Shown here: positions 1 to 62,876 of the stretch, piece by piece | Numbering within the stretch: the stretch's first letter is position 1 | Layout: the number at the start of each line of letters is the position of its first letter | Assembly (NCBI GenBank): GCA_003553505.1 | Contig: PWEN01000042.1 | Location: forward strand, 1 to 62,876 | Length of the DNA stretch: 62,876 nucleotides | Reading direction: 5' to 3' | Source: Candidatus Nealsonbacteria bacterium | GTDB lineage: Bacteria; Patescibacteriota; Minisyncoccia; Minisyncoccales; PWPS01 | Program-made: the position numbers and the translations under genes | Notes under the pieces: generated by a model | The model's input: the letters and a program-made list of their open reading frames with translations, nothing else | The model's database searches: none | What the model was told of the DNA's origin: nothing

Positions 1-914
<914 letters not shown>

Positions 915-959
915 TAGTATTTAATGACCATTACACTTTTCAAATGATTGGAGTCATTC

Positions 960-1070
960 TATGGGGGCTAACAGTGACGTTGTCCCACCCGTTCCCATTC
1001 CGAACACGGTAGTGAAATACGTCAATGCCGATGATAGTGGGTTTTCCCGCGAAAGTAGGTAGCCCCCATA
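960..1070 (+). rRNA. rrf: 5S rRNA
   Basis: CACCCGTTCCCATTCCGAACACGG and GCCGATGATAGT motifs; ends TATGGGGGC/GCCCCCATA pair as helix I. Confidence 0.95.
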
Positions 1071-1119
1071 AAGTGGCTCCAATTTTCTTTTATTTTTTTG
1101 TATTTACGATATAATGTAA

Positions 1120-1905
1120 GTGATGATTTTAAGAAGAGGAAAAACCTCTCTCGCTGCTAAGGCGGCTGTTGTAATTATTTTATTTGTTTCTTTGTTTTTC
1201 TTTTCAGATACTGCAAAGAATGCATTTTTCTTTGTTTCTTCTCCTGTGCAAAGTTTTCTTTTTCAAAAAGGAGGGGCTTTTTATGGAGTAACGGAAACAG
1301 TTGTCAATTTAAGCAGCATAAGAGAAGAAATAACTGATCTGCGAAAAGAAAACAGAGATTTGTCTGCAAGGCTGACCTTACAAAGAGAGATAGTTGCTGA
1401 AAACGAGGCTCTAAGAAAAGCGCTGGACCTTGATATGCGTTCTGAGAAACAGTTCATATTTTCAGAGGTTAGTGGTTCTAATTTTGATGCTGAAAAATTG
1501 ATAGTTGCCAGCGGCAAAAAGGATGGCGTAGAGGAAGGATATGCGGTTACCACCCCTGAAGGTTCGCTTGTAGGTGTTGTTTCAGATGTTTTTTCTGATT
1601 TTTCAGAAGTTCTTCTTATAACTTCTAAAGAGAGCTCTTTTGAAGCAAAGGTGCAGGGAGAAGATGACTATATTGGTGTGCTAAAAGGAGGGAGTGATCT
1701 TGTTTTAGAGATGCTTCCAAGAGAGTCAGAGATAGAAGAAGGAGACCTTGTGTCTACATTTTCACAGGAAGGTTATTTTCCGAGGGGGATATTCATAGGA
1801 CACATTTCCAAGGTTATAGATAGTGATGTAGAAGCCTTTACTAGTGCGGAAGTGAGACCTGCTTTCAATCTTCACGAGCTTGAATTTTTACTTATTATAG
1901 AGTGA
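1120..1905 (+). CDS. mreC: Rod shape-determining protein MreC
   Basis: N-terminal TM, coiled coil (ENEALRKAL), G-KKDGV, LVGVV, FPRGIFIG; mreD/pbp2 context. Confidence 0.92.
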   Translation: MMILRRGKTSLAAKAAVVIILFVSLFFFSDTAKNAFFFVSSPVQSFLFQKGGAFYGVTETVVNLSSIREEITDLRKENRDLSARLTLQREIVAENEALRKALDLDMRSEKQFIFSEVSGSNFDAEKLIVASGKKDGVEEGYAVTTPEGSLVGVVSDVFSDFSEVLLITSKESSFEAKVQGEDDYIGVLKGGSDLVLEMLPRESEIEEGDLVSTFSQEGYFPRGIFIGHISKVIDSDVEAFTSAEVRPAFNLHELEFLLIIE

Positions 1906-2387
1906 TGTTAAAAGCGTTTCTTAAAGCTTTCTTTTCAGGAATTGTTACGGGGTTTGTTTTTCTTGTTGCTTTTCCTTTTCTTGTAATTCAAGTAAACAGT
2001 TATTTCGGGCTCTTGCAAATAGATTACGTTGTTCTCGATATTGTTGGAGTTTTTCTTGTTTTTTGTGGTATATTAATGTTTCTTTACTGTTCAGGCATTT
2101 TTTGGAAGTTGGGAAAGGGAACGCCTGCCCCAATAGAGCCACCACGAAAAATAGTTACAGAGGGGATTTATCGTTATACAAGAAATCCTATGTATCTGGG
2201 ATATTTTTCTATAGTAACAGGGCAGGCTTTCTTTTTTGGAGACATTCTTCTTTTTGCTTACCTTCTTTTTGTGATTTTACTTATAAATGTTTATTTATTG
2301 TTTTTTGAAGAGCCTGCACTAAAAAAAAGGTTTGGCAAGGAGTATGAAGATTATGTCTCCCAAACCCCTCGTTGGATTTTTATATGA
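1902..2387 (+). CDS. Isoprenylcysteine carboxylmethyltransferase/PEMT-family membrane methyltransferase
   Basis: GKGTPAP, GIYRYTRNPMYLG, EEPAL..RFG.EY..Y....PRW. Confidence 0.88.
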   Translation: MMLKAFLKAFFSGIVTGFVFLVAFPFLVIQVNSYFGLLQIDYVVLDIVGVFLVFCGILMFLYCSGIFWKLGKGTPAPIEPPRKIVTEGIYRYTRNPMYLGYFSIVTGQAFFFGDILLFAYLLFVILLINVYLLFFEEPALKKRFGKEYEDYVSQTPRWIFI

Positions 2388-2680
2388 AGAAACTGTTTTT
2401 ACTAATAATTGTTGCTTATTTTATTGCTCTTTTTGAGAGCGGATTTATGGCACACTTTTTCTTTCCTAATCTGCTCTTTGTTTATTTTTTAGCAGTTAAT
2501 GTTTTAGAGAGTCCTGAAAGAAAAGAGGGATTGTTTTTAGCAGGAGCGTGTGGGCTTTTGTTTGACTTATTTTCTTCTTTTCCTATAGGATTTTATTTAG
2601 TATTGTTTGTTTTTGGTGCTTTCTTGATAAAGTTAATATTAAAGAGGTATGTCCACTTTCCGTCGTTTATTCGCTCGTAA
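2384..2680 (+). CDS. mreD: Rod shape-determining protein MreD (short, 98 aa)
   Basis: Hydrophobic; PNLL and GLLFDLFS..PIG motifs; lies before pbp2; ATG 2384 overlaps upstream stop. Confidence 0.75.
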   Translation: MKKLFLLIIVAYFIALFESGFMAHFFFPNLLFVYFLAVNVLESPERKEGLFLAGACGLLFDLFSSFPIGFYLVLFVFGAFLIKLILKRYVHFPSFIRS

Positions 2681-4565
2681 AAAGGGCGTAAAAGATATAG
2701 AGCCTCAAGAAGTTCTCCTTGATGGGTGGGCTCAAGAAAAAGAGGAGCAGATTGGTGTTTCCGAGAAACGCATGGAGGTTCCTTTGTCAAAGAACTATTT
2801 GCTTCTTTTTGCCTTTATTATGATGTTCTTGTTCTGCATTCTGTTTGGAAGAAGTTTGCATCTTCAGGTAATAGAGGGAAGCAATCTTTCATCTCTTGCG
2901 GAAAGAAACAGATCGGCAATGGTCTCTGTCCAGACACTTCGTGGAGTGATTTATGACAGGAACATGGATCAACTTGTTTTTAATTCTTCTCGTTTTGATC
3001 TTGAGTACTCTTCCTCTGATTTACCCAAAAAAGAAGATGTAGAAAGAGTGGCGGAAGTGATTTATTTAAAAAAAGATGATATAATAGAGACAATCACCGA
3101 CTCTTCGGAAGAATCTGTTGTTGTTAAGGAAGACCTTGAGCATTCTGAAGTTGTTTCTCTTCTTACAGTTGTTGATGACATGGACGGTTTTTCGGTCTCA
3201 GAGCAACTTGACAGAGAGTATAAGGATCCGGAGACTTTTTCGCATGTTGTCGGTTACATGGGAAAGATCGATAGGGAGACAATAGCTGACAATCCGGATG
3301 AGTATTCTATAAGGGATTATGTCGGTAGAGCGGGAGTCGAAAGAAGCTATGAACACATATTAAACAGAAAAAAAGGAGAAGTGCGCATAGAGAGAGACTC
3401 TGCAGGAAACATTAAAAACAAAGAAGTTGTCTCCTTGCCGGAAGGCGGAAGCAATGTTGTTCTTTCAATTGATGCGAAGCTTCAAAGAAAAATAGAAGAA
3501 GAAGTCCTTGAAACTCTTGAAAATGTTGGGTCAGAGAAGGCGGCCGTAGTTGCGGTAAATCCTCAAACGGGAAATATTCTTTCTATGACAAGTGTTCCTT
3601 CTTATGACAATCACATCTTTAGCAAGAGAGCAGACCAGAGTTCTTTTTCGGAGATGTTTTCCAATGAAAAGGGATCTTTTGTAAACAGAAATATATCTGC
3701 TACTTATCCTTCTGGGTCGGTAATAAAGCCGCTTGTGGCCGCTGCTGCACTGGAAGAGGATGTGATAAGCCCTGAAAAAGAGATATATAGTCCGGGACAT
3801 TTGACGGTGGAAAATCCCTGGAGTCCTTCAGAGCCCTCTGTGTTTAGAGATTTTCAAGCGCATGGCTGGACAAATGTAAGAGAGGCGATAGCTGTTTCAA
3901 GCAACGTGTATTTTTATACTGTTGGAGGAGGCTATGAAGATCAAGAAGGTCTTGGAATAGAGAGAATGAAAAATTATTTTCAAGAATTTGGACTTGGAAG
4001 CAGGACCGGCATAGATCTTCAGGCGGAAGCAGAGGGGTTTGTTCCCGATATGGAGTGGAAAAGAGAAGAGATTGGGATTCCTTGGACGGTAGGGGACACT
4101 TACAACACATCTATCGGACAGGGATATCTTTCTGTTACCCCGTTACAGATAGCTATGGCCTACTCCTCTTTGGTGAACGGAGGGAAGTTGCTTTCTCCCA
4201 GTATACTAAAAAAGGTTGTAAATGACGATGGAGAGGTTGTTGAGAGAAGGTCTCCGCAAGTATTAAATGAAGGATTTATAAGTCAAAGCAACCTAAATGA
4301 GGTGATGGAGGGGATGCGTCAGACAACTTTGATCGGGACGGCAAAAAGCCTTGGAACGCTTCCTGTGGAAGTTGGGGCCAAGACGGGAACGGCACAGATA
4401 CCAAAGCCCGGACATTATCACAACTGGATAACGGTTTTTGCTCCTTTTGATGATCCGGAGATAGTGATAACAATTGTAGTAGAGGAAGTGGAGGGGGTTC
4501 GTGCGGCGTCCATTCCTCTTGCCAGAAGTATACTTGAGTGGTACTTTAGTGAGTATAATAATTAA
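2649..4565 (+). CDS. mrdA: Penicillin-binding protein 2 (class B)
   Basis: RGVIYDRN, G..GVERSYE, SxxK (SVIK), SxN (SSN), KTG. Confidence 0.93.
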   Translation: MSTFRRLFARKKGVKDIEPQEVLLDGWAQEKEEQIGVSEKRMEVPLSKNYLLLFAFIMMFLFCILFGRSLHLQVIEGSNLSSLAERNRSAMVSVQTLRGVIYDRNMDQLVFNSSRFDLEYSSSDLPKKEDVERVAEVIYLKKDDIIETITDSSEESVVVKEDLEHSEVVSLLTVVDDMDGFSVSEQLDREYKDPETFSHVVGYMGKIDRETIADNPDEYSIRDYVGRAGVERSYEHILNRKKGEVRIERDSAGNIKNKEVVSLPEGGSNVVLSIDAKLQRKIEEEVLETLENVGSEKAAVVAVNPQTGNILSMTSVPSYDNHIFSKRADQSSFSEMFSNEKGSFVNRNISATYPSGSVIKPLVAAAALEEDVISPEKEIYSPGHLTVENPWSPSEPSVFRDFQAHGWTNVREAIAVSSNVYFYTVGGGYEDQEGLGIERMKNYFQEFGLGSRTGIDLQAEAEGFVPDMEWKREEIGIPWTVGDTYNTSIGQGYLSVTPLQIAMAYSSLVNGGKLLSPSILKKVVNDDGEVVERRSPQVLNEGFISQSNLNEVMEGMRQTTLIGTAKSLGTLPVEVGAKTGTAQIPKPGHYHNWITVFAPFDDPEIVITIVVEEVEGVRAASIPLARSILEWYFSEYNN

Positions 4566-4569
4566 AAAT

Positions 4570-5028
4570 ATGAAAAAAAGCTTTACCCGTGAGGGGTTAG
4601 AAAAATTGAAAAAAAGACTCGCTTTTCTTGAGAAAACAAAACGAAAAGAGGTTGCTGATGAACTGAAAGCTGCTGCTTCTTTTGGTGATTTGAGTGAGAA
4701 TTCGGCATATGAAGAAGCAAAACATGAGCAAAATATGCTTGAAACGGAGATCTCGAAGATAAGGGAGGCGATAAAAAATGCGGAAGTAGTGGAGATGGAT
4801 AAAGATTCAAAGTTGGTTCAGATAGGGTCGAGAATTGTTGTGGAAACAAGTGATGGCAAGGAGGAATTTGAGATAGTGGGAGGAACGGAGTCCGATCCTT
4901 TTGCGGGCAAGATATCTTGTGATTCTCCTTTAGGAAAGGCACTTATTGGTAAAAAAGAAGGAGAGAGCACTGCAGTACAAACTCCTTCTGGAGAAAAAAG
5001 TTATAAAATAGTAAAAATAAATGAGTAG
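4570..5028 (+). CDS. greA: Transcription elongation factor GreA
   Basis: GDLSENSAY, IS.DSPLGKALIG; start moved to ATG 4570. Confidence 0.96.
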   Translation: MKKSFTREGLEKLKKRLAFLEKTKRKEVADELKAAASFGDLSENSAYEEAKHEQNMLETEISKIREAIKNAEVVEMDKDSKLVQIGSRIVVETSDGKEEFEIVGGTESDPFAGKISCDSPLGKALIGKKEGESTAVQTPSGEKSYKIVKINE

Positions 5029-6487
5029 AAAAGAAGAGCTCAGAAAAAACCGCATAGAGAAGATGCGAAACGTGGAAAAGGACTCTCCTCCTTATCCTTT
5101 GTTGACCGCAAGAAATTACACTTTAAAAGAGGCGTTTTCTAGGTTTGAGAAATTAAAAGAAAGCGAAGAAGAGGTGGTCGTTGCTGGAAGATTGCGATCT
5201 ATACGTCAACACGGAAAACTTACTTTTGCAAACATAGAAGATGGAACAGCAGAGATACAGGTGTTTATTTCCGAGGATACTATCGGCAAAGTTCCCTATA
5301 ACTTTTTTTTGGAGAACTTTGATATGGGTGATTTTGTAGAAGTGAGAGGGGTTTTGTTTTTAACAAAAAAGAATGAGAAAAGCATAAAGGTGGCAGATCT
5401 AAAAATGCTCTCCAAGAGTCTTCTTCCTCTTCCTGAAAAGTGGCACGGACTGCAAGATACGGAAGAGAGATACAGAAAAAGATATCTCGATCTTCTTTTT
5501 AATGATGAGGTGAAAGAAAGCTTCCGTAAGCGCTCCAAGATAATAAAAGAGCTTCGTAGATTTTTGGAAAAAAAAGAGTTCATGGAGGTGGAGACTCCGG
5601 TGTTGCAGCCTATGTATGGAGGGGGGAGTGCAAAGCCCTTTAAAACGCACCTGAACGCTCTCTCTATGGATCTCTATCTTCGCATTGCTCCGGAGCTTTA
5701 CCTTAAGCGTCTTCTTGTAGGAGGTTTTGATAAGGTCTATGAGATGGGAAAGTGTTTTCGAAATGAAGGGATCGATAAGACACACAATCCGGAATTTACT
5801 TCTTTGGAGATATATAAGGCGTACTCGGACTACAAAAAGATGATGAGTTTTACGGAGGAGATGGTTTTATATGTACTAAAAGAGGTTTTGGGAAAGAAGG
5901 ATCTTTGGTATGACGAGAAAAAGATAGAGTTTTCTGCTCCTTTTGAGAGAGTTCAATTTTACGACCTTATTCGTAAAGAGACAGGAATAGACCTAGAAGA
6001 GATAAGTGTAGACGCTTTACGAAAAGAAGCGGAGAGTATGGGCATAGAACTGGAAAAGGGAGCAAGTAAAGCGCATATAAGTGATGAAATATTTAAGGAA
6101 AAGTGTCGTCATAAACTGGTGCAACCTACTTTTGTTATTCATCATCCGGAGGGTTTTCAGCCTCTTGCCAAGCCTCTTCCTGATGGATCGGGAAAGCTTG
6201 CCACCTTTCAGCTTTATATTGCTGGATGGGAGATTGTAAATGCCTTTTCGGAGCTAAATGATCCCACAGAACAAAGAAAAAGATTTATAGAGCAAGAGAA
6301 GATGCTTGAAAAAGGATTTACAGAAGCACAGCGGATGGATGAGGACTTTCTTACTGCATTAGAACATGGCATGCCTCCCGCTGTTGGTTTTGGTATGGGC
6401 GTTGATCGTTTTTGTGCCATACTTACCGGATCACACAGTCTTCGTGAGATTATTCTTTTTCCTGCAATGAGAAAAAAAGATGAATAG
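5021..6487 (+). CDS. lysS: Lysine--tRNA ligase (class II)
   Basis: PLPEKWHGL, RYRKRYLDL, LRIAPELYLKRL, FRNEG, GMPP..G.G.G.DR. Confidence 0.97.
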   Translation: MSRKEELRKNRIEKMRNVEKDSPPYPLLTARNYTLKEAFSRFEKLKESEEEVVVAGRLRSIRQHGKLTFANIEDGTAEIQVFISEDTIGKVPYNFFLENFDMGDFVEVRGVLFLTKKNEKSIKVADLKMLSKSLLPLPEKWHGLQDTEERYRKRYLDLLFNDEVKESFRKRSKIIKELRRFLEKKEFMEVETPVLQPMYGGGSAKPFKTHLNALSMDLYLRIAPELYLKRLLVGGFDKVYEMGKCFRNEGIDKTHNPEFTSLEIYKAYSDYKKMMSFTEEMVLYVLKEVLGKKDLWYDEKKIEFSAPFERVQFYDLIRKETGIDLEEISVDALRKEAESMGIELEKGASKAHISDEIFKEKCRHKLVQPTFVIHHPEGFQPLAKPLPDGSGKLATFQLYIAGWEIVNAFSELNDPTEQRKRFIEQEKMLEKGFTEAQRMDEDFLTALEHGMPPAVGFGMGVDRFCAILTGSHSLREIILFPAMRKKDE

Positions 6488-7037
6488 AGAAGAAGCTTTA
6501 CAACTTATAAAGAAGTATGTTAAAAATAAAAACAGTATAAAGCACATGCTTGCAGTTGAGGTTGTTATGCGTTCTTTAGCAAAGAGATTTGGAGAGCCGG
6601 AAGATAAATGGGCAGTGGCTGGCCTGTTGCACGATATTGACATGGAGATAGTGGACTACAGGAACAATGAAGAGCAACATGGTGTTGTTGGGGCTGATAT
6701 ACTAAGAAAGGAAGGAGTAGAGGAAGATATTATTGATGCAGTTTTGGCTCATAATGCTGCTACCGGCAAGAAAAGAGAAACGCTTATGGAGAAAGCTATA
6801 TTTGCAGTAGATCCCCTTACAGGGCTGATAGTTGCTTCCGTGTTAGTTCTTCCCGAGAAGAAGATAGAAAATATATCTACTGATTCTGTCATGAACCGTT
6901 TCAAAGAAAAGTCTTTTGCAAAAGGCGCGAATCGTGAAGTCATACTTTCTTGCAAAGAGATGGATATGGATTTGGAGGAGTTTATTTCTGTTTCTCTGCT
7001 TGCTATGCAAGAGATAAGTGAAGATTTAGAACTTTAA
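6480..7037 (+). CDS. HDIG/HD-domain hydrolase
   Basis: REEAL...KH.LAVE..MR.LA, GLLHDID, A.DPLTGLI, KSFA.GANRE. Confidence 0.85.
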   Translation: MNREEALQLIKKYVKNKNSIKHMLAVEVVMRSLAKRFGEPEDKWAVAGLLHDIDMEIVDYRNNEEQHGVVGADILRKEGVEEDIIDAVLAHNAATGKKRETLMEKAIFAVDPLTGLIVASVLVLPEKKIENISTDSVMNRFKEKSFAKGANREVILSCKEMDMDLEEFISVSLLAMQEISEDLEL

Positions 7038-7047
7038 ATTAATCAAA

Positions 7048-7246
7048 AGCTGTGAAGGAGAATTTCCGCTCCGGAGCTGGTCGGGGAAAACGCTTTGCGA
7101 CTAACCCGTCCCGGCAGCGACCGTAATATCGCTTTTTTCCCTTCAGATAGGGAAAGTGAGGCTCTTTTTGGCAACAAAAAGAGTAAAATCAAAGTGGCAC
7201 CACGAGCATGCTCTCGTCTTTGATGTTTTAAGATGAGAGTTTTTTT
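7048..7246 (+). promoter_or_regulatory. Serine T-box riboswitch (ultrashort Stem I, transcriptional) upstream of serS
   Basis: K-turn Stem I with UCC (Ser) at 7065-7067; Stem II; IIA/B pseudoknot; Stem III with GCAA loop; antiterminator bulge UGGCACC 7195-7201; alternative terminator. Confidence 0.88.
7211..7246 (+). terminator. T-box-controlled intrinsic terminator
   Basis: CTCTCGTCTT/AAGATGAGAG stem followed by T7; shares sequence with the antiterminator 3' strand. Confidence 0.85.
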
Positions 7247-7267
7247 ATATAATAATTATTAAAAGTT

Positions 7268-8515
7268 ATGATCGATATAAAACTTATTCGCAAAAATCCA
7301 AAGCAGATTAAAGATGCTTGCCTTAAAAAAGGTGTAGAGATTGACACAGATCTTATCTTGCGCCTTGACAAGCAAAGAAGAGACCTTCTTTCAGAGGTAG
7401 AGGAGATGCGTGCCAAGAAGAATGAGGCAAATAAGAAACTTGCGAGTGCCACAAGCGAAGAAAAGGAAAAGATAATAGAGGAGATGCGCGCAATTGATAA
7501 AGGTGATGCAGAAAGAAGACTAAAAGAAACAGAGGAAGAGCTTGAAAGAAACCTTCTCCTTATTCCTAATCCTCCTCTTGACGATGTTGTTGTGGGGAAA
7601 AGCGATGATGACAACGTCGTTATTCGCAGAGAAGGGGATCTGCCGGAGTTTTCTTTTGCTCCTCGTGACTATATGGAGATATGTGAAAAACTTGATATAA
7701 TTGACCTTAAGCGTGCTGCAAAGGTGTCCGGTTCACGTTTCGGTATACTAAAGGGAGAGGGTGCTCTTCTGCACCTGGCTATCGTTAATTTTGTGATGGA
7801 GAAATGCATGAAGCATGGATTCTCTCCTCTCTTGCCTCCCGTAATGATCAGGCCGGAGATGATGAAAGGCATGGGATACGTAGAAAGAGGCGGTGATGAG
7901 ATATACCACATAGAAAAGGACAATCTTTATCTTGTGGGAACATCGGAGCAGATTATTGGCCCTATGCACTCAGGAGAGATACTGGATGAAAAAGAGCTTC
8001 CTCGCAGATATGTAGCATACTCTTCCTGTTTTCGTAGAGAGGCCGGGTCTTATGGAAAGGACACGAAAGGCATATTGCGAGTGCATCAGTTTGAAAAGGT
8101 AGAAATGTTTTCCTTTACGACTCCTGAAAAATCAAAAGAGGAGCACAGTCTTCTCCTTTCCATAGAAGAAGAGATTATGAAAGATTTAAAGATACCATAT
8201 CAGGTTATTGATATATGTAGTGCCGATCTGGGCGATCCTGCAGCATCAAAGTATGACATAGAAGCTTGGATGCCCGGACAAGGAGATTACAGAGAAACGC
8301 ATTCTACTTCCAACTGCACTGATTTTCAGGCAAGAAGACTTAATATACGTTATAAAAGCAGAGAGGAGACCAATTTTCTACACACCTTAAACGGAACAGG
8401 GCTTGCAGTTGGAAGAGCAATTATCGCATTAATAGAGAACAACCAGAGAGAAGATGGGAGTGTAGATATTCCCGAGGCATTACACAAGTTTCTTCCCTTT
8501 ACAAAGATCGGATGA
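7268..8515 (+). CDS. serS: Serine--tRNA ligase
   Basis: MIDIKLIR, LVGTSE, FRREAG, RVHQFEKVE, SNCTDFQARRL, HTLNGT. Confidence 0.97.
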   Translation: MIDIKLIRKNPKQIKDACLKKGVEIDTDLILRLDKQRRDLLSEVEEMRAKKNEANKKLASATSEEKEKIIEEMRAIDKGDAERRLKETEEELERNLLLIPNPPLDDVVVGKSDDDNVVIRREGDLPEFSFAPRDYMEICEKLDIIDLKRAAKVSGSRFGILKGEGALLHLAIVNFVMEKCMKHGFSPLLPPVMIRPEMMKGMGYVERGGDEIYHIEKDNLYLVGTSEQIIGPMHSGEILDEKELPRRYVAYSSCFRREAGSYGKDTKGILRVHQFEKVEMFSFTTPEKSKEEHSLLLSIEEEIMKDLKIPYQVIDICSADLGDPAASKYDIEAWMPGQGDYRETHSTSNCTDFQARRLNIRYKSREETNFLHTLNGTGLAVGRAIIALIENNQREDGSVDIPEALHKFLPFTKIG

Positions 8516-9456
8516 AAATTGAAACAGTAACAACAAAAAAAGACTGGGACAGGTTTATATTAAAAGAAAATGGGAGCTTTTTGCAGTCTTTTGATTGGGG
8601 GGTCTTTCAGGAAAAACAAGGAAATCCTGTTTTTCGTATTGCGGTGCGATCAAAAGGAGAGACGATACTCCAAGCGCAGATAATAAAAGAAAAACTGCCT
8701 TTTTCCAAGTTTTATTTTCAGCTGCCTTATGGGCCGGTGACAAAGAAAGGATTAACGGAAGATAAAAGACGTGAGGCGGAAAGAATGCTTGTAAAGCAAG
8801 TAAGTGGCAAGGGTGCGGTTTTCATGATAGTGGAGCCCTTAAAAGAGTTCTTTTTTGGGAAAAAGGCTTCTTTTCGTATACAGCCGCAAAAAACGTCTGT
8901 TATAGACTTAACCAAGAGCATTGAGGATATTTTTAACTCTTTCAAAAAGGATCTTCGCTATAGCATACGCACAGCACAAAAAAAGGGAGTAGAATTGGAA
9001 GAAGGTCCTTATGACGAGCGTTTTTTTGATTTACTGGAAAAAGTAAAGGAAAGAAAGGGGTTTTCTTCTTATCATTCTTCTTATTTTCCCGAATTACTTG
9101 ATACTGTTAATTCTCGTTTTTTCTTTGTGAGTTATGAGGGAAAACTTGTAGCGGGCATGATAATGGTATTTTTTGGTGATACAGTTACCTCTCTGCACTC
9201 TGCCTCAGACTACGATTACCGCCACTTGCAAACTCCTTCTTTGCAAAGATTTCATGCTTGTCTTGAAGGTAAAAAGCAAGGCTTTGCGTGGCATGACCTT
9301 TGGGGAATAGAAGAGGAGAAATATCCCGGAGTGGCAAATTTCAAGAAAAAGTTTTGCGGAAGAGAGATCGTCTACCCTCAAGGAAAGGTGGTTGTTTTTT
9401 CACATTTTTGGTATACCCTTTATATTATCGCAAAGAAAATAAAACGCATCTTATGA
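8512..9456 (+). CDS. FemABX-family peptidoglycan bridge aminoacyltransferase
   Basis: SFLQSFDWG, PYGP, TSVIDL, RYSIR.A.KKGV, DLWGI...GV..FKKKF.G. Confidence 0.88.
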   Translation: MKIETVTTKKDWDRFILKENGSFLQSFDWGVFQEKQGNPVFRIAVRSKGETILQAQIIKEKLPFSKFYFQLPYGPVTKKGLTEDKRREAERMLVKQVSGKGAVFMIVEPLKEFFFGKKASFRIQPQKTSVIDLTKSIEDIFNSFKKDLRYSIRTAQKKGVELEEGPYDERFFDLLEKVKERKGFSSYHSSYFPELLDTVNSRFFFVSYEGKLVAGMIMVFFGDTVTSLHSASDYDYRHLQTPSLQRFHACLEGKKQGFAWHDLWGIEEEKYPGVANFKKKFCGREIVYPQGKVVVFSHFWYTLYIIAKKIKRIL

Positions 9457-10682
9457 AGAATCTACTCAAGCTGGCATTAAAACTTGTCACAAAACTGGTA
9501 ATAAAAAGGTATGATCCTTACATCATTGCTATTACCGGTACTGTGGGAAAGACATCCACAAAGGAGGCTATGGTTGCTGTCTTGTCGGATAAGTTTAATA
9601 CAAGAGGTAGTGCGGGAAATCTTAATACGGAGTTTGGTGCACCGCTTGTTTTTTTGAAGCAGGGCAAGGCGGGTGAGAGCTATTTGGAATGGGCGAGTAT
9701 ACTTTTAAAAGGCGTATCACTTTTAGTGTTTCGTGACAAAGATTATCCGGAAATTATTGTCTCTGAGATCGCTGCTGATAAGCCGGGGGACATAGAGTAT
9801 CTTTGCAGCGTGATAAAGCCCCATATTTCTGTTATCACTGCCGTAGGAGAGGTTCCTGTGCATGTAGAGTTCTATAATAGCGTGGAAGAAGTAGCAAAAG
9901 AAAAAGCAAAGCTTGCTTTTGCTGCAAAGGATAACGTTTTTCTTTGCTTTGATGACCCACTTGTAAGAGAGATGGGAGAGGGGATAACATTTGGATTTGA
10001 AAAAGAGGCTGACGTATACATTCATAGCTTTGAACACACCCAAAAAGGGGTGAGTTTTGCAATCTCACACAATAAAAAAGATCACAGATTTCATCTTCCT
10101 CTTATAGGAAAGCCTGCTGCTTACTCTTTTGCTGCTGCTTTTGCGGTAGCGTCTTATCTTGGGCTTGAAGACATCTCTTCTGATAACATATTTTCTCCAC
10201 CGGGCAGAATGTCACTTCTGGAAGGAATAAAAGAAACGATGATAATAGATGGCAGCTATAATGCTGCCCCTGCCTCAGTTTTTTCCGCGCTGGAGTGTCT
10301 TGAGGATTTTCCTGCAAAAAGAAGATTGGCGGTTCTCGGTGATATGTTAGAGCTCGGCGAGCACTCATTGGATCAGCATCGCAAGGTGGGAGAAAGAGCA
10401 AGGTCGGTTTGCGATATTGTTATCTCCGTGGGAGAGCTTTCCCGAGAGATGAATAGTGACTATCACTTTCAAAGATCGGAGGATGTTGCTTCTTTTTTAC
10501 CCGATGTTATAAAGAAAGGAGATGTAGTCCTTGTAAAAGGTTCGCAGAGTATTCGTACGGAAAAAGTTGTTTACAGTATCATGAAATATCCCCAAAAAGC
10601 GGAAAAGCTTTTGGTTCGCCAAACATCTTATTGGAGAAAAAAGGATGAGCAAAAAGAAGCTGAGAAAAAAACATACCGTTAA
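9453..10682 (+). CDS. murF: UDP-MurNAc-tripeptide--D-Ala-D-Ala ligase
   Basis: ITGTVGKTSTK, NTEFG.P, DGSYNA.P.S, VLGDMLELG, LVKGSQ; ATG 9453 overlaps femX stop. Confidence 0.92.
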   Translation: MKNLLKLALKLVTKLVIKRYDPYIIAITGTVGKTSTKEAMVAVLSDKFNTRGSAGNLNTEFGAPLVFLKQGKAGESYLEWASILLKGVSLLVFRDKDYPEIIVSEIAADKPGDIEYLCSVIKPHISVITAVGEVPVHVEFYNSVEEVAKEKAKLAFAAKDNVFLCFDDPLVREMGEGITFGFEKEADVYIHSFEHTQKGVSFAISHNKKDHRFHLPLIGKPAAYSFAAAFAVASYLGLEDISSDNIFSPPGRMSLLEGIKETMIIDGSYNAAPASVFSALECLEDFPAKRRLAVLGDMLELGEHSLDQHRKVGERARSVCDIVISVGELSREMNSDYHFQRSEDVASFLPDVIKKGDVVLVKGSQSIRTEKVVYSIMKYPQKAEKLLVRQTSYWRKKDEQKEAEKKTYR

Positions 10683-11412
10683 AAAAAGAACGCCTTTTTG
10701 GAAGAAACCCTTTTTACAAGGAGTGTTTCTGATTTTACTTTTTATTTGTATTGTTTTTTATTTTTTCTTTCTTGAAACTTATTTCTATGTTGCTGATGTG
10801 CGTGTCAAGGGAGTAGAGTGGATATCTCAGGAAAGATTAGAGCAGATAAGAGAGGATCATGTAAAGAGAGATCTTTTCTTTACTTATTCTTATAGCACAT
10901 TTCTTGTGCCTCTTTATAAAATAGAAGGTGAGATAAAAGAGGACTTTTATAAGGTAAAAAGTGTTGATGCGCGAAGAGTATTTCCGGATATTATAGAGAT
11001 AAAGATTGAAGAAAGAGAGCCACGCGTAAACTGGTGTGAAGAGGATGTTTGTTTTAAGGTTGATAGTGAAGGAGTTGTCTTTGAAGAAGGAAAAAGAGGG
11101 GGGATAGTTTTTTACAAAGACTCCAATGCAGCTCTTGGAGAGAGAGTTGTTTCAGAAGAAAAGATACGCTTCATGGAAGAGACGGCAAAACTTCTTTCCG
11201 AGATTGATATAAAGACTGATTCTTTTTATGTTCGCTCCAAAGACAGGGTGGATGTGCTAACCGTGGAAGGGTGGAGTGCTTATTTTCTTTTTAGTGATAA
11301 TGTAGAACGACAGATAGACAACTTGAATATAATATTGGATCAGAAGATAGATGACAAGAGTGACTTGGAGTACATAGATCTGCGTTATGGGGATGCCGTT
11401 TATTTTAGATAA
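10645..11412 (+). CDS. ftsQ: Cell division protein FtsQ/DivIB
   Basis: Basic N-terminus, TM, POTRA-like segment, FPD...I.ERE P, C-terminal YIDLR. Confidence 0.85.
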   Translation: MSKKKLRKKHTVKKRTPFWKKPFLQGVFLILLFICIVFYFFFLETYFYVADVRVKGVEWISQERLEQIREDHVKRDLFFTYSYSTFLVPLYKIEGEIKEDFYKVKSVDARRVFPDIIEIKIEEREPRVNWCEEDVCFKVDSEGVVFEEGKRGGIVFYKDSNAALGERVVSEEKIRFMEETAKLLSEIDIKTDSFYVRSKDRVDVLTVEGWSAYFLFSDNVERQIDNLNIILDQKIDDKSDLEYIDLRYGDAVYFR

Positions 11413-11414
11413 CT

Positions 11415-11441
11415 TTATCACTCTTGACAGAGGAGTGATAA
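11415..11441. promoter_or_regulatory. CIRCE operator variant TTATCACTC-N9-GAGTGATAA
   Basis: Perfect 9-bp inverted repeat with 9-nt spacer directly before hrcA. Confidence 0.9.
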
Positions 11442-11452
11442 TAATTTATCAT
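11424..11452 (+). promoter_or_regulatory. Sigma70 promoter of hrcA operon
   Basis: TTGACA 11424-11429, 17 bp, TATCAT 11447-11452. Confidence 0.8.
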
Positions 11453-11459
11453 TGACCCA

Positions 11460-12173
11460 ATGAATATCACTGAAAGACAGCGAAAGATACTGGAGATAGT
11501 GATAAGAGAGCATATAGAGAGTGCTTGTCCGATAAGCTCTAAGTTTCTGGAGGAGAAGTACGACTTGGGGGTTTCTCCAGCAACTATCCGTAACGAGATG
11601 CAGGATTTGATAGAGAGAGGATATCTTTATCAGCCGCACACTTCCGCGGGAAGGGTGCCTACCGATAAAGGATATCGTTTTCTTGTTGATATTTACAAGA
11701 AAGACATGGATCTGATTGACAAGAGAATAGAAAGAGAGATAAGAAAGATAAGAAAAGAGATAGAGAACGAGCTCTCGTTTGTAAGAGAGTTTACGCGTTT
11801 TATGGCGCAAAGTTCTTCCAAACTGACTATTTCTTATCTTAAAAAAGAAGGGGTTGTGATGAAGGAGGGGTGGTCTTTTGTGTTGAGTGATCCGGAGTTT
11901 GATGATGCGGAAAAGATACGTGGATTTGCAAAAATGGTTTCTGAGATGGAGGACAACATTGATAAGTTGCACTGTGGCGACCGTTCTTTGAAGGTTTATA
12001 TAGGAGGCGAATCCCCATTTAATGGCAGGCATGATTTTGCGATCATGATCTCTCCTTACTTTTCCAAGAGAAGAAAAAAAGGATTTTTTGCTATAATGGG
12101 CCCCAAGAGAATGGATTACGACAAAAATATGCGCCTTGTAAGCTCTATTACAAAGTTTTTAAGAGAGATTTAG
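11460..12173 (+). CDS. hrcA: Heat-inducible repressor HrcA (short form)
   Basis: SPATIRNEM, QPHTSAGRVPT.KGYR, GPKRMDY. Confidence 0.94.
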   Translation: MNITERQRKILEIVIREHIESACPISSKFLEEKYDLGVSPATIRNEMQDLIERGYLYQPHTSAGRVPTDKGYRFLVDIYKKDMDLIDKRIEREIRKIRKEIENELSFVREFTRFMAQSSSKLTISYLKKEGVVMKEGWSFVLSDPEFDDAEKIRGFAKMVSEMEDNIDKLHCGDRSLKVYIGGESPFNGRHDFAIMISPYFSKRRKKGFFAIMGPKRMDYDKNMRLVSSITKFLREI

Positions 12174-12177
12174 TTTT

Positions 12178-12648
12178 ATGGAGAAAAAAAAGAAGTCTTC
12201 TGTTAGTAAAAAACTGGAAGAGTGTGAAAAAGAGAAAGAGGAGTACCTTTACGGGTGGAAAAAAGCAAAAGCGGACCTTATAAACTACAAAAAAGAGGAG
12301 GCTTCCCGTGCAGAGTCCTTATTAAAAGAAAAAAAGAGAGGAATAATTTTGAGAGTAGTGTCTGTTATGGACAGTTTTGATCGTGCGGTAGAAGAAGCAG
12401 AAAGGAAGGAAGACTCTTTTTATGAGGGATTCTTAAATATAAAAAAACAAATGGAGGACGTTTTAAAAAAAGAGGGAGTAGAGGCGATCAGCTCACTGGG
12501 TGAGGAGTTTGACCCCTCTTTTCATGAAGTGGTAGAGATGATAGAGAAAGAAGGTGTGGAAAGTGGAACAGTGGTAGAGGAGGTTCAAAAAGGATACAAA
12601 ATGGATGGAGAACTGATACGTCCTTCAAAGGTAAAGGTTGCTTTATAA
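12178..12648 (+). CDS. grpE: Nucleotide exchange factor GrpE
   Basis: ADLINYKK, FDP..HE, QKGY.....IRP.KV.V. Confidence 0.94.
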   Translation: MEKKKKSSVSKKLEECEKEKEEYLYGWKKAKADLINYKKEEASRAESLLKEKKRGIILRVVSVMDSFDRAVEEAERKEDSFYEGFLNIKKQMEDVLKKEGVEAISSLGEEFDPSFHEVVEMIEKEGVESGTVVEEVQKGYKMDGELIRPSKVKVAL

Positions 12649-12669
12649 GTTAATTAATTAAAAAGTCTT

Positions 12670-14568
12670 ATGGGAAAAACAATTGGAATAGATCTAGGAA
12701 CAACATTCTCTGCGATGGCAATTGTAGCTTCCGGAGAACCAAAGATCATAGAAAACAAAGAAGGATCAAGAACAACTCCTTCCGTGGTTGCGATGAGTAA
12801 GAAGGGAGAGCGTCTAATTGGAACGATAGCGAGACGTCAGCAGGTAACAAATCCCGAGAACACCATATTTGCAACCAAAAGGCTTATAGGTAGAAGGTTT
12901 GATGATCCCGTTGTGCAGAAAAGCAAGAACAATCTTCCTTATCACATAAGAAAAGAGGAAAAAGGAGAAGGGGTAGAGATTCAGTTAGGTGATAAGTGGT
13001 ATAAGACGGCTGAAGTTTCGGCCATGATACTGCAGAAGCTAAAAAAGGATGCGGAAGAAAAACTTGGTGAGAAGGTGACAGATGCGGTTATTACATGCCC
13101 TGCTTACTTTGATGATTCACAAAGGAAAGAAACTAAGGTGGCAGGAGAGATAGCGGGATTTAATGTAGAAAGGGTTATAAATGAACCCACTGCTGCTGCT
13201 CTTGCTTATGGCTTGAATCGTAGAAAAGATGAGCAGATAGTTGTGTATGACTTTGGAGGAGGAACTTTTGATGTTTCTGTACTTGATGTAGGAGACGACA
13301 CAATAGAAGTAAAGTCTACCGGTGGTGATAGTTATCTTGGAGGAGAAGATTTTGATGAAGAGATAGTTTCCTGGCTCATAGAGCAGTTTAAGCATGATAA
13401 CGGTATAGATCTTGGAAAGGATCGTCTTGCTTTGCAGAGACTAAAAGAGGAGGCGGAGAAAGCGAAAAAAGAGTTGTCTACTACTATGGAAACGGAGATA
13501 AACATTCCTTTTGTGACCTCTGATGAGTCCGGACCGAGACATCTTAACTATTCTCTTTCGCGATCCAAGTTCGAGTCTCTTGTGGAGAAGCACATTGATC
13601 GCTCCATAGAGATCACAAAGCAGGTTATTGAAGACGCGGGACTCAAGGTGGAGGACATAGATGAAGTCGTTCTTGTGGGTGGACAAACAAGAATTCCAAA
13701 GATACATGAAAAGGTAAGTAATGTTTTTGGAAAAGAGCCAAACAAGGAGATAAATCCTGATGAAGTTGTTGCCATAGGAGCTGCGATTCAAGGAGAGATA
13801 CTTTCTGCCAAAAAAGAAGGAAGGAAGCCAGAAGGAGAGATGAAGGACATACTTCTGATCGATGTTATTCCTTTATCTTTAGGTATTGAGACACTTGGAG
13901 GAAGAAACACTGTTCTTATAGAAAAGAATTCCGCCATACCGGCATCCAAAACAGAAGTATTTTCTACGGCGACTGACAATCAAACGCAGGTTCAGATAAA
14001 TGTACTTCAAGGAGAAAGACCTATGGCAAGCGACAACAAGTCACTTGGCACCTTTGTGCTTGACGGCATTCCTCCTTCTCCTAAAGGAGTTCCGCAAATA
14101 GAGGTTACCTTTGACATTGATGCAAGCGGTATATTGAATGTTTCTGCAAAAGATAAGGGAACCGGCAAAAGTCAATCTATTCGTATAGAGGGCTCTGTGG
14201 GTGTTTCTGATGAAGAAGTAGAGAGGATGAAAAAAGAGGCAGAAGAGCACGCAGAAGAGGACAAGAAAAAAGAGGAGTTGGTTGATCTTAGAAATCAAGC
14301 AGAGCAGGTTGTTTATTCTGCAGAAAACACTCTTAAAGAGCACGGCGAAAAGATCTCCAGCGAAAAGAAAGAAGAGCTTGAAAAAGCTAAAAGTGAACTT
14401 CAAGAAGCAAAAGATGGCGAGGATACGCAAAACATAAAAGAGAAGATAGAGCAGCTTTCCACGAAAATGCAGGAGATTGGATCAAGCATCTATGAGGATA
14501 AAGGAGAAGGAGAAAAAGGTGATGGCGAAAACAAGGCAGCGGAAGATGGAGATTATGAAGAAAAATAA
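12670..14568 (+). CDS. dnaK: Chaperone DnaK
   Basis: [38 protein letters not shown]. Confidence 0.98.
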
Positions 14569-14571
14569 CCT

Positions 14572-15606
14572 ATGGAAGATTACTACGAGATATTGGGAGT
14601 TTCGAAAAATTCTTCCAAGGAAGAGATAAAAAAAGCTTACAGAAAGCTGGCGCACAAATATCATCCTGACAAGAAAGAAGGTGATGAGCAAAAGTTCAAG
14701 AAAGTGAATGAAGCATATCAGGTATTATCCGATGATAAGAAGCGTCAACAGTACGATAATTTTGGAACTTCCGGCGGAAGCGCGTCAGGGTTTGGAGGGT
14801 TTTCTTCCTCCGACTTTGGCTTTGAAGACATGGGAGACATCTTTGAGGAGATGTTTGGGTTCGGAAGAAGGCAATCAAGAAAGGGCAGGGGAGAGGATAT
14901 AAGAATAGAGGTTTCTATATCTCTTGAGGAAGCAATGACGGGGAAAGACCGTCTTGTTTCTATTTACAAGTTTGTTCCTTGTTCTTCTTGTTCTTCTTCC
15001 GGAGTTGCTCCCGGTTCTGGTAAAAAGGCGTGCACGCAGTGTAAGGGTAGTGGAAGAGTGCAAAAGAGTGTGTTGGGAACTTTTTCTACTGTGATTGCCT
15101 GTCCGGACTGTGCAGGAGAAGGTGAGATTCCTGAAAAAGAGTGTACGCAGTGCAAAGGAGAAGGAAGGGCAAAGAAAAAAGAGGATGTGGAGTTCTCTAT
15201 TCCTGCGGGAATAAGTTCCGGTCAAACTTTGCGTGTGCCGGGAAAGGGAAATGCGGGAAAAAAGGGGACACAACCAGGGGATCTTCTCGTAGATGTCTTA
15301 GTGGAAAAACACTCTTTCTTTAGACAAGAGGGAGAGGATCTTTACTGTTCTGTTTTTGTTCCTTATACAGACGTTGTCTTGGGTGGAAAAGTTGATATAA
15401 CTCTTTTGTCGGGAAAGACAATATCTCTCAAGATACCTGCAGGCACAACTCCCGGAAAAGTAATGCGCATATCCGGAAAAGGGTTGCCGCGTCTTTCGGG
15501 TTATGGTTATGGTGATCTTTATGCAGAAATAAATATAAATGTTCCCAAAAAGGTTAATAAAAAACAGAAACAGATCCTTGAAGAGCTTAAAAAAGAAGGG
15601 ATTTAA
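14572..15606 (+). CDS. dnaJ: Chaperone DnaJ
   Basis: J domain with HPD, four CxxCxGxG-type repeats. Confidence 0.96.
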
Positions 15607-15643
15607 TTGACTTTTACATAAATATAGATAAAATAGTGGCTAT

Positions 15644-15715
15644 GCGCCCGTAGCTCAAAGGTAGAGCAGTTGCCTTTTAAGCAAACGGCTGTAGGTTCGA
15701 GTCCTACCGGGCGCA
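15644..15715 (+). tRNA. tRNA-Lys(TTT); CCA not encoded
   Basis: Acceptor GCGCCCG/CGGGCGC, D arm GCTC/GAGC, anticodon TTT 15676-15678, T loop TTCGAGT; preceded by TTGACT...TAAAAT. Confidence 0.93.
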
Positions 15716-15739
15716 CAATTAATTACAAGAAAAAAACTC

Positions 15740-15768
15740 TTGATTTTTTTTATTTAATATGCCATAAT
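15740..15768 (+). promoter_or_regulatory. Putative promoter TTGATT-17-CATAAT
   Basis: Consensus-like boxes and spacing before the 15800 gene. Confidence 0.6.
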
Positions 15769-15799
15769 ATCAGAAAAGTTCTTTACACAAGGAGGTGTT

Positions 15800-16066
15800 A
15801 TGAAAAAATCACTGCCTCTACTGCTAATCGTTGTCTTGTTTGTTGCGGGGTGTGCGGCAGGGCCGAACACTGTCGTAAGTACTCCTGCTGCAGATGGCGA
15901 TGTAGCGGGGTTTTGGCACGGACTATGGCACGGGCTGATTGCTCCAATTACCTTTGTTGTTTCACTTTTAAGTGAAAACGTGAACATATATGAAGTTCAC
16001 AACAATGGTAATTGGTATAACTTAGGTTTTTTAATGGGAGCAAGTGTTTACCTTTACGGAAGGTGA
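15800..16066 (+). CDS. Small putative lipoprotein, hypothetical
   Basis: Lipobox VAG-C; GFW.GLWHG.I.P...IYEVHNNG.WY..GF motif; AGGAGG at 15790. Confidence 0.8.
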   Translation: MKKSLPLLLIVVLFVAGCAAGPNTVVSTPAADGDVAGFWHGLWHGLIAPITFVVSLLSENVNIYEVHNNGNWYNLGFLMGASVYLYGR

Positions 16067-16077
16067 AAGGAGGAGAA

Positions 16078-16635
16078 ATGAAAGCCAGAGAGATGGAAAC
16101 GAAATTGGTCCTTTTGCAGTTTACCACTGCGAACAAAAACCTTATTGCGGAAAATATTCGCTATAAGGGGTTTGATTCCCCTCAAAAGAAGGGGAAAAAG
16201 AACGGCGAGCAAAACGTAGAGGCAGAAGAAGCTTGCCTCCTCGACCTCATAGCAGAGGTCGAGAAAAAAGGTTATAGAGTGATCGACACGTTTTACAAGA
16301 AGCGCGTCAACCCTCAGTCCGTAAAGAGATGTTACTATGCAGTAACGTTTATTTATGGACTTGAAGGAGAAGAAGATCATCAGCACCGTGAGGCGTTGAT
16401 GACGCTTTGCAAAAATTCTCTTTGGAACGTAAGGGTTTATTACAACCCCTACTTCCAAAAAGGAAAAAAAGTCCCTGGCGCTTGCGCGGTTAGCGTAAAC
16501 GCTAGGATGAGAACACCTCTATTTAGGCCAAATGGTGAACCTGTGACTGTTTGGCCTAAAGACAGAAATGGGAACAGGGTTGGAGAGCACCCTCTTCCCA
16601 AAGGTCCCAAGAATATAATTACTTTAAATTCCTAG
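16078..16635 (+). CDS. Hypothetical protein (185 aa)
   Basis: Open frame with AGGAGG before ATG 16078; terminator follows. Confidence 0.75.
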   Translation: MKAREMETKLVLLQFTTANKNLIAENIRYKGFDSPQKKGKKNGEQNVEAEEACLLDLIAEVEKKGYRVIDTFYKKRVNPQSVKRCYYAVTFIYGLEGEEDHQHREALMTLCKNSLWNVRVYYNPYFQKGKKVPGACAVSVNARMRTPLFRPNGEPVTVWPKDRNGNRVGEHPLPKGPKNIITLNS

Positions 16636-16639
16636 GACA

Positions 16640-16680
16640 AAGTCCCGTTCAAAAGCTATGCTTTTGTTCGGGACTTTTTT
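16640..16680 (+). terminator. Intrinsic terminator
   Basis: AAGTCCCG/CGGGACTT stem with T tract. Confidence 0.75.
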
Positions 16681-16718
16681 ATGTTATTGTTTTTGTTAGC
16701 ACATTTCATGGAAAGGAG

Positions 16719-17198
16719 GTGATGGAGATGATGTTCTTGGAAGTCAAAATGATCCGCAAGAGAGTTTCAGAGTATCTCGACAACGTGGATATCTCAGCAG
16801 AAGAAAGGGAAAGCATAGAGAAGTTATTTTTTTATCTTGAAAAAATAAACAAGTATTGGAATATTTACCCCAAAGATATCTCTGTTTACTTCTCTCTTCC
16901 TCTTGCTTTCTTTTTTATACTTACCTACGATGCGACAACGCTTCTTGCTGGATTTTGGGGATTCTCTGAAACAGAAATTATTGTTGCAAGTCTTGTTTTT
17001 GTTTTTTATGCCTCTCAGTTTCTTGCTAGGTATCTGTTATTTTGCAGTTGCGAAGAACAAAACGATAACATTGAAGTGTTGCTTGAAAAAGAAGGAGAAG
17101 ATTTATTGAAAATATTAAAAGGATGTCAGGAGGGGCATCTTCTTTTAAGAAACGCTGTGCGTGTAAAGGAACCGGTATTCATTGACTGGTTCTTGTGA
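16719..17198 (+). CDS. Hypothetical membrane protein (2 TM; start uncertain 16719-16731)
   Basis: Two hydrophobic segments; AGGAGG upstream. Confidence 0.7.
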   Translation: MMEMMFLEVKMIRKRVSEYLDNVDISAEERESIEKLFFYLEKINKYWNIYPKDISVYFSLPLAFFFILTYDATTLLAGFWGFSETEIIVASLVFVFYASQFLARYLLFCSCEEQNDNIEVLLEKEGEDLLKILKGCQEGHLLLRNAVRVKEPVFIDWFL

Positions 17199-17199
17199 C

Positions 17200-17230
17200 A
17201 AAGCTCCGTTTTTTGCGGAGCTTTCTTATT
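17200..17230 (+). terminator. Intrinsic terminator
   Basis: AAAGCTCCG/CGGAGCTTT stem, T-rich tail. Confidence 0.7.
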
Positions 17231-17257
17231 GAAAAAAAAGACATAATGTTTTATAAT
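17229..17257 (+). promoter_or_regulatory. Putative promoter TTGAAA-17-TATAAT
   Basis: Near-consensus boxes at canonical spacing. Confidence 0.7.
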
Positions 17258-17314
17258 AAAGCTTAAACAGAAGAAAGGAGGGTGTTCTTTAGACATAAAA
17301 CGGAGGAAGAAGAA

Positions 17315-17860
17315 ATGAGAATAAGAGGGAGGATTAACAAAAGTGAAAGATCCTTAGGGGTGCTTGAAAGGAGAGGCTTTCAATTAAGAGAAACAAGAAG
17401 TTCTTTTATAATTGATTTGCCTCCTAAGGCAGATGTAAAAGACGGGTATTATTTGCCCGAAATGGTTAATCCCGTTCTGCTAATCAACCTTGCAGAAAAA
17501 GGGGGAGCAAAAAATGAGATGGGAATAGGAATTGTTGTTGTCGGAGTTACTGGCAAGCCGCTTTATCCGTACTATATTCCTTCAGTGAAAAATCCTTGTG
17601 GGGAGCATGCTTACTTTTCTGCTCCCGAAGCGCTTGTTACGGTTGCTGCTTTTCAGGGTGATGCAGCAGTGATCATCATGAAGCACAGCATAGAAAAGAA
17701 GGAAAATGTTGCTTATATCAAGTCACAGAATATATGGAGTGGCAGGATATTTGCGAAAATAGATCCTTCAATTAAGTGTTTCGAAGGCGCCATAAGGGCA
17801 GCAAAAGAAAAGTCTGAGTGCTACAACTGCACATGTGTGCATTATATGAAATCTTTTTGA
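17315..17860 (+). CDS. Hypothetical protein, paralog A1, C-terminal CxxC-x3-H (alternative GTG start 17282)
   Basis: GGAGG upstream; aligns by eye with the next ORF from MRIRGR onward. Confidence 0.75.
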   Translation: MRIRGRINKSERSLGVLERRGFQLRETRSSFIIDLPPKADVKDGYYLPEMVNPVLLINLAEKGGAKNEMGIGIVVVGVTGKPLYPYYIPSVKNPCGEHAYFSAPEALVTVAAFQGDAAVIIMKHSIEKKENVAYIKSQNIWSGRIFAKIDPSIKCFEGAIRAAKEKSECYNCTCVHYMKSF

Positions 17861-17875
17861 AAAGAAGGAGGAAAA

Positions 17876-18445
17876 ATGAGGTTGGTTGGAAGAGTTACAG
17901 GTGGTGACATGAATACCCTTGAGGCCCTGAGAAGAAAGTGCATCAATGCTAGAGTTTGTAACTCGGCGATTATCTTTGATCTTCCCAGAGAGCGGGGTAA
18001 GTATAAAATTCCCATGAGAAATGCAAAACTGATGATAGAAGCGCAAGATGAAAGGGGAGTTGTCTTCTGTGACTCTAATGGTAATTTTGTTCGCCCTTAT
18101 CGCAAAACAGGGCATAGCACCAACTATTTTTCAATGCAAAAAATGGTATCTGTTCGTGTTTACGCTAAAAATAGCACTGTTTCCTTAAAGGAGCACACTA
18201 TTGCGCGTAATGGGAGTAACGCAGAGATAAGATCTACTCCTATATGGAGTGGAAAGGCACGTACCTTGAAGTGGAAATGCTCTGTCTGTGGATGCATAGA
18301 AGGTTGGAGTGACAGTTGTTGTTGTTCAGGCGAAAAACTGCCCGCCGAACTTTCATTGCCCGGAAAAGTGAAAAAGTTTGAAAAAGCCGTGGTTGCGGCA
18401 AAAATGTTCTCAAAAAGGAGGAGACTATATGAGACATATTATTGA
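17876..18445 (+). CDS. Hypothetical protein, paralog A2, Cys-rich insertion
   Basis: AGGAGG upstream; shares DLP, PY, YFS, IWSG and FE.A..AAK with A1. Confidence 0.75.
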   Translation: MRLVGRVTGGDMNTLEALRRKCINARVCNSAIIFDLPRERGKYKIPMRNAKLMIEAQDERGVVFCDSNGNFVRPYRKTGHSTNYFSMQKMVSVRVYAKNSTVSLKEHTIARNGSNAEIRSTPIWSGKARTLKWKCSVCGCIEGWSDSCCCSGEKLPAELSLPGKVKKFEKAVVAAKMFSKRRRLYETYY

Positions 18446-18779
18446 CAATTTTTTTGCGAATGGCGAGATAAACGAGCTATATATTCCTCTTATGGAAAGA
18501 GAAGAAGCGGCGATGCTTCTCCACGAGATAATTGTACGCTGGGCAAAAGATGTCAAAATATTTTGCTATCAGAGTACGGCTCTTTCGGAAAACGGATGGC
18601 TTTTCGGGTACCACATCACAAAGCGGTGTGATTTTTGTTTAAGATCACAAAAGATGCTGGAGAAAATATTCGGAGACTGCAGAAAATTAGACAAAATGCC
18701 ATTTGTCTTTAAGCAAAACGAGGAGAATGCTCACTTCTTTTTCCTCGGTGACTTAAAAAGTCACTTGAATTTGAAGTAA
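18429..18779 (+). CDS. Hypothetical protein (116 aa, CxxC)
   Basis: AGGAGG before ATG 18429; terminator follows. Confidence 0.65.
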   Translation: MRHIIDNFFANGEINELYIPLMEREEAAMLLHEIIVRWAKDVKIFCYQSTALSENGWLFGYHITKRCDFCLRSQKMLEKIFGDCRKLDKMPFVFKQNEENAHFFFLGDLKSHLNLK

Positions 18780-18783
18780 ACAA

Positions 18784-18814
18784 GCCCCGGCAGCATTGTG
18801 CTGTCGGGGCCTTT
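18784..18814. terminator. Hairpin terminator between convergent genes
   Basis: GCCCCGGCAGCA/TGCTGTCGGGGC 12-bp stem. Confidence 0.8.
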
Positions 18815-18821
18815 AAGCTTC

Positions 18822-19379
18822 TCAGAAAGAAAGCGCAGCAGATAGCCCTATGCAGGATGCTTTTTGTTCTTCCCTCCATTTTTCTATGTTAAATCCCTTG
18901 TATCCGGATATCACTGCTCCAGAGTACTTTTGATTTGTTTTGCTTTTTGCTGTTCTGACATGAACATCACTAAACAGCAAGACGCTTTTTATTTCGTAGT
19001 ACAAGGAGATAAGCCAGGCCATCTCCACCGTCGTAGGAACATATTCTTTGGTGCCGAGCAGTCTTATTTGCTGATCCCACCTTAAAAATGTTGATCCTTC
19101 AACAGGCGATTTTTGAATGAGGCTCCAGCCCGATACATCTTTTTTTATTTTCGGGAGACAGCTTGAGAAAGGGTTTTTTTCGCTTAACCTTTCATCAGTT
19201 AACTCCGGGGGTTCAGGAACAAGAACATGGTTGCTCGCTTTTTGGAGCGTTTCCTTGCCTGGAAGAGAGTTTTGCAATTTTAATTTTTGGTCTTCGGAGT
19301 AGAAAACTCCGAACTTCTCAAAGACTTCCTCTACTTCTTCCGGCATAATAATGTCTTCAATTACTCTTGGTATCCTCAT
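18822..19379 (-). CDS. Hypothetical protein, paralog B2
   Basis: AGGAGG upstream; DIIMPEE, FYS..Q, GW, MAW, LF...RT shared with B1. Confidence 0.75.
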   Translation of the reverse strand: MRIPRVIEDIIMPEEVEEVFEKFGVFYSEDQKLKLQNSLPGKETLQKASNHVLVPEPPELTDERLSEKNPFSSCLPKIKKDVSGWSLIQKSPVEGSTFLRWDQQIRLLGTKEYVPTTVEMAWLISLYYEIKSVLLFSDVHVRTAKSKTNQKYSGAVISGYKGFNIEKWREEQKASCIGLSAALSF

Positions 19380-20008
19380 TTCTCCTCCTCCTGCTGCTTA
19401 AACAAGTCTATTTCTTGGGCTGCCACAATGGGCAGCTTGTTGTCGGAAGTAGAGAAGAACTCTATTCCGTTGTTGTTATCAAAACATATCCTGTCTCCGT
19501 CGTCTTCCAAAGAGGACGTGCGGAAACTTTCTTGGAACAAGCTTTCTCCTTTAACTTTCTGATACACAAATTCCATCCAAGCCATCTGCGTTGCAGACAG
19601 CGGCTTCTGGCTGCAGCGCAGGAGCTTTACTGCACTGTGCCATGATCTTCCTTTTGATTTGGGAATTCCTTTTTTCCAAACCGCATACCATCCCCAGCCT
19701 ATAAATTCTTTGGTAAAACTCTCTTTTTCCCACCAACTGTTGCTTGGTGAAAAGACATCGGGATCCAGCATGTATATGTTTTTTAGTGTTTGCTGGACCG
19801 GGGGGCCGCAGAGGATGACGACACTGTTTTCGTAGCAGTATCGCGCTACCATTTCCAGTGCAAGCTCCCGAGGGAGCATCAATGAGAGCTTTTCGAGTTG
19901 TTCTTGAGAGTAGAAAAGTTGTTTTTCAACTGCATCTTCAATCTCTTCCGGCATAATGATGTCCATACCGATTATCTCTCTTCCTTTCTTTAGCTCTTGA
20001 GCCAACAT
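19376..20008 (-). CDS. Hypothetical protein, paralog B1
   Basis: AGGAGG upstream; divergent TGGTATAAT promoter near 20062-20070. Confidence 0.75.
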   Translation of the reverse strand: MLAQELKKGREIIGMDIIMPEEIEDAVEKQLFYSQEQLEKLSLMLPRELALEMVARYCYENSVVILCGPPVQQTLKNIYMLDPDVFSPSNSWWEKESFTKEFIGWGWYAVWKKGIPKSKGRSWHSAVKLLRCSQKPLSATQMAWMEFVYQKVKGESLFQESFRTSSLEDDGDRICFDNNNGIEFFSTSDNKLPIVAAQEIDLFKQQEEEK

Positions 20009-20093
20009 AGAACCTCCTTTTGCTGTTGTTTTTCTTTCTTTTTTAAGAGAACTTGCGCAAAATTATACCAAAAATTTGATCAAAAGTAAACAT

Positions 20094-20121
20094 TTGACAT
20101 TTTTTTTCATTATGCCATAAT
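20094..20121 (+). promoter_or_regulatory. Putative promoter TTGACA-16-CATAAT
   Basis: Perfect -35; TATGCCATAAT identical to 15758-15768. Confidence 0.65.
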
Positions 20122-20169
20122 TTTATGCAAGTTTGTGGCAAAAAACCAGAAAATAAAAAAGGAGGAAGA

Positions 20170-20418
20170 ATGACAGCAGAAATGGAGCGTTATCTTCGGA
20201 TTCGAATGCAGCTCACAAAAAGGGTGGTTGTTGAGATTGATAAAGCAGAAGAGGATGAGTTCTTGGATAAGCTAAACGATGAAGAAGTCTCTCTTATAAC
20301 GTTCAAGAGAGAGGAAGGTAAAACGTTTCTGTTGGTGGATATCCATAAAGGAACAAAGCTAAGGGGCGTAAAAACAATAACTGACGTTTCCTCAATATTC
20401 GGGGAAATGTATCTGTAA
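20170..20418 (+). CDS. Hypothetical protein (82 aa)
   Basis: AGGAGG before ATG 20170; own promoter and terminator. Confidence 0.7.
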   Translation: MTAEMERYLRIRMQLTKRVVVEIDKAEEDEFLDKLNDEEVSLITFKREEGKTFLLVDIHKGTKLRGVKTITDVSSIFGEMYL

Positions 20419-20427
20419 GTCACAAAC

Positions 20428-20452
20428 AAGGCCCTGCAATGCAGGGTCTTTT
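20428..20452 (+). terminator. Intrinsic terminator
   Basis: AAGGCCCTGC/GCAGGGTCTT stem with T tract. Confidence 0.7.
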
Positions 20453-20486
20453 GCATGTAGGCGTTTTTTGTGGTATATTACTTTCA

Positions 20487-21650
20487 ATGCCTAGAAAAAG
20501 AGAAGGAGATTTTTTCTTTAAGGTCCTTTTTTTTCTTTTTATATTCTTGTGTGGCGTTTTTGCGGGAGTTACGGTAGAAAATATTAGAAGCGTTGTTTAC
20601 CCTCCCGAAGTGGACTTTTCCCTTATGTGGGAAGTTTACGACAAGATGGAAGAAGATTTTATCTACTTTCATGAAACGGAAAAAGAGGACATTGTTTATG
20701 GTGCTATCAAAGGAATGGTAGAGTCTTTCGAAGACCCTAATACCGTATTTTTTGACCCTGAAAGCAGCAAGGATCTTTTAGATAGCTTGGAGGGCAAGTT
20801 TGAGGGAGTTGGAATGGAGGTAGGAATGAGAGACGAAGAGATACGCATAATCTCTCCTTTGCCCGACACGCCCGCAAAAAAGGCGGGAGTGCAATCGGGA
20901 GACGTAATAATTTCTGTTGATGAAGAGTCTACAAAAAACATGTCTCTAGAAGAGGTTGTAAGCCGTATTCGTGGACCAAAAGGTGATCCCGTTGACCTTT
21001 TGCTATCAAGAAAAGGTGAGGAAATAGAGTTTACTATAGTAAGAGATGTTATTGATATTCCCTCCATGTCTTGGGAGATGATAGGCGATGATATCGCTCA
21101 TATTGAGTTTTATCAGTTTCACGAAGGAGCAGTAGAGAAGTTTTCCAAAGAGGTGAACTCTATATTGGAAAGTTCTGCAAAAGGACTTATAGTGGATGTC
21201 AGAGGGAACCCCGGTGGATCGCTTGAAGTGGTGAAAAATATAGCAGGATGGTTTCTGGAGAAGGATAGCGTTGTTGCTCTTGATTATGATGGTGAAAGGA
21301 AGTATAAACCTACCGGGACACCTGCTTTTACAGAGTATCCTCTGGTAGTTCTTTCAAACGAAGGCTCTGCATCTGCTTCCGAGATAATGATCGCTGCACT
21401 GAGAGATAATCGTGGAACCACCATAGTGGGGGAGACCTCGTTTGGAAAAGGTTCTATACAATCTCTTAATCCCATGAAAAGAGGGTCTTATCTTAAATTG
21501 ACAACTTCAGAATTCCTTACTCCCAGCGGGGATCGAATAAATGACGTTGGTATAGAGCCCGATGTGGTTGTTGAGATGGACATCGAAGAGGAAGAGGATA
21601 TTCAATTGGAAAAGGCTATCGAATTATTAAAAGAAAAAATAAATAATTAA
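20487..21650 (+). CDS. ctpA: S41 family C-terminal processing protease
   Basis: TM, PDZ (FEGVG), DVRGNPGG, SASASE, FGKGSIQ, GIEPD. Confidence 0.92.
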   Translation: MPRKREGDFFFKVLFFLFIFLCGVFAGVTVENIRSVVYPPEVDFSLMWEVYDKMEEDFIYFHETEKEDIVYGAIKGMVESFEDPNTVFFDPESSKDLLDSLEGKFEGVGMEVGMRDEEIRIISPLPDTPAKKAGVQSGDVIISVDEESTKNMSLEEVVSRIRGPKGDPVDLLLSRKGEEIEFTIVRDVIDIPSMSWEMIGDDIAHIEFYQFHEGAVEKFSKEVNSILESSAKGLIVDVRGNPGGSLEVVKNIAGWFLEKDSVVALDYDGERKYKPTGTPAFTEYPLVVLSNEGSASASEIMIAALRDNRGTTIVGETSFGKGSIQSLNPMKRGSYLKLTTSEFLTPSGDRINDVGIEPDVVVEMDIEEEEDIQLEKAIELLKEKINN

Positions 21651-21651
21651 C

Positions 21652-22080
21652 ATGCGTATAATACTTTTAAAAGATGTAGAAGAAATTGGTAGAAAGCACG
21701 AAATAGTGTCTGTTTCTGCTGGATATGCGAGAAATTACCTTATCAAAAAAGGACTGGCAAGAACACTTTCTGCTGGGGACGAAAACTTGTCCTTGAAGGC
21801 GGAAGAAAAGAGGAGAAAAGAACAAGAAAAAGAGATTGCTGAAATGCAAAGCAAGGCAGAAAAGATTAGTGGTAAGAAGTTTGAGGTGCCGGTTAAAGTA
21901 GGGGAGAAAGGCCAGCTTTTTGAGGGAGTAAGCGCGAAAAAGGTAGCAGAAGTAACGGGATTAAACAAAGAAAGTATCGACTTACAAGAACCAATAAAGG
22001 AACTTGGAGAGTTTGATGTGAGAATCGCTTTCAAGCACAATATCGAAGCAAAGATAAAAGTTGTTGTAAAAGAGGAATGA
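21652..22080 (+). CDS. rplI: 50S ribosomal protein L9
   Basis: MRIILLKDV..IG....V.V..GYARNYL, PIKELG. Confidence 0.95.
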   Translation: MRIILLKDVEEIGRKHEIVSVSAGYARNYLIKKGLARTLSAGDENLSLKAEEKRRKEQEKEIAEMQSKAEKISGKKFEVPVKVGEKGQLFEGVSAKKVAEVTGLNKESIDLQEPIKELGEFDVRIAFKHNIEAKIKVVVKEE

Positions 22081-23693
22081 AGACGAAGTACATATTTGTT
22101 ACTGGAGGGGTGATGTCGGGAATAGGCAAGGGGGTTGTTACGGCATCTGTTTTAAGAATACTGCAATCAAAGGGGTACAGTGTAACGGCTCTCAAGGTAG
22201 ATCCTTATTTAAATGTGGATGCCGGAACTATGAATCCCATAGAGCATGGAGAGGTTTTTGTAACGGATGATGGCTCGGAAGGTGATCAAGATCTTGGCAA
22301 CTATGAAAGGTTTGCCGGAATTGATCTTTCAGAAAAAAACTACATGACAACGGGAAAAGTTTATCGTTCTGTAATAGAAAAGGAGCGTAATCTAGAGTAT
22401 GAAGGGAAGTGTGTGGAGGTTGTTCCAGATATCCCCAACGAAGTTATACGAAGAATAAAAGAAGCAGGGAAAGATGTTGATTTTGCTCTTGTTGAAATAG
22501 GTGGAACGGTGGGTGAGTACCAGAACATGCTCTTTCTCGAGGCGGCTCGCATGATGCGTCTTGAGAGTCCCCAAGATGTGCTTTTCTTCTTGGTTAGTTA
22601 TCTTCCTGTACCAAACACAATAGGAGAGATGAAGACCAAGCCCACACAAGCGGCAAGTCGTTCTCTTAATGCGGCAGGAATACAGCCTGATTTTATCATA
22701 GGAAGATCTCCTGTTTCTATGGATGAGGTGAGGAAGCGCAAGATCTCTGTTTTTTGTAGCGTAGATGAAAGGGATGTTATATCCTCTCCTGATATAGAGT
22801 GTATGTATGAGGCTCCTATTGTGTTTGAAGAGGAGGGGCTGGGAAGGCGAATACTTGAAAAATTCAACTTAAAAAAGAAACAGGACGACATGAGTGACTG
22901 GAAGAACTTTGTTTCCATGGCAAAGAAAAGATCAAGGAGTGCTAAGATAGCGATCATAGGAAAGTATTTTGAGACGGGAGACTTTGTTCTCTCTGATGCA
23001 TATATATCTGTTATTGAGGCAGTAAAACATGCCTGCTATAACATGGGGTATAGCGATGATATATCTTGGATATCCGCCAGTCGTTATGAGGAAGATCCTT
23101 CTAGTGTGGAGGAGCTTTTAAATTATGACGGTGTTATTGTTCCCGGTGGTTTTGGCAAGAGAGGAGTAGAGGGGAAGATAGAAGCGATAAAGTTTTGCAG
23201 AGAGAACAGCATCCCTTTTTTGGGGCTTTGCATGGGTATGCAGCTTGCGGTTATTGAGTTTGCGCGCAATGTGTGTGGCATGCATGAGGCTTCTTCGTCG
23301 GAGTTTTCCAGTGACACTCCTTTTCCGGTCATCACCATTATGCCGGATCAGGAAGATCTAATCAGAAAGAAAAAATATGGAGGAAGCATGAGACTGGGAG
23401 CCTTTCGGTGCAAATTAAAAAAAGGAACACTTTCTTTTAAGGCGTATGAAAAAAGCGAGATAAGTGAGCGTCACAGACATCGCTTTGAGTTAAACAACGA
23501 ATTTCGTGAAACTTTGGAGAAAAATGAAATGATCGTGGCGGGAAATAATCCGGACCACGATCTGGTTGAGATAATAGAATTAGGGAATCACCCCTTCTTC
23601 TTAGGTACGCAGTTTCATCCGGAGTATAAATCAAGACCGCTTGAGCCGCACCCTTTATTTAAGGAATTTATCAAGAAAGCTCTTGAACGTTAA
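22077..23693 (+). CDS. pyrG: CTP synthase
   Basis: [36 protein letters not shown]. Confidence 0.97.
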
Positions 23694-23952
23694 CGACTTT
23701 TACCTTTCTTTTTGTTCCGTCGAATCTTGTTCTTACCTTGTCTGAGAACTTTACCTTACCGTCCTTTAATGCGTAAAGAGTATCGTCTCTTCCTCTTTTT
23801 ACATTCTTTCCGGGGAAGAACTTTGTTCCTCTTTGGCGTACTATAATATTTCCCGTTTTCACTGATTGATCGCCAAAGATCTTCACTCCCAAGTATTTTG
23901 GTTGTGAGTCTCTACCTGTTTTTACTGTTCCTGCACTTTTTGTTTTAGCCAT
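23671..23952 (-). CDS. rpmA: 50S ribosomal protein L27
   Basis: [29 protein letters not shown]. Confidence 0.96.
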
Positions 23953-23975
23953 ATGTTTTCGTTTAAATTTAAAAT

Positions 23976-24164
23976 ATGTTACCAAAAATAAGAGATTTTG
24001 TCAAAAAGAATAAATTTGATATCATTCTTTTTTTAGGGGTTGTGCTTGTCTCGTTGTTGTCGTTCTCATTGGGATACATAACCGCTAAAATGGAAGAAAA
24101 AGAACCGCTTAAATTTGAAGAGCCAATATATGAAGATACCTCGATCAATAGGCATAATTCCTGA
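23976..24164 (+). CDS. Small single-TM hypothetical protein
   Basis: One hydrophobic helix ending SFSLGYI; fills the rpmA-uppS gap. Confidence 0.65.
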
Positions 24165-24801
24165 CGGCAACAGAAGGTGGGCAAAAAAGAATAATTTTCC
24201 CAACATAGAAGGTCATCGCAAGGGGTTGTTGAAATTTAAAAGAGTAGGGGAATGGTGTCTGGAAAAGGGCATATCGACAATGACCATATTCTCTTTTTCT
24301 AGTGAAAACAAAAATAGATCAGAAGAAGAGATAAAATATTTGACAAAAATAGTAAATAATGCGCTTAATAAAAAAAACATCGAAGAGTTTAAGAAAAAAG
24401 GCGTGCGTTTGCGGGTAGTGGGGGATGTAGGGTCTTTTTCATGTGACATAAAGGAAAGGGCTCAAAAGGCAGAGGAAGAAACGAGAGGTGGTGATAAAAT
24501 GGGCATTAATGTTGCGCTTAATTATGGTGGAAGGTGGGAGATACTGTCTGCTGCTGAAAAGATGGCTAAAGAAGGCAATGAGTTCACAGAAGAGAATTTT
24601 TCTCAAAATCTTGCCATAAAAGAGTTTCCCGATCTTATTATACGTACGGGAAAAGAAAAGCGTCTTTCAAACTTTATGTTGTGGCAAGCCGCTTACAGTG
24701 AACTATACTTCTCTGACAGCTATTGGCCGGAGTTCTCAAAGAAAGAGTTTGAGTATATTCTTGAATATTATGCGAAGAAAGAAAGAAGATTTGGGAGGTA
24801 A
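24130..24801 (+). CDS. uppS: Undecaprenyl diphosphate synthase
   Basis: [35 protein letters not shown]. Confidence 0.95.
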   Translation: MKIPRSIGIIPDGNRRWAKKNNFPNIEGHRKGLLKFKRVGEWCLEKGISTMTIFSFSSENKNRSEEEIKYLTKIVNNALNKKNIEEFKKKGVRLRVVGDVGSFSCDIKERAQKAEEETRGGDKMGINVALNYGGRWEILSAAEKMAKEGNEFTEENFSQNLAIKEFPDLIIRTGKEKRLSNFMLWQAAYSELYFSDSYWPEFSKKEFEYILEYYAKKERRFGR

Positions 24802-24803
24802 AG

Positions 24804-24831
24804 AGGGTGTATTTGTTGTATTATACGAAGA
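24804..24831 (-). other. Degenerate dif-like site (one good arm) downstream of xer
   Basis: Minus strand TCTTCGTATAA-TACAAC-AAATACACCCT; first arm matches the upstream arm ACTTCGCATAA at 9/11. Confidence 0.45.
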
Positions 24832-24862
24832 AAGAAAATAAGTCTTGGAAAATGAAGGTAGG

Positions 24863-25825
24863 TTATTCTTTCATGTCCTTTCCGCCATGAAACTCTCTGT
24901 GTATATCCCTTAGTCTTTGGCTTGTTATGTGAGTATAGACTTGAGTTGTAGCAATATTTCTGTGCCCGAGGAACTCTTGAATTACTCTTAGATCAACTCC
25001 TTGAGCGAGAAGGTCGGTAGCGTAAGTATGGCGTATAGTGTGTGGGGTTGTAATTATTGGTATTCCCGCTTTTTTGGAGTATTTTTTAACTATATTCTCC
25101 ACAGAACGAGAAGTGAGGCGTTTATCAGCACTTCTGGGTCCTTTATGCCTTATAAAAAGCGCTTTTTCTTTATCATTGCGCTTTTTGAGATATGCATCCA
25201 CCGCTTTTACGGCACGATTGCTGAAATAAACGGTTCGTGGATGATCTCCTTTTCCTACGATAACCACTTCCAGATCTTCTGTTTCCGGTTTTATTTTTAA
25301 CTGTTCACGGTCGAGGCTGACAAGTTCTGCAACGCGTAACCCAGTAGAGAAAAGAGTTTCTAGGATAGCTCTGTCACGTAATCCTGTTTTACTGTTTGTG
25401 TCGGGGGCAAGGAGTAGCTTTTCTATCTGATCCATCTCTAAAAACTTTACAGCGCGTTCTTTTTTCTCTTTTGTAAGTTTAACTTTTTCTGCTGGCAGTG
25501 ATGCTATGCTGCGATCTGCAAAGTAATTTAAAAGTGCACGGAGAGCGATAAGGTAATAGTTGCGTGTTCTTTTTTTGATCGGTTCTTTTGTTTGATTGTT
25601 CTTACGAGAAGAGAGGTAAACACGATAGTTCCAAACGTGTTCTTCTGTTATCTCATGAGGCTTTAACTCTTCCAAGTTATTTTCTTGTAGCCAGTTTATA
25701 AAACTCTGCAGGAAGCGTGAGTAGGTTTCCTGTGTTTTTTTTGCAACACCTTTTTCTATATCGAGATATTCAAAAAACCGGGGTACGTGTTCTATTATAG
25801 GCTTTTTATCTTTTTTAAGCGCCAT
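24863..25825 (-). CDS. XerC/D-family tyrosine recombinase
   Basis: Catalytic set intact: GLRVAEL, GKG, HTIRH, LGH, TQVYTH. Confidence 0.93.
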   Translation of the reverse strand: MALKKDKKPIIEHVPRFFEYLDIEKGVAKKTQETYSRFLQSFINWLQENNLEELKPHEITEEHVWNYRVYLSSRKNNQTKEPIKKRTRNYYLIALRALLNYFADRSIASLPAEKVKLTKEKKERAVKFLEMDQIEKLLLAPDTNSKTGLRDRAILETLFSTGLRVAELVSLDREQLKIKPETEDLEVVIVGKGDHPRTVYFSNRAVKAVDAYLKKRNDKEKALFIRHKGPRSADKRLTSRSVENIVKKYSKKAGIPIITTPHTIRHTYATDLLAQGVDLRVIQEFLGHRNIATTQVYTHITSQRLRDIHREFHGGKDMKE

Positions 25826-25853
25826 ACTTCGGTAAAGTTATCTTATGCGAAGT
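25826..25853 (-). other. Putative dif / Xer binding site (11-6-11)
   Basis: Minus strand ACTTCGCATAA-GATAAC-TTTACCGAAGT directly followed by the xer ATG; outer ACTTCG/CGAAGT inverted repeat. Confidence 0.75.
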
Positions 25854-25862
25854 AATATATAT

Positions 25863-26120
25863 TTACTCCCCATTGAAGGACAGGGACTCCACAACAGAAT
25901 CTCGCACACTGTCGATTGTAGATCTTATAGCTTCGTTTATTGATTCTTTGACTTTTTCCTTTTCCTTTTCTGCTTCTTTTTCGACTATCTCTTTCCTTTC
26001 TTCAAAAATAGAAACAACTCTGTTTTTGATCTCCTCTGTCGCTTCTTTTCCTGTTTCTGTGAATCCAAACAAGACGACAAGAGCAGCAATAGATAAGACT
26101 ATGATGATTGCTCTGATCAT
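25863..26120 (-). CDS. Small N-terminal TM plus coiled-coil hypothetical protein
   Basis: Hydrophobic N-terminus, TETGKE, charged helix. Confidence 0.7.
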   Translation of the reverse strand: MIRAIIIVLSIAALVVLFGFTETGKEATEEIKNRVVSIFEERKEIVEKEAEKEKEKVKESINEAIRSTIDSVRDSVVESLSFNGE

Positions 26121-26287
26121 AATATATTTTTTACTTTATTTACTATGTCCCAGAAGTATGAAGCAAGGACATCATACGAGTAAGCAAGCACATCGATTAA
26201 TTGATCGGCAATGTCTCTCCCACTCTCTGTTGCTGCCAGAAAAATAAGAAAGATTAATACTAATACAAAGGATATGTTTTTTATCAT
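26117..26287 (-). CDS. Small TM protein, 56 aa, absent from the ORF track
   Basis: Manual translation MIKNISFVLVLIFLIFLAATESGRDIADQL...KNIL; ATGA overlaps at both ends. Confidence 0.7.
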   Translation of the reverse strand: MIKNISFVLVLIFLIFLAATESGRDIADQLIDVLAYSYDVLASYFWDIVNKVKNIL

Positions 26288-27741
26288 AACTTCTTTTTTG
26301 CCTTTCTAAGCCTTTTTAATACTTCATCCCGTCCCAACACCCAAGATATCTCAAAAGGTCCTGCAGAGGCCTTTTTTCCGCTTAATGCGACGCGAAATGG
26401 CCACAAAAATGACCCTTTATCACTTCCTGCTCTCTCTATTAGTGTTTTTTCTATGCTTTCCATGTCCCACTTATCTATCTCTAAAACGGCCTCTTCTCCC
26501 CTTTTGAGCGAATCATATATCTCTTCATCACTCATGTTCTTCCATCTTAGCATTTCTTTGTCATAATCAACAGGAGCAAAGAAGTAATCCGCAAGTTTTG
26601 TTATTTCAGAGAGATTTTTCATTCTTTCTTTGCATATCGATACTGTTTTTGCAATATCTTCTAATGAGAATTGTTTTCCTTGACTATTGAAGTATTTTCC
26701 CTCTTTTTGTTCAAGAAATCCGGACTCAGTAAGGAAAGGTACACACATTTCCGCCAGCTCATTATCATCTTTTTGACGTATATAGTATCCGTTTATGGAG
26801 TCTAATTTGTCTATATTGAACACTGCTCCACTTTTCTTGCACTTTTCTAACTTGAACTCTTCTATTATCTCCTCTAAAGAGTATATTTCTCTTTCTCCTC
26901 CGGGATTCCATCCCAGGAAGGATATAAAGTTGATCATTGCCTCCGGGAGATATCCCATCTCTTTATACTCTTGAACGGAAACGGCAGCGTGTCGCTTAGA
27001 TAATTTGCTCTTGTCGGGGCCCAGTATAAGTGGTAAGTGTGCATAGTAAGGAGTATTTATTCCCAGCGCTTTTTGTATAAGTATCTGTCTAGGAGTGTTT
27101 GATATGTGATCTTCTCCCCTTATTACATGTGATATCTCCATTTCGTGGTCATCAATCACTACTACAAAGTTGTAGAGTGCTGAAAAATCACTTTTTCCGA
27201 TAACAAAATCTCCTATTTCGTTGTTATCAAAAGAAACTTTTCCCCGAATAAGGTCGTTAAAAGTTGTGCTTTCTTCTTTTGGAGAACGAAAACGGATCAC
27301 AAAGTCGCCTTTTTTCTCGTTTTTTTTCTGGGCACACTTGCCACTGTAGCGCGGTGCTTCACCTCTTTCCAGCTGTTTTTTTCTTTCCTTTTCTAACTCC
27401 TCTGCACTACAAAAACAGGGATACGCCTTGTCTTCTTGAAGTAGTTTTTGGAGGTATTTTTTGTATATCTCCCCTCTCTCACTTTGCCTATAAGGACCAT
27501 AAGACCCCTTTTCACTTTCCTCTGTCACTCCTTCGTCATAATTTATGTTTAACCACTTTATACTTCGTATAATATCAAGCTCATACTCTCTCTTTGATCT
27601 TGTCTTGTCTGTGTCTTCTATACGCAATATAAAATCTCCCTTGTTCTTTTTTGCGAATAGATAGTTAAAAAGGGCCACTCTTGCGGAGCCTATATGAAAA
27701 GGACCCGTAGGAGAGGGGGCGAATCTTACTCTTTTTTTCAT
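26284..27741 (-). CDS. gltX: Glutamate--tRNA ligase
   Basis: RFAPSPTG, HIGS, LRIEDTD, HVIRGEDH, KLSKR. Confidence 0.97.
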   Translation of the reverse strand: MKKRVRFAPSPTGPFHIGSARVALFNYLFAKKNKGDFILRIEDTDKTRSKREYELDIIRSIKWLNINYDEGVTEESEKGSYGPYRQSERGEIYKKYLQKLLQEDKAYPCFCSAEELEKERKKQLERGEAPRYSGKCAQKKNEKKGDFVIRFRSPKEESTTFNDLIRGKVSFDNNEIGDFVIGKSDFSALYNFVVVIDDHEMEISHVIRGEDHISNTPRQILIQKALGINTPYYAHLPLILGPDKSKLSKRHAAVSVQEYKEMGYLPEAMINFISFLGWNPGGEREIYSLEEIIEEFKLEKCKKSGAVFNIDKLDSINGYYIRQKDDNELAEMCVPFLTESGFLEQKEGKYFNSQGKQFSLEDIAKTVSICKERMKNLSEITKLADYFFAPVDYDKEMLRWKNMSDEEIYDSLKRGEEAVLEIDKWDMESIEKTLIERAGSDKGSFLWPFRVALSGKKASAGPFEISWVLGRDEVLKRLRKAKKKL

Positions 27742-28877
27742 CTTTTAAGATACTCTTTAATATATGATGCTATTATCTTTGCTGATTTAGGATTATAGAA
27801 CTCTGCCGCTCTTTTACTCATAACTCTCAACTGCTCTCTTGGAGAAAACAGTTGCTTTAGTTTTTCCAAAAAGAAGTGCGGCGTAAGATTTTGTTCTTCC
27901 ATCACTATTGCTGCACCGGTGTCGGCGTAGTAGTAAGCGTTTTTTGTTTGGTGATCTTGTGCTGCTTCCGGAAGAGGTAGTAAAATGCTTGGTTTTTCGT
28001 TTGCTGATATCTCGAATATACTTCCCGACCCTGCTCTACTTACCACAAGATCTGCTACAGCATAAGCGTTTCTCATCTTTTCTTCATCGAAAAAGGAGTA
28101 TGGATGATAGTATTTTTTCTTTTCTTTTTCGAGCACCACTGCCTCTACTTGTTTGGACACATAATCTATATTCTCTTTTCCGCACTGGTGTATTATTTCA
28201 AAGTGCTCCAACATATCCCCTATCCCGGAAAGGATGAGTTCATTTACTCTGTTGCTTCCTTGTGAGCCGCCGAGCACAAGTATGACGGGCTTTTCTCTTG
28301 TAAGAGAGAACATTTCTATCGCTTTCTCTTTATCGCCTCCCGTTACTCCTTCTCTTATGGGATTTCCTACCGTAATCTTTTTTTTGGGATTTACGCCTTT
28401 TGTGTCTTGAAAAGAAACAAAAGTCTCTAGTGCTATTTTTTGCAGAAGCTTATTTGTTGTTCCCGGGATAATATCTGACTCATGAAAGAATACGGGGGTT
28501 CGAAATATGTATGCGCTGATTACTGCCGGAAGTGATCCGTATCCTCCCTTGCTAAAGACAAGATCGGGAGCACTTTTGAACATATATACAGAAGACTGTA
28601 TTATTCCCACAGGGATCTTAAAGAGCACATCAACTATGTTCTGTAAAAAAGATGCGGGTGTAAAGTATCTTCTTAGCTTTCCGGCGTATATATATTTAAC
28701 TTTTATTCCTTTGTTCTCTATATACTCACGAGCTATCTCCTCTTGAGGGCCTATATATTCTATCTCCAACAGTTCTTCGGGAACTGTCTTTTTTAGTTCT
28801 CGTATAACAGAAACTAAGGGGAAGATATGCCCCCCTGTTCCTCCTCCTGTAAATGTTACCTTAAACCTTTTTTTCAT
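27738..28877 (-). CDS. murG: Lipid II GlcNAc transferase MurG
   Basis: GGGTGGH, KGGY, HES, GNPIR, GGSQG, SRAG, DHQ..NA. Confidence 0.95.
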   Translation of the reverse strand: MKKRFKVTFTGGGTGGHIFPLVSVIRELKKTVPEELLEIEYIGPQEEIAREYIENKGIKVKYIYAGKLRRYFTPASFLQNIVDVLFKIPVGIIQSSVYMFKSAPDLVFSKGGYGSLPAVISAYIFRTPVFFHESDIIPGTTNKLLQKIALETFVSFQDTKGVNPKKKITVGNPIREGVTGGDKEKAIEMFSLTREKPVILVLGGSQGSNRVNELILSGIGDMLEHFEIIHQCGKENIDYVSKQVEAVVLEKEKKKYYHPYSFFDEEKMRNAYAVADLVVSRAGSGSIFEISANEKPSILLPLPEAAQDHQTKNAYYYADTGAAIVMEEQNLTPHFFLEKLKQLFSPREQLRVMSKRAAEFYNPKSAKIIASYIKEYLKR

Positions 28878-29970
28878 TTTGTTTTGAAGCGTTAAGAAGT
28901 AGTCCTAATGCGGCAAGTTCGGCAATAATGTGTGACTTTCCATAACTTATTAATGGAAGAGGTATTCCCGTAAGTGGAACCAGTCCCACCATTGAGCCCA
29001 TATTAATGAATGCTTGCACAAAAAACCATGACGTTATTCCTATAACGACAATTCTTGTGAACTGATCTTTGCTGTTTTTAGCTATAACAAATCCTCTCCA
29101 AAAAAGCAAGAGGAAAAGAGCAACAAGAATCACGCTTCCGATAAATCCTGTTTCTTCTGCAAATATTGCAAATATGGAGTCTGTTGTGCAAAAAGGGAGA
29201 AATCCAAACTTTTGATAGCTCATTCCGAAACCGGAGCCTATCAATCCTCCCGAGCCTACGGCAATCAGCGCTTGTTTTATCTGATAAGTTAGGTCTAAAG
29301 AGTCAAGATCGGGATTTAGCATTGCTTTTATTCTCCTTAGACGGTAAGGCTCTATTTTCACAAGCACAAAAAGCAGTGTTGCTCCCGCCCCTAAGAGAGT
29401 CAGCATGTGCCAAAGAGGGGTGTTTGCAACAAAATACATAATCATTGCGGATATAAATATCACTCCCAAAGTGCTTATGTCCGGCTGCATTATGAGCATT
29501 CCTCCCACTATTGCCGATATTGCAAAGAAGGGAATAAGAGTGTTTTTAGCGGACTTTTTGCTTCCTTTTTCTGCTGTTCTCGTCGAGAGCCAACTTGCAA
29601 GATAGATTATAAAGGTAAGCTTTAATATTTCCGAGGGCTGAAATGATAAGGGGCCAAGTTCCACCCATCTTATTGCTCCCCTACTCCCTTCTCCGAAATA
29701 CGGTATAAAGACCATAAGGAGCAAGACTGTTGTTATGCCGAGAAATAACGGGGACCACTTTTTAATAAAAGAAAGCGGTGTTTTATAGATAGCAAAGGCC
29801 AGAACTATTCCCGGCAAAAATCCCAACAAAACTTGTTGTAAGAAAAAGTAATAAGGGTGTCCCGTGAGTTCTTGTGATTCGAGCGCCGACACTCCTGCAA
29901 GAACAAAAAGCCCTAGCAGCACTATAACCAGAGCTATCGCTATCAGTATGTAATCGGGACCTTTTTTCAT
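28861..29970 (-). CDS. ftsW: SEDS protein FtsW
   Basis: GAIRW, FQPSE..K, QPD, TDSIF...AEE.G, PLTGIPLP.ISYG. Confidence 0.92.
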   Translation of the reverse strand: MKKGPDYILIAIALVIVLLGLFVLAGVSALESQELTGHPYYFFLQQVLLGFLPGIVLAFAIYKTPLSFIKKWSPLFLGITTVLLLMVFIPYFGEGSRGAIRWVELGPLSFQPSEILKLTFIIYLASWLSTRTAEKGSKKSAKNTLIPFFAISAIVGGMLIMQPDISTLGVIFISAMIMYFVANTPLWHMLTLLGAGATLLFVLVKIEPYRLRRIKAMLNPDLDSLDLTYQIKQALIAVGSGGLIGSGFGMSYQKFGFLPFCTTDSIFAIFAEETGFIGSVILVALFLLLFWRGFVIAKNSKDQFTRIVVIGITSWFFVQAFINMGSMVGLVPLTGIPLPLISYGKSHIIAELAALGLLLNASKQNEKKV

Positions 29971-29971
29971 T

Positions 29972-31084
29972 TTAACCAAGTAACTGGACAACAACTCCCA
30001 CTATGGCCACCACAACTCCGATTATCCAAAAACGCATTGTCACCTTATAGTGTGGCCATCCTTTTGCCTCAAAGTGATGATGTATCGGTGCGGCAAGAAG
30101 CAGTTTTTTGTTTCTGAACTTTTTTGATAGAAGTTGTAATATAACAGAGCCGGACTCAAGAACAAGAAGAAAAGCGATTATGGGAAGTACAACCACCGCA
30201 TTTGTTAGAAAAGCTATCACTGTCAGTGTTGTTGTTAGTCCCAGTATTCCTGTTTCTCCCATATAAAAACGTGCAGGAGGAATGTTAAACCAAAGAAAAG
30301 CAAGTAAGGCCCCTACTATAACAAGACAAAAAGCGGCGATATTTATTTGTCCTTGTGCAAGGGAAATTACTGCGTAAGCAGTAAACATAGAAGCAAATGC
30401 TCCACCTGATAGACCGTCAATTCCATCTATTACTCCTCCACTGTAAACTGCCAGCATAACAATAATAAAGATAGGCAAGAAAAGAAGCCCTACAAAGAAC
30501 TCTCCTACTCCGGGAATATGTATTACATCTTGTCCTAGCTTGAAGTAAAACCACCAAGCACCGACAGAACCAATAAGTGCGACGAGAATAAGGCGATAAC
30601 GCAAACTGAGACCTCCTCCGATATACTTTTTTGTTCCTTCCCATAAAGGAGAAAATATCTTGCTTTTTGGTTTTTCCATCACTTGCAGGAGATCATCCAG
30701 TAATCCTACAAGGGAAGCGGTCACAAGCGTAAAAAGGGGTAGCCAAGTTTGTTCACGTGAGAGAAACTCCAGTCTGTTTATGATGGTATTATCAGAAACA
30801 TAAGAAAGAGCCAAGAAAACAAAAGAGACCACCAAGGGAGTTATCCATATAAGCAACCCTCCCATGCGAGGGACTCTTGTTTCGTTGTCGGAGTGAAACT
30901 TCTTAAAGAAAACTACATCTGATCCGTCTATCGCCTTTTCACGGACCTCTTTTCTCCAGAACTTGTTCTTGTAGAGAAAGCTTGTTAGTGCGGGAGTAAA
31001 AAGAAAAGCAAAAAGAAAAGCAAATGTTCCCAGTGAAAATATTTTTATTGCGCTTGAAATTGCTTCTGGGCCGTTTTCTATCAT
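29972..31084 (-). CDS. mraY: Phospho-MurNAc-pentapeptide transferase
   Basis: PRMGG, GLLDD, DGIDGL, FN..PA...MG, APIHHHFE. Confidence 0.93.
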   Translation of the reverse strand: MIENGPEAISSAIKIFSLGTFAFLFAFLFTPALTSFLYKNKFWRKEVREKAIDGSDVVFFKKFHSDNETRVPRMGGLLIWITPLVVSFVFLALSYVSDNTIINRLEFLSREQTWLPLFTLVTASLVGLLDDLLQVMEKPKSKIFSPLWEGTKKYIGGGLSLRYRLILVALIGSVGAWWFYFKLGQDVIHIPGVGEFFVGLLFLPIFIIVMLAVYSGGVIDGIDGLSGGAFASMFTAYAVISLAQGQINIAAFCLVIVGALLAFLWFNIPPARFYMGETGILGLTTTLTVIAFLTNAVVVLPIIAFLLVLESGSVILQLLSKKFRNKKLLLAAPIHHHFEAKGWPHYKVTMRFWIIGVVVAIVGVVVQLLG

Positions 31085-32013
31085 CAGAACTTATATGATT
31101 TATGTATATAATCTATCATTTTTTCCATCTCTTGAAATCTATCCTCTGCTCCGAGCACGACGTTTATGATGTATCCTTTCTCTTGCGGCGATTCTATTAC
31201 CATCAAGAGACATCCTTTTGCACTTAGTGTCCATCCTGTCTTTCCGCCGACAATTCTGTTCTTCCACTCTTTATCTCTTGAAAAAAGGAACTCGTTGGTG
31301 TTGATTGTTACATAGTAAAGACTTTTATCGTAAGAGTATACCCTGTAGGAAGGAGTGTTCATGATAGAGAAAAGATCACTGTTCTCTAAGGTGTATTTTG
31401 CTGTTTTATAGATCTCTCTTGCTGTAGACATGTTTGCACCTCCTCTCTCGTCTAGTCCGCTCGGATTTATAAAAGATGTATTTGAAAGTCCTATCTCCTT
31501 TGCTTTTTTGTTCATCTCTTTTACAAATCCTTTTTCCAGAAAGCGATTATCTTGCATAGCAAGTGCGTTTGCAATGCTGTTATTTGACTCCAAGAGAAGA
31601 GGATAAAGAGTATCCCCTATTTTTGTATCGTTCCATATGCGCAAGTCAGACAGGCCCGGATTTGTCATTATGTCTTTTTGGGTTACATTTATCGGAGCAT
31701 TTAGATCATACTCTTCATACACCAAAAGTGCGGTAAATATTTTACTTATGCTTGCTATAGATAGCTGTTTGTCGATATTTTTGTCGTAAAGAATTCTTTT
31801 CTGGTTACCATCCCAGAAAACGGATATCGCCGCAGAAGCGTCTATTTCCGTGTTCCCGCTTTTTATTTTTTCCGGATAGGGTTTTTGTGTATATATCTCT
31901 TTATACTGTATCTCTTCTCCCTGTGACCAAGTTACCGTCCAAAGAAAAAACAAAGACGAGATTAAACAAAAAGCAAAAGCGGATCTTCTGTATGTTTTTC
32001 TTTTTATTTTCAT
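31084..32013 (-). CDS. D-Ala-D-Ala carboxypeptidase (S11 family)
   Basis: SISK, SNN, F.NPSGLD, KTG. Confidence 0.88.
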   Translation of the reverse strand: MKIKRKTYRRSAFAFCLISSLFFLWTVTWSQGEEIQYKEIYTQKPYPEKIKSGNTEIDASAAISVFWDGNQKRILYDKNIDKQLSIASISKIFTALLVYEEYDLNAPINVTQKDIMTNPGLSDLRIWNDTKIGDTLYPLLLESNNSIANALAMQDNRFLEKGFVKEMNKKAKEIGLSNTSFINPSGLDERGGANMSTAREIYKTAKYTLENSDLFSIMNTPSYRVYSYDKSLYYVTINTNEFLFSRDKEWKNRIVGGKTGWTLSAKGCLLMVIESPQEKGYIINVVLGAEDRFQEMEKMIDYIHKSYKF

Positions 32014-33329
32014 TACGGTTTTATTCTCTTAACTCCACGATATATGAAGGTTGCGTCACGCACGTTATTTATCCCTAAAAGTTTCATTATCATTCTGCTT
32101 GGACCAAGCCCTATTCCTCCATGTGGTGGACATCCATACCTGAAGAAATCAAGATAAAATTGTAGGGACTCTATATCCATATCTTTCTCTTTTGCTTGAC
32201 TTAGTAGTTTTTCGTAGCGGTGTTCTCTTTGAGCTCCCGTGGTTATCTCAACTCCGTTCCAAAGAAGATCAAAGCTTTTTGTGAGAGATTGATCGTTTTC
32301 ATCTCTCATGTGATAAAAAGGCCTTACCTCCGAAGGATAGTCCGTTATGAAGACGAACTCATGACCAAACTTTTCTCTTGCATACTCGCTTATCTTTGTT
32401 TCTTCTTCGGGGCATATGTCTCCTTCTTTCTCTCCTTCTATGTTCATTTCGGAAAGTATCTTTTTAGCTTCTTTCATTGATATTTTTGGAAACGGTATGG
32501 ATGGCACCACCACTTCTCTTCCAAACATCTCTTTTATTTCTTCTCCATAAGTTTCTTTAACTTCTTTTATTACTGCTTGCAGCATCTTCTCTTCTTCTTC
32601 CATTATATCTTTGTGGGACTCTATGTATGAAATCTCTGCATCGTATCCCGTAAACTCTGTTGCATGTCTTGATGTGAAAGAAGGTTCTGCTCTAAAAACG
32701 GGCCCTATCTCGAACACTTTCTCAAAGCCGGCTGCCATGGCCATCTGTTTGTAGAACTGCGGAGATTGGGCGAGATATGCCTTGCGATCGAAGTATTTTA
32801 TCTCAAACACTTCTGCTCCTGACTCGCTTGCTGCAGCAATAATCTTTGGGGAGTGGACTTGTATGTATCCGTTATCTATGCAGTAGTTTCGAAAAGCGGA
32901 CTCCATTGCGCTCCATACTTTAAATATGAGCGTGTTATTTTTTTTACGAAGATCTATCCATCTCCAATCCAATCTCACCGATTGTTCTGTTTCGCTTTTT
33001 TGTCCTTTTTCAACGACTGGTATGGGAAGTTCCGGATCTGATAATGAGAGTATGTTTACTTCTTCCGCTTCCATCTCTACAGATCCTGGAGCCTGCCCCT
33101 CTTCTTTTACGTTTCCTTTTACCTCTATGACGGACTCATGACTTATCTCTTCTGCCGCCTGCATTGCCTCCTTTTTATCTTTTGTTACAACTACTTGCAA
33201 AATACCGGTGACATCACGAACAAGCAAGAACTTGATATTTCCTTGATCTCTTATTGTTTGCACAAATCCTGCTATTTTTGCTTTTTCTCCGATATGCTTT
33301 TTTATTTTGTCTATGTGTGTTCTTTGCAT
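32013..33329 (-). CDS. aspS: Aspartate--tRNA ligase, short archaeal/non-discriminating type
   Basis: 438 aa, no GAD insert; LAQSPQFYKQ, FRAE.S...RH..EF, PPHGG.G.G. Confidence 0.92.
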   Translation of the reverse strand: MQRTHIDKIKKHIGEKAKIAGFVQTIRDQGNIKFLLVRDVTGILQVVVTKDKKEAMQAAEEISHESVIEVKGNVKEEGQAPGSVEMEAEEVNILSLSDPELPIPVVEKGQKSETEQSVRLDWRWIDLRKKNNTLIFKVWSAMESAFRNYCIDNGYIQVHSPKIIAAASESGAEVFEIKYFDRKAYLAQSPQFYKQMAMAAGFEKVFEIGPVFRAEPSFTSRHATEFTGYDAEISYIESHKDIMEEEEKMLQAVIKEVKETYGEEIKEMFGREVVVPSIPFPKISMKEAKKILSEMNIEGEKEGDICPEEETKISEYAREKFGHEFVFITDYPSEVRPFYHMRDENDQSLTKSFDLLWNGVEITTGAQREHRYEKLLSQAKEKDMDIESLQFYLDFFRYGCPPHGGIGLGPSRMIMKLLGINNVRDATFIYRGVKRIKP

Positions 33330-33694
33330 TATTGTAAGTGATAATTTACTCTTTCTATTATCTCTTTTGGTGTGTAATTCGTTTTTATGAGATACTCCTT
33401 TACTCCAAGAGAGCTTGCTTCTCTTCTCGTCTCTTCATCATCATAGTTTGAGAAAGCGATCACAGGAGTGGAAGATATCTCTTCCGTATTTCTTAAATTT
33501 TTAAGAAAACTTATCCCGTTTTCTTCCGGCAGAAGAATATCAAGGATCACCATATCTGGTTTTACTTCCCTTGCCATACCGAAAGCTTCTTCTGCGTCAA
33601 TAGCAGAGTGTACCTCAAAACCTTCTCGCTGAAACCTGTCTTTGTACATATCAGCGAGCATTTTTTCGTCTTCCACAATAAGTATTTTTTTCAT
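33329..33694 (-). CDS. Stand-alone response regulator receiver
   Basis: ILIVEDE, PD..ILD..LP..NG, YLIK. Confidence 0.92.
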   Translation of the reverse strand: MKKILIVEDEKMLADMYKDRFQREGFEVHSAIDAEEAFGMAREVKPDMVILDILLPEENGISFLKNLRNTEEISSTPVIAFSNYDDEETRREASSLGVKEYLIKTNYTPKEIIERVNYHLQ

Positions 33695-33746
33695 ATTGTT
33701 AGGCGTTTATTTACTGCCTTGTATTTTAACCCATTATTAATAATAT

Positions 33747-34916
33747 TCAAAATTTTAAGGGCTTTGCAAGTATGTATCTGTTTTTTTTGTCTATTGTCGC
33801 AATAATGCAGTACTTTTCTCCGTCTTTTACTTTTAATTTTTTACGCAACTCTTCCGGTTTAATGAAAAAATTTTCTGTCATTATCTGTGACTCCCCTACT
33901 CCTTCCTCTTTCAGTTTACGTTTTAGTTTGCGCAGAGAGTCAGAGTGATAGATCACCTCAAAGACTCTTAGGAGATCATTTTCTTTTATTACTTTTTCTG
34001 ATGTGAGAAGTGATGCTTTGGAGCTTATTCTTTTTATGTTGTATTTTTTTGCCAGCTCGTCTATAAGACTTGCTTTTATTACCGCTTTATTAGGCTTATA
34101 AAGATAGTTTTGTATGCTTGTAACGGGTGCTTCTTTTTCTTTTTTTGATATAAGAGATTTTTTCCCAATTTCTGAAAAACATGTCGCTTTTCTGTGAAAG
34201 CGGTTTAGCCTTCCAAGCCAAAGCAAAGCAAGCTTGTTATTGTTTTTCTTAGAAACCACCTCTAGTCCTGGATGCTCAGGAAGTTTTTTTATTTCTTGAT
34301 CATCAAACGCGGGAGATATTTTAATGCACCCGTCTGGAATTTTCTCTAAGAGCAAGGGAGCTATCTTTTCTACTGGCGGCGTTGAATTGAAAATGGAGCG
34401 CGTTTTTGTTTTTCCGGGACGCTCTCTTTGGGGATCAAAAAAGAAAGCGTCTACCTTTTTTAGTGGCAAGTCTTCTATTCGGGAGTTTATAAAAGTTATG
34501 TTTTCTTTTACTTTGTATATTTCTGCATTCTTTTTTGCAAATTTGATGTGATCAGGGTCACTTTCTACTGCCAAAACTTTGAAGTGTTTTGCAAGTGAAA
34601 GAGAGTTTCCTCCGATTCCACATCCTACCTCCAGCACTAAGCTGTTCTCAGGGATAATCTTGAGCATCTCGCTTGCAATATAGTCTGCCAGCTCCTCTTG
34701 CGTGCTTTGCTCCAGTCCTTTACTTGTAAAGTACATTTCTTTTGCTTTTTTGAACTTTTGAGACGCCTTTCTTCTTAACTTTAAAAGAGTTGCCACATCT
34801 CTTAAACGAGCATCACTTTTCTTGAGCAGTAGTTGATCCAGCTCTTTACTTGAAAGGTGTTTATGCTTTTCAAGTAGAGACTCTCCTTCTTTTGATGTGA
34901 GAAATTCTGTGTCCAT
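33747..34916 (-). CDS. SAM-dependent methyltransferase with THUMP-like C-terminus
   Basis: LEQST, EVGCGIGG, DP.R, K.SP, P..AVIKA. Confidence 0.8.
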   Translation of the reverse strand: MDTEFLTSKEGESLLEKHKHLSSKELDQLLLKKSDARLRDVATLLKLRRKASQKFKKAKEMYFTSKGLEQSTQEELADYIASEMLKIIPENSLVLEVGCGIGGNSLSLAKHFKVLAVESDPDHIKFAKKNAEIYKVKENITFINSRIEDLPLKKVDAFFFDPQRERPGKTKTRSIFNSTPPVEKIAPLLLEKIPDGCIKISPAFDDQEIKKLPEHPGLEVVSKKNNNKLALLWLGRLNRFHRKATCFSEIGKKSLISKKEKEAPVTSIQNYLYKPNKAVIKASLIDELAKKYNIKRISSKASLLTSEKVIKENDLLRVFEVIYHSDSLRKLKRKLKEEGVGESQIMTENFFIKPEELRKKLKVKDGEKYCIIATIDKKNRYILAKPLKF

Positions 34917-34951
34917 TTTGCCAAACAAGTTGATTGGTGGTATTATGCGAT

Positions 34952-35353
34952 ATGCTTAAAAAAATAGAAGTATTTCTTTACAAGGTAACACGCGACAAAG
35001 AGTATCGCTTTCTTTTAATGAAGCGTCCTCCTGAGAATGGAAGCGTCTGGCAACCAATAACGGGTCACGTAGAAAAAGATGAATGCCTCACTGATGCTGT
35101 AAAAAGAGAAGTGAAAGAGGAGGCAAGAGTAAGTATTGCAAGAATTGAGGGTCCATTTTACACCTTTTCCTATTATCGTGATGAAGGTGAGTATAAAGAG
35201 TATGTCTTTGGAGCGCAAGTTAAAAATGATGTGGAGATTGAGATATCACATGAGCATATAGACTTTTTTTGGGCAACTAAAGATGAAGCCTTGAATATGA
35301 TGAAGTGGCCCGACAACAAAAAAGGACTTCAAGAGCTTTACTCTAACCTGTAA
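34952..35353 (+). CDS. NUDIX pyrophosphatase
   Basis: WQPITG.VE..E....A.KRE.KEE, EH...W. Confidence 0.88.
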   Translation: MLKKIEVFLYKVTRDKEYRFLLMKRPPENGSVWQPITGHVEKDECLTDAVKREVKEEARVSIARIEGPFYTFSYYRDEGEYKEYVFGAQVKNDVEIEISHEHIDFFWATKDEALNMMKWPDNKKGLQELYSNL

Positions 35354-36065
35354 AGTGCTTTATTCCTTCTACCACCCCCTTGCAGTAGCTTTGCTTTGCT
35401 ATATAAACGTTGGGATGGTTTTTGAAGTATGTCTTTAGACTCTCTGGTGCGTTGGCAACAATAATACTATTAAATCCTTTATCCAAGGGACCCGTGTCGT
35501 TGCCCGAATCTCCTGCAAAAACAACATCGCTCTTTTGAAGCTTTAACTTATCAGAGAGGAATCCCAGCACCCCCTCTTTTCCTCCCCTTTTTGGAATTAT
35601 ATCAACAAGTCCTATGTTTTTTACGGGATCGACGGAGTATATCAATTTTGCGGGAGTGTTTTTTATGATTCTCTCCATCTCTACCAAGGAGCTTTCATCG
35701 TCCAAGTAGTAGCTTAACTTTGCTTCTTTTTGTGCATCATACTCTTGCATGTAGAGCCCTTTTATGTCCTTTAGCTTTTCTTCTAACTCTTTCCTGTTAT
35801 ATCCGTCGGACATAAGATAGTTTTCGTACTCTTCGTTTTTTTGGAAACTTTTCCCACAGTATATAGAAGTTCCCACATCTGCTCCTATAAAATCCGCTTC
35901 CGGAAGCAAAGGCATAACCTCTGCAATGAGAGACAGGTTGCGACCACTTATGTAGACCACCTTCATTCCTTCGATCTTTTTTTCAAGATCTCTTATATCC
36001 TCTATAATAAGAGGATCTTTTTTGGGGATGAGAGTGTTGTCTATATCACTTGCAAATAGTTTCAT
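35343..36065 (-). CDS. HAD-IIB hydrolase, sucrose-phosphate phosphatase-like
   Basis: SDIDNTL, SGR, DVGT.IY, KLSY, GDSGND. Confidence 0.82.
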   Translation of the reverse strand: MKLFASDIDNTLIPKKDPLIIEDIRDLEKKIEGMKVVYISGRNLSLIAEVMPLLPEADFIGADVGTSIYCGKSFQKNEEYENYLMSDGYNRKELEEKLKDIKGLYMQEYDAQKEAKLSYYLDDESSLVEMERIIKNTPAKLIYSVDPVKNIGLVDIIPKRGGKEGVLGFLSDKLKLQKSDVVFAGDSGNDTGPLDKGFNSIIVANAPESLKTYFKNHPNVYIAKQSYCKGVVEGIKHFTG

Positions 36066-37206
36066 ATGATTTTATTGCAAATATCTGCCCGGCTGCGCTC
36101 CATGCCATACGAGAAACTCCGGCAGGAGTGTTCTCTTTGCCGTGCAAGTACTCATAAAAACCCCAGTTTTCCGCCTTATTTGCTTCCGTTAAAAGATTTA
36201 AGTAGTGTGAGGCAAGATTTTTTTCTCCTATTTTGCAGAGGGCTGATACATAAAATCCGTTTATCATGGGCCACAATCCTCCATTGTGAAGCATGTGTGG
36301 CTTGTTTTTAAAACTGAAAGAGTATCTTTCTGAAAGATCTTTCCACTCTGCATTCTCTTGCGATATGACGGGATAAAAAGAAGGAACCATTCTGTTGCTT
36401 GATATCTCCGAGATGTATTCTACTATTTTTTTGCTTTGCTCTTTGCTTGAAATATCCAGCATCATACAAAGAATATTACCAAAGGCGTCAAAACGATAGC
36501 TATTTACACTAAAAGACTCCAAAAAGAACGGTTTGTCCTTTCTTAGCCTATCAAAAGTTGGTTTGTGATAGACATACTCTTGCTTGGGGTCTTGAGGCCA
36601 AAAATTTGTTCTTATCTTTTCTCTCAACCTTTTTCTTTTTTCTTCCAAATACTGATAATTTTCGCTCATCTCTGTTTTGACATCGATAAACTCATCTATT
36701 GCAGAGTAATAGAGCGCTTGATCATAAAGAAGATAACCTCTTCTCGGTATCTCGTCTGCCCAGTCGCCGGACTCTGGTACGTATATAAAATCTCTGCGAT
36801 TGAACTCCCAGCACTCAAGTAAGGAAATTGCCATGCGCATTCCCGGATAGGGTTTTAAGAGAAACTCACTGTCTTTTGTTTTTTTGTAATACCTAACGCA
36901 TCCGATAACATACCAGATAGTTGCATCTACTCTTCCTGAAGTTATTCCGTAACTAACTTCTCCTTTTTCTGGCTCTATATTGCTTGCTATCTCTCCTTGT
37001 CTTCCTTGATAATCTAAAAGCGTGTCCAAGGTTCTTTTGAAGGTGTCTATAAGCTTTTCATCTTCCGTGAGAAGGGCCGCAAGTCCTGTTATTACTCCGT
37101 CTCTTGACCAAACACGCTTGTAGTTATCACTTTTTTCCGTAGAGGCGTAGAAACCGTATTTTGAAGAGCACTCATGTAAGAGTTGGGCTGCCTCTTTGTA
37201 GGACAT
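36046..37206 (-). CDS. Glycoside hydrolase, GH100 invertase-like (alpha/alpha)6 fold
   Basis: NY.RVW.RDG, DAT.WY, GDWAD, HNGG.WP...GF, F.EY.HG, WSAAG. Confidence 0.75.
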   Translation of the reverse strand: MSYKEAAQLLHECSSKYGFYASTEKSDNYKRVWSRDGVITGLAALLTEDEKLIDTFKRTLDTLLDYQGRQGEIASNIEPEKGEVSYGITSGRVDATIWYVIGCVRYYKKTKDSEFLLKPYPGMRMAISLLECWEFNRRDFIYVPESGDWADEIPRRGYLLYDQALYYSAIDEFIDVKTEMSENYQYLEEKRKRLREKIRTNFWPQDPKQEYVYHKPTFDRLRKDKPFFLESFSVNSYRFDAFGNILCMMLDISSKEQSKKIVEYISEISSNRMVPSFYPVISQENAEWKDLSERYSFSFKNKPHMLHNGGLWPMINGFYVSALCKIGEKNLASHYLNLLTEANKAENWGFYEYLHGKENTPAGVSRMAWSAAGQIFAIKSYETICK

Positions 37207-37208
37207 AT

Positions 37209-38486
37209 TTACTCAACAGATAAAACTTCAAAAACTTTTCTATTTTTCATTATATCGTGAATATGCGCGCGCATTCTTTCAAGATTTTCTTCATTTTCTT
37301 CTTCTTTAACTCTTCCGGAGGCAGCAAAGTGTCTGTCCACTTCTTTTTCTATCTCTTCATCTGTCACCTCTATGTCCTCTTTTTCGCTTATCTTGTGCAG
37401 TATAATGGCGTAAGAAACATTTTCTTTCGCCTTCTCTCTCCACTCACTCCTTAGATCATCTTCTGTTTTATTTGTGCTCTTAAGGTACTCTTCAAATGAC
37501 ATTCCGCTTTGACTTACTTGATGCTTCATGTTTTCAAGCATATTTTCGATCTCCTTGTCAATAAGAACTTCCGGAACCTCAAACTCTACTTTTTTCTTTA
37601 TCTCCTCCATCACCTTCATCTTTAATCTTTCTGACTCTTTTGCTTTTTTATCCGCCTCAATTCCTTCTTTTATTTTTTCTTTGAGTTGTTCTATGTTTTC
37701 CACATCAGGGATAGTAGAGGCAAACTCGTCGTCTGCATCTGGCACCTCTCTTTCCATAACAGATACCATTTCTGCTTCAAAATTTACACTCTTGTTTTCT
37801 CCGGAAACGGGGATCTCGATTGAAAACTCTTTTTTATCACCTTCTTTCATTCCCAGTATATTCTCTTCAAATCCCTTGAATACATCAAGCTCTCCCTTGC
37901 CAAGTGTTACTTGAAAATCTTTTTCATCTATCTTCTTTTCTTCTTCCCCTTCAAAAGAGCCGGTAAAGTTCAAAGTTACTTTATCTCCCTCTCTTGCTTC
38001 ACGAGAAACTTTATTGACCTTGGCGCGTGACTCTCTTATTTTTTCCAATGTATCATCTATCTCTTTTTTTTCTGTTTCAACTGTTGTTTTCTCATTTTTA
38101 ACAGTGTCTTCCGCGATACTTTTGTAGTCCGGAAGCTCAAACTCCGGCATTACATACACCTCCGCTTTATACTTAACCTCTCCATCGGGGACAAGTGAAA
38201 CGATCTCTACCTTTGGTTGTGCAACAGTGAAGAGGTTGTTTTCTTGTATGATCTTGGGATAGTCTTGCTTTATCGCCTCTTTTGCTGCCTCTTCCCAGAG
38301 CTCTTTCTTTCCCATGGTGTTTTCGACCATCTCTCGGGGAGCATTTCCGGGACGAAAGCCTTTTATATTCATGTTCTCGGAAAACTCCTTTGTGACCTTG
38401 GAGAGATGCGGCTCCATCTCTTCTGGCGTCATTGTTATTTCCAACTCCCTTTTTGTTTCTGATAGTTTGTTTATTTTTACATCCAT
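37209..38486 (-). CDS. tig: Trigger factor
   Basis: GFRPG.AP, LPDY, FKBP domain (GD.V, GFEE...GM..G). Confidence 0.94.
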   Translation of the reverse strand: MDVKINKLSETKRELEITMTPEEMEPHLSKVTKEFSENMNIKGFRPGNAPREMVENTMGKKELWEEAAKEAIKQDYPKIIQENNLFTVAQPKVEIVSLVPDGEVKYKAEVYVMPEFELPDYKSIAEDTVKNEKTTVETEKKEIDDTLEKIRESRAKVNKVSREAREGDKVTLNFTGSFEGEEEKKIDEKDFQVTLGKGELDVFKGFEENILGMKEGDKKEFSIEIPVSGENKSVNFEAEMVSVMEREVPDADDEFASTIPDVENIEQLKEKIKEGIEADKKAKESERLKMKVMEEIKKKVEFEVPEVLIDKEIENMLENMKHQVSQSGMSFEEYLKSTNKTEDDLRSEWREKAKENVSYAIILHKISEKEDIEVTDEEIEKEVDRHFAASGRVKEEENEENLERMRAHIHDIMKNRKVFEVLSVE

Positions 38487-38560
38487 AACTTTTAACTTTT
38501 TAAATTTCCCTGCCAAGTATATTCTTATTTGGCATTTTTTTCAACCGCATGGTTTATATG

Positions 38561-38588
38561 AAAAACCGCCGATAGCTCGGCGGCTTTT
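38561..38588 (-). terminator. Intrinsic terminator
   Basis: CCGCCGA/TCGGCGG stem, T tract on minus strand. Confidence 0.8.
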
Positions 38589-38590
38589 CT

Positions 38591-38791
38591 TTATTCTCGA
38601 TTTTCCCAATCTTCCTCGTTTTCTTCCATATCTCCTTCTTCCTCCTCCCCCACTTCTTCTTCAACTTCTTCTTCTACTACTCCTTCTTCAACTTCTTCTC
38701 CTGTTTCTTCTTTTTCTTGTTCTCTTGTCATATACCAAACCGCTATTCCAACGATGACAAGAATCAATACCAAAATTATTAAAGTATCCAT
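38591..38791 (-). CDS. Small signal-anchor protein with Glu-rich tail
   Basis: MDT, TM, acidic low-complexity tail; own -10 and terminator. Confidence 0.75.
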   Translation of the reverse strand: MDTLIILVLILVIVGIAVWYMTREQEKEETGEEVEEGVVEEEVEEEVGEEEEGDMEENEEDWENRE

Positions 38792-38809
38792 ATATCTTTT
38801 TTTGGTTTC

Positions 38810-38817
38810 TCGACCTT
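38810..38817 (-). promoter_or_regulatory. AAGGTCGA leader motif, copy 1
   Basis: 4 nt after TAAAAT, 18 nt before ATG. Confidence 0.6.
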
Positions 38818-38834
38818 GAAGATTTTAAAGAGCT

Positions 38835-40100
38835 TTACTCGGTGACCATGCCTTCTAAGTCATAAACATCACCTGCACCCATTATAACGATAACTTCTCC
38901 TCCTTGCAAGTCCTTTAGCAGTTTTTTGCTTGTTTCATTTAAATTTCCGGAGTAAGTGGCAAGCGATGCACTCATTGTTTCCGCACTTACTTTTTGCTTT
39001 ACTCCTTCTGATTCTCTTCCACTAACAGTGTATATGTCGGTTATAAGTATCTCTTGTACCGGAAGATCTGCTATTACTTCTCTGAATCTGTCAAACAACT
39101 TGTAAGATCTGTCATACTGATGAGGCTGAAATACGGCAACTATCTTTTTTTTAGGATATTTTTCCCTTGCTGCCTCTGTGGCAGCTTTTAGCTCTGTCGG
39201 GTGATGAGCATAGTCATTTATTATAGTTACCTTTTTCCCGTTTTTTAATGTAATTCTCTTCTCTTCAAATCTTCTCCAGCACCCTTTAAAGCTCTCCAGT
39301 GCCTTAATAGCCGTTTCTCTTTTTATTCCCATCTTAAGAGAAGCAGAGAGAGCCGCAAGTGCGTTATATATGTTATGTTTTCCGGGAACTTTTAGGGTTG
39401 GTTTTTTCATGCGATAACTGTAAAAAGTTACAGGAACTTTTTTAAAATCTTTCAATAAAGAAACTATGTTCTCATCGTCTTTGTTGGCAACAATTCCTTC
39501 TTTTACATTTTCGATGTAGCTACGGAACGTATTTTTTATGTCATCGAGGTCTTTATAGTAATCAAGATGATCCTCTTCTATGTTTGTTAGCACACATAGA
39601 TCGGGATGATAATTTAAAAATGATGCCTTGAACTCATCAGCTTCTATGAGAAGATAGTTTGAGCTTCCCTTGCGATAATTGGAATCCCCAAACTCTTTTA
39701 ACTTTGTTCCTATTATAACTGTAGGATCGAGCCCTGCTTTTATCATTACAAGAGACAACATAGATGTCGTTGTGCTCTTTCCGTGTGTTCCGGAAACAGT
39801 TATGGTGTAGTATTTTTTTGTCAGATCACCGAGTGCCTGCGGGTAACTTTGAATTTTTACACCAAGCTCTTTTGCGCGCTCCATCTCAGGATTACTTTCT
39901 TCCACTGCCGGACTATAGACAACAAGATCGACATCTTCGGGCACATGTGTGGCAGAGTGTCCCTTGAAATAGCTCATACCTTCTTCCTCTATTGTTTTTC
40001 CTGATATGTCTGAGCCGCTAACATTGTGTCCTTCTGACAAGAAATGCTTTGCAAGAGCGGAAATTCCTATCCCCCCTACTCCTATAAAGTGAATTTTCAT
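38835..40100 (-). CDS. murC: UDP-MurNAc--L-Ala ligase
   Basis: HFIGVGGIGISALA, GTHGKSTT, EADE, DHLDY, DYAHHP, FQPH. Confidence 0.96.
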   Translation of the reverse strand: MKIHFIGVGGIGISALAKHFLSEGHNVSGSDISGKTIEEEGMSYFKGHSATHVPEDVDLVVYSPAVEESNPEMERAKELGVKIQSYPQALGDLTKKYYTITVSGTHGKSTTTSMLSLVMIKAGLDPTVIIGTKLKEFGDSNYRKGSSNYLLIEADEFKASFLNYHPDLCVLTNIEEDHLDYYKDLDDIKNTFRSYIENVKEGIVANKDDENIVSLLKDFKKVPVTFYSYRMKKPTLKVPGKHNIYNALAALSASLKMGIKRETAIKALESFKGCWRRFEEKRITLKNGKKVTIINDYAHHPTELKAATEAAREKYPKKKIVAVFQPHQYDRSYKLFDRFREVIADLPVQEILITDIYTVSGRESEGVKQKVSAETMSASLATYSGNLNETSKKLLKDLQGGEVIVIMGAGDVYDLEGMVTE

Positions 40101-40663
40101 AGATCTATGGATTCTAATAAATTATATTGAGGCCCTTCTTTCTTTAACACACTCTCAAAAAGTGATATGGAGCTTGCCGGCAAAGACAAGGATATATCTT
40201 CTTCTACCTCAGGAATCTCTTCCTTTTCCATTTTTTTTATCTCCCACTTTCTCACTCTTCCAATTGTGATGTGTGCAAGAATATCGTCTTTTTTTGCGAA
40301 AACCACTCCTTCCTCTTCAAGATTTTTTTCTAACTCTTTTTTTAGAAGTGACAACTCTTCAGTGGTTTCTCCTTTTAACCATATGAGTTGTGGAACTCCT
40401 TTATTGTAATGGTAGCAAACCTTAAAAAAAGGTACTTCAAAAGGATCGATCATCTTAGATGTCTTTTTTGCAGCAAATATAAGCTTCTCTATTTTTTCTT
40501 CTTTGATGCCGCCAACAAAAATAAGGGTCAAGTGGATGTTCTCTTTTTCGACCCATTTTACGGAACCATGAGGAAAAAGGCTCTTTTTCTCTTCTAGTAT
40601 ATTCCAAATCTTTTCTCTTTTTTCTTGATCGGGGTTTATGGCAAAAAATACGCGCTTAATCAT
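40097..40663 (-). CDS. thpR: RNA 2',3'-cyclic phosphodiesterase
   Basis: Two HxT motifs (HLTL, HITI), R.FFAI, S.L...GP.Y. Confidence 0.88.
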   Translation of the reverse strand: MIKRVFFAINPDQEKREKIWNILEEKKSLFPHGSVKWVEKENIHLTLIFVGGIKEEKIEKLIFAAKKTSKMIDPFEVPFFKVCYHYNKGVPQLIWLKGETTEELSLLKKELEKNLEEEGVVFAKKDDILAHITIGRVRKWEIKKMEKEEIPEVEEDISLSLPASSISLFESVLKKEGPQYNLLESIDL

Positions 40664-40732
40664 GATATTTTAACCATAGCATTTTAAAAGGATTTTGTAT
40701 AATCTCCTGATTTATAATATAATGCTAAAGAA

Positions 40733-41155
40733 ATGAAGAAAGAAGAAACAGAAATTCAAGAGATCATAAACCACTACTTTTTCACAAAAGGGTTCAGTCT
40801 TGAGGACATAAAGGAAAACTCAAAGAAGAAAAAGATAGTCTATTCGCGTCATACGCGACCCGCAAAAGACTTGCTTGAGCTTGCCGGAAGCACAAAAAAA
40901 GCAAAAAAGGCAATAGATAAGGTCGCTGCTTGGGCGAAGTCAAGGAACCTGGACTATGCCATTGAAACTGTTTTCAAGAAGTGGCCGGAGATAGACAAGT
41001 TAAAGGCGAAAGAGAAAGAGAAAAAACCTTATTATTGCGGAGATCTCATGGTAAAATCAAAGAGAAACGGTAAGTGGTATGTGATCGATAAAAGTGGTGA
41101 ATGGTTGGAGTTTGCGGGAAAAGAAGAGGATATAGAATGGAGATTAGAAGATTAA
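40733..41155 (+). CDS. Hypothetical protein (140 aa, basic)
   Basis: Clean ORF with TATAAT 9 nt upstream; co-oriented with fmt. Confidence 0.75.
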   Translation: MKKEETEIQEIINHYFFTKGFSLEDIKENSKKKKIVYSRHTRPAKDLLELAGSTKKAKKAIDKVAAWAKSRNLDYAIETVFKKWPEIDKLKAKEKEKKPYYCGDLMVKSKRNGKWYVIDKSGEWLEFAGKEEDIEWRLED

Positions 41156-41166
41156 TAAATTAATTT

Positions 41167-42054
41167 ATGAAGATAATATTTGCAGGAAACTCGCGTTTTG
41201 CAGAAATAACGCTAAAAGAGATTATAAAAAAAGGAGTGGTTCCTTCTCTTGTTTTGTCTGACAAAGACGATGTTTGCTTTAAGGCGGCAGAAAGTGAAGG
41301 AGTAAATGTTAAAAGTGTAGAAACTAAAGACTCTTTTCATGAAACGATAAAAAAGGAAGATCCTGATTTGGTAATTGTCGCTTCTTTTGGGGTCATTATT
41401 GATAGCAAAACTCTTTCGCTTGCCGAATTTGTAAACTTACATCCCTCTCTTCTTCCTCTTTATCGTGGATCCTCCCCTATACAAACAGCCATAATGGAGG
41501 GAGTAGAAAGAAGTGGAGTAACAGTAATAGAGATGAGTGAGGAGGTGGATAGTGGTCCCATACTTTCTTCAAAAGAAGCTTTGCTTGGAAGCAAGATAAC
41601 TTACCCGGAAGCAGAAGAGTTGCTTGCCAAAGAAGGGTCTGCTCTTCTTTCTTCTGTTGTTTCTAATATGGAAAATATAGAGAAAGTTGAGCAAGACCAC
41701 TCAAAAGCAACTTATACAAAAAAAATGACAAGAGAAGATGGAAGAATAGACTGGAATAAGAGTGCTCAAGAGATAGAGAGAAGAGTAAGAGCTCTTAATC
41801 CTTGGCCGGGAACCTTTTCTGAGACAGATATGGGTAGAATAAAAATATTAGAAGCTTATATTCAGGAGCAAACCAATCACGGCCCTTTTGGAGAGGTCGG
41901 AAAGACATATCTTGCCACCAATAGCATGATTGCGGTACAAACAGGCAGAGACTTCCTTTTGATAAGTAAATTGCAAATGGAGGGCAAGAACCCTGTGTCG
42001 GCTAAAGAGTTCCTTAACGGCAATATCGGGTTTGTGGGAACAGTGTTAAAATAG
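41167..42054 (+). CDS. fmt: Methionyl-tRNA formyltransferase
   Basis: NLHPSLLP.YRG.SPIQ, D.GP, RALNPWPG. Confidence 0.93.
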   Translation: MKIIFAGNSRFAEITLKEIIKKGVVPSLVLSDKDDVCFKAAESEGVNVKSVETKDSFHETIKKEDPDLVIVASFGVIIDSKTLSLAEFVNLHPSLLPLYRGSSPIQTAIMEGVERSGVTVIEMSEEVDSGPILSSKEALLGSKITYPEAEELLAKEGSALLSSVVSNMENIEKVEQDHSKATYTKKMTREDGRIDWNKSAQEIERRVRALNPWPGTFSETDMGRIKILEAYIQEQTNHGPFGEVGKTYLATNSMIAVQTGRDFLLISKLQMEGKNPVSAKEFLNGNIGFVGTVLK

Positions 42055-42909
42055 GTCTATATAACCCTTGAAGTCCTTGCCTATATCTTCTCTCATCATG
42101 GCAAACTCCACGGATGTTTTGAGATAGCTTAAAGGATCTCCTGTGGTATGCCACTTCCCTTCTATCGGTTGCGCTATTACACTTTTTCCTTTCTTTGTAA
42201 GATTGTTTATCATATCTGCCACCCACAGCTCTCCATCTTTTCCGGTGGAAGTTTTTTGGACCTCCTCAATAACCTCATAAGAAAAAACAAATCTTCCGAA
42301 CTGGGCTTTATTCGAAGGAGCTTCTTCTGCCGGAAGTTTCTCATAAACCCCTTCTACCTCTTTTCCCTTCTTATATTTTACAGTGCCGTATCGGTGAACC
42401 TCTTCTTTTGGAACGTCTTGAACTCCCAGTACAGCGGATGGAGACTCTTTTTCAAAAACATCTATCAGTTGCTTTGTTACGGGCTCTCTGGAAATTGTAA
42501 GGTCGTCTCCGAACATATACACAAAAGACTCTTTTTTGTCCATGAGTGGAGCAATACAGCGTAAAGGAGTGGCGTTTCCATAAGGTTGGTCATTGTTTTG
42601 TCTTACATAGACAAAGTTTGCCATCCGTGGTATTTTTTTTATCCTTTCAAGTCTTTCTTTTTTTCCTGATTTTTCAAGTTCGTTTTCAAGCAGCGCATGA
42701 GAGTCAAAGTAGTCTTCAAGTGCTCCTTGTCCTGCACGAGTAACAATGATTATGTCCTTTATCCCGGAGTTAACTGCTTCTTCTACGAGATAATGGATTA
42801 TAGGCTTGTCCACAATGGGAAGCATCTCTTTTGGTTGATTTTTTGTTGCTGGAAGGAATCTTGTTCCATATCCAGCAGCGGCGATAACAGCTTTTGTTAC
42901 TTTACTCAT
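42046..42909 (-). CDS. galU: UTP--glucose-1-phosphate uridylyltransferase
   Basis: AAGYGTRFLPATK..PKEMLPIVDKP. Confidence 0.88.
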   Translation of the reverse strand: MSKVTKAVIAAAGYGTRFLPATKNQPKEMLPIVDKPIIHYLVEEAVNSGIKDIIIVTRAGQGALEDYFDSHALLENELEKSGKKERLERIKKIPRMANFVYVRQNNDQPYGNATPLRCIAPLMDKKESFVYMFGDDLTISREPVTKQLIDVFEKESPSAVLGVQDVPKEEVHRYGTVKYKKGKEVEGVYEKLPAEEAPSNKAQFGRFVFSYEVIEEVQKTSTGKDGELWVADMINNLTKKGKSVIAQPIEGKWHTTGDPLSYLKTSVEFAMMREDIGKDFKGYIDLF

Positions 42910-42922
42910 AATATATTTAAAT

Positions 42923-43540
42923 TTATCTATTACCTATAATGGCAAACATCGACTTTATTTTGCCATCTCTTCTATATGAAAAATAACTATCGCTCATGCA
43001 GTATGTGCAGTCCGCGTTGACCTTTATCTTGTTCAAACCTTCTTTAATCAAAGCCTCTTTTGCTGCTTTTTTTAGGTCAACAAACATTTTTCCTTTATTT
43101 TTTTCAGTTAACAAAGGAAACTTGGAAGCAACATCTTCTTTTACTTCAAAGTGGCACTTTCCTATTCCTGGTCCTATATAAGCATTCATCTCACTGTCAT
43201 GAATTTCTCTCATCTTTAAAGCTCCAGACCTCAAAACTCCTGATATTAATCCTTTCCATCCCGCATGAAAAATTCCTACTGCCTTGTTGGTCCATAAAAA
43301 AACAGGAATGCAGTCAGCAACTGGCACGCCGATAAATAAATCTTTCTCTTTTGTAATTAATCCGTCCACACTTTTTATTGTTTTTCCTGCATGAGAACTA
43401 TTTACAACTTTTACTTTATTTCCGTGTACATTTTCACTTAAAACAAGCAAGGATATGTCATTTCTCCTAAGAAAAGCATCTTTATTTTTTTTATCATCCA
43501 TTGATCCATCACTTTTTTTGGAAAGAACTATTCTTGTCAT
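42923..43540 (-). CDS. pgeF: PgeF/YfiH family protein
   Basis: VHG, DGLIT, ADC.PV, HAGW.G, GPGI, FSYRR. Confidence 0.9.
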   Translation of the reverse strand: MTRIVLSKKSDGSMDDKKNKDAFLRRNDISLLVLSENVHGNKVKVVNSSHAGKTIKSVDGLITKEKDLFIGVPVADCIPVFLWTNKAVGIFHAGWKGLISGVLRSGALKMREIHDSEMNAYIGPGIGKCHFEVKEDVASKFPLLTEKNKGKMFVDLKKAAKEALIKEGLNKIKVNADCTYCMSDSYFSYRRDGKIKSMFAIIGNR

Positions 43541-44073
43541 ATAAAAAGCGGGGTTATAAATGACTCTATGAGAGCGGCAATAAACACTAATGGAATAATA
43601 ACTTTAACAAAAAAGATAAGCACTTTTTTGACCAAAGGTTTCATCTCTTTTTGTTTTATAAAGTTGTATCCAAGGAAGATCCCTAGGCCTGAGGCCATCA
43701 TCGCCGCAGGTAGTTCTATTATGCCATGAGGCGCAAGCAAAAGAAATATTCCCTTAACTCCTGCTGTATCTATAAAAAGGGAAACAACTATACCTAGTAT
43801 CCCTCCGTTTATGACCATGAAAAGAAAAGGAATAACACCGAATGCAACTCCCGTGATGAGCGCAAAAAACATACTAAAGGAGTTGTTTGCAAATATAAGC
43901 GCAAAAAGCTCAAAGGAGTTCAAGTCTTTTATGAAAGATAAATCTTCTCCCATCTCTGAGAAGATTTCCATGGCGATACCCGGATTAGAGGTAGCATAAA
44001 AATAACCTAAAACAGAAGATACCACAAAGACTATAGCCGATATTATGGTGCAGTAAAATATTTCTTTTTTCAT
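43537..44073 (-). CDS. SpoIIM/DUF95 family membrane protein
   Basis: IFANN, NG..LG, PHGIIELPA, AALIES.ITP. Confidence 0.88.
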   Translation of the reverse strand: MKKEIFYCTIISAIVFVVSSVLGYFYATSNPGIAMEIFSEMGEDLSFIKDLNSFELFALIFANNSFSMFFALITGVAFGVIPFLFMVINGGILGIVVSLFIDTAGVKGIFLLLAPHGIIELPAAMMASGLGIFLGYNFIKQKEMKPLVKKVLIFFVKVIIPLVFIAALIESFITPLFI

Positions 44074-45710
44074 ATGTTTTTTATTGTTTCCATGTCTTTA
44101 TCTTTTATCTCTTTTAACTTCTCTTTTTCCATATCAATAATCTCTCCTATGAACTGCCCTGAAGAGAGGTGTGGAAGAAAAACGTAATCCGCTCCTTTTT
44201 TATAAAGTTCTATCGCATCACTGTCTGTCTCTGCTCGCAGAATAATAGTTAAAGGGGGCTCCTTGAGCTTGTTTAGTAGGAAAAGATTGTCTTCTATGTT
44301 AGGACTTGTAGATATTACCGTTTTTGTTTTTGAAAGATCTATGCTTTCAAACAAATGAGGATCTGTTATGTCCGCAAACAAGCAAGATATACCTTTTTTC
44401 TTTAAGTTTTCTATTACAAACGGGTCAAAATCTATTACCATTACCTCTTTTTGGGGCATGCACGACAACACTCCCCTTCCCGTCCTGTTTCCTCCGAACA
44501 TCACTATCGGTTTTGAGTTTGCCTTCAAGAAGGAAACGCCTTCTTCACTTAATGCATCTTTTCCTATAAAAGGAGATATAATTGCAAATATCTTCTCTGC
44601 GTAAAGTATGAGATAAGTTGAGACAGTGATAGTTACAACTCCTACTGCAGCTATAAGAGTAAATATCTCGTTTTCAATGTGTCCCAGTGTCAGTCCCATG
44701 GTTCCCACTATAAGACTAAACTCTGATATCTGTGCTACCGTGAGACCCGTAAGGAAAGAAGTTCTCTTTTTATATCCCAGCAGATTCATTATGAAGAAAA
44801 CAATGAGAGGATTACCGATAAGAACAAAAAAGGAAAATGTTATAATGGGAACGATCATTCCTGATATCTCTGACACGACCATTAATGATCCCAGCATGGC
44901 AAAGAATGCGAGTATAAAGAAATCTCTCAAAGGACGTATTCTGCTTGCGATGTGGTATTTTTGCGAGGAGTTGGCGAGAGCAAGACCTCCCAAGAATCCC
45001 GCAAGTTCGATTGAGAATCCTATGCTCTCCATAACAACAACAAGAAGAAAAACCCAAGCAAGAGTAAAAAGAAATATAAGTTCTTGTGATCTTGATATTT
45101 TATCAAATATAACTGGAAAAAGTCTCACTCCCAAATAGAGTGTCACTAAAAAAAACACGACACCCTGAAGAGTAATATATAAAATAGGAACAAGAGAGAC
45201 TTCCTTGCCTGCGTCAAGTCCTGCCAAGAGCACAAGGATAACAACCACCACAAAGTCCTGTACTAAAAGAAGGCCGATAGATATTCTTCCATAAAGACTG
45301 TTTATGGCGTTCTTGTCGGAAAGTAGCTTAATTATTATGACTGTACTGGAAAAAGTGAGCGCTATTGCTATATAGGCGGAAGTTAATGCTTCAAACCCGA
45401 AAAATATATTTGCAATTATGTATCCGAAAAAGAAAGTGAACAATACCTGACCGACTCCTATGGCAAGAGAAACCCTTCCCACCTTCCTTAGGGATGTGTA
45501 GTCCATTTCCAGACCAACAAGAAAAAGTAGGAGAGTTACTCCTACAGAGGAAAGCAGGCGTATGCTTTCCTGGTCTTCCAGATTTAATAGTCCAAAGTAT
45601 CCTATTAGCAGTCCGGTAAAAAGATAGGCAAGAATGAGTGGTTGCCTTAAGATCTTCGCCAGCACTCCTAAGATTGCAGCGACTCCGAATATTATGGCGA
45701 TATCCGTCAT
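44070..45710 (-). CDS. Cation:proton antiporter (CPA2, KefB/C-like) with RCK domain
   Basis: LLF.VGLE, SST, LLVQD, QISEFS, C-terminal GADYV. Confidence 0.9.
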   Translation of the reverse strand: MTDIAIIFGVAAILGVLAKILRQPLILAYLFTGLLIGYFGLLNLEDQESIRLLSSVGVTLLLFLVGLEMDYTSLRKVGRVSLAIGVGQVLFTFFFGYIIANIFFGFEALTSAYIAIALTFSSTVIIIKLLSDKNAINSLYGRISIGLLLVQDFVVVVILVLLAGLDAGKEVSLVPILYITLQGVVFFLVTLYLGVRLFPVIFDKISRSQELIFLFTLAWVFLLVVVMESIGFSIELAGFLGGLALANSSQKYHIASRIRPLRDFFILAFFAMLGSLMVVSEISGMIVPIITFSFFVLIGNPLIVFFIMNLLGYKKRTSFLTGLTVAQISEFSLIVGTMGLTLGHIENEIFTLIAAVGVVTITVSTYLILYAEKIFAIISPFIGKDALSEEGVSFLKANSKPIVMFGGNRTGRGVLSCMPQKEVMVIDFDPFVIENLKKKGISCLFADITDPHLFESIDLSKTKTVISTSPNIEDNLFLLNKLKEPPLTIILRAETDSDAIELYKKGADYVFLPHLSSGQFIGEIIDMEKEKLKEIKDKDMETIKNI

Positions 45711-46747
45711 TTGTTTATATACACTGTGCGAGTCGGGAAAGCCATGGAGATGCCTTCCTTCTCAAACTCTCTTTTTACTTTAAAAAGAATGCTTTGATGA
45801 ACATCCATGTACTCTTTGAAGTCATGAGAATTAACATAGTAAACTACGGTAAAGCTCAACGAAGAGTCGCCAAACTGGTTAAAGTGTGCCCTCTCAAAGT
45901 CAGCAAGCTCTTCTTCCTCTATTACTTTTTCTACTATCCCGGGAATCTTTTCCAGTTTTTCGGAAGGTGTGTCATATGTTACACCAAAATCAAAGCTTCT
46001 CCTTCTGCTTTCCAGATCTTTGAAGTTGTGTATCTGTGCAGAAGTAAGTTCTCTGTTTGATATAACTATCTCTTCTCCTTGTAGTGCACGTAAGCGAGTT
46101 GTCTTTATTCCTATTCTCTCCACTGTACCGAGCTTGTCACCTACTATTATAAAGTCTCCTTCCACAAAAGGTTTATCAAAAAAGATGGCAAAGGAGCTGA
46201 AAAGATCTGAAAGAATGTTTTGCAGAGCAAAACCGACGGCAATACCCCCTATACCAAGTCCGGCAACAAGGGCAGTAATATTCACTCCCATTGTGGAAAG
46301 AAAGACAAGCAGCGCAAAGAACCAAAGCATGGCCTTTACTACACGAACTATTATTCCCAGAGAAGCTTCTTGTTTCTTTTCTTCATCGAGTTGTTTTTCT
46401 ACAAAAAAATCAATTACTTGTTGGAGAGAGATGACCGCTCTTATTGATATCCATGCCACAAGGATCGCAAAAAGGATCACTGAGGCAGACTTGGGAATAT
46501 TCAAAATGAGAAGCGCTATGTAAAGCGACAAGAACCCGTAAAAGGCGGGCCTTATTCTGTCTATTATCTTTACTACAAGCTCCCCTACTTCACTTCCTTT
46601 TGTTATCTTTTTTATCTTTCTAAGTATTATAAGCTTGAATATTGCAAAGAAAGAAAGGAGAACAAGCAATAAAACTAAAGAAGAGGCATACTGTGCAATA
46701 GTATTGCCAAAATATTCCAACTCCATTTTTGTTAATATATCATCCAT
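45707..46747 (-). CDS. MscS-family mechanosensitive channel
   Basis: AGLGIGG.AVGFALQ, DKPF..GDFI, G.VE.IG...TR, AFPT. Confidence 0.93.
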   Translation of the reverse strand: MDDILTKMELEYFGNTIAQYASSLVLLLVLLSFFAIFKLIILRKIKKITKGSEVGELVVKIIDRIRPAFYGFLSLYIALLILNIPKSASVILFAILVAWISIRAVISLQQVIDFFVEKQLDEEKKQEASLGIIVRVVKAMLWFFALLVFLSTMGVNITALVAGLGIGGIAVGFALQNILSDLFSSFAIFFDKPFVEGDFIIVGDKLGTVERIGIKTTRLRALQGEEIVISNRELTSAQIHNFKDLESRRRSFDFGVTYDTPSEKLEKIPGIVEKVIEEEELADFERAHFNQFGDSSLSFTVVYYVNSHDFKEYMDVHQSILFKVKREFEKEGISMAFPTRTVYINK

Positions 46748-46750
46748 AGT

Positions 46751-47431
46751 TTATATGTTATCAAAATTTTTAAAAAAGAAAACATTCTTTAGTGGTATAA
46801 GTTTTTCGTTTTCAATATTAACGCAGTCCTTTACGGAAAAATCCCCCACCCTGTCTCTTCTAAGGTCATAAAGATAGGCTCCGCAAGAAAGTTTTTCTCC
46901 TAAATCCCTTGCTAAAGAGCGAATATAAACTCCTGATCCTGTTACCGTTCTTATTTTTATAAAGGGATACTTATAAAGTATAATGTCATTCTCTTTTATG
47001 AAAACTTTTCTTTTTTTCATTTCGGGAGGAGTTCCCTTTCTTGCTAGCTTATAAGCTTCTTTTCCTTTTATTTTTACAGCCGAAAAAGCAGGTGGAGTTT
47101 GATATATCTCCCCTATAAAAGAACTCAAAGCAGTTCTTGTTTCTTCCAAAGAGGGTCTTTTAAAGGAGACTCTTTCTTTTCTACCCTCTTTATCATCTGT
47201 CTCACTTTTTTTCCCAAGCAGAATAAGGGCGGTATACTCCTTTTCGTTGAGTTGTTCGGAAAACAGATTCTTTGTTCCTTTATTGTACCCTACCACAAGC
47301 ACTCCTTGAGCCAAGGGGTCGAGTGTACCTGCATGACCCCACTTTTTCACGCCGGTTATCCCCTGAATTCTATTTAGCATTTCACGGGATGTAATGTTTT
47401 TTGGCTTGTATACGGCAAAAACTTCTTTCAT
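46751..47431 (-). CDS. truB: tRNA pseudouridine(55) synthase (short)
   Basis: GHAGTLDPLA.GVL, PP.FSA.K..G...Y..AR, G.YIRSLARDLG. Confidence 0.94.
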   Translation of the reverse strand: MKEVFAVYKPKNITSREMLNRIQGITGVKKWGHAGTLDPLAQGVLVVGYNKGTKNLFSEQLNEKEYTALILLGKKSETDDKEGRKERVSFKRPSLEETRTALSSFIGEIYQTPPAFSAVKIKGKEAYKLARKGTPPEMKKRKVFIKENDIILYKYPFIKIRTVTGSGVYIRSLARDLGEKLSCGAYLYDLRRDRVGDFSVKDCVNIENEKLIPLKNVFFFKNFDNI

Positions 47432-48012
47432 TTTATAGATTTGAATCCTTGCAAGAGAGTTTCTTTTTGATGTGGATTGTGTACGGCGGCTGCGGGATGA
47501 AGAAGAGGAACTATTTTTATATCACCGTAATTTGTTTTTGCAAAGAAAACTTTTCCGTGCATCTGTGTTATTGGTAGTATATCTTTTTCTAAACCAAATT
47601 TTGTAAGTATGTAAGCGGCTGAAAATCTTCCCAAGGGAGATATTGTTTCCGGCTTTATGATGTTTATCTGTCTGTCTAAAAAAGGGGCATACAACTCTAT
47701 CTCATCCGGGTAAGGATCTCTGTTATTAGGGGGACGATCCTTTATTATATTTGTAATATAAGTGCTTTCACGCTCTATCCCTACTTCTTGGAGGCACCAG
47801 TCAAGAACTTTTCCCGCTGTGCCGCAAAACGGTCTACCACGCTTTGCTTCATTTGCTCCGGGAGCTTCACCGATAAACATGATCTTGGCATCATGATCAC
47901 CCTCCCCTATTACCGGAAAAGCACCGTTTGCAACTCTTTCCTTGTAAAGTGGAGACTCGTTTAAGTCTAGCACTTGTTCTTTTATCTCTCTTAAAAGTTC
48001 TTTTTTTGTCAT
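47428..48012 (-). CDS. Uracil-DNA glycosylase family 4
   Basis: GEAPG..E...GRPF, RPPNNRDP, HPAA. Confidence 0.92.
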   Translation of the reverse strand: MTKKELLREIKEQVLDLNESPLYKERVANGAFPVIGEGDHDAKIMFIGEAPGANEAKRGRPFCGTAGKVLDWCLQEVGIERESTYITNIIKDRPPNNRDPYPDEIELYAPFLDRQINIIKPETISPLGRFSAAYILTKFGLEKDILPITQMHGKVFFAKTNYGDIKIVPLLHPAAAVHNPHQKETLLQGFKSIK

Positions 48013-49043
48013 TGAAGCATTTTTATGACAATTTTTAACTCTGCAGAAGAAAGGTTGTTCTTTAATTTTTCTTTTATTTCTTCTACTATCTTTTTGCTTT
48101 TTTGAGAGGAAAGATTAAGTTCTCTTTCTACTTCTGAAAGACTTTTTTTGGTACGTAACTCGAACATCTTTACTTCTCTTTCGTCTAATATATCATCACG
48201 TAAAACTTTTTCCAGAACGCTATCCTCCTTAAAGATACAAAAGCTGTCTTTTTTGTTGTCAGAGTGAATCATGCATGCTTCCCCTTGAAATATGCGATTA
48301 TAATCTCCACAGGCAAAACAACGTCCCGGATAACTACAAGGAAAATCATTTTTTTCTATAGAATCCTTTATCTTCAAAGATATATTTTTTATTTCCTCGA
48401 GAGAACTTTCTGTGTCCCCTACTTTATGCTCTACCGGATCATCATCATGTTGCAGATACCAGTAACTCACCTTTTTCACCTCCTTTTTTATATTGTTTTT
48501 TGCAAGTATGGTGTATATAGGAAGTTGCAAGGATCCGTTTGACTCTTTGTTATTGCCTGTTTTAAAGTCGACTATGTGAACTCCTCCGCAGTCAAGCAGT
48601 TCTATCCAGTCCAGACTCCCCACAAGCTTTATATCTTCTCCTTGAAAAAGGTCCAGTGTAGGAAGTTTTTTTTGTGGTTCAAGCGAAGGTCTTTTTAATA
48701 AGGGTGACCCTTCGACACGGGAAACCATGCTTACTCCACGCTCTTTAAACTCTTCCTCTTTTTTTGTTGATATAAATCCTCCTTTTTTGCCGCTATATCT
48801 TGAAAAAACTTCTTCGAATTTTTCTGCAAGAGAAAGATTTACCCTTTCTTCTATAGGAAGTGTGGCAAGCTCTTCCACAGTTTCATGTACTGCAGATCCG
48901 AGAGAAAGATAAGGGTTTACTATTTGCAACCTATTACCTGTTTCAGGGTTGCGGTAAACATACTGCATATAGTAAAGACGGGGACATTTTTTAAAAGCGG
49001 AAATTGCAGAGTGTGATATCCACAGCGTGTTTTGGTAGTTCAT
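48009..49043 (-). CDS. PD-(D/E)XK (RecB/Cas4-like) nuclease with C-terminal HTH-like segment
   Basis: S.S....F..CP, GSAVH, G.LD, DFKTG, QL..Y, C-x5-CxxC. Confidence 0.82.
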   Translation of the reverse strand: MNYQNTLWISHSAISAFKKCPRLYYMQYVYRNPETGNRLQIVNPYLSLGSAVHETVEELATLPIEERVNLSLAEKFEEVFSRYSGKKGGFISTKKEEEFKERGVSMVSRVEGSPLLKRPSLEPQKKLPTLDLFQGEDIKLVGSLDWIELLDCGGVHIVDFKTGNNKESNGSLQLPIYTILAKNNIKKEVKKVSYWYLQHDDDPVEHKVGDTESSLEEIKNISLKIKDSIEKNDFPCSYPGRCFACGDYNRIFQGEACMIHSDNKKDSFCIFKEDSVLEKVLRDDILDEREVKMFELRTKKSLSEVERELNLSSQKSKKIVEEIKEKLKNNLSSAELKIVIKMLQ

Positions 49044-49047
49044 ATTT

Positions 49048-49761
49048 CTATCGATAACCGGAGAAGCACTTCTCTTTTTGGTCTATTATTTCGTTATACT
49101 TTTCTATAAGTGATGTTGTTTTGGAGGCTAAATCGTTATACTCTTCGATTATAATGTTGTGCTCTACTCTACTATCCTCTTCTCTTATTGTCTCTTCAAG
49201 CTCCTTGAGTTGCTCTTCTTTTTCATCTATACGTGACACAAGCTCATCATCCATTTGAGGGCAAACAGATACCGGAGTAGCGAAAACTTGCACAGAAACA
49301 AACATCTTCGTTTCGTTTAGCTTGCCGTAACGTGAAGCAACACCCGTTTCCAGATAGTTTTCATTTAATATATTCTCTCTATGACCAGGACTTTCCATCC
49401 AAGCTTGCACAACATCTTTTTCATCTTTAAATCGGCCTCTTATAAGATTCTCTCCTATAATAATGAATTCATAGCCAACATCTGTAGCTATAGCATCAAT
49501 TTCTTCTCCCGTGGGAGAGGTGTGATCAAAATAGTTTCTTTCAAGCATGTCGTCCAATTTTTTTTCTGCAATAAGAGAGAGGTCTTTATTTTCCTCAAGG
49601 CGTACCGTCTCGCTCTCTTTTCTTTTTTGATTTACCTCTTGCAGTATAGTAGAGCTCTCAAGGGGAGTATCTCTTAAGGAGTACTGCAGATAAGAGTAAA
49701 AAAGAAAGGGAATAGAGACAACTATTCCCAATACTAATCCCGCCTTAATAGGTTTGCTCAT
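49048..49761 (-). CDS. CAP-domain membrane-anchored protein
   Basis: YFDH.SP, GENL, WM.SPGHRENIL. Confidence 0.9.
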   Translation of the reverse strand: MSKPIKAGLVLGIVVSIPFLFYSYLQYSLRDTPLESSTILQEVNQKRKESETVRLEENKDLSLIAEKKLDDMLERNYFDHTSPTGEEIDAIATDVGYEFIIIGENLIRGRFKDEKDVVQAWMESPGHRENILNENYLETGVASRYGKLNETKMFVSVQVFATPVSVCPQMDDELVSRIDEKEEQLKELEETIREEDSRVEHNIIIEEYNDLASKTTSLIEKYNEIIDQKEKCFSGYR

Positions 49762-49996
49762 CATCTTCTTCCTCTTTTTCTTCTTCTTTCTCACTGCCTG
49801 ACTCCTCTTCTCTGCTGATTATAAAACACCAGTATACTATAAAGATTGAGAATATGAATAGCAGACCACTTACCCATGTAGGGATCTCCGCTCCGGCGAC
49901 TTCTACACTCCAACCAAACATCATGCGCAGAAAATCAAGTATGGCATGAACAGAAAAAAACAGTGCCACTATAAATAAAAATACTTTTTTACTCAT
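49745..49996 (-). CDS. Small 2-TM protein with acidic tail
   Basis: Two hydrophobic helices, IP.WVS; overlaps both neighbours. Confidence 0.7.
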   Translation of the reverse strand: MSKKVFLFIVALFFSVHAILDFLRMMFGWSVEVAGAEIPTWVSGLLFIFSIFIVYWCFIISREEESGSEKEEEKEEEDDEQTY

Positions 49997-50204
49997 CTAT
50001 TTTAAATATTTTACTTTTACTTTTTTGACCTTTGACCAACTTTACCCTTTTTTGAGGAAATATGGAAGAGATTATCTCTGTTACACGGCGATTCACCTCT
50101 CCTCTTAGCGGCTTCTCTTTTATCTCTATCACTGCTTCTCTTTCTTTGATCCAAAAAATCTTTTCTTTTCTACTGCTGGGAACTACTTTCACTTTTACAT
50201 ACAT
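49989..50204 (-). CDS. DUF167 (YggU-like) protein
   Basis: VKV.P.S, P..G..N, V.LV.G.KS..K. Confidence 0.8.
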   Translation of the reverse strand: MYVKVKVVPSSRKEKIFWIKEREAVIEIKEKPLRGEVNRRVTEIISSIFPQKRVKLVKGQKSKSKIFKIDE

Positions 50205-52084
50205 AACCACTCACCATCATCCATCTCCTCTGTTATTATTATCTCTTCTTCCTCCGGTTCACTTTCTGCTTCACTTAAAAATCTGGAAGGCATTGAGGAG
50301 TTACGGAAACTGTATACGGGGTAAGTAAGGAAAAGATTTTTCTTGCATCTTGTTACGGCCACATAAAAGAGCCTTCTTTCCTCTTCAATACTTCCCTCCT
50401 CTACTGCTTTTATGTATGGGAAATCACCTTCTTTTAGTGATATAACAAAAACAGTATCCCACTCCAATCCTTTTGCCTGGTGTACAGTGCTAAGGGTTAC
50501 CGCATCTCCTCCGCCTTCTCTTGCCTGAAAGTCTTCACTTAAAGAGAACTCTGCTATTACGTCCTCTATGCTTTCATATTTTGCGGAAAGGTCACAAAAA
50601 CGATTTAAATCCGTTATCCTTTCTTCTGGATTATCAAAAAAAGAACGCAGGTAGTTCTCATAAAAACGAGACATGAAAATCTCTGTTATCTTTTCTGTGG
50701 AGGCTTCTATTTTTGCTTCTTGCAAAAGTGAAAGAAGAAACAAGATGCCTTCTTTTGCGCGACTGGAAACAACACAAGATATCTCTTCTTTTTGAGTGCA
50801 GACGTGATCCAAGCTCTCTCTTTTTAGTATCTCTTCCAAGGCACGAGAAGCATATATTTTTCCTACTCCTCGCATTCTGGACAACAACCTCATCCAAGAG
50901 GTTTCATCGCGGAAATTCACTATTATACGTAAAAAAGCAGCAAGATCTTTTACATGAGCCTGTTCAAAGAATCTCACTCCTCCACGCATGATATAAGGAA
51001 TTCCCTTTTTTGCAAGATCTATCTCTAGTTCTGCCGACTGATAGTGTGCACGGAAAAGCACTGCTATCTCGGAAAGAGGTATACCGGAGCGCCTCAACTC
51101 ATCTATCTTGGAGGTAATAAAGTGTGCTTGCTTGAAAGGAGATTCCAACGCCTTTATCTGCGGTGAAGCACCGCCTTCCTCTATGCTTTTTAACTCCTTT
51201 TCGAAACGCTCTTTATTGTGCCTTATCACTTCATTTGCAAGTGTCAGTATCTGCGGGGTGCTGCGATAATTTGTTTCAAGGTAAAATATCTTTGCTTGTG
51301 GATAGTTGCTTGAAAAACGAAGAATATTGCTAACATCAGCGGCACGGAAAGAAAATATACTTTGAGATTCGTCTCCTACGGCAAGAACATTGCCATGTTT
51401 TCTGCTCATCTCTTTTACTATTTCGTCTTGCAGTGCGTTTGTGTCTTGATACTCATCCACCAAGATATAAGAAAATGCAGAAGATAACTCTTTTTTTATT
51501 TCATCAAAAGAAAGTAGTTTTAGCCAGTTCAAGAGAAGATCGTCATAATCCATAAGATTATTTTCTTTCTTTCTCTTTTCATATTCTTCTTTTACATCCT
51601 CTATCTGTTCAAAATGATCTTCTGTAAAGTGGGAAGCATCCTTTTTGGCATTTTTGGAGATAGAGATCACGTTTTGCACAAAAGGTGCGCGCAACTTTAC
51701 GTCTTTGTTTTTCAGTATAGAAGATATCATCTCTTTAGAGTCCTCTTCGTCCATTATGATAAATCTTTCCGAGTAACCGAGTGTGCTAGCATATCTACGC
51801 AAAAAAGTGTTTCCCACGTGATGGAAAGTTCCCCCTTTTACTTCACTACTGTCTCTATTTATTATTTGAGAGACACGGTGAAGCATATTTTTAGCTGCTT
51901 TTTTTGTGAAAGTTAAAAGCAAAACCTTTTCTCCGGGAACTCCTTTTTCTAACAAATAGGCGGTACGATGAACAAGAGTACGTGTTTTTCCACTTCCCGG
52001 CCCACTTAAAACCAAGCATGCTCCATCGCCTTCATGTACAACTCTTAATTGTTCTTTGTTTAGGCTTTTTTTGTAATCTATCAT
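50195..52084 (-). CDS. UvrD/PcrA-family helicase
   Basis: LN.EQ, GPGSGKT, DEYQD, VGD..QSI..FR, NYRS, HQAKGLEW, EERRLFYVAVTR. Confidence 0.93.
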   Translation of the reverse strand: MIDYKKSLNKEQLRVVHEGDGACLVLSGPGSGKTRTLVHRTAYLLEKGVPGEKVLLLTFTKKAAKNMLHRVSQIINRDSSEVKGGTFHHVGNTFLRRYASTLGYSERFIIMDEEDSKEMISSILKNKDVKLRAPFVQNVISISKNAKKDASHFTEDHFEQIEDVKEEYEKRKKENNLMDYDDLLLNWLKLLSFDEIKKELSSAFSYILVDEYQDTNALQDEIVKEMSRKHGNVLAVGDESQSIFSFRAADVSNILRFSSNYPQAKIFYLETNYRSTPQILTLANEVIRHNKERFEKELKSIEEGGASPQIKALESPFKQAHFITSKIDELRRSGIPLSEIAVLFRAHYQSAELEIDLAKKGIPYIMRGGVRFFEQAHVKDLAAFLRIIVNFRDETSWMRLLSRMRGVGKIYASRALEEILKRESLDHVCTQKEEISCVVSSRAKEGILFLLSLLQEAKIEASTEKITEIFMSRFYENYLRSFFDNPEERITDLNRFCDLSAKYESIEDVIAEFSLSEDFQAREGGGDAVTLSTVHQAKGLEWDTVFVISLKEGDFPYIKAVEEGSIEEERRLFYVAVTRCKKNLFLTYPVYSFRNSSMPSRFLSEAESEPEEEEIIITEEMDDGEWLCM

Positions 52085-52620
52085 ACATCCAGCGTATCGA
52101 TCATTTCTTCCAGATTTTTTATTAGAGGATTTTGCGGCCAGGCATTTCTTATCTTTACTAGCACCATTTTGCAATACTTTATTTTTTCTTCCTTGGAAGC
52201 GTGGAATTTATCAAATGCCTTGTCTCCCACCTGCTCTATATCTGAAACAAGATCACTTATATTATGGAGCATGTCGGCACTTTTGATCAAAAGAATATCC
52301 TTCTCTGCCTCTTCCAGCTTTTCAATTACACTTTCTTTTCTCTCTCTCCATCCAATACCTTTTTCTGTCACTTGATCAACAAGAAAAGAGACACGCTTTC
52401 CAAAGATCTCTTCTATCTCTAAAAGGGAGACATCACAGTCTTCGACCACGTCATGCAATATCCCGGAAATAACAACTTCTTCGCTTGCTCCCCCTCCCGC
52501 AAGCGCAATCCCCACGCTTAAGGGGTGTATAATGTAAGGAGCGCCACTCCCCTTTCTTATTTGTCCGCGATGCGCCTTCTCAGAGAAAACCACTGCTTTG
52601 TGTACTTTTTCAGTCAACAT
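52081..52620 (-). CDS. HD-domain RelA/SpoT-type small alarmone hydrolase-like protein
   Basis: H.GQ.RK, PYI.HP, LHDVVED, K.AD..HN. Confidence 0.85.
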   Translation of the reverse strand: MLTEKVHKAVVFSEKAHRGQIRKGSGAPYIIHPLSVGIALAGGGASEEVVISGILHDVVEDCDVSLLEIEEIFGKRVSFLVDQVTEKGIGWRERKESVIEKLEEAEKDILLIKSADMLHNISDLVSDIEQVGDKAFDKFHASKEEKIKYCKMVLVKIRNAWPQNPLIKNLEEMIDTLDV

Positions 52621-52627
52621 ATTAATT

Positions 52628-53464
52628 TTATAGATCAAGAATGCTTTTTTCCACTTCTTGGAGATCGTAAAGAGATCTTTCCAGTTCTTCTTTCTTGTGC
52701 GGAGAGTGAGACACTATCTCTTTTAGTGAGCTTTTTATTATCTTTAAACACTCCCTTATTACATAGCGCGCATAATTATTCTCAAAGGTAAGCGCTTCAC
52801 TTTGTGCGAGAACAGAGCACTTCATCGAAAGTTGGCTGGAATACCAAAAAAGATCACAAGCAGCGCGTGTGAACATCCAGAAGTCTCCCTCCTCTTCTGC
52901 TTCTTCTGATATATAAAAAAGATTTTCACACCAGTTTTTTACGGCCGTATGAACAAACTCCTCTACATAAGGTAGATCGATAAAATTTTCTCTTCCGGCA
53001 CACAAAGGACAGTTGTCTCTTCCGCAGTTAACCCTTTTCCATGTACACTCCATAAAAGAAGGAATGCTTTGAAGGTGTTTTTCGTAAATGTTGCGATAAT
53101 ACTCTTCTGAAAGAAGAACCTTACTAACGAGCATCTGCAAGCTCTTATAAACTGAAGGAGGGAGGTCGCTTATGCGGTCATACTTACAAAAATCTTCTTT
53201 ATAGTAGTCCTCCATCATGTCTATGATGCGATCCACAAATTGGCAAAACTCCTTTTCTTTCTCTGATTCCAGTGGTTGAGGGAGAGAGCTAAACAGGTTC
53301 TTGCCTAAAATTATTACCGCCATTCTTACCTTCCCGGATCTACTCTTTATGTTTTCTGCAAAAAAACGAAGAAAAAACGACAGATGATAAACACCCTCTT
53401 TTTTTGCAAGATCCTTTAAGGAGTGTATAAAAAGTGCCTTGTTTTGTTCTTTTGTGTACTTCAT
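52628..53464 (-). CDS. Hypothetical protein with four-Cys cluster
   Basis: CTWKRVNCGRDNCPLC; coupled to xseB by overlap. Confidence 0.75.
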   Translation of the reverse strand: MKYTKEQNKALFIHSLKDLAKKEGVYHLSFFLRFFAENIKSRSGKVRMAVIILGKNLFSSLPQPLESEKEKEFCQFVDRIIDMMEDYYKEDFCKYDRISDLPPSVYKSLQMLVSKVLLSEEYYRNIYEKHLQSIPSFMECTWKRVNCGRDNCPLCAGRENFIDLPYVEEFVHTAVKNWCENLFYISEEAEEEGDFWMFTRAACDLFWYSSQLSMKCSVLAQSEALTFENNYARYVIRECLKIIKSSLKEIVSHSPHKKEELERSLYDLQEVEKSILDL

Positions 53465-53658
53465 TCTTCTTCTATCTCTTTCTTTATCTCTTCAAACTCG
53501 TTTTCTATCTCCTTCAGCCTCTCCTTGCTTTCTTTTATGACCTCCGTGGCCTCCTTTACTTTTTTTAACCCCTCCTCTACATCCACCTCTTCTCTGCTTT
53601 CGAACCAATCGGCTATCTGGGATAATTTTTTAAGATTTTTATTTAGATCTGTTGACAT
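53461..53658 (-). CDS. xseB: Exodeoxyribonuclease VII small subunit
   Basis: 65-aa helical protein (L..I...FE, DVEEGL, L..IE) after xseA. Confidence 0.85.
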   Translation of the reverse strand: MSTDLNKNLKKLSQIADWFESREEVDVEEGLKKVKEATEVIKESKERLKEIENEFEEIKKEIEEE

Positions 53659-54940
53659 TTTTTATTTGTGAATTAACTGCTCCGTTGTAAAAATTAATTT
53701 TTAAATTATCACCTTTTTTTAATTCATCAACGGTCCTTACAATGCTGCCTTCCTTGCTTGCTATAGAGTATCCTAGGCGTAGTTGTCTCTTAGGATCGTT
53801 TGCAGATATTACACGAGACACATGATTTAATCTTTCTTTTTCTTTTCTTATATCAGAAATAAAAGCAGATGTTATATCAATATGACTTATTTGGTTCTTT
53901 TTATCAAGTAAGGCATTGCGAAAAAGATCTTTTATGCCTTCTTTGTGATTTGTGATCTTTTCTTTTGTGTGACGTATTGATGACTGTGTAGCAAAAACAC
54001 CTTGCACTATGCGCTGTTTTGCTCTACCATAGCTCTTTATTATCTCTCCAAAATGCAGCGATATAGTCCTTAGATATTTCACAGTTCTTTTCTTTTCTTT
54101 GTATAGTAAATTGTCAAATCTTCTTTTTATCTCTTCCTTTTTAGTGTTTATCTCTTCATTTGCTGTCTCAAATCCCTTACAAAGAATATTTGCTGCAGCT
54201 GTAGGAGTTGATTGAGAGACATCCGCCGCAAGAGCGACAAGCGTGGTGTCCTCATGGTGGCCCACTCCCGCAACAACAGGTACTGGAAAGTTGTGGATCT
54301 CTCTTGTAAGTGTTTCGTTATCAAAAGCAATGAGCGATTGAAGGGATCCTCCTCCTCTTATAACAACAAGAACATCGATGTTTTCTTTTTTCATTCTTTT
54401 TAAGGCAGAAAGAAGATCAGGAACAGCCTCTTGCCCTTCTACGCGTGCATCACATGCCAACACCTTGAAGCCGAATTTTCCCAGATTTGACATAAAATCA
54501 TGTACTGCCGCCCCTTTTAAAGATGTTATCAATCCTATTTTTTGTGGATAATCGGGGACATCTCTCTTGTTGTCAAAAATACCCTCCAAAGAAAGTTTTT
54601 GCTTTAACTCTTCATATGCTTTTCTGAGTGCTCCTTCTCCGGAAAGCTCCACTGTTCTTACTTTAAATGTAAGACTCCCCCGTACCGGATAAATATCTGC
54701 GTTCCCGGAAACAATAACCTTTGCTCCCTCTTCCAGGTTTGCTCCGCACATTTTATAAATAGATCTCCATATAGCGCAGTTTATAACTCCGTTTTCATCT
54801 TTAAGATTAAAGTAAACATGGCCACTTGCTGCAAACTTTAACCCGCTTATCTCACCCTCTACGCGTGCCTCCACGCCGGAAATCATCTCGTTAATTACAG
54901 AGATGTATTCCGATACGCTTATAGTCTCAGGTAACTTCAT
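53639..54940 (-). CDS. xseA: Exodeoxyribonuclease VII large subunit
   Basis: GEIS, GH.YF.LKD, RGGGS, GVGH..D, TPTAAA, GYSI. Confidence 0.95.
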   Translation of the reverse strand: MKLPETISVSEYISVINEMISGVEARVEGEISGLKFAASGHVYFNLKDENGVINCAIWRSIYKMCGANLEEGAKVIVSGNADIYPVRGSLTFKVRTVELSGEGALRKAYEELKQKLSLEGIFDNKRDVPDYPQKIGLITSLKGAAVHDFMSNLGKFGFKVLACDARVEGQEAVPDLLSALKRMKKENIDVLVVIRGGGSLQSLIAFDNETLTREIHNFPVPVVAGVGHHEDTTLVALAADVSQSTPTAAANILCKGFETANEEINTKKEEIKRRFDNLLYKEKKRTVKYLRTISLHFGEIIKSYGRAKQRIVQGVFATQSSIRHTKEKITNHKEGIKDLFRNALLDKKNQISHIDITSAFISDIRKEKERLNHVSRVISANDPKRQLRLGYSIASKEGSIVRTVDELKKGDNLKINFYNGAVNSQIKNVNRSK

Positions 54941-57900
54941 TTCTCTTTTAATAATATATCCTCTTCCATTTTAATTATACCCTTGTAGTTTTTCTCATAG
55001 CTTTCCACAGAAGGAAAGTTCATCTCTTTTATCATTTTTCCGACTCCTTTTATAAGATTTTTTGTGCGATCCACCTCTTTTTCTTGAAAATCAAGCGACA
55101 TGGAAAATATATCTTCCCTGTAGGGTTCCAAGAACTCTATTATGCCCTTGGAAACACTGAACTCACGTGATTCTTCTGCCAGTATCTTATAAAAAATAAG
55201 TTGTTTTCTGAACCTCCATATTTTTCTTTTTTCATAATCATCTTTTCCTTTCCAATCTTTTACTATCTTTCCCGTTTTAAAGTCTACCACTGTAACTTGG
55301 TCATCCAAAAGAGACATCTTATCTATTTTACCGACGATCTCAATGCCACAAAAGCCGGAAAAGCTCCTTTCTATCTCATCCCGGGGATCAAAGTTTGCTT
55401 TTTGAAGATATGTTTGCAGCGCTCTCTTTCCTTTTTTCATATACTTTTCCATGTCTTTCTGTGACAATCTTTCCGCTTGAAGATGATTATAGAACGAAGA
55501 AAGACACTCATCTTCCTTGGGAAGCGTTCCTTCGCTTTTTAAGCTCATATAGACATCTTTTATGGTAGCATGCATTGCTGTACCAAAAGAGACAGGAGGA
55601 GACTTCTTTTTGGGAAAACGCAGTATAACATCCTCCAAAAACCTCTGTGGTCCCCCCTCAACCACATCAAGAAAGAGACACAATCCTGTGGGGCTTAACT
55701 TATACTTCTCAATCAAGGGCAAAATCAACTCTTTTTCGTTAGCATTAAAAGTGCGAAAACTCTCGCTTACTTGTATCGCTTCTTTCTTAAAGGTGGACTC
55801 TTCTTTTTTCAAAGAAGAAATAAAACGCAAAGGAGTTCCTTTTTTTTCTCCTTCTTTGTGTGATGTGAGAAATATATTACTTTTTGCGCGTGTAAGGGTT
55901 ACGTAGAATATTCTCAATCTGTCATCTTCGTTGTCTCCCGCGTCCTTTAAAGGAAGGTTGAGAGGAAAGGGAAGTTTTGTTCCTCTTCCTCTATTATTGT
56001 TCCAAGCCTCCTCTTTGCAATTTAAAATAAAAACCGTGTCAAATTCCATTCCTTTTGCGCTATGAGAAGTTATAAGTGAAACAGACTCCTTGCCCCCATA
56101 TGAGTCTTTCTGGGAAACAGATATGCCATTTTCTTGGCAAAGATCAACAAACTGTATCACATCGCAGACCTTTAACAGCCTTCCTTTTTTGTGCTCATTT
56201 ACTGTATGTATAAAACGACGTAATGAAAACAACAACTGAAGATACTGCTCTTCCATGAACTGCTTATCTGGAAAATAGTACTCTTTAAACGGGCTTTTCA
56301 TGGTGCTCTCTTTTGTTCCTATAATTATATCTATTAACTCATCGACGGGCTCACTTTGTGCTCTCACTCCCAAATCGATCAGGAACTCTCTTATATCAGA
56401 GAGCCCTTTTATCTCTTTCATGCAAGAAAGCCAAGATCTCCCCTCTTTCTGCGATTTAACGGAAACTTCCCAGACCTTTTCACGAGAAATATTCCAAAAT
56501 GGATAACTCAGTATCTCTGGAAGGATCTCTTCTGCACAGTCAGTGTCTCGACAAAGATATTCCGCAAAACGTAAAACACCTATGATCTGCCTTATATGAG
56601 GCATGTCAATTATGTTCTCATTACCTCTATAGAAAACAGGTATACCTTTTTTTTCAAGATAAGGGAATATGTCACGCAAGTCTTTGTGAAAACGAGATAT
56701 AACAGCGACATCAGAGGCGTTCTTTTTCTTTAAAGTCTCTTTTAATTTGGAAGAAACAAAAGAGTACTCTTCCTCTTTTGTTTTAAATTCTATGACTTTT
56801 ATCTTTCCTTTCCTTTTCTTGTTGGTAGATCTTAGCTGCTTACTTACTTCCGGAATAATGTTCTCTAATCTTTCTTCCCCCTTCTTAACTATATCAAGAG
56901 AGGTGTCTATTATCTGTTGTGTGTTACGATAGTTTTCTATAAGAGTAACTATTTTAACGTCCCTATAGTTTTCTTTGAAGCGCACTATATTTGAAACCTC
57001 TGCTCCCTGAAAACGATATATGGCCTGATCATCATCACCTACAACACACATGTTCGGCCTTTCTTCGTTTGCAATATTGTTGTTTAAAAGATGGAGTAAG
57101 CGCATCTGCACGCCACTTGTATCCTGAAACTCGTCAACCATTATGTATAGATATTTCTCCTGGAGTGTAGATAGCAATGCTTCGTTATTTTTCAATCTAG
57201 AGATGGTGTAAATGAGCATGTCCTCAAAATCGTAATATCCTTCTTCATGCATGCGTTGTTCATATCTCTTGTAAACAGCGGCAAGAGAGTTCATCTTGTC
57301 GATGTAAGCTCTTTCTTTTAAGACATGGCCACTATCTGTTTTTGTAAGTATCTTGCTTTTAAATTCCGAGAGCTTTTTATTTAAAATTGCTCTCTTTAAA
57401 GATGATCCCACGGCAAAAGACAAGGAGTTTTTGTGACATTTTTCAAGATTTTTTAGTGCTTTCTGTGCATCTTTTGTTGATTTGCTTGTAACTCTGTTTT
57501 TTAAAAAAGAAAGCTGATCCTCTATAAATGAGAACTCTTCTTCGTTTTTTTTGAGCACATCTTTGAACTCTTCTGGAGAGAGGCCCTCTTTTTTCAGGTC
57601 TGCTATGCTATCTTTTAGAGAGGAAAGATAAATATATCCCTTGCGAGGATGATAAGTGGAAAGAGGATCATCCTCTTCCATCTCTTTTATGATTTCTTGA
57701 ATTATTGATATTTTAACGATCTCATCTGCAGGATAAAAAGAAACTCCGTCATAAAAGAACTCCTTATAGCGACTCATCACCTCCACGCAAAAACTGTGAA
57801 AAGTGTGTACAGGAACCCTATATCCATCCTCCCCCATGAGCTCGATCAGCCTCTCTCTCATATTGGATGAAGCCGTGTCCGTAAAGGTAAGGCAGAGCAC

Positions 57901-58074
57901 ATTTTCCGGAGGCGTGTCGGTAACCTTTACAATGTTCGCCGTTCGCAAACCGATAAGCTCTGTTTTTCCTGAACCGGGCCCGGCAACAACAAGAAGCGGC
58001 CCCTCAATATGGTCAACCGCTTCACGTTGTTTTTCATTTAATTTGTCGTATCTTTTTTGGAATGCGCTCTTCAT
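54937..58074 (-). CDS. UvrD-family helicase fused to C-terminal PD-(D/E)XK nuclease
   Basis: AGPGSGKT, DEFQD, VGDDDQ.IY.FQGA, H.AKG.EF; C-terminal GKID, DFKTG, QL.FY. Confidence 0.9.
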   Translation of the reverse strand: MKSAFQKRYDKLNEKQREAVDHIEGPLLVVAGPGSGKTELIGLRTANIVKVTDTPPENVLCLTFTDTASSNMRERLIELMGEDGYRVPVHTFHSFCVEVMSRYKEFFYDGVSFYPADEIVKISIIQEIIKEMEEDDPLSTYHPRKGYIYLSSLKDSIADLKKEGLSPEEFKDVLKKNEEEFSFIEDQLSFLKNRVTSKSTKDAQKALKNLEKCHKNSLSFAVGSSLKRAILNKKLSEFKSKILTKTDSGHVLKERAYIDKMNSLAAVYKRYEQRMHEEGYYDFEDMLIYTISRLKNNEALLSTLQEKYLYIMVDEFQDTSGVQMRLLHLLNNNIANEERPNMCVVGDDDQAIYRFQGAEVSNIVRFKENYRDVKIVTLIENYRNTQQIIDTSLDIVKKGEERLENIIPEVSKQLRSTNKKRKGKIKVIEFKTKEEEYSFVSSKLKETLKKKNASDVAVISRFHKDLRDIFPYLEKKGIPVFYRGNENIIDMPHIRQIIGVLRFAEYLCRDTDCAEEILPEILSYPFWNISREKVWEVSVKSQKEGRSWLSCMKEIKGLSDIREFLIDLGVRAQSEPVDELIDIIIGTKESTMKSPFKEYYFPDKQFMEEQYLQLLFSLRRFIHTVNEHKKGRLLKVCDVIQFVDLCQENGISVSQKDSYGGKESVSLITSHSAKGMEFDTVFILNCKEEAWNNNRGRGTKLPFPLNLPLKDAGDNEDDRLRIFYVTLTRAKSNIFLTSHKEGEKKGTPLRFISSLKKEESTFKKEAIQVSESFRTFNANEKELILPLIEKYKLSPTGLCLFLDVVEGGPQRFLEDVILRFPKKKSPPVSFGTAMHATIKDVYMSLKSEGTLPKEDECLSSFYNHLQAERLSQKDMEKYMKKGKRALQTYLQKANFDPRDEIERSFSGFCGIEIVGKIDKMSLLDDQVTVVDFKTGKIVKDWKGKDDYEKRKIWRFRKQLIFYKILAEESREFSVSKGIIEFLEPYREDIFSMSLDFQEKEVDRTKNLIKGVGKMIKEMNFPSVESYEKNYKGIIKMEEDILLKEK

Positions 58075-59660
58075 TTTTTAGTCACAGGAAGCACTATCTT
58101 GAAGGCGGCTCCTTTGCCATATTTGCTATTTGGAGATTCTACAAATATTTTTCCTCCTTTCTTATCAACTATAGACTTCACTATGTAGAGATCGAGACCG
58201 GATCCGTAGCTTTTTACTTCTTTTGCGGTCTCTGTGCGAAAAAACTTTTGAAATATCTTTCCCTGTTCTTCTTTTTTAATACCACAACCATCATCCCCCA
58301 CATAAAAAACAATATCGTTCTCACCCTCTTCTATTAAAGAGAAAGATATATTACCTTTTTCTTCTGTGTAATTTACCGCATTTGAGAGAAGGCTTCGCAG
58401 AATTATTTTTATTGTATAAGGGTCAATTATAATCTGAGGAATAGAAGAGTAGTTCTCTTCAAGCTTTATTTCTTTTTCATTTACTTGATCTCTATACTCA
58501 TCAACTATTGACTTTGCAAGTCCAACAATATCGGTTTCTTTGGGATTAAAAACGAACATCTCTAGGTCAAGGGCAGTTACATTCAAGAAAGCATCACTCA
58601 ACCTTACAAGCTTTTTTGTTGAGTCATATATATTTTCCATCGCCTCTCTGTGCTCTTCTTTTACATCAAAGGTCTCATCTTCCAGCAAAGATATGGAACA
58701 CCATCTTATGACAGAGAGGGGTGACTTTATTTGATGTGAAGTTATAGAAATAAACTCCGATTTTGCTTTGTCTATTTCACGGACCTCCGTTATATCACGA
58801 GATATGCTAAGCACAGAGCGCACTTTTCCATCTTTTGCCGTTTCCGGAACAAGAAAAGTATAATAGTGCTTTATACCGCTTTCAAACTCTACTTCACTAT
58901 AAAAAGAAGTCCTCTCCTTGTTTTTAAACACTGACTGTACTGCCTCACATGTTGCACGAGCTCTTTCTTCGGAAAAATTAAGATCTCTTTCTGTTTTCCA
59001 AAAAAAGTCTTTCTTGTCTATTCCCATCTCTTTTTCTGCGGCAGAGTTAACATATATATAACGACACTCTTTGTCGAACCTTGCTATTATATCAGGTGTG
59101 TTTTCTGCAAGAGTTCTAAACTTCTCTTCCTGATAACTAAATATCTCCTCCATCTTTTTCTTTTTCGTGGTGTCACGTACAATGATAAGCTCTTCGGCAA
59201 ATCCTTCGTACTCTACAGTACCAATGCTTATCTCGACATCTATGCACTTTCCTCTTGCATTCTCTATTTTCCCCTCATAGAAGTTTGAGAACTGGCTCCC
59301 CTTTTTTTTCTTTTCATAGTACTCATGAAAGTCACTATCCTTACCAAACAAAGAGTATATGTTTTTTCCGGCAAGATTTTTATATCCTGTCAGCTTAAGA
59401 AGTGCGGGATTGGCGTACTTTATATCTCCTTTTCTTACAATCATAACTCCATCACTTGCCCCCTCAACAAGTGTGGTGTAGCGCCTCTCTCCTTCCCTCA
59501 TTCTCCTAATGAACTTATTTACCCATAAAGCAACCATAACGGCAATAGCAACACCAACAAGAATAAGAGAAACACAGATGGTTGCATCAACAAAAGAAAA
59601 ATAAACAACTAAAGCTAAATAAGCAATAGAAATTAAAAGTATGAGTATCTTTTTTATCAT
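58071..59660 (-). CDS. Membrane PAS-PAS sensor histidine kinase
   Basis: Two TM, two PAS, H-box SHQIKSPL, NA..Y, D.G.GI, FFR, GSGLDL. Confidence 0.9.
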   Translation of the reverse strand: MIKKILILLISIAYLALVVYFSFVDATICVSLILVGVAIAVMVALWVNKFIRRMREGERRYTTLVEGASDGVMIVRKGDIKYANPALLKLTGYKNLAGKNIYSLFGKDSDFHEYYEKKKKGSQFSNFYEGKIENARGKCIDVEISIGTVEYEGFAEELIIVRDTTKKKKMEEIFSYQEEKFRTLAENTPDIIARFDKECRYIYVNSAAEKEMGIDKKDFFWKTERDLNFSEERARATCEAVQSVFKNKERTSFYSEVEFESGIKHYYTFLVPETAKDGKVRSVLSISRDITEVREIDKAKSEFISITSHQIKSPLSVIRWCSISLLEDETFDVKEEHREAMENIYDSTKKLVRLSDAFLNVTALDLEMFVFNPKETDIVGLAKSIVDEYRDQVNEKEIKLEENYSSIPQIIIDPYTIKIILRSLLSNAVNYTEEKGNISFSLIEEGENDIVFYVGDDGCGIKKEEQGKIFQKFFRTETAKEVKSYGSGLDLYIVKSIVDKKGGKIFVESPNSKYGKGAAFKIVLPVTKK

Positions 59661-59974
59661 TATATTTGAACCTCTTTTTTGCTTTTATTTCCCGTTCTGC
59701 GCCCCCCCTTTATCTTTCCTACAATAAAGGATCGCACTTCTTTTTCCCCTGCCGGAAAGGCATTAAAAATATGTCCGGGACTTAAACGGTCCCGGCCATA
59801 CACAAGCCGCTCTCCCTCCGGAAGAACATCGGTGTATAACCCGAAAGGCTCCACTTCGCGCCAACCTTCGGGATTATTTTCTGTTTCAGGATAGTATATT
59901 TCCACTGTTTCCCCGGAAGAAACAGCTTCACTTATTACTTGTAATATATTCCTGAAATCGGAATAAAAAGGCAT
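59660..59974 (-). CDS. Small WYL-like domain protein
   Basis: A......V.I.Y, R.VEP..L, E.RSF...KI pattern. Confidence 0.6.
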   Translation of the reverse strand: MPFYSDFRNILQVISEAVSSGETVEIYYPETENNPEGWREVEPFGLYTDVLPEGERLVYGRDRLSPGHIFNAFPAGEKEVRSFIVGKIKGGRRTGNKSKKEVQI

Positions 59975-59977
59975 AAA

Positions 59978-60412
59978 TCAAATAATATTCCCTTCCCTGT
60001 CTATTTCACCGTTTCTTATTCTGGTAGATGATATGGCGCCTCCATCTTCAGATAAGACGGTGTCTATCTCTTCTATCACCATCTCCTCTTTCCCTTTTTC
60101 TTTTCTTTGAGCGTTTATCTCTTCCGCTCGTGGCCTGGTTTCTTCGGAAACTACTATGCAGTCAAAGTTCTCATCAACCGCAAAACCGAAGGGGTCTTCA
60201 ATTTTCTCTATCTCCACTTCCGGAAAGAGACGGAGTATCTCTGACTCACGCACTCCATAATCATCTACTACCTCACCCTTCATCTCTCTTGCCATCTGAT
60301 CGGACGTAAGACCAACCTTTACATCTCCCAATGAAGAGGCGTGTGAGATCAACTCTCTGTGTCCTTTGTGCAGAAGATCGAACGTACCTCCTATAACAAC
60401 TTTTTTATTCAT
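59978..60412 (-). CDS. coaD: Phosphopantetheine adenylyltransferase, archaeal/eukaryotic type
   Basis: GGTFD.LH.GH, GLTSD, D.FG, VVS.ET, IN..R, ISSTRIR.GEID. Confidence 0.85.
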   Translation of the reverse strand: MNKKVVIGGTFDLLHKGHRELISHASSLGDVKVGLTSDQMAREMKGEVVDDYGVRESEILRLFPEVEIEKIEDPFGFAVDENFDCIVVSEETRPRAEEINAQRKEKGKEEMVIEEIDTVLSEDGGAISSTRIRNGEIDREGNII

Positions 60413-60436
60413 GGTTTTATTTTAGTTTTTAAACGA

Positions 60437-61285
60437 TTAAAAGTCAAAAATAGATCTTATCCTTTCAACATTCTCCTTGTCAGGGCCATCCCCTTTTATT
60501 CCCGGTACTTCAAGTATCCAAGGAATGTTGAGAAAAAAATCCTCTTTTGCAAGCACAAAAAAACCTTCTTTTCCTATAAATCCCTCTCCTATATTCTCAT
60601 GGCGATCTTTTTGTGAGCCACTTTTTGTCATAGAATCATTTATATGAAGCGCGATAATTCTAGACAAGCCAACTTCATCGTCCCAGTGTTTAATCCATTT
60701 TTTTATCTCTTTTTCTGAGAACTCTTTTATGTCCCCGGAAGCAAAGGCGTGTGCCGTATCTATGCAAACACCAATATTTACAATATCTTCCAGGCCATTA
60801 ATGATAGTTGACACCTCTTTTGCACACGTCCCTATCTTCTTTTCTCCCGCCGTGTTTTCTATTAATAGAAGCTCCTTGCCATTAAAACTTCTAAAAACTT
60901 CTTTTAATCCCTCTATTTCTCTTTCTATCGCCTTGCCTTTATCACCTCCTTTTGGAGATCCGGGATGATATATTACCCCTTTAGCACCAATAGTGCCTGC
61001 AAATCGCAAGGAGTCTACGATGCTTGTAACTGATTTTTCACGCAACTCTTTGTTTTCAGATGCAAGATTGACAAGATAAGAGGCGTGGACAAAAACAGGA
61101 TCTATGCCCTTAATCTTCTCTTTGTAATTATCTACTTCTTTTTCTTCAGGAATCTTAATCTCATATCTTCGCGGACTTCCTGCAAATATCTGCATGCAAT
61201 CCAAATTCATTTCCTGTGCCCTGTAAGCAGCCATGGAAAGTCCTCCGGCAACTGACACGTGAGCTCCTATTTTAGGTTTTTTCAT
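60437..61285 (-). CDS. nfo: Endonuclease IV
   Basis: GAHVS, HASY..NL, HPG, EN.AG, DTAH, H.NDS, DRHE..G.G, ILE.P. Confidence 0.94.
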   Translation of the reverse strand: MKKPKIGAHVSVAGGLSMAAYRAQEMNLDCMQIFAGSPRRYEIKIPEEKEVDNYKEKIKGIDPVFVHASYLVNLASENKELREKSVTSIVDSLRFAGTIGAKGVIYHPGSPKGGDKGKAIEREIEGLKEVFRSFNGKELLLIENTAGEKKIGTCAKEVSTIINGLEDIVNIGVCIDTAHAFASGDIKEFSEKEIKKWIKHWDDEVGLSRIIALHINDSMTKSGSQKDRHENIGEGFIGKEGFFVLAKEDFFLNIPWILEVPGIKGDGPDKENVERIRSIFDF

Positions 61286-61290
61286 AACTT

Positions 61291-61322
61291 AAAAATAAAG
61301 GAGGGTGTTATATGCCCTCCTT
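61291..61322 (-). terminator. Intrinsic terminator
   Basis: AAGGAGGG/CCCTCCTT stem with T-rich tail on minus strand. Confidence 0.7.
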
Positions 61323-61343
61323 CATTTACAAAAAGTTATCAAA

Positions 61344-62132
61344 CTAGGGCTGTAGAACGCCCTCCGTTTCTCCGTTTACTGATATCTCTACACTATCAAT
61401 GCTGTCAAACTGAGTAAGAGTGTTTGTAATCTGATCTACTATTGCAGTAACCCACGCAGAACCTCCGGCAACGTCAAGCTCTTCACTGAAGTCCGCAAAA
61501 GCAACTCCATTCTCAATGTTTAGAGAGTTTAACTCTGTGCCCTCATCTATGGAGGTGGAGTACCCCTCCTCTTTCTCTTCTTCCGTAGGACCACTTAAAA
61601 GCTCTACAAGAGCTCTGTGCTCTACATCCGTCACATCTTCCAAGCTTCTTTCTACGGGAACAACATCTTCCATGCCATCTTCCACGATCATAAAGTAAAC
61701 ATTAAAAGAAGTAGTTACTTCCTCCTCTTCTTCCTCTATCATTTCGCCACTCATTTCATCAAAGACACCATCAGTTACTGCAGAAACAACCTCTCCATTC
61801 TCTACCGTAACTACGGTTGTATGAGGCGTTATCACTTGAGCCGTCATCTCTTCACTGCGATCTCCGTAACCCGCAGAATTGGACTCAAAGTCAAAAGTTA
61901 CTTCTACTACTCCTTCATCCACTTCCTCTGTTTTAGAGATCTCCAAATCTCTTCCATCATAAGTATAAGTAAGAGATTGGCTTTTCATCCACTCATCTGC
62001 GATGGCGGAAGCCTCATCAAGTGTAACCTCTCCATTCTCTTCCGGTACATCGGTATCCATTCTGGAAACAAAAACCCCTGCTACTACTACGACAAGAAGA
62101 ACAACTATAGCTATAATAATTTTTTTATCCAT
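61344..62132 (-). CDS. Signal-anchored acidic protein with C-terminal GerMN domain
   Basis: LL.GPT..E...G..TSI..GT, GVA..DFS, QI..TLTQF..I..V.I.V.G. Confidence 0.85.
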   Translation of the reverse strand: MDKKIIIAIVVLLVVVVAGVFVSRMDTDVPEENGEVTLDEASAIADEWMKSQSLTYTYDGRDLEISKTEEVDEGVVEVTFDFESNSAGYGDRSEEMTAQVITPHTTVVTVENGEVVSAVTDGVFDEMSGEMIEEEEEEVTTSFNVYFMIVEDGMEDVVPVERSLEDVTDVEHRALVELLSGPTEEEKEEGYSTSIDEGTELNSLNIENGVAFADFSEELDVAGGSAWVTAIVDQITNTLTQFDSIDSVEISVNGETEGVLQP

Positions 62133-62154
62133 AATTATTAACTTTACTTAGTAC

Positions 62155-62162
62155 TCGACCTT
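62155..62162 (-). promoter_or_regulatory. AAGGTCGA leader motif, copy 2
   Basis: 8 nt after TG-C-TAATTT, 22 nt before ATG. Confidence 0.65.
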
Positions 62163-62191
62163 TTTATTTTAAATTAGCACAAAAATTAGTA

Positions 62192-62231
62192 AAAAACAAT
62201 AAAGACCCTCCTTGCAAAGAGAGTCTTTATT
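62192..62231 (-). terminator. Intrinsic terminator
   Basis: AATAAAGAC/GTCTTTATT extended stem with T tract. Confidence 0.75.
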
Positions 62232-62240
62232 TATGAGCAA

Positions 62241-62399
62241 TTAAGGCTCTATAGGATCATCTATGGGATCATCCGCAGATGGCGGCTCTTCTATCTCCAC
62301 ATCTTCCGGAGAAGGTGTAGACATAACAAATATTAGTGCGGCAAGCCCTATCACAACTGCACCAATAACCACCGCAATAAGTATCCTTTTTATGTCCAT
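62241..62399 (-). CDS. Small signal-anchor protein with Pro/acidic tail, 52 aa, absent from the ORF track
   Basis: Manual translation MDIKRILIAVVIGAVVIGLAALIFVMSTPSPEDVEIEEPPSADDPIDDPIEP. Confidence 0.75.
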   Translation of the reverse strand: MDIKRILIAVVIGAVVIGLAALIFVMSTPSPEDVEIEEPPSADDPIDDPIEP

Positions 62400-62425
62400 G
62401 CTTTAAAAGATTGATTAAAATCTAA

Positions 62426-62433
62426 TCGACCTT
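62426..62433 (-). promoter_or_regulatory. AAGGTCGA leader motif, copy 3
   Basis: 6 nt after TG-T-TATTAT, 26 nt before ATG. Confidence 0.65.
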
Positions 62434-62463
62434 TTGTACATAATAACACAATAAGAGATAAAC

Positions 62464-62498
62464 AAAAACCCCTCTCTTTTATGCCTGAGAAGGGTTTT
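62464..62498 (-). terminator. Intrinsic terminator
   Basis: Minus strand AAAACCCTTCTC...GAGAGGGGTTTTT. Confidence 0.75.
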
Positions 62499-62507
62499 CA
62501 TGAAAAA

Positions 62508-62729
62508 CTAGTCTACCAGCTCCTCGTCTTCCTCATCCTCATCTTCATCTTCGTCTTCATCATCTTCGCCGTTTTCATCTTCGTCTTCATCATCTTCGCC
62601 GTTTTCATCCAAGACATCGTTCTCTCCATTTATAAGCTCAACATCTTCTGTCATCATGGAGTAAGCCATAACGCCTCCCACGATAACAAGAATGATGATT
62701 ATGGCGATAATTATGTTTTTTGTATCCAT
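62508..62729 (-). CDS. Small signal-anchor protein with D/E-rich tail (73 aa)
   Basis: MDTKNIIIA TM then acidic repeats; start moved to ATG 62729. Confidence 0.75.
   Translation of the reverse strand: MDTKNIIIAIIIILVIVGGVMAYSMMTEDVELINGENDVLDENGEDDEDEDENGEDDEDEDEDEDEEDEELVD
62544..62609. repeat. 30-bp tandem duplication encoding DENGEDDEDE twice
   Basis: 62551-62579 is identical to 62581-62609. Confidence 0.9.
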
Positions 62730-62755
62730 TACATTAAATTCAAGGACTTTTAATT

Positions 62756-62763
62756 TCGACCTT
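62756..62763 (-). promoter_or_regulatory. AAGGTCGA leader motif, copy 4
   Basis: 7 nt after TAAGTT, 26 nt before ATG. Confidence 0.65.
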
Positions 62764-62786
62764 TTTTCCAAACTTACTTACAGAAT

Positions 62787-62825
62787 AATAAAAACCTCCT
62801 TTTATGTAAAGAGGAGGCTTTTATT
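62787..62825 (-). terminator. Intrinsic terminator
   Basis: CCTCCT/AGGAGG stem flanked by A/T tracts. Confidence 0.75.
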
Positions 62826-62833
62826 TAGTCGCT

Positions 62834-62876
62834 TTAGTACTCCAATTCTATATCCAGATCACTGTCGTCATTTAGC
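62834..62876 (-). CDS. 3' end of a gene running off the window (…LNDDSDLDIELEY*)
   Basis: Open acidic frame ending in TAA just before a terminator. Confidence 0.5.
   Translation of the reverse strand, partial: LNDDSDLDIELEY

Follow-up and report, generated by a model that had tools for sequence, protein, structure and literature searches.

A predicted serine-specific T-box with an ultrashort Stem I and an intrinsic terminator upstream of serS in Candidatus Nealsonbacteria

The window analysed here, a 62,876 nt stretch covering positions 1 to 62,876 of contig PWEN01000042.1 (forward strand; assembly GCA_003553505.1, Candidatus Nealsonbacteria bacterium), carries an HD-domain gene, serS and a FemAB-family gene in succession on the same strand (Table 1). 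A leader at 7043-7246 occupies the gap between the HD-domain gene and serS, starting 6 nt past the HD-domain stop codon. A first-pass annotation of the sequence had named serS as the next gene and the Pfam domains of the encoded protein bear this out; the nearest SerRS proteins (58-61% identity) belonged to Nealsonbacteria, Staskawiczbacteria, Paceibacter and Patescibacteria, in agreement with the host from the candidate phyla radiation that the first-pass annotation had supposed. The FemAB-family gene is probably co-transcribed with serS, and would therefore be under the same control. The genome comprises 810 kb in 70 contigs and is 68% complete. Sequencing runs containing the leader sequence were of salt-lake and soda-lake metagenome DNA, with no RNA runs listed.

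Table 1. Coordinates of genes and leader elements at the serS locus (window positions)
Feature	Position	Strand	Details and basis
HD-domain gene	6480-7037	+	Directly upstream of leader; its coding end fills the sequence 5' of Stem I
Ultrashort Stem I	7049-7077	+	Sequence and RF00230 alignment
Specifier UCC (Ser)	7065-7067	+	Followed by purine G7068, the last loop nucleotide
Stem II	7079-7111	+	UUU-capped upper helix; RF00230 alignment and MFE
Stem IIA	CGG 7112-7114 with CCG 7121-7123	+	Sequence
Stem IIB pseudoknot	AGCGA 7116-7120 with UCGCU 7129-7133	+	Sequence
Extra linker hairpin	7137-7154	+	UUCCCU/AGGGAA, loop UCAGAU; MFE
Stem III	7161-7184	+	10 pairs, GCAA tetraloop 7171-7174; RF00230 alignment and MFE
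Antiterminator	7189-7223	+	7-nt bulge UGGCACC 7195-7201; -7.6 kcal/mol
Intrinsic terminator hairpin	7210-7240	+	11 pairs, 9-nt loop; -14.2 kcal/mol; RNAfold
U7 tract after terminator hairpin	7240-7246	+	Sequence
serS (seryl-tRNA synthetase), predicted regulated gene	7268-8515	+	Pfam Seryl_tRNA_N 8.9e-19, tRNA-synt_2b 2.1e-35
FemAB-family gene	8512-9456	+	Pfam FemAB 2.4e-33; 4-nt overlap with serS end

Under permissive E-value thresholds, the Rfam T-box model RF00230 aligned end to end (model positions 1-219) with window positions 7043-7224, scoring 61.6 bits with an E-value of 3e-13 (1.8e-13 for the leader when expressed per genome). The comparison with the Rfam T-box model, one of the cmsearch checks put forward in the first-pass annotation, returned a full-length match. 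As the score lies under the Rfam gathering score for this family (93 bits), a default Rfam scan of the window reported no T-box, in line with the earlier suggestion that standard models may miss the element. In the alignment, 74 positions of the model's distal Stem I are replaced by 6 nt, and the tRNA-elbow platform, an interdigitated double T-loop in distal Stem I, is absent from the leader. The MFE of the leader was -70.9 kcal/mol, 3.6 sd under that of dinucleotide shuffles (z -3.6).

All structural elements proposed in the first-pass annotation, namely a K-turn Stem I with UCC in its terminal loop, Stem II, a IIA/B pseudoknot, Stem III with a GCAA loop, and an antiterminator mutually exclusive with a T-tailed terminator, were recovered at their coordinates. 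Stem I opens with two basal pairs (G7049-C7077 and C7050-G7076), followed by the K-turn strands UGUGAA (7051-7056) and GGA (7073-7075), which align to the UGA and GGAG positions of the model as a sequence-level match only. Above these, a 4 bp helix (GGAG 7057-7060 with CUCC 7069-7072) is closed by the 8 nt apical loop AAUUUCCG (7061-7068), which contains the specifier. The internal loop of Stem II, at the S-turn position, reads GAAAA/ACUAA and departs from the consensus GAA/AGUA. A further hairpin (7137-7154), absent from the elements first listed, separates the pseudoknot from Stem III, and the related Ser leader L005 has a hairpin of different sequence at the equivalent linker place.

The T-box sequence itself is AAAGUGGCACCACG (7191-7204), the consensus given in a 2024 paper being AGGGUGGNACCGCG; where the helix deviates from this consensus, the 3' strand carries a compensating change. 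Antiterminator and terminator compete for a common strand, 7210-7220, which serves as the 3' strand of the former (-7.6 kcal/mol) and the 5' arm of the latter (-14.2 kcal/mol). When the terminator 3' arm was left out, the MFE structure of 7043-7229 contained the antiterminator with its 7-nt bulge. A simple terminator scanner missed the hairpin at 7210-7240 because its loop of 9 nt falls outside the 3-8 nt that the scanner allows. Two regions that the same scanner listed as terminator-like, 7116-7133 and 7202-7217, belong to the pseudoknot and antiterminator, respectively, and were rejected.

The genome encodes 41 tRNAs, including a tRNA-Ser(GGA) on contig C68. G73 was found in all four of its tRNA-Ser genes, and the bulge UGGC is complementary to the G73-C-C-A end of tRNA-Ser. 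The match to the G73 discriminator, first proposed with reference to bacterial tRNA-Ser in general, was thereby seen in the genome's own tRNA-Ser(GGA). The checked tRNAs with anticodons suited to a different loop triplet, tRNA-Phe(GAA), tRNA-Pro(CGG) and an Ile tRNA, carry A73. Among the tRNAs checked, only tRNA-Ser(GGA) therefore fits both UCC and UGGC.

Seven Ser leaders, drawn from the genus of the window and three other families of the order, were aligned with MAFFT without reference to structure (alignment A1). Pairing was found in 92.2% of cells, compared with 79.2% in shuffles and 39-51% in slid controls, and 19/36 pairs were altered on both sides; for Stem III the figure was 8/10. The helices thus keep pairing by compensatory changes, which is the covariation across candidate phyla radiation (CPR) serS leaders that the first-pass annotation had put forward as a check. 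The Stem I helix also covaries among Ser leaders (e.g. GGAG/CUCC to AGAG/CUCU), and complementarity for Stem IIB (4-6 bp, with an unchanged offset but differing sequences) was present in 8/8 Ser-type leaders. Within the apical loop the core UUUCC was invariant (7/7 aligned Ser leaders), and UCC takes the position (-4 to -2 from the 3' end of the loop) that is held by AAC, GAC and AUC in related leaders. The base after UCC was C rather than a purine in three of the seven A1 leaders.

A covariance model built from this alignment (R1) gave back the same Ser leaders with scores of 127-165 bits and matched leaders of other specificities more weakly. Over 80 serS loci from named genomes, R1 gave seven matches, which included L049 (Nealsonbacteria, 126 nt) as well as L102 and L085 (101-110 nt). 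Most serS genes of relatives lack such a leader, and the element is therefore sporadic. Ser-related genes lie downstream of every one of the 13 leaders that have UCC in the apical loop, comprising nine serS genes, three His_Phos_1 genes followed by serS, and one HAD hydrolase gene. The His_Phos_1 and HAD hydrolase families both include phosphoserine phosphatases, and the phosphatase genes after UCC leaders are putative phosphoserine-phosphatase genes.

RF00230 matched 13/41 genomes of relatives (one above the cut-off), 24/151 genomes at order level (two above) and 50/151 genomes at phylum level (five above), with a median length of 187 nt among the 95 full-length phylum-level matches. We fitted 32 short-Stem-I leaders to R1 (alignment A3). 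In this alignment 93.8% of cells pair, compared with 67.2% in shuffles and 37-50% in slid controls, figures in which both the fitting to the model and the drawing of the structure from the window's own sequence favour the proposed structure. All seven pairs of Stem II were altered on both sides in A3. Stem I spanned 26-36 nt in 22/32 leaders and 45-77 nt in 7/32, the remaining three being misaligned. A terminator, defined as a hairpin of -8 kcal/mol or lower with at least 4 nt of overlap with the 3' strand of the antiterminator and at least five U in the next 9 nt, was present in 36/42 short-Stem-I leaders versus 11/356 control windows from the same loci. Six leaders fail this strict definition, four of them, as judged by eye, because the predicted hairpin runs on into the U-run.

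In the related leaders, codons for Ile, Asp, Asn, Trp, Arg, Pro, Gly and Thr correspond to the genes downstream. The apical-loop triplets AAC and GAC precede class IIb synthetases, with GAC also found upstream of an aminotransferase; AUC precedes class I synthetases, UGG a GATase or PALP (TrpB-like) gene, CGC argininosuccinate synthase, CCC ProRS and ACC ThrRS. GGC precedes class II synthetases that we take to be GlyRS from an N-terminal motif, their Pfam combination (tRNA-synt_2b and HGTP_anticodon) being one that does not separate GlyRS from its relatives. Leader L023 had been considered as an Ala leader; this was rejected, as its triplet is CCC upstream of ProRS, and it is one of the Pro leaders. 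T-boxes with a long Stem I (91-102 nt) also occur in the phylum, accounting for 4 of the 24 leaders in a further alignment (A4); the short form, although common, is therefore not the only one. The first-pass annotation had described an atypical hybrid class; the union of a short Stem I with a terminator was confirmed, and rather than standing alone as a hybrid, the element is part of a lineage-wide set of T-boxes of this kind.

The first-pass annotation also held that an ultrashort Stem I is known from translational actinobacterial ileS T-boxes and that transcriptional ones typically have a long Stem I with distal T-loops. The accessible literature supports this, describing an ultrashort Stem I for translational ileS T-boxes only and holding that transcriptional ones in general require a long Stem I. 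A 2023 preprint has all ultrashort (US) T-boxes regulating ileS, a 2024 paper equates a shorter Stem I with translational regulation, and the TBDB paper applies its translational model to matches with a truncated Stem I. In a 2023 paper, the Class III T-box is given a short Stem I, no platform, a specifier in an apical loop of 5-6 nt, and a required Stem II. According to reviews, transcriptional T-boxes depend on the elbow-binding platform to capture tRNA quickly. Searches for T-boxes together with the candidate phyla radiation or Patescibacteria found no literature, and an earlier mention of terminator-coupled short forms is possible. Five Actinomycetota genomes, reached via their serS loci, yielded only long-Stem-I or partial matches when searched for ultrashort T-boxes.

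The leader resembles the US/Class III ileS T-boxes of actinobacteria (Mycobacterium, Nocardia) in its short K-turn Stem I without a double-T-loop platform, its apical-loop specifier followed by a purine, and its Stem II, IIA/B pseudoknot, Stem III and UGGN bulge. It differs from them in several respects. According to the literature cited above, they regulate ileS and have an apical loop of 5-6 nt, whereas the leader here combines UCC with serS and has a loop of 8 nt. They act through a Shine-Dalgarno sequestrator, in contrast to the terminator and U7 tract seen here, and they come from Actinobacteria, whereas this leader belongs to CPR/Patescibacteria and has the extra linker hairpin. With canonical Class I T-boxes (e.g. 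Bacillus subtilis tyrS) it shares the K-turn, Stem II, IIA/B pseudoknot, Stem III and UGGN bulge, as well as an antiterminator that competes with a terminator and a location ahead of an aminoacyl-tRNA synthetase gene. Class I T-boxes, however, have a distal Stem I whose AG bulge and distal loop make up the tRNA-elbow platform, which is lacking here, and their specifier sits in an internal rather than an apical loop. Class II T-boxes of the glyQS type are alike in their transcriptional read-out and reduced domain set, but the reduction is the opposite one, with the long Stem I kept and Stem II missing. Separately, the glyS leader of the same genome (contig C29, locus L002) seems to be without both a long Stem I and Stem II. 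In sum, the serS leader joins a Class III decoding module to a Class I expression platform, and its specificity and host phylum are new.

The anatomy of the leader, its covariation, the match of specifier to gene, the match to tRNA and the terminator are all backed by sequence and comparison. The leader upstream of serS is a real T-box riboswitch of the tRNA-sensing type, with its function predicted from these features. We consider it very likely, on the same sequence-based grounds, that a serine-specific T-box controls serS, and probably also the overlapping FemAB-family gene, by transcription attenuation. In the mechanism that we propose, the nascent leader would fold into a compact decoding module in which the ultrashort K-turn Stem I presents UCC whilst docked on Stem II and the IIA/B pseudoknot, and the GGA anticodon of tRNA-Ser would pair with UCC. 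If the tRNA were uncharged, its G73-C-C-A end would pair with UGGC in the 7-nt bulge and stabilize the antiterminator, which is weak (-7.6 kcal/mol) and would stack on Stem III, so that RNA polymerase would continue into serS. If it were charged or absent, the terminator (-14.2 kcal/mol) with its U7 tract would form, and transcription would end approximately 21 nt before the start codon. As there is no distal Stem I platform for the tRNA elbow, capture would rest on the pocket formed by Stem I, Stem II and IIA/B. Capture relies on the same pocket in actinobacterial ultrashort ileS T-boxes, from which the present leader would differ in its co-transcriptional read-out. Binding of tRNA, discrimination between its charged and uncharged forms, and actual termination or readthrough by the leader are what we infer from these features.

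A T-box that has lost its elbow platform might alternatively be compensated by another element, such as the linker hairpin at 7137-7154 touching the tRNA, a protein, or a polymerase pause, in which case the decoding module alone would be insufficient for co-transcriptional sensing. By eye, the stretch that separates the pseudoknot from Stem III contains a hairpin in all seven A1 Ser leaders, including those of the window and L005, and the requirement for a platform in transcriptional T-boxes, as set out in the reviews, would also fit. The sequence and length of the hairpin vary, however, no T-loop-like motif was seen in it, and it is missing from L049 (126 nt) and from the Ser leaders L102 and L085 (101-110 nt). 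We regard such compensation as unlikely.

The leader could also be decayed or constitutive, its terminator either attenuating to a fixed degree or closing the upstream operon, with tRNA no longer sensed. Its score under the Rfam cut-off would be in keeping with decay, as would its position adjoining the upstream stop codon and the result of a simple promoter scan of 6900-7350, in which no promoter preceded the leader. Just two promoter-like matches occurred in this interval, at 7228-7256 and 7244-7272; both are downstream of the terminator and weak (two found compared with 0.9 +/- 0.9 expected); either, if real, would bypass the switch. Against decay, compensatory changes preserve all helices in seven Ser leaders from four families of the order, conservation extends to the UUUCC core of the loop and to the UGGN bulge, and both specifier and bulge fit the genome's own tRNA-Ser. 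We therefore consider a leader that has ceased to sense tRNA very improbable.

Translational control, with a second hairpin masking the ribosome-binding site in the manner of the actinobacterial ultrashort ileS T-boxes, is suggested by the association of an ultrashort Stem I with such control in the available literature, but hardly fits the locus. The terminator hairpin ends at 7240, 27 nt before the ATG at 7268, and the U7 tract ends 21 nt before this start codon; the stretch just upstream of the start codon (7247-7267) is outside the terminator helix. Given this distance and the U7 tract, the hairpin does not sequester the ribosome-binding site. Start codons of the other Ser leaders are found 35-315 nt beyond the antiterminator, and the prevalence of terminator features in short-Stem-I leaders over controls, given above, also speaks against this reading. 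Equally implausible is the sensing of a different tRNA through another triplet of the loop, for although AAUUUCCG does include UUC and UUU (Phe), AUU (Ile) and CCG (Pro), the A73 of tRNA-Phe(GAA), tRNA-Pro(CGG) and the Ile tRNA cannot pair with the C of UGGC as the G73 of tRNA-Ser(GGA) can, the downstream gene is serS, and in related leaders the codon that matches the gene always lies directly 5' of the final nucleotide of the loop.

A serine-specific T-box acting by transcription attenuation, as preferred here, bears on a distinction that is widely drawn. In the field's view, the long Stem I of transcriptional T-boxes provides quick tRNA capture before RNA polymerase reaches the terminator, and an ultrashort Stem I is a feature of reversible, translational ileS switches. 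A conserved, covarying and terminator-coupled serine T-box with relatives for several amino acids in the phylum challenges this long-Stem-I rule. Whether the Patescibacteria possess a phylum-wide set of miniaturized transcriptional T-boxes for at least ten amino acids (Ser, Ile, Asp, Asn, Trp, Arg, Pro, Ala, Gly and Thr), all without the elbow platform, is in our judgement about evenly balanced. If they do, the equation of a short Stem I with translational control of ileS alone would reflect the phyla sampled rather than a real rule, and if such miniaturized T-boxes work, the sensing of tRNA during transcription would not depend kinetically on elbow contact. The leader offers a direct test of whether a decoding module of ~70 nt can sense tRNA co-transcriptionally without elbow contact. 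Some Gly, Thr and Ser leaders of ~100-130 nt also seem to be without Stem II or Stem III; if this is true, they would be the smallest natural tRNA sensors, and compact sensors of this kind are of use as components in RNA engineering. Scores of most T-boxes in these genomes lie under the Rfam cut-off, and annotation pipelines therefore under-report T-box regulation in the CPR. Finally, the operon link to FemAB-family or Mur-ligase genes is a hint that the same switch may govern how much Ser-tRNA is available for building cell-wall peptides.

The genome to which the window belongs carries a second T-box, found upstream of a GlyRS-like gene (locus L002; the table lists all features by position). 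A small hairpin of the form GGG-AGAUUGGCA-CCC carries GGC in its apical loop and is accompanied by Stem III, a terminator and a UGGA bulge that matches U73 of tRNA-Gly, whilst Stem II was not recognisable in this leader. A divergent gene starts approximately 38 nt upstream of the leader, which leaves too little space for a long Stem I. Similar glyS leaders were also identified in loci L007-L013 and L040. Without Stem II and without the elbow platform (the distal part of Stem I, which contacts the tRNA elbow), a T-box would fall below the size of every class named in a 2023 paper that defines Class III T-boxes.

T-box leaders upstream of ThrRS genes were present in seven loci from the same order as the window (L028, L029, L033, L034, L035, L039 and L015). 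In these leaders a plain hairpin presented ACC, with A as the next nucleotide, in its apical loop (CCACCAA and GCUACCAA are examples), alongside a UGGA bulge and terminators; inspection by eye revealed no K-turn in them. Three Ser leaders (L102, L085 and L049) were very small; they retained Stem I and the IIA/B pseudoknot along with a short Stem II, and appear to be missing Stem III. In L102 and L085, UGGC seems to be placed in a small hairpin rather than in a bulged antiterminator.

The Ser T-box of the window begins 6 nt past the stop codon of an HD-domain gene, and as a result may act as an internal attenuator inside a longer transcript. In the interval from the terminator to the start of serS, at window positions 7228-7272, two sigma-70-like matches (TTAAGA-17-AATAAT and TTTATA-17-TATGAT) were identified, versus 0.9 +/- 0.9 expected from shuffled sequences. 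A promoter here, if real, would bypass the riboswitch; the matches are probably chance occurrences in AT-rich sequence.

Positions of features in the window and in related loci (L numbers)
Feature	Position	Remarks
23S rRNA, 3' part	window 1-917	truncated at the window start
5S rRNA	window 961-1070	
LysRS gene	window 5021-6487	upstream of T-box, same strand
HD-domain gene	window 6480-7037	directly upstream of T-box, same strand
FemAB-family gene	window 8512-9456	directly after serS, 4-nt overlap
tRNA-Lys(UUU)	window 15644-15716	
Second T-box (glyS leader)	L002 1560-1715	contig C29 ~2440-2600; RF00230 39.7 bits
Very small Ser leaders	L102 1802-1911; L085 1847-1947; L049 1560-1685	101-126 nt
serS-downstream genes in relatives	L173 426-1550; L176 3-773; L174, L175 ~865-1701	FemAB / hydrolase + Mur-ligase set
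His_Phos_1 / HAD hydrolase genes	L099 810-1445; L097 1344-1976; L108 1120-1734; L041 443-1159	after Ser T-boxes
Small CxxC proteins	L004 1145-1450; L019 1191-1442; L025, L026	after Trp-type T-boxes; in L025 and L026, ORFs directly after the leaders

Short T-boxes with UGG (Trp-type) preceded genes for small proteins of approximately 60-100 aa with CxxC motifs. A Pfam scan confined to the proteins of L004 and L019 returned no match, and in L026 an acylphosphatase gene was found farther downstream of the leader.

UCC (Ser) T-boxes also preceded His_Phos_1 genes, themselves followed by serS, and one HAD hydrolase gene; these genes are candidates for encoding phosphoserine phosphatases controlled by tRNA-Ser. 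Downstream of serS under Ser T-box control, a FemAB-family gene was present in the window, in the relative G159, and in G158 as the second gene, whilst G117 and G044 carried there a gene for an alpha/beta hydrolase together with one for a Mur ligase. These FemAB and Mur-ligase neighbours suggest that the supply of Ser-tRNA is tied to peptidoglycan peptide synthesis.

Follow-up and report, generated by a model that had tools for sequence, protein, structure and literature searches.

A candidate single-recombinase Xer/dif module where two replichores meet in a Nealsonbacteria-like bacterium

The tyrosine recombinase gene xer and the dif-like 28-mer adjoining it very probably constitute a single-recombinase Xer/dif module, serving to resolve chromosome dimers in a Nealsonbacteria-like bacterium of the CPR. 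They were found in a window of 62,876 nucleotides (the whole stretch of DNA analysed: contig PWEN01000042.1 of the Candidatus Nealsonbacteria bacterium assembly GCA_003553505.1), in which gene and site form one module at the place where two replichores converge. The first-pass annotation had read the locus as a single-recombinase Xer/dif system, with dif located beside the gene and with no XerD-type arm. This core reading has been borne out by every computational test proposed with it: the conservation of the 28-mer beside orthologs, the count of Xer paralogs, the position of the site relative to the skew inflection, and the search of the genome for a canonical site with XerC- and XerD-type arms.

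The xer gene and the adjoining site

The features of the locus are as follows (positions in the window).

24115 to 24801, plus strand: undecaprenyl-diphosphate-synthase-like gene (PF01255, 1.6e-73), the last gene of the plus block, convergent with xer
24768 to 24830, minus strand: two left-arm-like half sites (pseudo-dif), oriented like the site and located shortly downstream of xer
24802 to 24862, no strand: convergence point of the two gene-orientation blocks, from the ORF map, cumulative skew and composition profile
24863 to 25825, minus strand: xer, encoding a 320-aa tyrosine recombinase, with its stop codon (PF00589, PF02899); the last gene of the minus-strand block
25826 to 25853, minus strand: dif-like recombination site, from its sequence, uniqueness, conservation beside orthologs and the skew maximum
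25853 to 25843, minus strand: left arm ACTTCGCATAA of the candidate dif
25842 to 25837, minus strand: central region GATAAC of the candidate dif
25836 to 25826, minus strand: right arm TTTACCGAAGT of the candidate dif
25863 to 26120, minus strand: small Lys/Glu-rich ORF of 85 aa, with its stop codon 9 nt upstream of the site

The minus strand carries the 28-mer ACTTCGCATAA-GATAAC-TTTACCGAAGT (25853-25826; full reading ACTTCGCATAAGATAACTTTACCGAAGT), followed, with no spacer, by the ATG of xer (25825-25823), which opens an intact frame of 320 aa, just as had been noticed at the outset. The encoded protein matches PF00589 (2.7e-41) and PF02899 and possesses what defines Xer recombinases in general: core-binding and catalytic domains together with the R-K-H-R-H-Y active site, whose residues (R150, K192, H262, R265, H288, Y297) are invariant in 30 orthologs. 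The solved structure closest to it is E. coli XerD (1A0P, 1.7e-34); the XerA structures 4A8E (6.8e-34) and 5HXY (2.4e-29) are also among its closest solved relatives, and the XerH structure 5JJV is only a distant match (1.6e-11).

As to the site, its 11-6-11 layout agrees with the general anatomy of Xer/dif sites, in which two inverted arms of about 11 bp enclose a centre of 6-11 bp. Read directly, the left arm ACTTCGCATAA coincides with the mirrored right arm ACTTCGGTAAA at 8 of 11 positions, and the outer six positions, the ACTTCG/CGAAGT that the arms had been said to have in common, are a perfect mirror. Identity to E. coli dif (sequence given by Kono et al., 2011) amounts to 8/11 in the left arm, 2/6 in the centre and 5/11 in the right arm, and therefore the site has no XerD-type arm, as had been proposed; the left arm is also identical at 8 of 11 positions to that of B. 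subtilis dif (sequence from the same source). The consensus over 62 unique sites is ActTCGcAtAA-Tgtanc-TTtAnCGAagT. In the relatives L024 and L098 the site reads ACTTCGCATAA-TGTATA-TTTATCGAAGT and, by direct reading, has a run of 15 nt, CGCATAATGTATATT, in common with E. coli dif. At the variable mirrored positions, symmetry holds in 92% (position 3) and 66% (position 2) of the 62 unique sites, vs 53% and 43% after column shuffling, and none of 1000 shuffles reached the observed values. However, this covariation of the arms rests on few deep events (on the protein tree, position 3 changed 5 times in the left arm and 3-4 times in the right one), and a tree-controlled sign test, underpowered with only 4-5 independent pairs, was not significant.

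Conservation, terminus position and recombinase number

The strict motif was found upstream of xer, in the same orientation, at 23 of the 30 loci with orthologs. With a position weight matrix derived from the sites of relatives, a match above 12 bits was obtained within 400 nt upstream of xer at 93 of 103 distinct loci, vs a maximum of 6.0 bits in shuffled sequence; in L043, one of the misses, the site lies at -481. The relative loci were gathered with an alignment query, which retrieved 80 of them, vs only 4 distant loci retrieved with a single-protein query. What did not hold as a conserved feature is the zero spacing to the ATG, which the first-pass annotation had noted: relatives have spacings anywhere from 0 to about 240 nt. 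In the window the 28-mer occurs once, even if three mismatches are allowed (0 expected in 100 shuffles). In the 810-kb genome to which the window belongs, the site scores 38.1 bits vs 12.1 for the next best place, and in the closed relative chromosome G041 the respective values are 39.7 and 17.1 bits. A pattern search of 41 genomes produced 31 places in 26 of them, of which 25 adjoin xer and one more is separated from xer by a contig break. Thus, the rule of one dif site per chromosome is followed in the organism's own genome and in G041, and the search of the 41 genomes gave mostly one match each. Since the site is both conserved beside orthologs and unique in the genome, a chance palindrome is ruled out.

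Outside the closer relatives the pattern becomes blurred. Among distant Patescibacteria, with orthologs 40-57% identical, a skew switch is seen in only 5 of 20 loci, and the other 15 do not support extending the pattern to the whole phylum. Next to orthologs that are 40-46% identical, only a left-arm-like GTCG(C/T)A(C/T)AA is found near the xer start, with no clear right arm, and this motif might just as well represent a -10-like promoter element.

The two left-arm-like half sites downstream of xer (CTTCGCATAA at 24777-24768 and CTTCGTATAA at 24830-24821) are both devoid of a matching right arm. Five such half sites match in the window, vs 0.22 expected; genome-wide there are seven, of which five fall within 22444-27572. 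A counterpart downstream of xer is also present in both relatives of the same genus.

The cumulative GC skew of the window reaches its maximum at 25743, the skew being about +0.2 to the left of the junction and -0.1 to -0.25 to the right of it. Long ORFs (at least 150 aa) are located on the plus strand in 1-24801, with two exceptions, and on the minus strand in 24863-62132, with one exception, the switch of gene orientation from plus to minus occurring at the 3' end of xer. As skew and gene orientation switch together here, the skew of the window is not independent evidence of replication direction. The same arrangement is found in relatives: among the 40 loci of at least 20 kb (out of 80), in 37 the skew turns from positive to negative on passing xer from left to right, in 31 there is a local cumulative maximum within 1.5 kb, and nearly all have plus-strand genes before xer and minus-strand genes after it. 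Skew and gene orientation are separated only by the closed chromosome G041 (516,640 bp), in which dnaA (193,115-193,597) is located near the global skew minimum (209,554), and the site (493,734) lies 2.9 kb from the global maximum (496,613). The location known for dif sites in general, a replication terminus or a GC-skew shift point, is thus that of the site in the window, in 37 of the 40 relative loci, and in G041.

Of 41 relatives, most of which are 96-100% complete, 35 have exactly one PF00589 match. The weak second matches, considered as possible Xer paralogs, turned out to be 255-aa proteins with SAM-like domains only and no catalytic domain. In the organism's own genome, which is 68% complete and, taken alone, leaves room for a second recombinase in the missing part, xer is the only Xer-type tyrosine recombinase found; two other PF00589 genes on other contigs are of the integrase type and have zinc-ribbon-like C-terminal tails. 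A canonical XerCD site was searched for throughout this genome. Within one mismatch, the XerD-type arm occurs at 35 places and the XerC-type arm at 20, and ATAA-N6-TTATG has 27 matches, but inspection of the printed flanks revealed no place at which a dif-like left arm is joined to a XerD-type arm. Three dif look-alikes on contig C9 were set aside as chance matches, as they are located in tandem paralogous sequence with a period of about 600 nt that reads as coding. The FtsK motor domain and the gamma domain are encoded in one frame of 690 aa on contig C68. A search of G041 for an FtsK-orienting polar word gave none that was convincing, the most skewed 7- and 8-mers being ribosome-binding-site-like or coding words.

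Mechanism, transcription and competing explanations

Based on the anatomy of the site and the presence of one recombinase per genome, we infer that two molecules of the adjacent Xer would bind the two quasi-symmetric 11-bp arms. In a chromosome dimer, two copies of the site would be brought together at the closing septum, where, by analogy with the mechanism of the family, four subunits should synapse and exchange strands across the 6-bp centre to produce monomers. The asymmetric inner positions of the arms (CATAA in the left arm, GTAAA as the mirror of the right arm) may give the site its direction and probably set the order of strand exchange. The partner delivering and activating the complex at the terminus is likely to be FtsK with its gamma domain, the coupling of FtsK to Xer being presumed. 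The function of the site as dif in dimer resolution, as well as its binding and cleavage by Xer, are predictions from the sequence.

In 75 of 85 distinct relative loci, a near-consensus promoter (TTGACA-16..18-TAnnnT, at least 9 of 12 matches) lies immediately upstream of the site or overlaps it, and in 69 of these 75 the -10 hexamer begins between 21 and 3 nt ahead of the first base of the site. In most relatives, then, a strong predicted promoter would fire across the site into xer, so that occupancy of dif may also throttle xer transcription. Owing to these promoters, the autorepression of xer that the first-pass annotation had suggested is still plausible. The window shows no recognisable sigma-70-like promoter ahead of the site (minus strand, 24600-26500), and xer is probably read through from an upstream operon: the stop codon of the 85-aa ORF lies so close to the site that xer is probably co-transcribed with it. 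This ORF matches no Pfam family; comparable Lys/Glu-rich ORFs precede the promoter and the site in relatives.

The same promoters could be taken as an argument that the palindrome is only an operator or a 5'-UTR element for the self-control of xer, with no chromosome recombination occurring there. In that case, about +1 to +30 of the transcript would be taken up by the site, and the part of the site conserved in distant lineages does resemble a -10 hexamer (TACAAT), 6-7 nt before the start codon. We nevertheless consider this very unlikely. An operator need not be located at a replichore junction, and yet the module is, both in the large majority of the long relative loci and in the closed chromosome; its left arm matches canonical dif, some relatives have the canonical TGTATA centre, and in the window the site has no promoter beside it. 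Moreover, in the genus g3, hybrid and duplicated dif-like sites are present beside the true site, and these look like recombination products.

As for the possibility that xer and the site are an integrated mobile element, the recombinase being its integrase and the 28-mer its att site, it is highly improbable in view of the distribution of the gene. Tyrosine recombinases beside their own sites are indeed typical of such elements, in this genus there are left-arm-like half sites on the flanks of xer, and in some relatives short non-coding modules of 50-115 bp, bounded by dif, are gathered next to the site. However, xer is present in 41 of 41 relatives, in most of which it is the only tyrosine recombinase, and a profile built from Xer matches 150 of 151 genomes sampled across the phylum; the gene keeps its place at the orientation switch over 58-83% identity, and there is one site per genome, with no second full site bounding an island.

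An invertible segment with the site at one end, or some other programmed rearrangement switch run by the recombinase, is extremely improbable. Inverted dif-like copies with 11-12-nt spacers do occur close to the true site in some g3 relatives, and in L074 the whole site is turned round with respect to xer; however, neither in the window nor in most relatives does the single site have an inverted partner, no reverse-strand match was found in any of 30 loci, and in most loci the only strong reverse match is the site's own reverse reading.

A separate observation concerns the Logan contigs, in which the assembly graph branches exactly at the 28-mer. Each contig joint at the site continues into dissimilar sequence, which we read as other populations; a rare variant would be dropped from contigs.

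Returning to the dimer-resolution module, we can tentatively extend it to a broader picture for Nealsonbacteria-like and related Parcubacteria, which is possible but rather doubtful as a whole. Here dif would be built into the xer transcription unit, and with the promoter-dif-xer arrangement the occupancy of dif by the recombinase would set the supply of the recombinase itself, while the complex might be cleared or licensed as dif is transcribed. There is one GyrA/ParC-family gene in 21 of 21 relatives, so that topoisomerase IV is apparently absent, and the module would therefore also carry out the unlinking of sister chromosomes and be essential. The site would collect miniature elements exploiting Xer, which is what the 50-115-bp dif-bounded modules, some of them inverted, would be, and in the organism's own genus xer would be flanked by dif and pseudo-dif.

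Relation to known Xer/dif systems

CPR/Patescibacteria account for a large part of the diversity of bacteria, and nearly all that is known of them comes from metagenome bins. In such fragmented bins, a dif recognised beside a single-copy xer provides a sequence landmark of the replication terminus, which would aid genome closing, assembly checks and the anchoring of coverage-based growth estimates. With it, the single-recombinase Xer systems are extended by a further lineage, and the combination of a canonical left half of the site with a right half that mirrors it bears on the interconversion of one- and two-recombinase systems. Finally, it makes a small protein-DNA pair available for testing, from organisms not amenable to growth on their own.

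The system is of a known kind, and it is the dif of this large uncultured group that apparently has not yet been described: our literature search found no description of a dif site in it. The recombinase clade itself has been noticed before, as the Xer-related recombinases of 'Candidate' phyla form a separate 'Cand' subgroup that may replace Xer (Smyshlyaev et al., 2021); the passages of that paper on the subgroup describe no dif site, terminus location or gene-site module.

The module would work in the manner of XerS/difSL or archaeal XerA/dif, but its protein stays under the curated cut-off of each of the models for XerC, XerD, XerA and XerS. Like the XerCD/dif systems of E. coli and B. subtilis, the module has a 28-bp site at a GC-skew shift point, with a left arm close to the canonical one and, in some relatives, the TGTATA centre. 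In contrast to them, with their two paralogous recombinases and distinct XerD arm TTATGTTAAAT, there is mostly one gene per genome and the right arm mirrors the left one. On the XerC and XerD models (TIGR02224 and TIGR02225, with the curated cut-offs of NCBIfam) the protein scores equally, 227.5 and 226.1 bits, below both cut-offs (335.15 and 329.6), and the partner recombinase that both equivalogs imply is lacking in the 35 of 41 relatives with a single PF00589 gene. The xer genes of E. coli are not adjacent to dif, in contrast to xerS, and a dif adjoining the recombinase gene has been considered a possible hallmark of single-recombinase systems in the review by Castillo et al. (2017).

With the archaeal XerA/dif system the module has in common the single recombinase and the 28-bp 11-6-11 site, and some archaea also have a xerA/dif module (Castillo et al., 2017). 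XerA, however, is described there as FtsK-independent, with a dif that is usually not opposite oriC, whereas the present genome encodes FtsK with the gamma domain and has its site at the skew maximum; the score on the XerA model (NF040815) is 199 bits vs a cut-off of 220, and the host belongs to Patescibacteria, not to archaea. The integron integrase model (TIGR02249) is matched in two short stretches only, with 88.4 bits vs a cut-off of 265.

XerH/difH of Helicobacter and Campylobacter likewise combines a single recombinase with a site near its gene, and its hosts are reported to have no topoisomerase IV (Debowski et al., 2012), to be compared with the one GyrA/ParC-family gene of the relatives considered here. 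However, XerH is a distantly related protein of 354-362 aa, and the arms of difH, as published, are unrelated in sequence. XerL/dif of Legionellales, according to its published description, is similar in being a lineage-specific single-recombinase dif/Xer system near the terminus.

A likeness in organization also exists to XerS/difSL of streptococci and lactococci, in which one recombinase, with the site adjoining its gene, forms an FtsK-associated terminus module (Nolivos et al., 2010; Castillo et al., 2017). The components themselves differ: XerS is a protein of about 356 aa acting on a 31-bp difSL with an 11-bp centre, according to these descriptions, vs 320 aa, 28 bp and a 6-bp centre here, and the XerS model (NF003462) is matched only over residues 145-307, with 122.5 bits vs a cut-off of 267.

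The dif-like site and the recombinase gene beside it

On the minus strand of the window, the 28-mer ACTTCGCATAA-GATAAC-TTTACCGAAGT (25853-25826) occurs only once, even when three mismatches are tolerated, and the ATG of a 320-aa open reading frame (24863-25825) begins at the base right after it. The first-pass annotation, which had described the 28-mer as directly touching the start codon of an intact recombinase gene, stands on both the sequence and the ORF reading.

Site, recombinase gene and upstream reading frame (coordinates, strand, description, basis)
25826-25853, minus, dif-like site (direct reading, uniqueness, conservation)
24863-25825, minus, xer, 320-aa tyrosine recombinase (ORF and domains)
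stop codon 9 nt upstream of the site, minus, 85-aa ORF (ORF reading)

The xer product combines a SAM-like core-binding domain with a catalytic domain typical of tyrosine recombinases, and the catalytic residues R150, K192, H262, R265, H288 and Y297 are unchanged across an alignment of 30 orthologs. Its scores with the NCBIfam models of XerC (227.5 bits), XerD (226.1) and archaeal XerA (199) are nearly equal and each under the curated cut-off, and that with XerS (122.5 bits) is far under the other three. The nearest solved structures are E. coli XerD (1.7e-34) and archaeal XerA, the XerH structure being a distant match (1.6e-11). In one relative (G038:C6:26785-27721) the ortholog is matched in two parts that overlap but differ in reading frame (residues 6-156 and 90-314, with open frames some 170 aa long); either the gene is frameshifted or the assembly is wrong at this point. 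A dif-like motif is retained there (26651-26669) despite the split.

The assembly G000, of which the window is contig C16 (810 kb, 70 contigs, rated 68% complete), contains two PF00589 matches besides xer:

contig C13, L002:1201-2385, minus, integrase-type tyrosine recombinase (PF00589)
contig C62, L003:1159-1653, minus, integrase-type tyrosine recombinase (PF00589)

These two are related to each other and carry Cys-rich C-terminal tails (CxxC...CxxC), and as integrase-type proteins of this kind they were rejected as XerC/XerD-type partners. The former adjoins a primase/polymerase-like ORF and the latter a large acidic ORF; their probable origin is a mobile element or contamination of the bin. 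Of 41 genomes of relatives, for the most part 96-100% complete, 35 have exactly one PF00589 match. Weak second matches to the xer protein query in the relatives were rejected as a second Xer, as they are 255-aa proteins with SAM-like domains only. Such a protein (L146:836-1603; L147:848-1612) consists of core-binding domains and a conserved C-terminal half, with no catalytic domain, and could in principle bind recombinase sites; of this protein, G000 has the C-terminal half alone, encoded in the window by a 140-aa ORF (40733-41155, plus strand; 68% identical).

As to a canonical XerCD site, a genome-wide search of G000 revealed no dif-like left arm paired with an XerD-type arm elsewhere. Look-alikes at G000:C9:15879-17113 were dismissed as a chance resemblance in a paralogous gene family: they lie in three tandem repeats of about 600 nt, read as coding, each containing GCTTCG(C/T)TGCTTATAA(G/A)(A/G)TTCTTTATGAAGT, superficially like the site with a 5-nt insertion. 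The FtsK motor and gamma domains share one 690-aa frame on contig C68. Since each of the 21 genomes considered (G000:C68:50351-51670 and 20 relatives) has one GyrA/ParC-family gene, second matches in G008, G030 and G032 being fragments or splits, topoisomerase IV seems to be absent from these genomes; it is likewise absent from Helicobacter, where XerH has been linked to chromosome unlinking. The two parts of the G030 match (C2:39025-41760) cover profile positions 1-41 and 37-431, are separated by some 1.4 kb and share one 1299-aa open frame, which suggests an intein or another large insertion.

Conservation, arm symmetry and position at the terminus

The xer ortholog is present in all 41 relatives, 38 best matches being 54-83% identical to the query, and the strict motif lies upstream of it in the same orientation in 23 of the 30 fetched loci. 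An ortholog-alignment scan of a public genome collection added 80 loci with 10-kb flanks; after seven loci with identical upstream sequence had been dropped, 103 remained. A weight matrix built iteratively from the sites (threshold above 12 bits, at most 400 nt upstream of xer) matched in 93 of the 103, the maximum for shuffled upstream regions being 6.0 bits, so that conservation of the 28-mer beside xer is confirmed. Four of the ten misses are explained: L010, L015 and L099 have only a short upstream stretch at a contig end, and in L018 the site is farther upstream, at -481 in L043, a longer locus of the same genome. The site of L074 points the opposite way to xer. The zero spacing between site and ATG, true in the window, is not a conserved feature, as the distance in the relatives ranges from 0 to 241 nt.

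The consensus is ActTCGcAtAA-Tgtanc-TTtAnCGAagT, and the second frequent form is (A/T)nGTCG(C/T/G)ACAA-TGTAGG-T(T/A)AAGCGAC. A 19-position pattern was found at 31 places in 26 of the 41 genomes. Of these places, 25 adjoin xer, and a further one is parted from it by a contig break; the same pattern read backwards gave nine matches. The best site of G000 scores 38.1 bits against 12.1 for the runner-up, and that of a closed relative chromosome 39.7 against 17.1. In essence, a genome holds one copy of the site.

At the outer six and innermost two positions, the right arm is a mirror image of the left; the inner positions 7-9 differ and are conserved (CAT on the left, mirror nTA/T on the right), which gives the site a direction. 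Among 62 unique sites, the variable positions show mirror symmetry in 92% (position 3) and 66% (position 2), as compared with 53% and 43% in column shuffles, none of 1000 of which reached the observed values, though such shuffles ignore relatedness. On the protein tree, position 3 changed five times on the left and three to four times on the right, and with only four to five independent pairs the tree-based test of arm covariation was not significant. Both major site types (CTTCG/CGAAG and GTCG/CGAC) show genuine arm symmetry, but few events lie behind it. Along with the presence of one recombinase gene per genome, this symmetry favours the binding of both arms by one protein.

The GC skew of the window is about +0.2 across the left 24 kb and -0.1 to -0.25 across the right 37 kb, and it reaches its cumulative maximum at 25743, at a distance of 83 nt from the site. 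Up to 24801 the long ORFs are on the plus strand, and from 24863 onward on the minus strand, with three exceptions altogether; xer is the last gene of the minus-strand block, the site being just upstream of it. Among the 40 collection loci of at least 20 kb, 37 have positive skew left of xer and negative skew right of it, the local cumulative maximum lies within 1.5 kb in 31, and nearly all have plus-strand genes before xer and minus-strand genes after it. Since skew cannot be separated from gene orientation in genomes of this kind, we also examined the closed chromosome of 516,640 bp from which locus L092 comes. Its dnaA (193,115-193,597) is near the global cumulative minimum (209,554), and xer (493,874-494,824) and the dif-like site (493,734) are near the global maximum (496,613); therefore, the module marks the replichore junction opposite the origin region.

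Transcription of xer and possible traces of recombination

A promoter search of the minus strand between 24600 and 26500 found no sigma-70-like promoter, nor did our own scan of the locus, and xer in the window is probably read through from upstream genes. As for the relatives, TTGACA-16..18-TAnnnT with at least 9 of 12 matches was found in 75 of the 85 distinct loci with sufficient upstream sequence; matches of this kind seldom arise in shuffled sequence (about 3.6 per 1.9 kb, both strands). In 69 of the 75, the -10 hexamer begins 21 to 3 nt before the site, most often at -17 (27 loci), and in 10 loci of the related genus g3 it begins at -3, overlapping the arm. The site would thus occupy approximately +1 to +30 of the xer transcript, where a bound protein could block RNA polymerase, which makes the suggested autorepression of xer a reasonable inference for the clade.

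The left-arm word CTTCGYATAA occurs seven times in the whole of G000, and five of these occurrences fall within 5.1 kb (22444-27572), against 0.22 expected per window:

22444-22453, minus, CTTCGYATAA (word search)
24768-24777, minus, pseudo-dif half site downstream of xer
24821-24830, minus, pseudo-dif half site downstream of xer
25843-25852, minus, left arm of the true site (word search)
27563-27572, plus, within the gltX-like gene (word search)

The word at 27563 may be merely conserved coding sequence, as it is part of the gltX-like gene and several relatives have it at the corresponding place. The two half sites just downstream of xer are in direct orientation and lack a right arm; one overlaps the 3' end of the uppS-like gene (24115-24801, plus strand), and both same-genus relatives have a half-site counterpart there. 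In relatives of genus g3, the true dif and xer are set apart by non-coding modules only 50-115 bp long, edged by dif-like pseudo-sites (L013, L020 and L023 upstream of xer; L043:9440-10010; the end of L149 and the start of L150, contigs C50 and C3 of G012). Some are inverted, with 11-12-nt spacers, and form long hairpins. Two contigs of G012 terminate in a repeat with a unit length of about 113 nt and junctions within the right arm, and this repeat breaks the assembly; G007 and G004 have one such unit each, and G020 and G018 have arrays of direct pseudo-sites alternating with inverted copies (11-nt spacers). The modules look like products of Xer-mediated or site-associated insertion and duplication, and may be miniature Xer-exploiting elements or results of unequal crossover.

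In the public run X1, a possible source of the window, two contigs of depths 43.3 and 43.5 end at, and overlap exactly over, 25826-25855, which supports the joining of the window's two halves into one genome. The 28-mer is also present in contigs of depths 116, 18 and 13, which differ beyond it, and the contig graph of the run branches precisely there; therefore, several co-occurring populations carry an identical site amid different flanks. Sites shared in this way will tend to cause breaks or false joins at the terminus in metagenome assemblies.

Scope and relation to known dif systems

The ortholog profile matches 150 of 151 sampled Patescibacteria genomes. Among 20 loci fetched from this phylum-wide sample (40-57% identity), the skew switch is present in only five, and most of those 40-46% identical have only a left-arm-like GTCG(C/T)A(C/T)AA near the start codon, with no recognisable right arm; in these distant lineages the motif could serve as a promoter element, be a site that has diverged, or combine the two. 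Our claim is restricted to the order of the window's organism, the source of the relatives, and to the 55-83% identical orthologs of the collection scan. Within this range, the 28-mer is a genuine site of dif type: it is conserved, occurs in one copy, and is coupled to the only Xer recombinase where the replichores meet; the mechanism we infer from its anatomy, its position and knowledge of the family.

Among the Xer-related recombinases, those of candidate phyla had already been distinguished as a 'Cand' subgroup by Smyshlyaev et al. (2021), whose passages on it describe no site, and the literature searched contained no description of a dif site in Patescibacteria (CPR). The module is most likely a single-recombinase Xer/dif system, and apparently no other has so far been described from this group. 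The window site shares 8 of 11 left-arm positions with each of the dif sites of E. coli (GGTGCGCATAATGTATATTATGTTAAAT) and B. subtilis (ACTTCCTAGAATATATATTATGTAAACT) (Kono et al., 2011), and E. coli dif has a 15-nt run in common with the relatives' sites that have a TGTATA centre; only 5 of 11 positions of the XerD arm are identical to the right arm of the window site. According to the review of Castillo et al. (2017), a xerA/dif module with an 11-6-11 site is present in some archaea, xerS is immediately next to difSL, forming one module, and difH is near xerH, such linkage being perhaps a hallmark of single-recombinase systems.

Follow-up and report, generated by a model that had tools for sequence, protein, structure and literature searches.

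Short leader sequences that single out a subset of genes are known from several systems, each of which resembles in part the element analyzed here. CsrA/RsmA-type sites are short leader motifs that lie in many unrelated mRNAs and are read by a small RNA-binding protein; such sites also occur in the regulator's own circuit. The present element is likewise short and precedes many unrelated genes, and a small RNA-binding protein is its candidate reader, but the sequence is GGUCG rather than GGA in a hairpin loop, and it is usually present as a single copy, further from the start codon, without overlap with the ribosome-binding site. RfaH ops and other NusG paralog sites are stand-alone, strand-specific 8- to 12-mers in the transcribed leaders of surface-component genes that lack a Shine-Dalgarno (SD) sequence, as is the case here; however, no NusG paralog was found, and the motif lies near the starts of single small genes instead of heading long operons. 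CtsR and CIRCE/HrcA operators are similar in that the motif precedes the genes for GroES and Hsp20, the groES copy directly after a CIRCE-like inverted repeat, and the CtsR operator half-site resembles AGGTCGA. Unlike these operators, the motif is single, asymmetric, and restricted to the sense strand. Like the SD sequence in SD/anti-SD pairing, the present motif is short and rich in purines (it starts with AAAGG) and precedes start codons on the sense strand; in contrast to SD sequences, it lies 17 to 45 nt rather than about 5 to 10 nt from the start, has no complement in the 16S tails read, and precedes only about 2% of genes.

Two further systems suggest how such an element might be read. 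Domain IIId of the HCV internal ribosome entry site (IRES) pairs with the loop of 18S rRNA expansion segment ES7 (helix 26, h26); HCV-type IRESs, the T7 epsilon enhancer, and other rRNA-complementary enhancers are comparable to our leaders, which are complementary to an exposed rRNA loop near the mRNA exit, in the same helix h26. The HCV precedent is nevertheless eukaryotic and viral, whereas here the complement is 6 nt long, shows no covariation, and meets one counterexample genome (G071). The second system is KhpA/KhpB (EloR/Jag). In the accessible portion of one preprint, KhpA and KhpB are global RNA-binding proteins that bind mRNAs, sRNAs, and tRNAs, are linked to cell-envelope processes, and have no defined RNA determinant (bioRxiv 10.64898/2026.10.12.757534). 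Both khpA and a KhpB-like gene are encoded here, the genes carrying the motif are rich in envelope functions, and khpA itself has the motif in its leader.

In the window (the whole 62,876-nt stretch of DNA analyzed), the 8-mer AAGGTCGA occurs four times, all on the minus strand (38810 to 38817, 62155 to 62162, 62426 to 62433, and 62756 to 62763), as the original prediction had described. Three copies extend to the 9-mer AAAGGTCGA (copy 1, 62756 to 62764; copy 2, 62426 to 62434; copy 3, 62155 to 62163); copy 4 has C instead of A in front and starts 17 nt past the stop codon of a murC-like gene. The motif ends 26, 26, 22, and 18 nt, respectively, before ATG-GAT or ATG-GAC starts at 62729, 62399, 62132, and 38791. 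Each of the four minus-strand genes encodes a protein with a hydrophobic N-terminal stretch, read as a transmembrane segment, and a D/E-rich remainder, also in agreement with that prediction. The first, of 73 amino acids (aa) (MDTKN; 62508 to 62729), has a D/E-rich tail and only a subthreshold SpoIIIAH-like match in Pfam. The 52-aa protein (MDIKR; 62241 to 62399) has an acidic tail and no Pfam family. In the 262-aa protein (MDKKI; 61344 to 62132), an acidic linker leads to a C-terminal GerMN (Germane) domain (PF10646; 83.9 bits; residues 145 to 256), and the 66-aa protein (MDTLI; 38591 to 38791) has an E-rich tail and only subthreshold Pfam matches. The open reading frame (ORF) listing runs the 73-aa gene up to a TTG at 62771, a longer call that would engulf motif copy 1.

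Hairpins that resemble terminators lie 3′ of the motif genes (62231 to 62198, 62814 to 62795, 61300 to 61320, and 38566 to 38583). The one after the 52-aa gene (62198 to 62231) is on the minus strand; the one after the 66-aa gene (38566 to 38583; no strand assigned) is a G+C-rich palindrome that, on the minus strand, leads into a T run. The hairpin after the 73-aa gene is visible by reading and has no entry in the computed hairpin list. A TANNNT box lies 3 to 8 nt upstream of every window copy, as had been noted, although such a box carries little weight in AT-rich DNA. By consensus scan, promoter-like sequences on the minus strand precede copy 3 (TTTACT-16-TAAAAT; 62166 to 62193; 9/12 consensus matches; -10 end 3 nt before AAGGTCGA), copy 1 (TTTACA-17-TATTCT; 62782 to 62810; -10 end 18 nt before AAGGTCGA), and copy 4 (TTGCAA-17-TATAAT; 38881 to 38909; 10/12 matches). 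The last of these, located 63 nt before the motif, is contained within the 3′-terminal part of the murC-like gene; alternatively, the copy-4 gene may be cotranscribed with murC. None of the four window leaders contains GGAG or GAGG, and Rfam 15 covariance models gave nothing near the gathering score in 61900 to 62876.

The bare window count is not significant: four copies compare with 1.83 expected, and 12/100 shuffles reached four. Three of the four copies also stand before adjacent, similar small genes, as they would if the repeat were due to chance or were a remnant of tandem gene duplication. By reading, however, the four leaders are dissimilar outside the motif, and thus gene duplication fails to explain the repeat. 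The genome-wide data were still less compatible with either origin. The genome of the window (G000), for which the DNA runs carry salt-lake and soda-lake metagenome labels, was scanned over 51 contigs with a GC content below 0.45, carrying 731 genes called by a home-made ORF picker, some of whose starts are wrong. AAGGTCG began at -48 to -22 of called starts 15 times in the sense orientation and 0 times in the antisense orientation, compared with 1.0 expected from its 73 genome-wide copies, a 15-fold leader enrichment that bears out the predicted leader element with strong strand bias. For AAAGGTCG, the region from -60 to -1 of 796 genes held 13 sense copies and 1 antisense copy. Given this enrichment, the occurrence of the motif before unrelated genes, and its conservation in orthologous leaders with diverged flanks, khpA leaders included, we rejected chance or duplication, to which we assign next to no probability.

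Position and sequence were both tightly constrained. The bins from -40 to -21 hold 15/19 upstream copies. From 57 AAGGTCG sites preceding an ATG-initiated ORF, 21 were dropped by eye (coding context or duplicate locus), and in the 36 retained leaders 17 to 45 nt (median, 27 nt) separated AAGGTCG from the ATG. The consensus is A-AAGGTCG-A, and no column outside -1 to +7 exceeded 0.27 bit. Among one-mismatch variants, the best were AAGGGCG (4 versus 0.91 expected) and GAGGTCG (3 versus 0.52); every other variant occurred at most twice. Predicted accessibility of the motif gave no signal (0.54 versus 0.53 for other leader windows). Elsewhere the motif overlaps the 3′ end of a codirectional upstream gene, a placement that, like that of copy 4 shortly after the murC stop, speaks for its transcription. 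As a candidate sister motif in G030, AAGGCAG gave 9 sense and 0 antisense copies, yet by reading its 65 contexts were mostly coding, and it was discarded. A search for an sRNA bearing the antimotif also came to nothing, the G000 copies of CGACCTT outside called genes being opposite-strand leaders, tRNAs, a terminator, a CRISPR spacer, or likely uncalled coding sequence.

As originally proposed, the motif is neither SD-like nor, at these distances, close enough to the start for SD pairing. By reading, 0/16 G000 motif leaders have an SD sequence, and no complement to the motif was found in the 16S 3′ tail: UCGACC and CGACCUU occur in no tail of 6 order-level and 16 class-level relatives. The genome as a whole does use SD sequences; GGAG or GAGG lies upstream of 95/733 G000 genes, and the idea that G000 had lost SD use was withdrawn in view of 87 six-mer matches at -15 to -11, compared with about 15 per bin. 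An alternative SD matching the AU-rich tail newly present in the 16S rRNA of relatives was likewise rejected, since tail-complementary six-mers were 2.2-fold enriched at -25 to -6 and composition controls 1.3- to 2.1-fold.

The genes carrying the motif are more varied than the four in the window. A hydrophobic N-terminal membrane or signal segment is encoded by 9/15 motif genes versus 186/731 (25%) genome-wide (Fisher P = 0.0044), so that the surface-protein set envisaged in the original prediction stands as an enrichment but not as a restriction to acidic membrane proteins. The motif also precedes genes for GroES, Hsp20, KhpA, a DUF5320 protein, a CheY-like receiver, and an EF-Tu-domain-2-like protein. 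Two copies lie downstream in the operon of one extracytoplasmic function (ECF)-like sigma factor, and copies occur at the cistron junctions between murC and the 66-aa gene, between a sigma gene and an anti-sigma-like gene, and between rsmH and an ftsL-like gene. The putative regulon would comprise about 15 to 20 genes in G000 and fewer in more distant class members, and the small envelope proteins, pilins, and chaperones that the motif marks are probably central to an episymbiotic lifestyle.

Across relatives, which are nonindependent samples, the motif occurs in leaders throughout the same order and more thinly throughout the same class. Judged by eye, about 20/31 of the 9-mer copies at the order level and 17/29 at the class level lie within leaders. 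Two genomes of other classes, G071 (1 versus 0.78 expected) and G086, showed no leader enrichment and had no GGTCG in the khpA leader. The most deeply conserved copy is that of khpA: GGTCG is present in 17/18 order-level and 19/21 class-level khpA leaders (the latter being the parser-resolved leaders of 29 loci, with 8 unresolved), compared with a background of only 40/716 G000 genes with GGTCG in -130 to -1. As a control, groES leaders contained GGTCG in 8/16 cases at the order level and 2/23 at the class level (4/20 and 7/30 loci, respectively, were left unresolved by the parser). The flanks of the khpA leaders have diverged while the motif is conserved, and in class-level khpA leaders it lies anywhere between 15 and 106 nt before the ATG. 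G065 has the khpA-leader element with the regulon nearly absent (2 versus 0.42 expected). An Rfam search of seven khpA loci returned tRNAs and weak chance matches only. By its strand-specific enrichment, its stand-alone architecture, and its conservation amid diverged flanks, the motif is a genuine cis-element of leaders.

The position of promoters, predicted 3 to 62 nt upstream of the motif across the leaders examined, bears on whether this element works in RNA or in DNA. In G000 and G002, groES has TTGACA-N17-AATAAT, a CIRCE-like repeat at the predicted start, and AAGGTCG at about +28, which is 34 and 27 nt before the ATG; six family-level khpA leaders have a TATAAT-like box about 33 to 62 nt upstream of the motif, with a hairpin between. 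Because the motif in khpA and groES lies 30 to 60 nt downstream of good sigma-70 promoters (TTGACA-N17-TAnnnT), it would be transcribed there and is not a promoter box. The suggestion of a 5′-end RNA element does not fit these two genes, and the alternative suggestion of a promoter element is contradicted by the 36 aligned leaders, which contain no partner element (-35 or -10) at a fixed distance, making a bipartite promoter unlikely.

A DNA-level element could still take the form of an asymmetric transcription factor operator or an ECF-type sigma recognition element at or just downstream of the start, governing a regulon of the envelope-stress or heat shock type. The gene set (envelope proteins, GroES, Hsp20, and an anti-sigma-like membrane protein) is reminiscent of a stress regulon, and G000 has two small ECF-like sigma factors beside an RpoD-like one, one of them in the operon with two motif copies downstream. 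In addition, -10-like boxes end 3 to 14 nt upstream of many copies, and since those of the four window copies and several others end 3 to 9 nt upstream, a DNA-level role near the promoter keeps some probability. However, neither ECF-like sigma gene has the motif upstream, and thus there is no sign of autoregulation. The motif is strictly sense (15:0), whereas most operators are palindromic or orientation independent. Known readers of such sites also seem to be lacking: CtsR (PF05848) was found in 0/5 relatives, and the motif has no tandem repeat; HrcA, found in 4/5 relatives, accounts for CIRCE but not for the motif. A single NusG (PF02357) was matched in each of 20/21 genomes (none in the incomplete G000), which leaves no RfaH-like reader of the nontemplate strand. 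Together with the lack of a fixed-distance partner and the downstream position in khpA and groES, these data make a DNA-level role unlikely.

We therefore somewhat favor a role in RNA over one in DNA, judging from the placement of the motif in the genome sequences. The short element A-AAGGUCG-A, with core AAGGTCGA, would be transcribed within the 5′ leader and be recognized there by a trans-acting factor, which would set the translation and/or stability of a small regulon. Small membrane-anchored or secreted proteins are overrepresented in this regulon, which also includes chaperones. Since the best-conserved copy is in the leader of khpA, the gene of a KH-domain RNA-binding protein, KhpA is the best candidate reader, probably together with the KH+R3H protein KhpB; it would then control both the regulon and its own message. 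G000 KhpA (PF13083; 74.5 bits versus a cutoff of 32.1) has an intact GXXG loop (GKEG), and KhpA was found in 19/21 order-level and 30/31 class-level genomes. An R3H domain was found in 5/5 genomes searched, in ORFs of 151 to 189 aa, and the KhpB-like KH+R3H gene of G000 follows rnpA-yidC on contig C68. On the other side, searches did not recover KhpA in G008 (98% complete) or G020 (85% complete), and G008 nonetheless has leader copies. In addition, a single KH domain recognizes about 4 nt, and a 9-nt site would thus need more than one domain, a point against KhpA. The variable spacing in class-level khpA leaders, the G065 exception, and the lack of an accessibility signal also count against this reading. 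In the khpA leaders, the helix seen to close a loop around the motif averaged 5.9 pairs versus 5.5 after shuffling, a control not beaten overall, and the RNAalifold consensus structure had 0 pairs (on a poor MAFFT alignment in which 14 of 32 leaders were used). We regard recognition by KhpA/KhpB as a tentative proposal, and the reading as a whole, in which AAAGGTCGA is the RNA-level recognition site of a posttranscriptional regulon with KhpA/KhpB as candidate reader, as an even call. If KhpA/KhpB does read the motif, a widespread RNA-binding pair would for the first time have a defined recognition sequence. Our literature searches turned up no description of a leader motif or regulon in these candidate phyla radiation organisms, which are not yet culturable alone and whose gene regulation is almost uncharted; AAAGGUCGA, a tight strand-specific 9-mer common to leaders across the whole class, offers a testable handle on posttranscriptional control.

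The motif could alternatively be an endoribonuclease site or a 5′-proximal stabilizer, through which monocistronic messages, released from longer transcripts, acquire their mature 5′ end. The copies at cistron junctions would fit such a role, as would the 16S precursor, in which the full 8-mer (G008) or GTCGA (3/4 other relatives) lies 10 to 15 nt after the 16S 3′ end; this match shrinks to 5 nt in other genomes. Most copies, however, are already near a predicted start and would need no processing, cleavage was not seen in any data analyzed, and we know of no nuclease with 9-nt specificity. We consider a processing or stability role very unlikely.

Pairing with the ribosome is another RNA-level possibility. 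A search of rRNA for UCGACCUU, as suggested in the original prediction, yielded no 8-mer match but did yield a 6-nt complement in the 16S h26 loop: GGUCGA is perfectly complementary to UCGACC in the apical loop U(G/A)UCGACC. Matches of 7 to 8 nt were confined to TCGACCT in the paired 16S helix 42 (TCGATCT in G010), wobble pairs gave noise, and AGGTCG is not conserved inside 16S or 23S rRNA. Through this pairing, the leader might provide SD-less mRNAs with a standby site or an enhancer. In the sections available of two papers, h26 is surface exposed, near bS1, uS2, bS18, bS21, and the 16S 3′ end (PMC10123108, PMC11800381), a setting beside the mRNA exit of the 30S subunit. According to the available sections of Tsurumaki et al. 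2022 (PMC9297842), a subgroup of Parcubacteria has lost the anti-SD, and h26 is conserved with no assigned role. Many members of the present lineage likewise lack the CCUCC anti-SD, which is missing from 6/6 order-level and 10/16 class-level 16S tails read. Across 6/6 order-level and 19/19 class-level 16S sequences, the h26 loop is invariant and the stems of the hairpin covary. The minimum motif-ATG spacing of 17 nt suits a site beyond the SD chamber, and the lack of SD sequences in the G000 motif leaders would also fit. In this reading, the motif would sit in a loop of the khpA leader and make a loop-loop contact.

Against this, a 6-mer complement in 1.5 kb of rRNA is not rare (the hairpin-loop case was estimated at 1 to 5%), and the loop is far older and more widespread than the motif, UCGACC being present in 19/23 phylum-level 16S sequences. 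The two do not consistently co-occur across lineages, as G071 has the h26 loop but no leader enrichment, and where they co-occur both are invariant. Variant h26 loops were found in G086 (CAUAGAUC), G056 (UAUCAAUC), G075, and G051; in G086 (GC content of 0.63), neither GGUCGA nor the complement of its own loop was enriched. The conserved AAA and the tolerated variants ignore pairing rules, with the wobble-keeping AAGGTTG not enriched and the ninth base being A, T, or G. G000 retains a canonical SD peak, only about 2% of its genes use the motif, and its own 16S rRNA was not assembled, so that the anti-SD loss of its relatives may not extend to it. We thus consider it improbable that a subset of Parcubacteria-like mRNAs recruits the 30S subunit by GGUCGA-UCGACC pairing as a bacterial counterpart of IRES-ES7 pairing, and the standby-site role that such pairing would confer is equally so. 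If true, it would show how ribosomes without an anti-SD choose some messages. As a possible discriminator among genomes, bS1 was set aside, given that a 4-domain protein was found in all 5 genomes searched. Finally, GGTCG occurs in 13/41 tRNAs, six of which carry it where the variable loop meets the T stem, an observation no more than suggestive of tRNA mimicry.

An exact search of the window returned four copies of the 8-mer AAGGTCGA, every one on the minus strand and exactly where the original prediction had placed them, ahead of three clustered genes (61344-62729) and a fourth, distant one (38591-38791). The bare count in the 62.9-kb window was unremarkable (4 versus 1.83 expected; 12 of 100 shuffles reached 4). 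When the leaders were read, the gap from the end of the copy to ATG-GA(T/C) was 26, 26, 22, and 18 nt, none of the four contained an SD-like GGAG or GAGG, and outside the motif their sequences were unrelated, so that duplication does not account for the repeat. All four proteins (73 aa, starting MDTKN; 52 aa, MDIKR; 262 aa, MDKKI; 66 aa, MDTLI) have the Met-Asp start, hydrophobic N-terminal stretch, and D/E-rich remainder described for them originally, and the terminators claimed for the individual genes were recovered as hairpins with T-runs between the genes, by reading and by a hairpin scan. The 262-aa protein (61344-62132, minus strand) carries a GerMN domain (Germane, PF10646) behind its N-terminal TM segment; the domain name derives from sporulation and germination proteins.

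We then considered the whole assembly holding the window (G000; 810 kb, 70 contigs, 68% complete, GC 0.42), with genes called by a simple codon-usage ORF picker. Of 29 copies of AAGGTCGA, 11 or 12 lay in the sense orientation 15 to 32 nt ahead of a start codon. When the 60-nt upstream regions of 796 genes were screened for k-mers without bias, AAAGGTCG came out among the top strand-specific 8-mers (13 sense, 1 antisense, 37 in the genome), and upstream copies of the motif were concentrated at -40 to -21. Leader enrichment with a sense bias, proposed earlier as a check, was clear for the core AAGGTCG: 15 sense and 0 antisense copies started in -48 to -22, with 1.0 expected (51 contigs with GC <0.45; those with GC ≥0.45 were excluded from the statistics). 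Hardly any one-mismatch variants were tolerated. The consensus was A-AAGGTCG-A; of 36 sites, 34 share the leading A (-1) and 26 the trailing A (+7), frequencies that are partly biased because the 9-mer itself was used to fetch relatives. The leader element is real, and it is previously undescribed as judged from literature searches, which turned up no paper on the motif; for the 8-mer string, these covered the 15 listed of 637 matching papers.

Thirty-six leaders were aligned (16 from G000 and 20 from relatives, after removal by eye of 21 of 57 candidates). No position outside the motif carried information in this alignment; hence, the motif lacks a -35 or -10 partner at constant spacing, and the suggestion that it is a promoter box is not supported. 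The end of AAGGTCG lay 17 to 45 nt from the ATG (median, 27; in G000 alone, 19 to 34 nt, median 26), and the nearest good promoter was found at far more variable distances. In some motif genes TTGACA-N16/17-TAnnnT ends 8 to 14 nt upstream of the motif, and -10-like boxes end 3 to 18 nt upstream of the window copies; ahead of khpA a hairpin separates the motif from the promoter, which is ~33 to 62 nt upstream. The fourth window copy starts 17 nt past the murC stop, its only good promoter being 63 nt upstream, within murC, and several other copies overlap the 3′ end of an upstream co-directional gene. For groES of G000 and a congener, TTGACA-N17-AATAAT is followed by a CIRCE-like repeat at the predicted start and by the motif at ~+28; this inverted repeat adjoins the promoter at ~84090-84140 of contig C68 in G000 and at ~1190-1240 of locus L030. 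Together, the variable promoter distance and the 15:0 orientation point to a putative transcribed element tied to the start codon rather than to the promoter. Most likely, the motif acts at the RNA level, tagging the members of a small post-transcriptional regulon, and its reader may be KhpA/KhpB, the helix 26 (h26) loop of the ribosome, or something else.

Known systems were compared with the motif. As originally stated, it is neither SD-like nor random: the 17- to 45-nt spacing to ATG is wrong for SD, and the 16S tails read in relatives lack a complement to the motif. Nothing supported an RfaH/ops-like element (a single NusG in 20 of 21 genomes, with no paralog found), a CtsR operator (ctsR gene in 0 of 5 relatives), or an ECF sigma element (no motif ahead of the sigma genes and no -35 partner). 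HrcA, present in 4 of 5 relatives, accounts for the CIRCE repeat adjoining groES but not for the motif. No Rfam covariance model matched at 61900-62876 of the window, and seven khpA loci gave just tRNAs and weak chance hits.

Besides the four proteins of the window, the carriers in G000 are other TM-plus-acidic proteins, a T4SS-type pilin (PF18895), a DUF4352 protein, and a signal-peptide protein downstream of an ECF-sigma/anti-sigma-like pair, along with Hsp20 (PF00011), GroES, KhpA (PF13083), DUF5320, a CheY-like receiver, and an EF-Tu-domain-2-like protein. A hydrophobic N-terminal segment was found in 9 of 15 motif genes versus 186 of all 731 genes (odds ratio, 4.6; Fisher P = 0.0044). The idea of a surface-protein set thus captures an enrichment rather than a rule: the membrane-protein bias stood, but the carriers are broader than acidic membrane proteins.

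Across 20 same-order relatives, the raw count of the 9-mer was not above the reversed control. About 20 of the 31 readable order-level copies lay in AT-rich leaders ahead of an ORF, many of these ORFs encoding TM proteins or pilins, and other families of the class yielded 17 leader contexts from 29 genomes (one copy each). In leader-window scans of a 400-kb stretch per genome, sense AAGGTCG was counted 3 times in same-class G030 (0.56 expected) and 3 times in same-class G038 (1.2 expected, with 4 antisense copies and so no clear signal). In other classes, there were 2 in G065 (0.42 expected), 1 in G071 (0.78 expected; not enriched), and 2 in G086 (2.7 expected; not enriched). The motif is class-wide, with heaviest use in the order of G000.

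KhpA is a KH-domain RNA-binding protein, and a conserved site in the leader of an RNA-binding regulator's own gene suggests autoregulation. Orthologue searches located GGTCG (mostly as AAAGGTCG) ahead of khpA in 17 of 18 order-level genomes and, among the class-level leaders resolved by the parser, in 19 of 21, with otherwise diverged flanks. The background rate was 40 of 716 G000 genes (-130 to -1), and in the groES leader, which served as a control, GGTCG occurred in 8 of 16 genomes of the order but in just 2 of 23 at class level. A single groES leader (L348, from G009) had two GGTCG in tandem, 8 nt apart. Outside the class, the khpA site was absent from four outgroups (G071, G072, G081, and G086) and present in G065. 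In ~14 of 32 khpA leaders, the sequence immediately 3′ of GGUCG(N) can form a helix with a stretch 9 to 60 nt upstream, which would place the motif in a loop. These helices vary by lineage (GUAGCU/AGCUAC, AUAGCG/CGCUAU, GUUACGG/CCGUAAC, GAGAG/CUCUC, and UUGAGU/ACUCAA); overall they were not significant against a shuffle control, and RNAalifold found nothing in the khpA-leader alignment.

By analogy with other RNA-binding regulators, the site suggests KhpA autoregulation and makes KhpA and its KH+R3H partner KhpB the best candidate reader. A KhpB-like gene is present, after rnpA-yidC. Excerpts of a preprint describe KhpA/KhpB as interdependent global RNA binders with undefined RNA determinants, their genes syntenic with ribosome-assembly and membrane-insertion genes (bioRxiv 10.64898/2026.10.12.757534). 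Against this reader, G008 (98% complete) keeps leader copies but yielded no KhpA, and G065 has the khpA site with hardly any regulon. In at least nine class-level genomes, khpA precedes a 16S gene of the same strand by 0.7 to 2.5 kb (for example, G042 C19 8258-10790, G047 C4 3225-5104, G027 C8 4373-9170, and G050 C24 4326-7546), a synteny that suggests KhpA is connected with rRNA.

No assembled rRNA was found in G000; 16S sequences were read in relatives (3′ ends at L001 2990-3010, at L002, L003, L004, and L008, and at class-level loci L078-L103). The CCUCC anti-SD was missing from 6 of 6 order-level and 10 of 16 class-level tails, which were AU-rich instead. This agrees with Tsurumaki et al. 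(2022, PMC9297842), who report that a subgroup of Parcubacteria has lost the anti-SD and that h26, of unknown role, is conserved. In these 16S sequences, h26 is a short hairpin with a covarying stem and an invariant 8-nt loop, U(G/A)UCGACC, whose UCGACC is perfectly complementary to the core of the motif, GGUCGA. Excerpts of structural descriptions place h26 at the surface beside bS1, uS2, and the 16S 3′ end (PMC10123108, PMC11800381), which makes pairing of leader GGUCGA with this loop geometrically plausible. Nevertheless, we consider such pairing quite improbable: the loop extends across the phylum (19 of 23) and occurs in G071 without the motif, loop and motif are both invariant where they co-occur and so offer no covariation, and neither the conserved AAA nor the set of tolerated variants obeys pairing rules. 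In G008, a full AAGGTCGA lies ~6 to 13 nt past the end of the 16S match (L001 3013-3020), and three of four other relatives have GTCGA(C) there (matching places in L002, L004, and L008), just before a conserved spacer hairpin. The 16S of congener G002 (L007 ~1570-2560) is interrupted by an insertion with a LAGLIDADG-type homing-endonuclease-like ORF, as read by eye, and its contig ends short of the 16S 3′ end.

A canonical SD peak exists in a minority of G000 genes, so anti-SD loss is not established for this genome. GGAG or GAGG at -16 to -5 preceded 11 of 22 genes on C30 and 6 of 11 on C38, versus 1 of 79 on C68, 1 of 50 on C56, 0 of 27 on C9, and 0 of 16 on C67; C30 and C38 could stem from foreign DNA, a mobile element, or another organism binned by mistake. 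Several short contigs (C70, GC 0.64; C47, 0.66; C54, C40, C33, and others) have GC of 0.5 to 0.66 versus 0.42 for the genome and are probably bin contamination. Words complementary to a relative's 16S tail were not above composition controls in G000 upstream regions. Other strand-biased upstream words were AGATTAA (26 sense, 6 antisense), AAGATTAA (17 and 3), and AGTTAAT (12 and 2), chiefly at -25 to -6. CRISPR-array-like direct repeats (~30-nt unit) occupy C63 ~700-900, where one flanked spacer contains CGACCTT by chance. Finally, C1 ~11060-11100 (plus strand) holds a perfect 10-bp hairpin, AAGGTCGTAC paired with GTACGACCTT, 33 nt before an ORF; this locus, left out of the motif statistics, could be a leader with a sequestered motif or a terminator.
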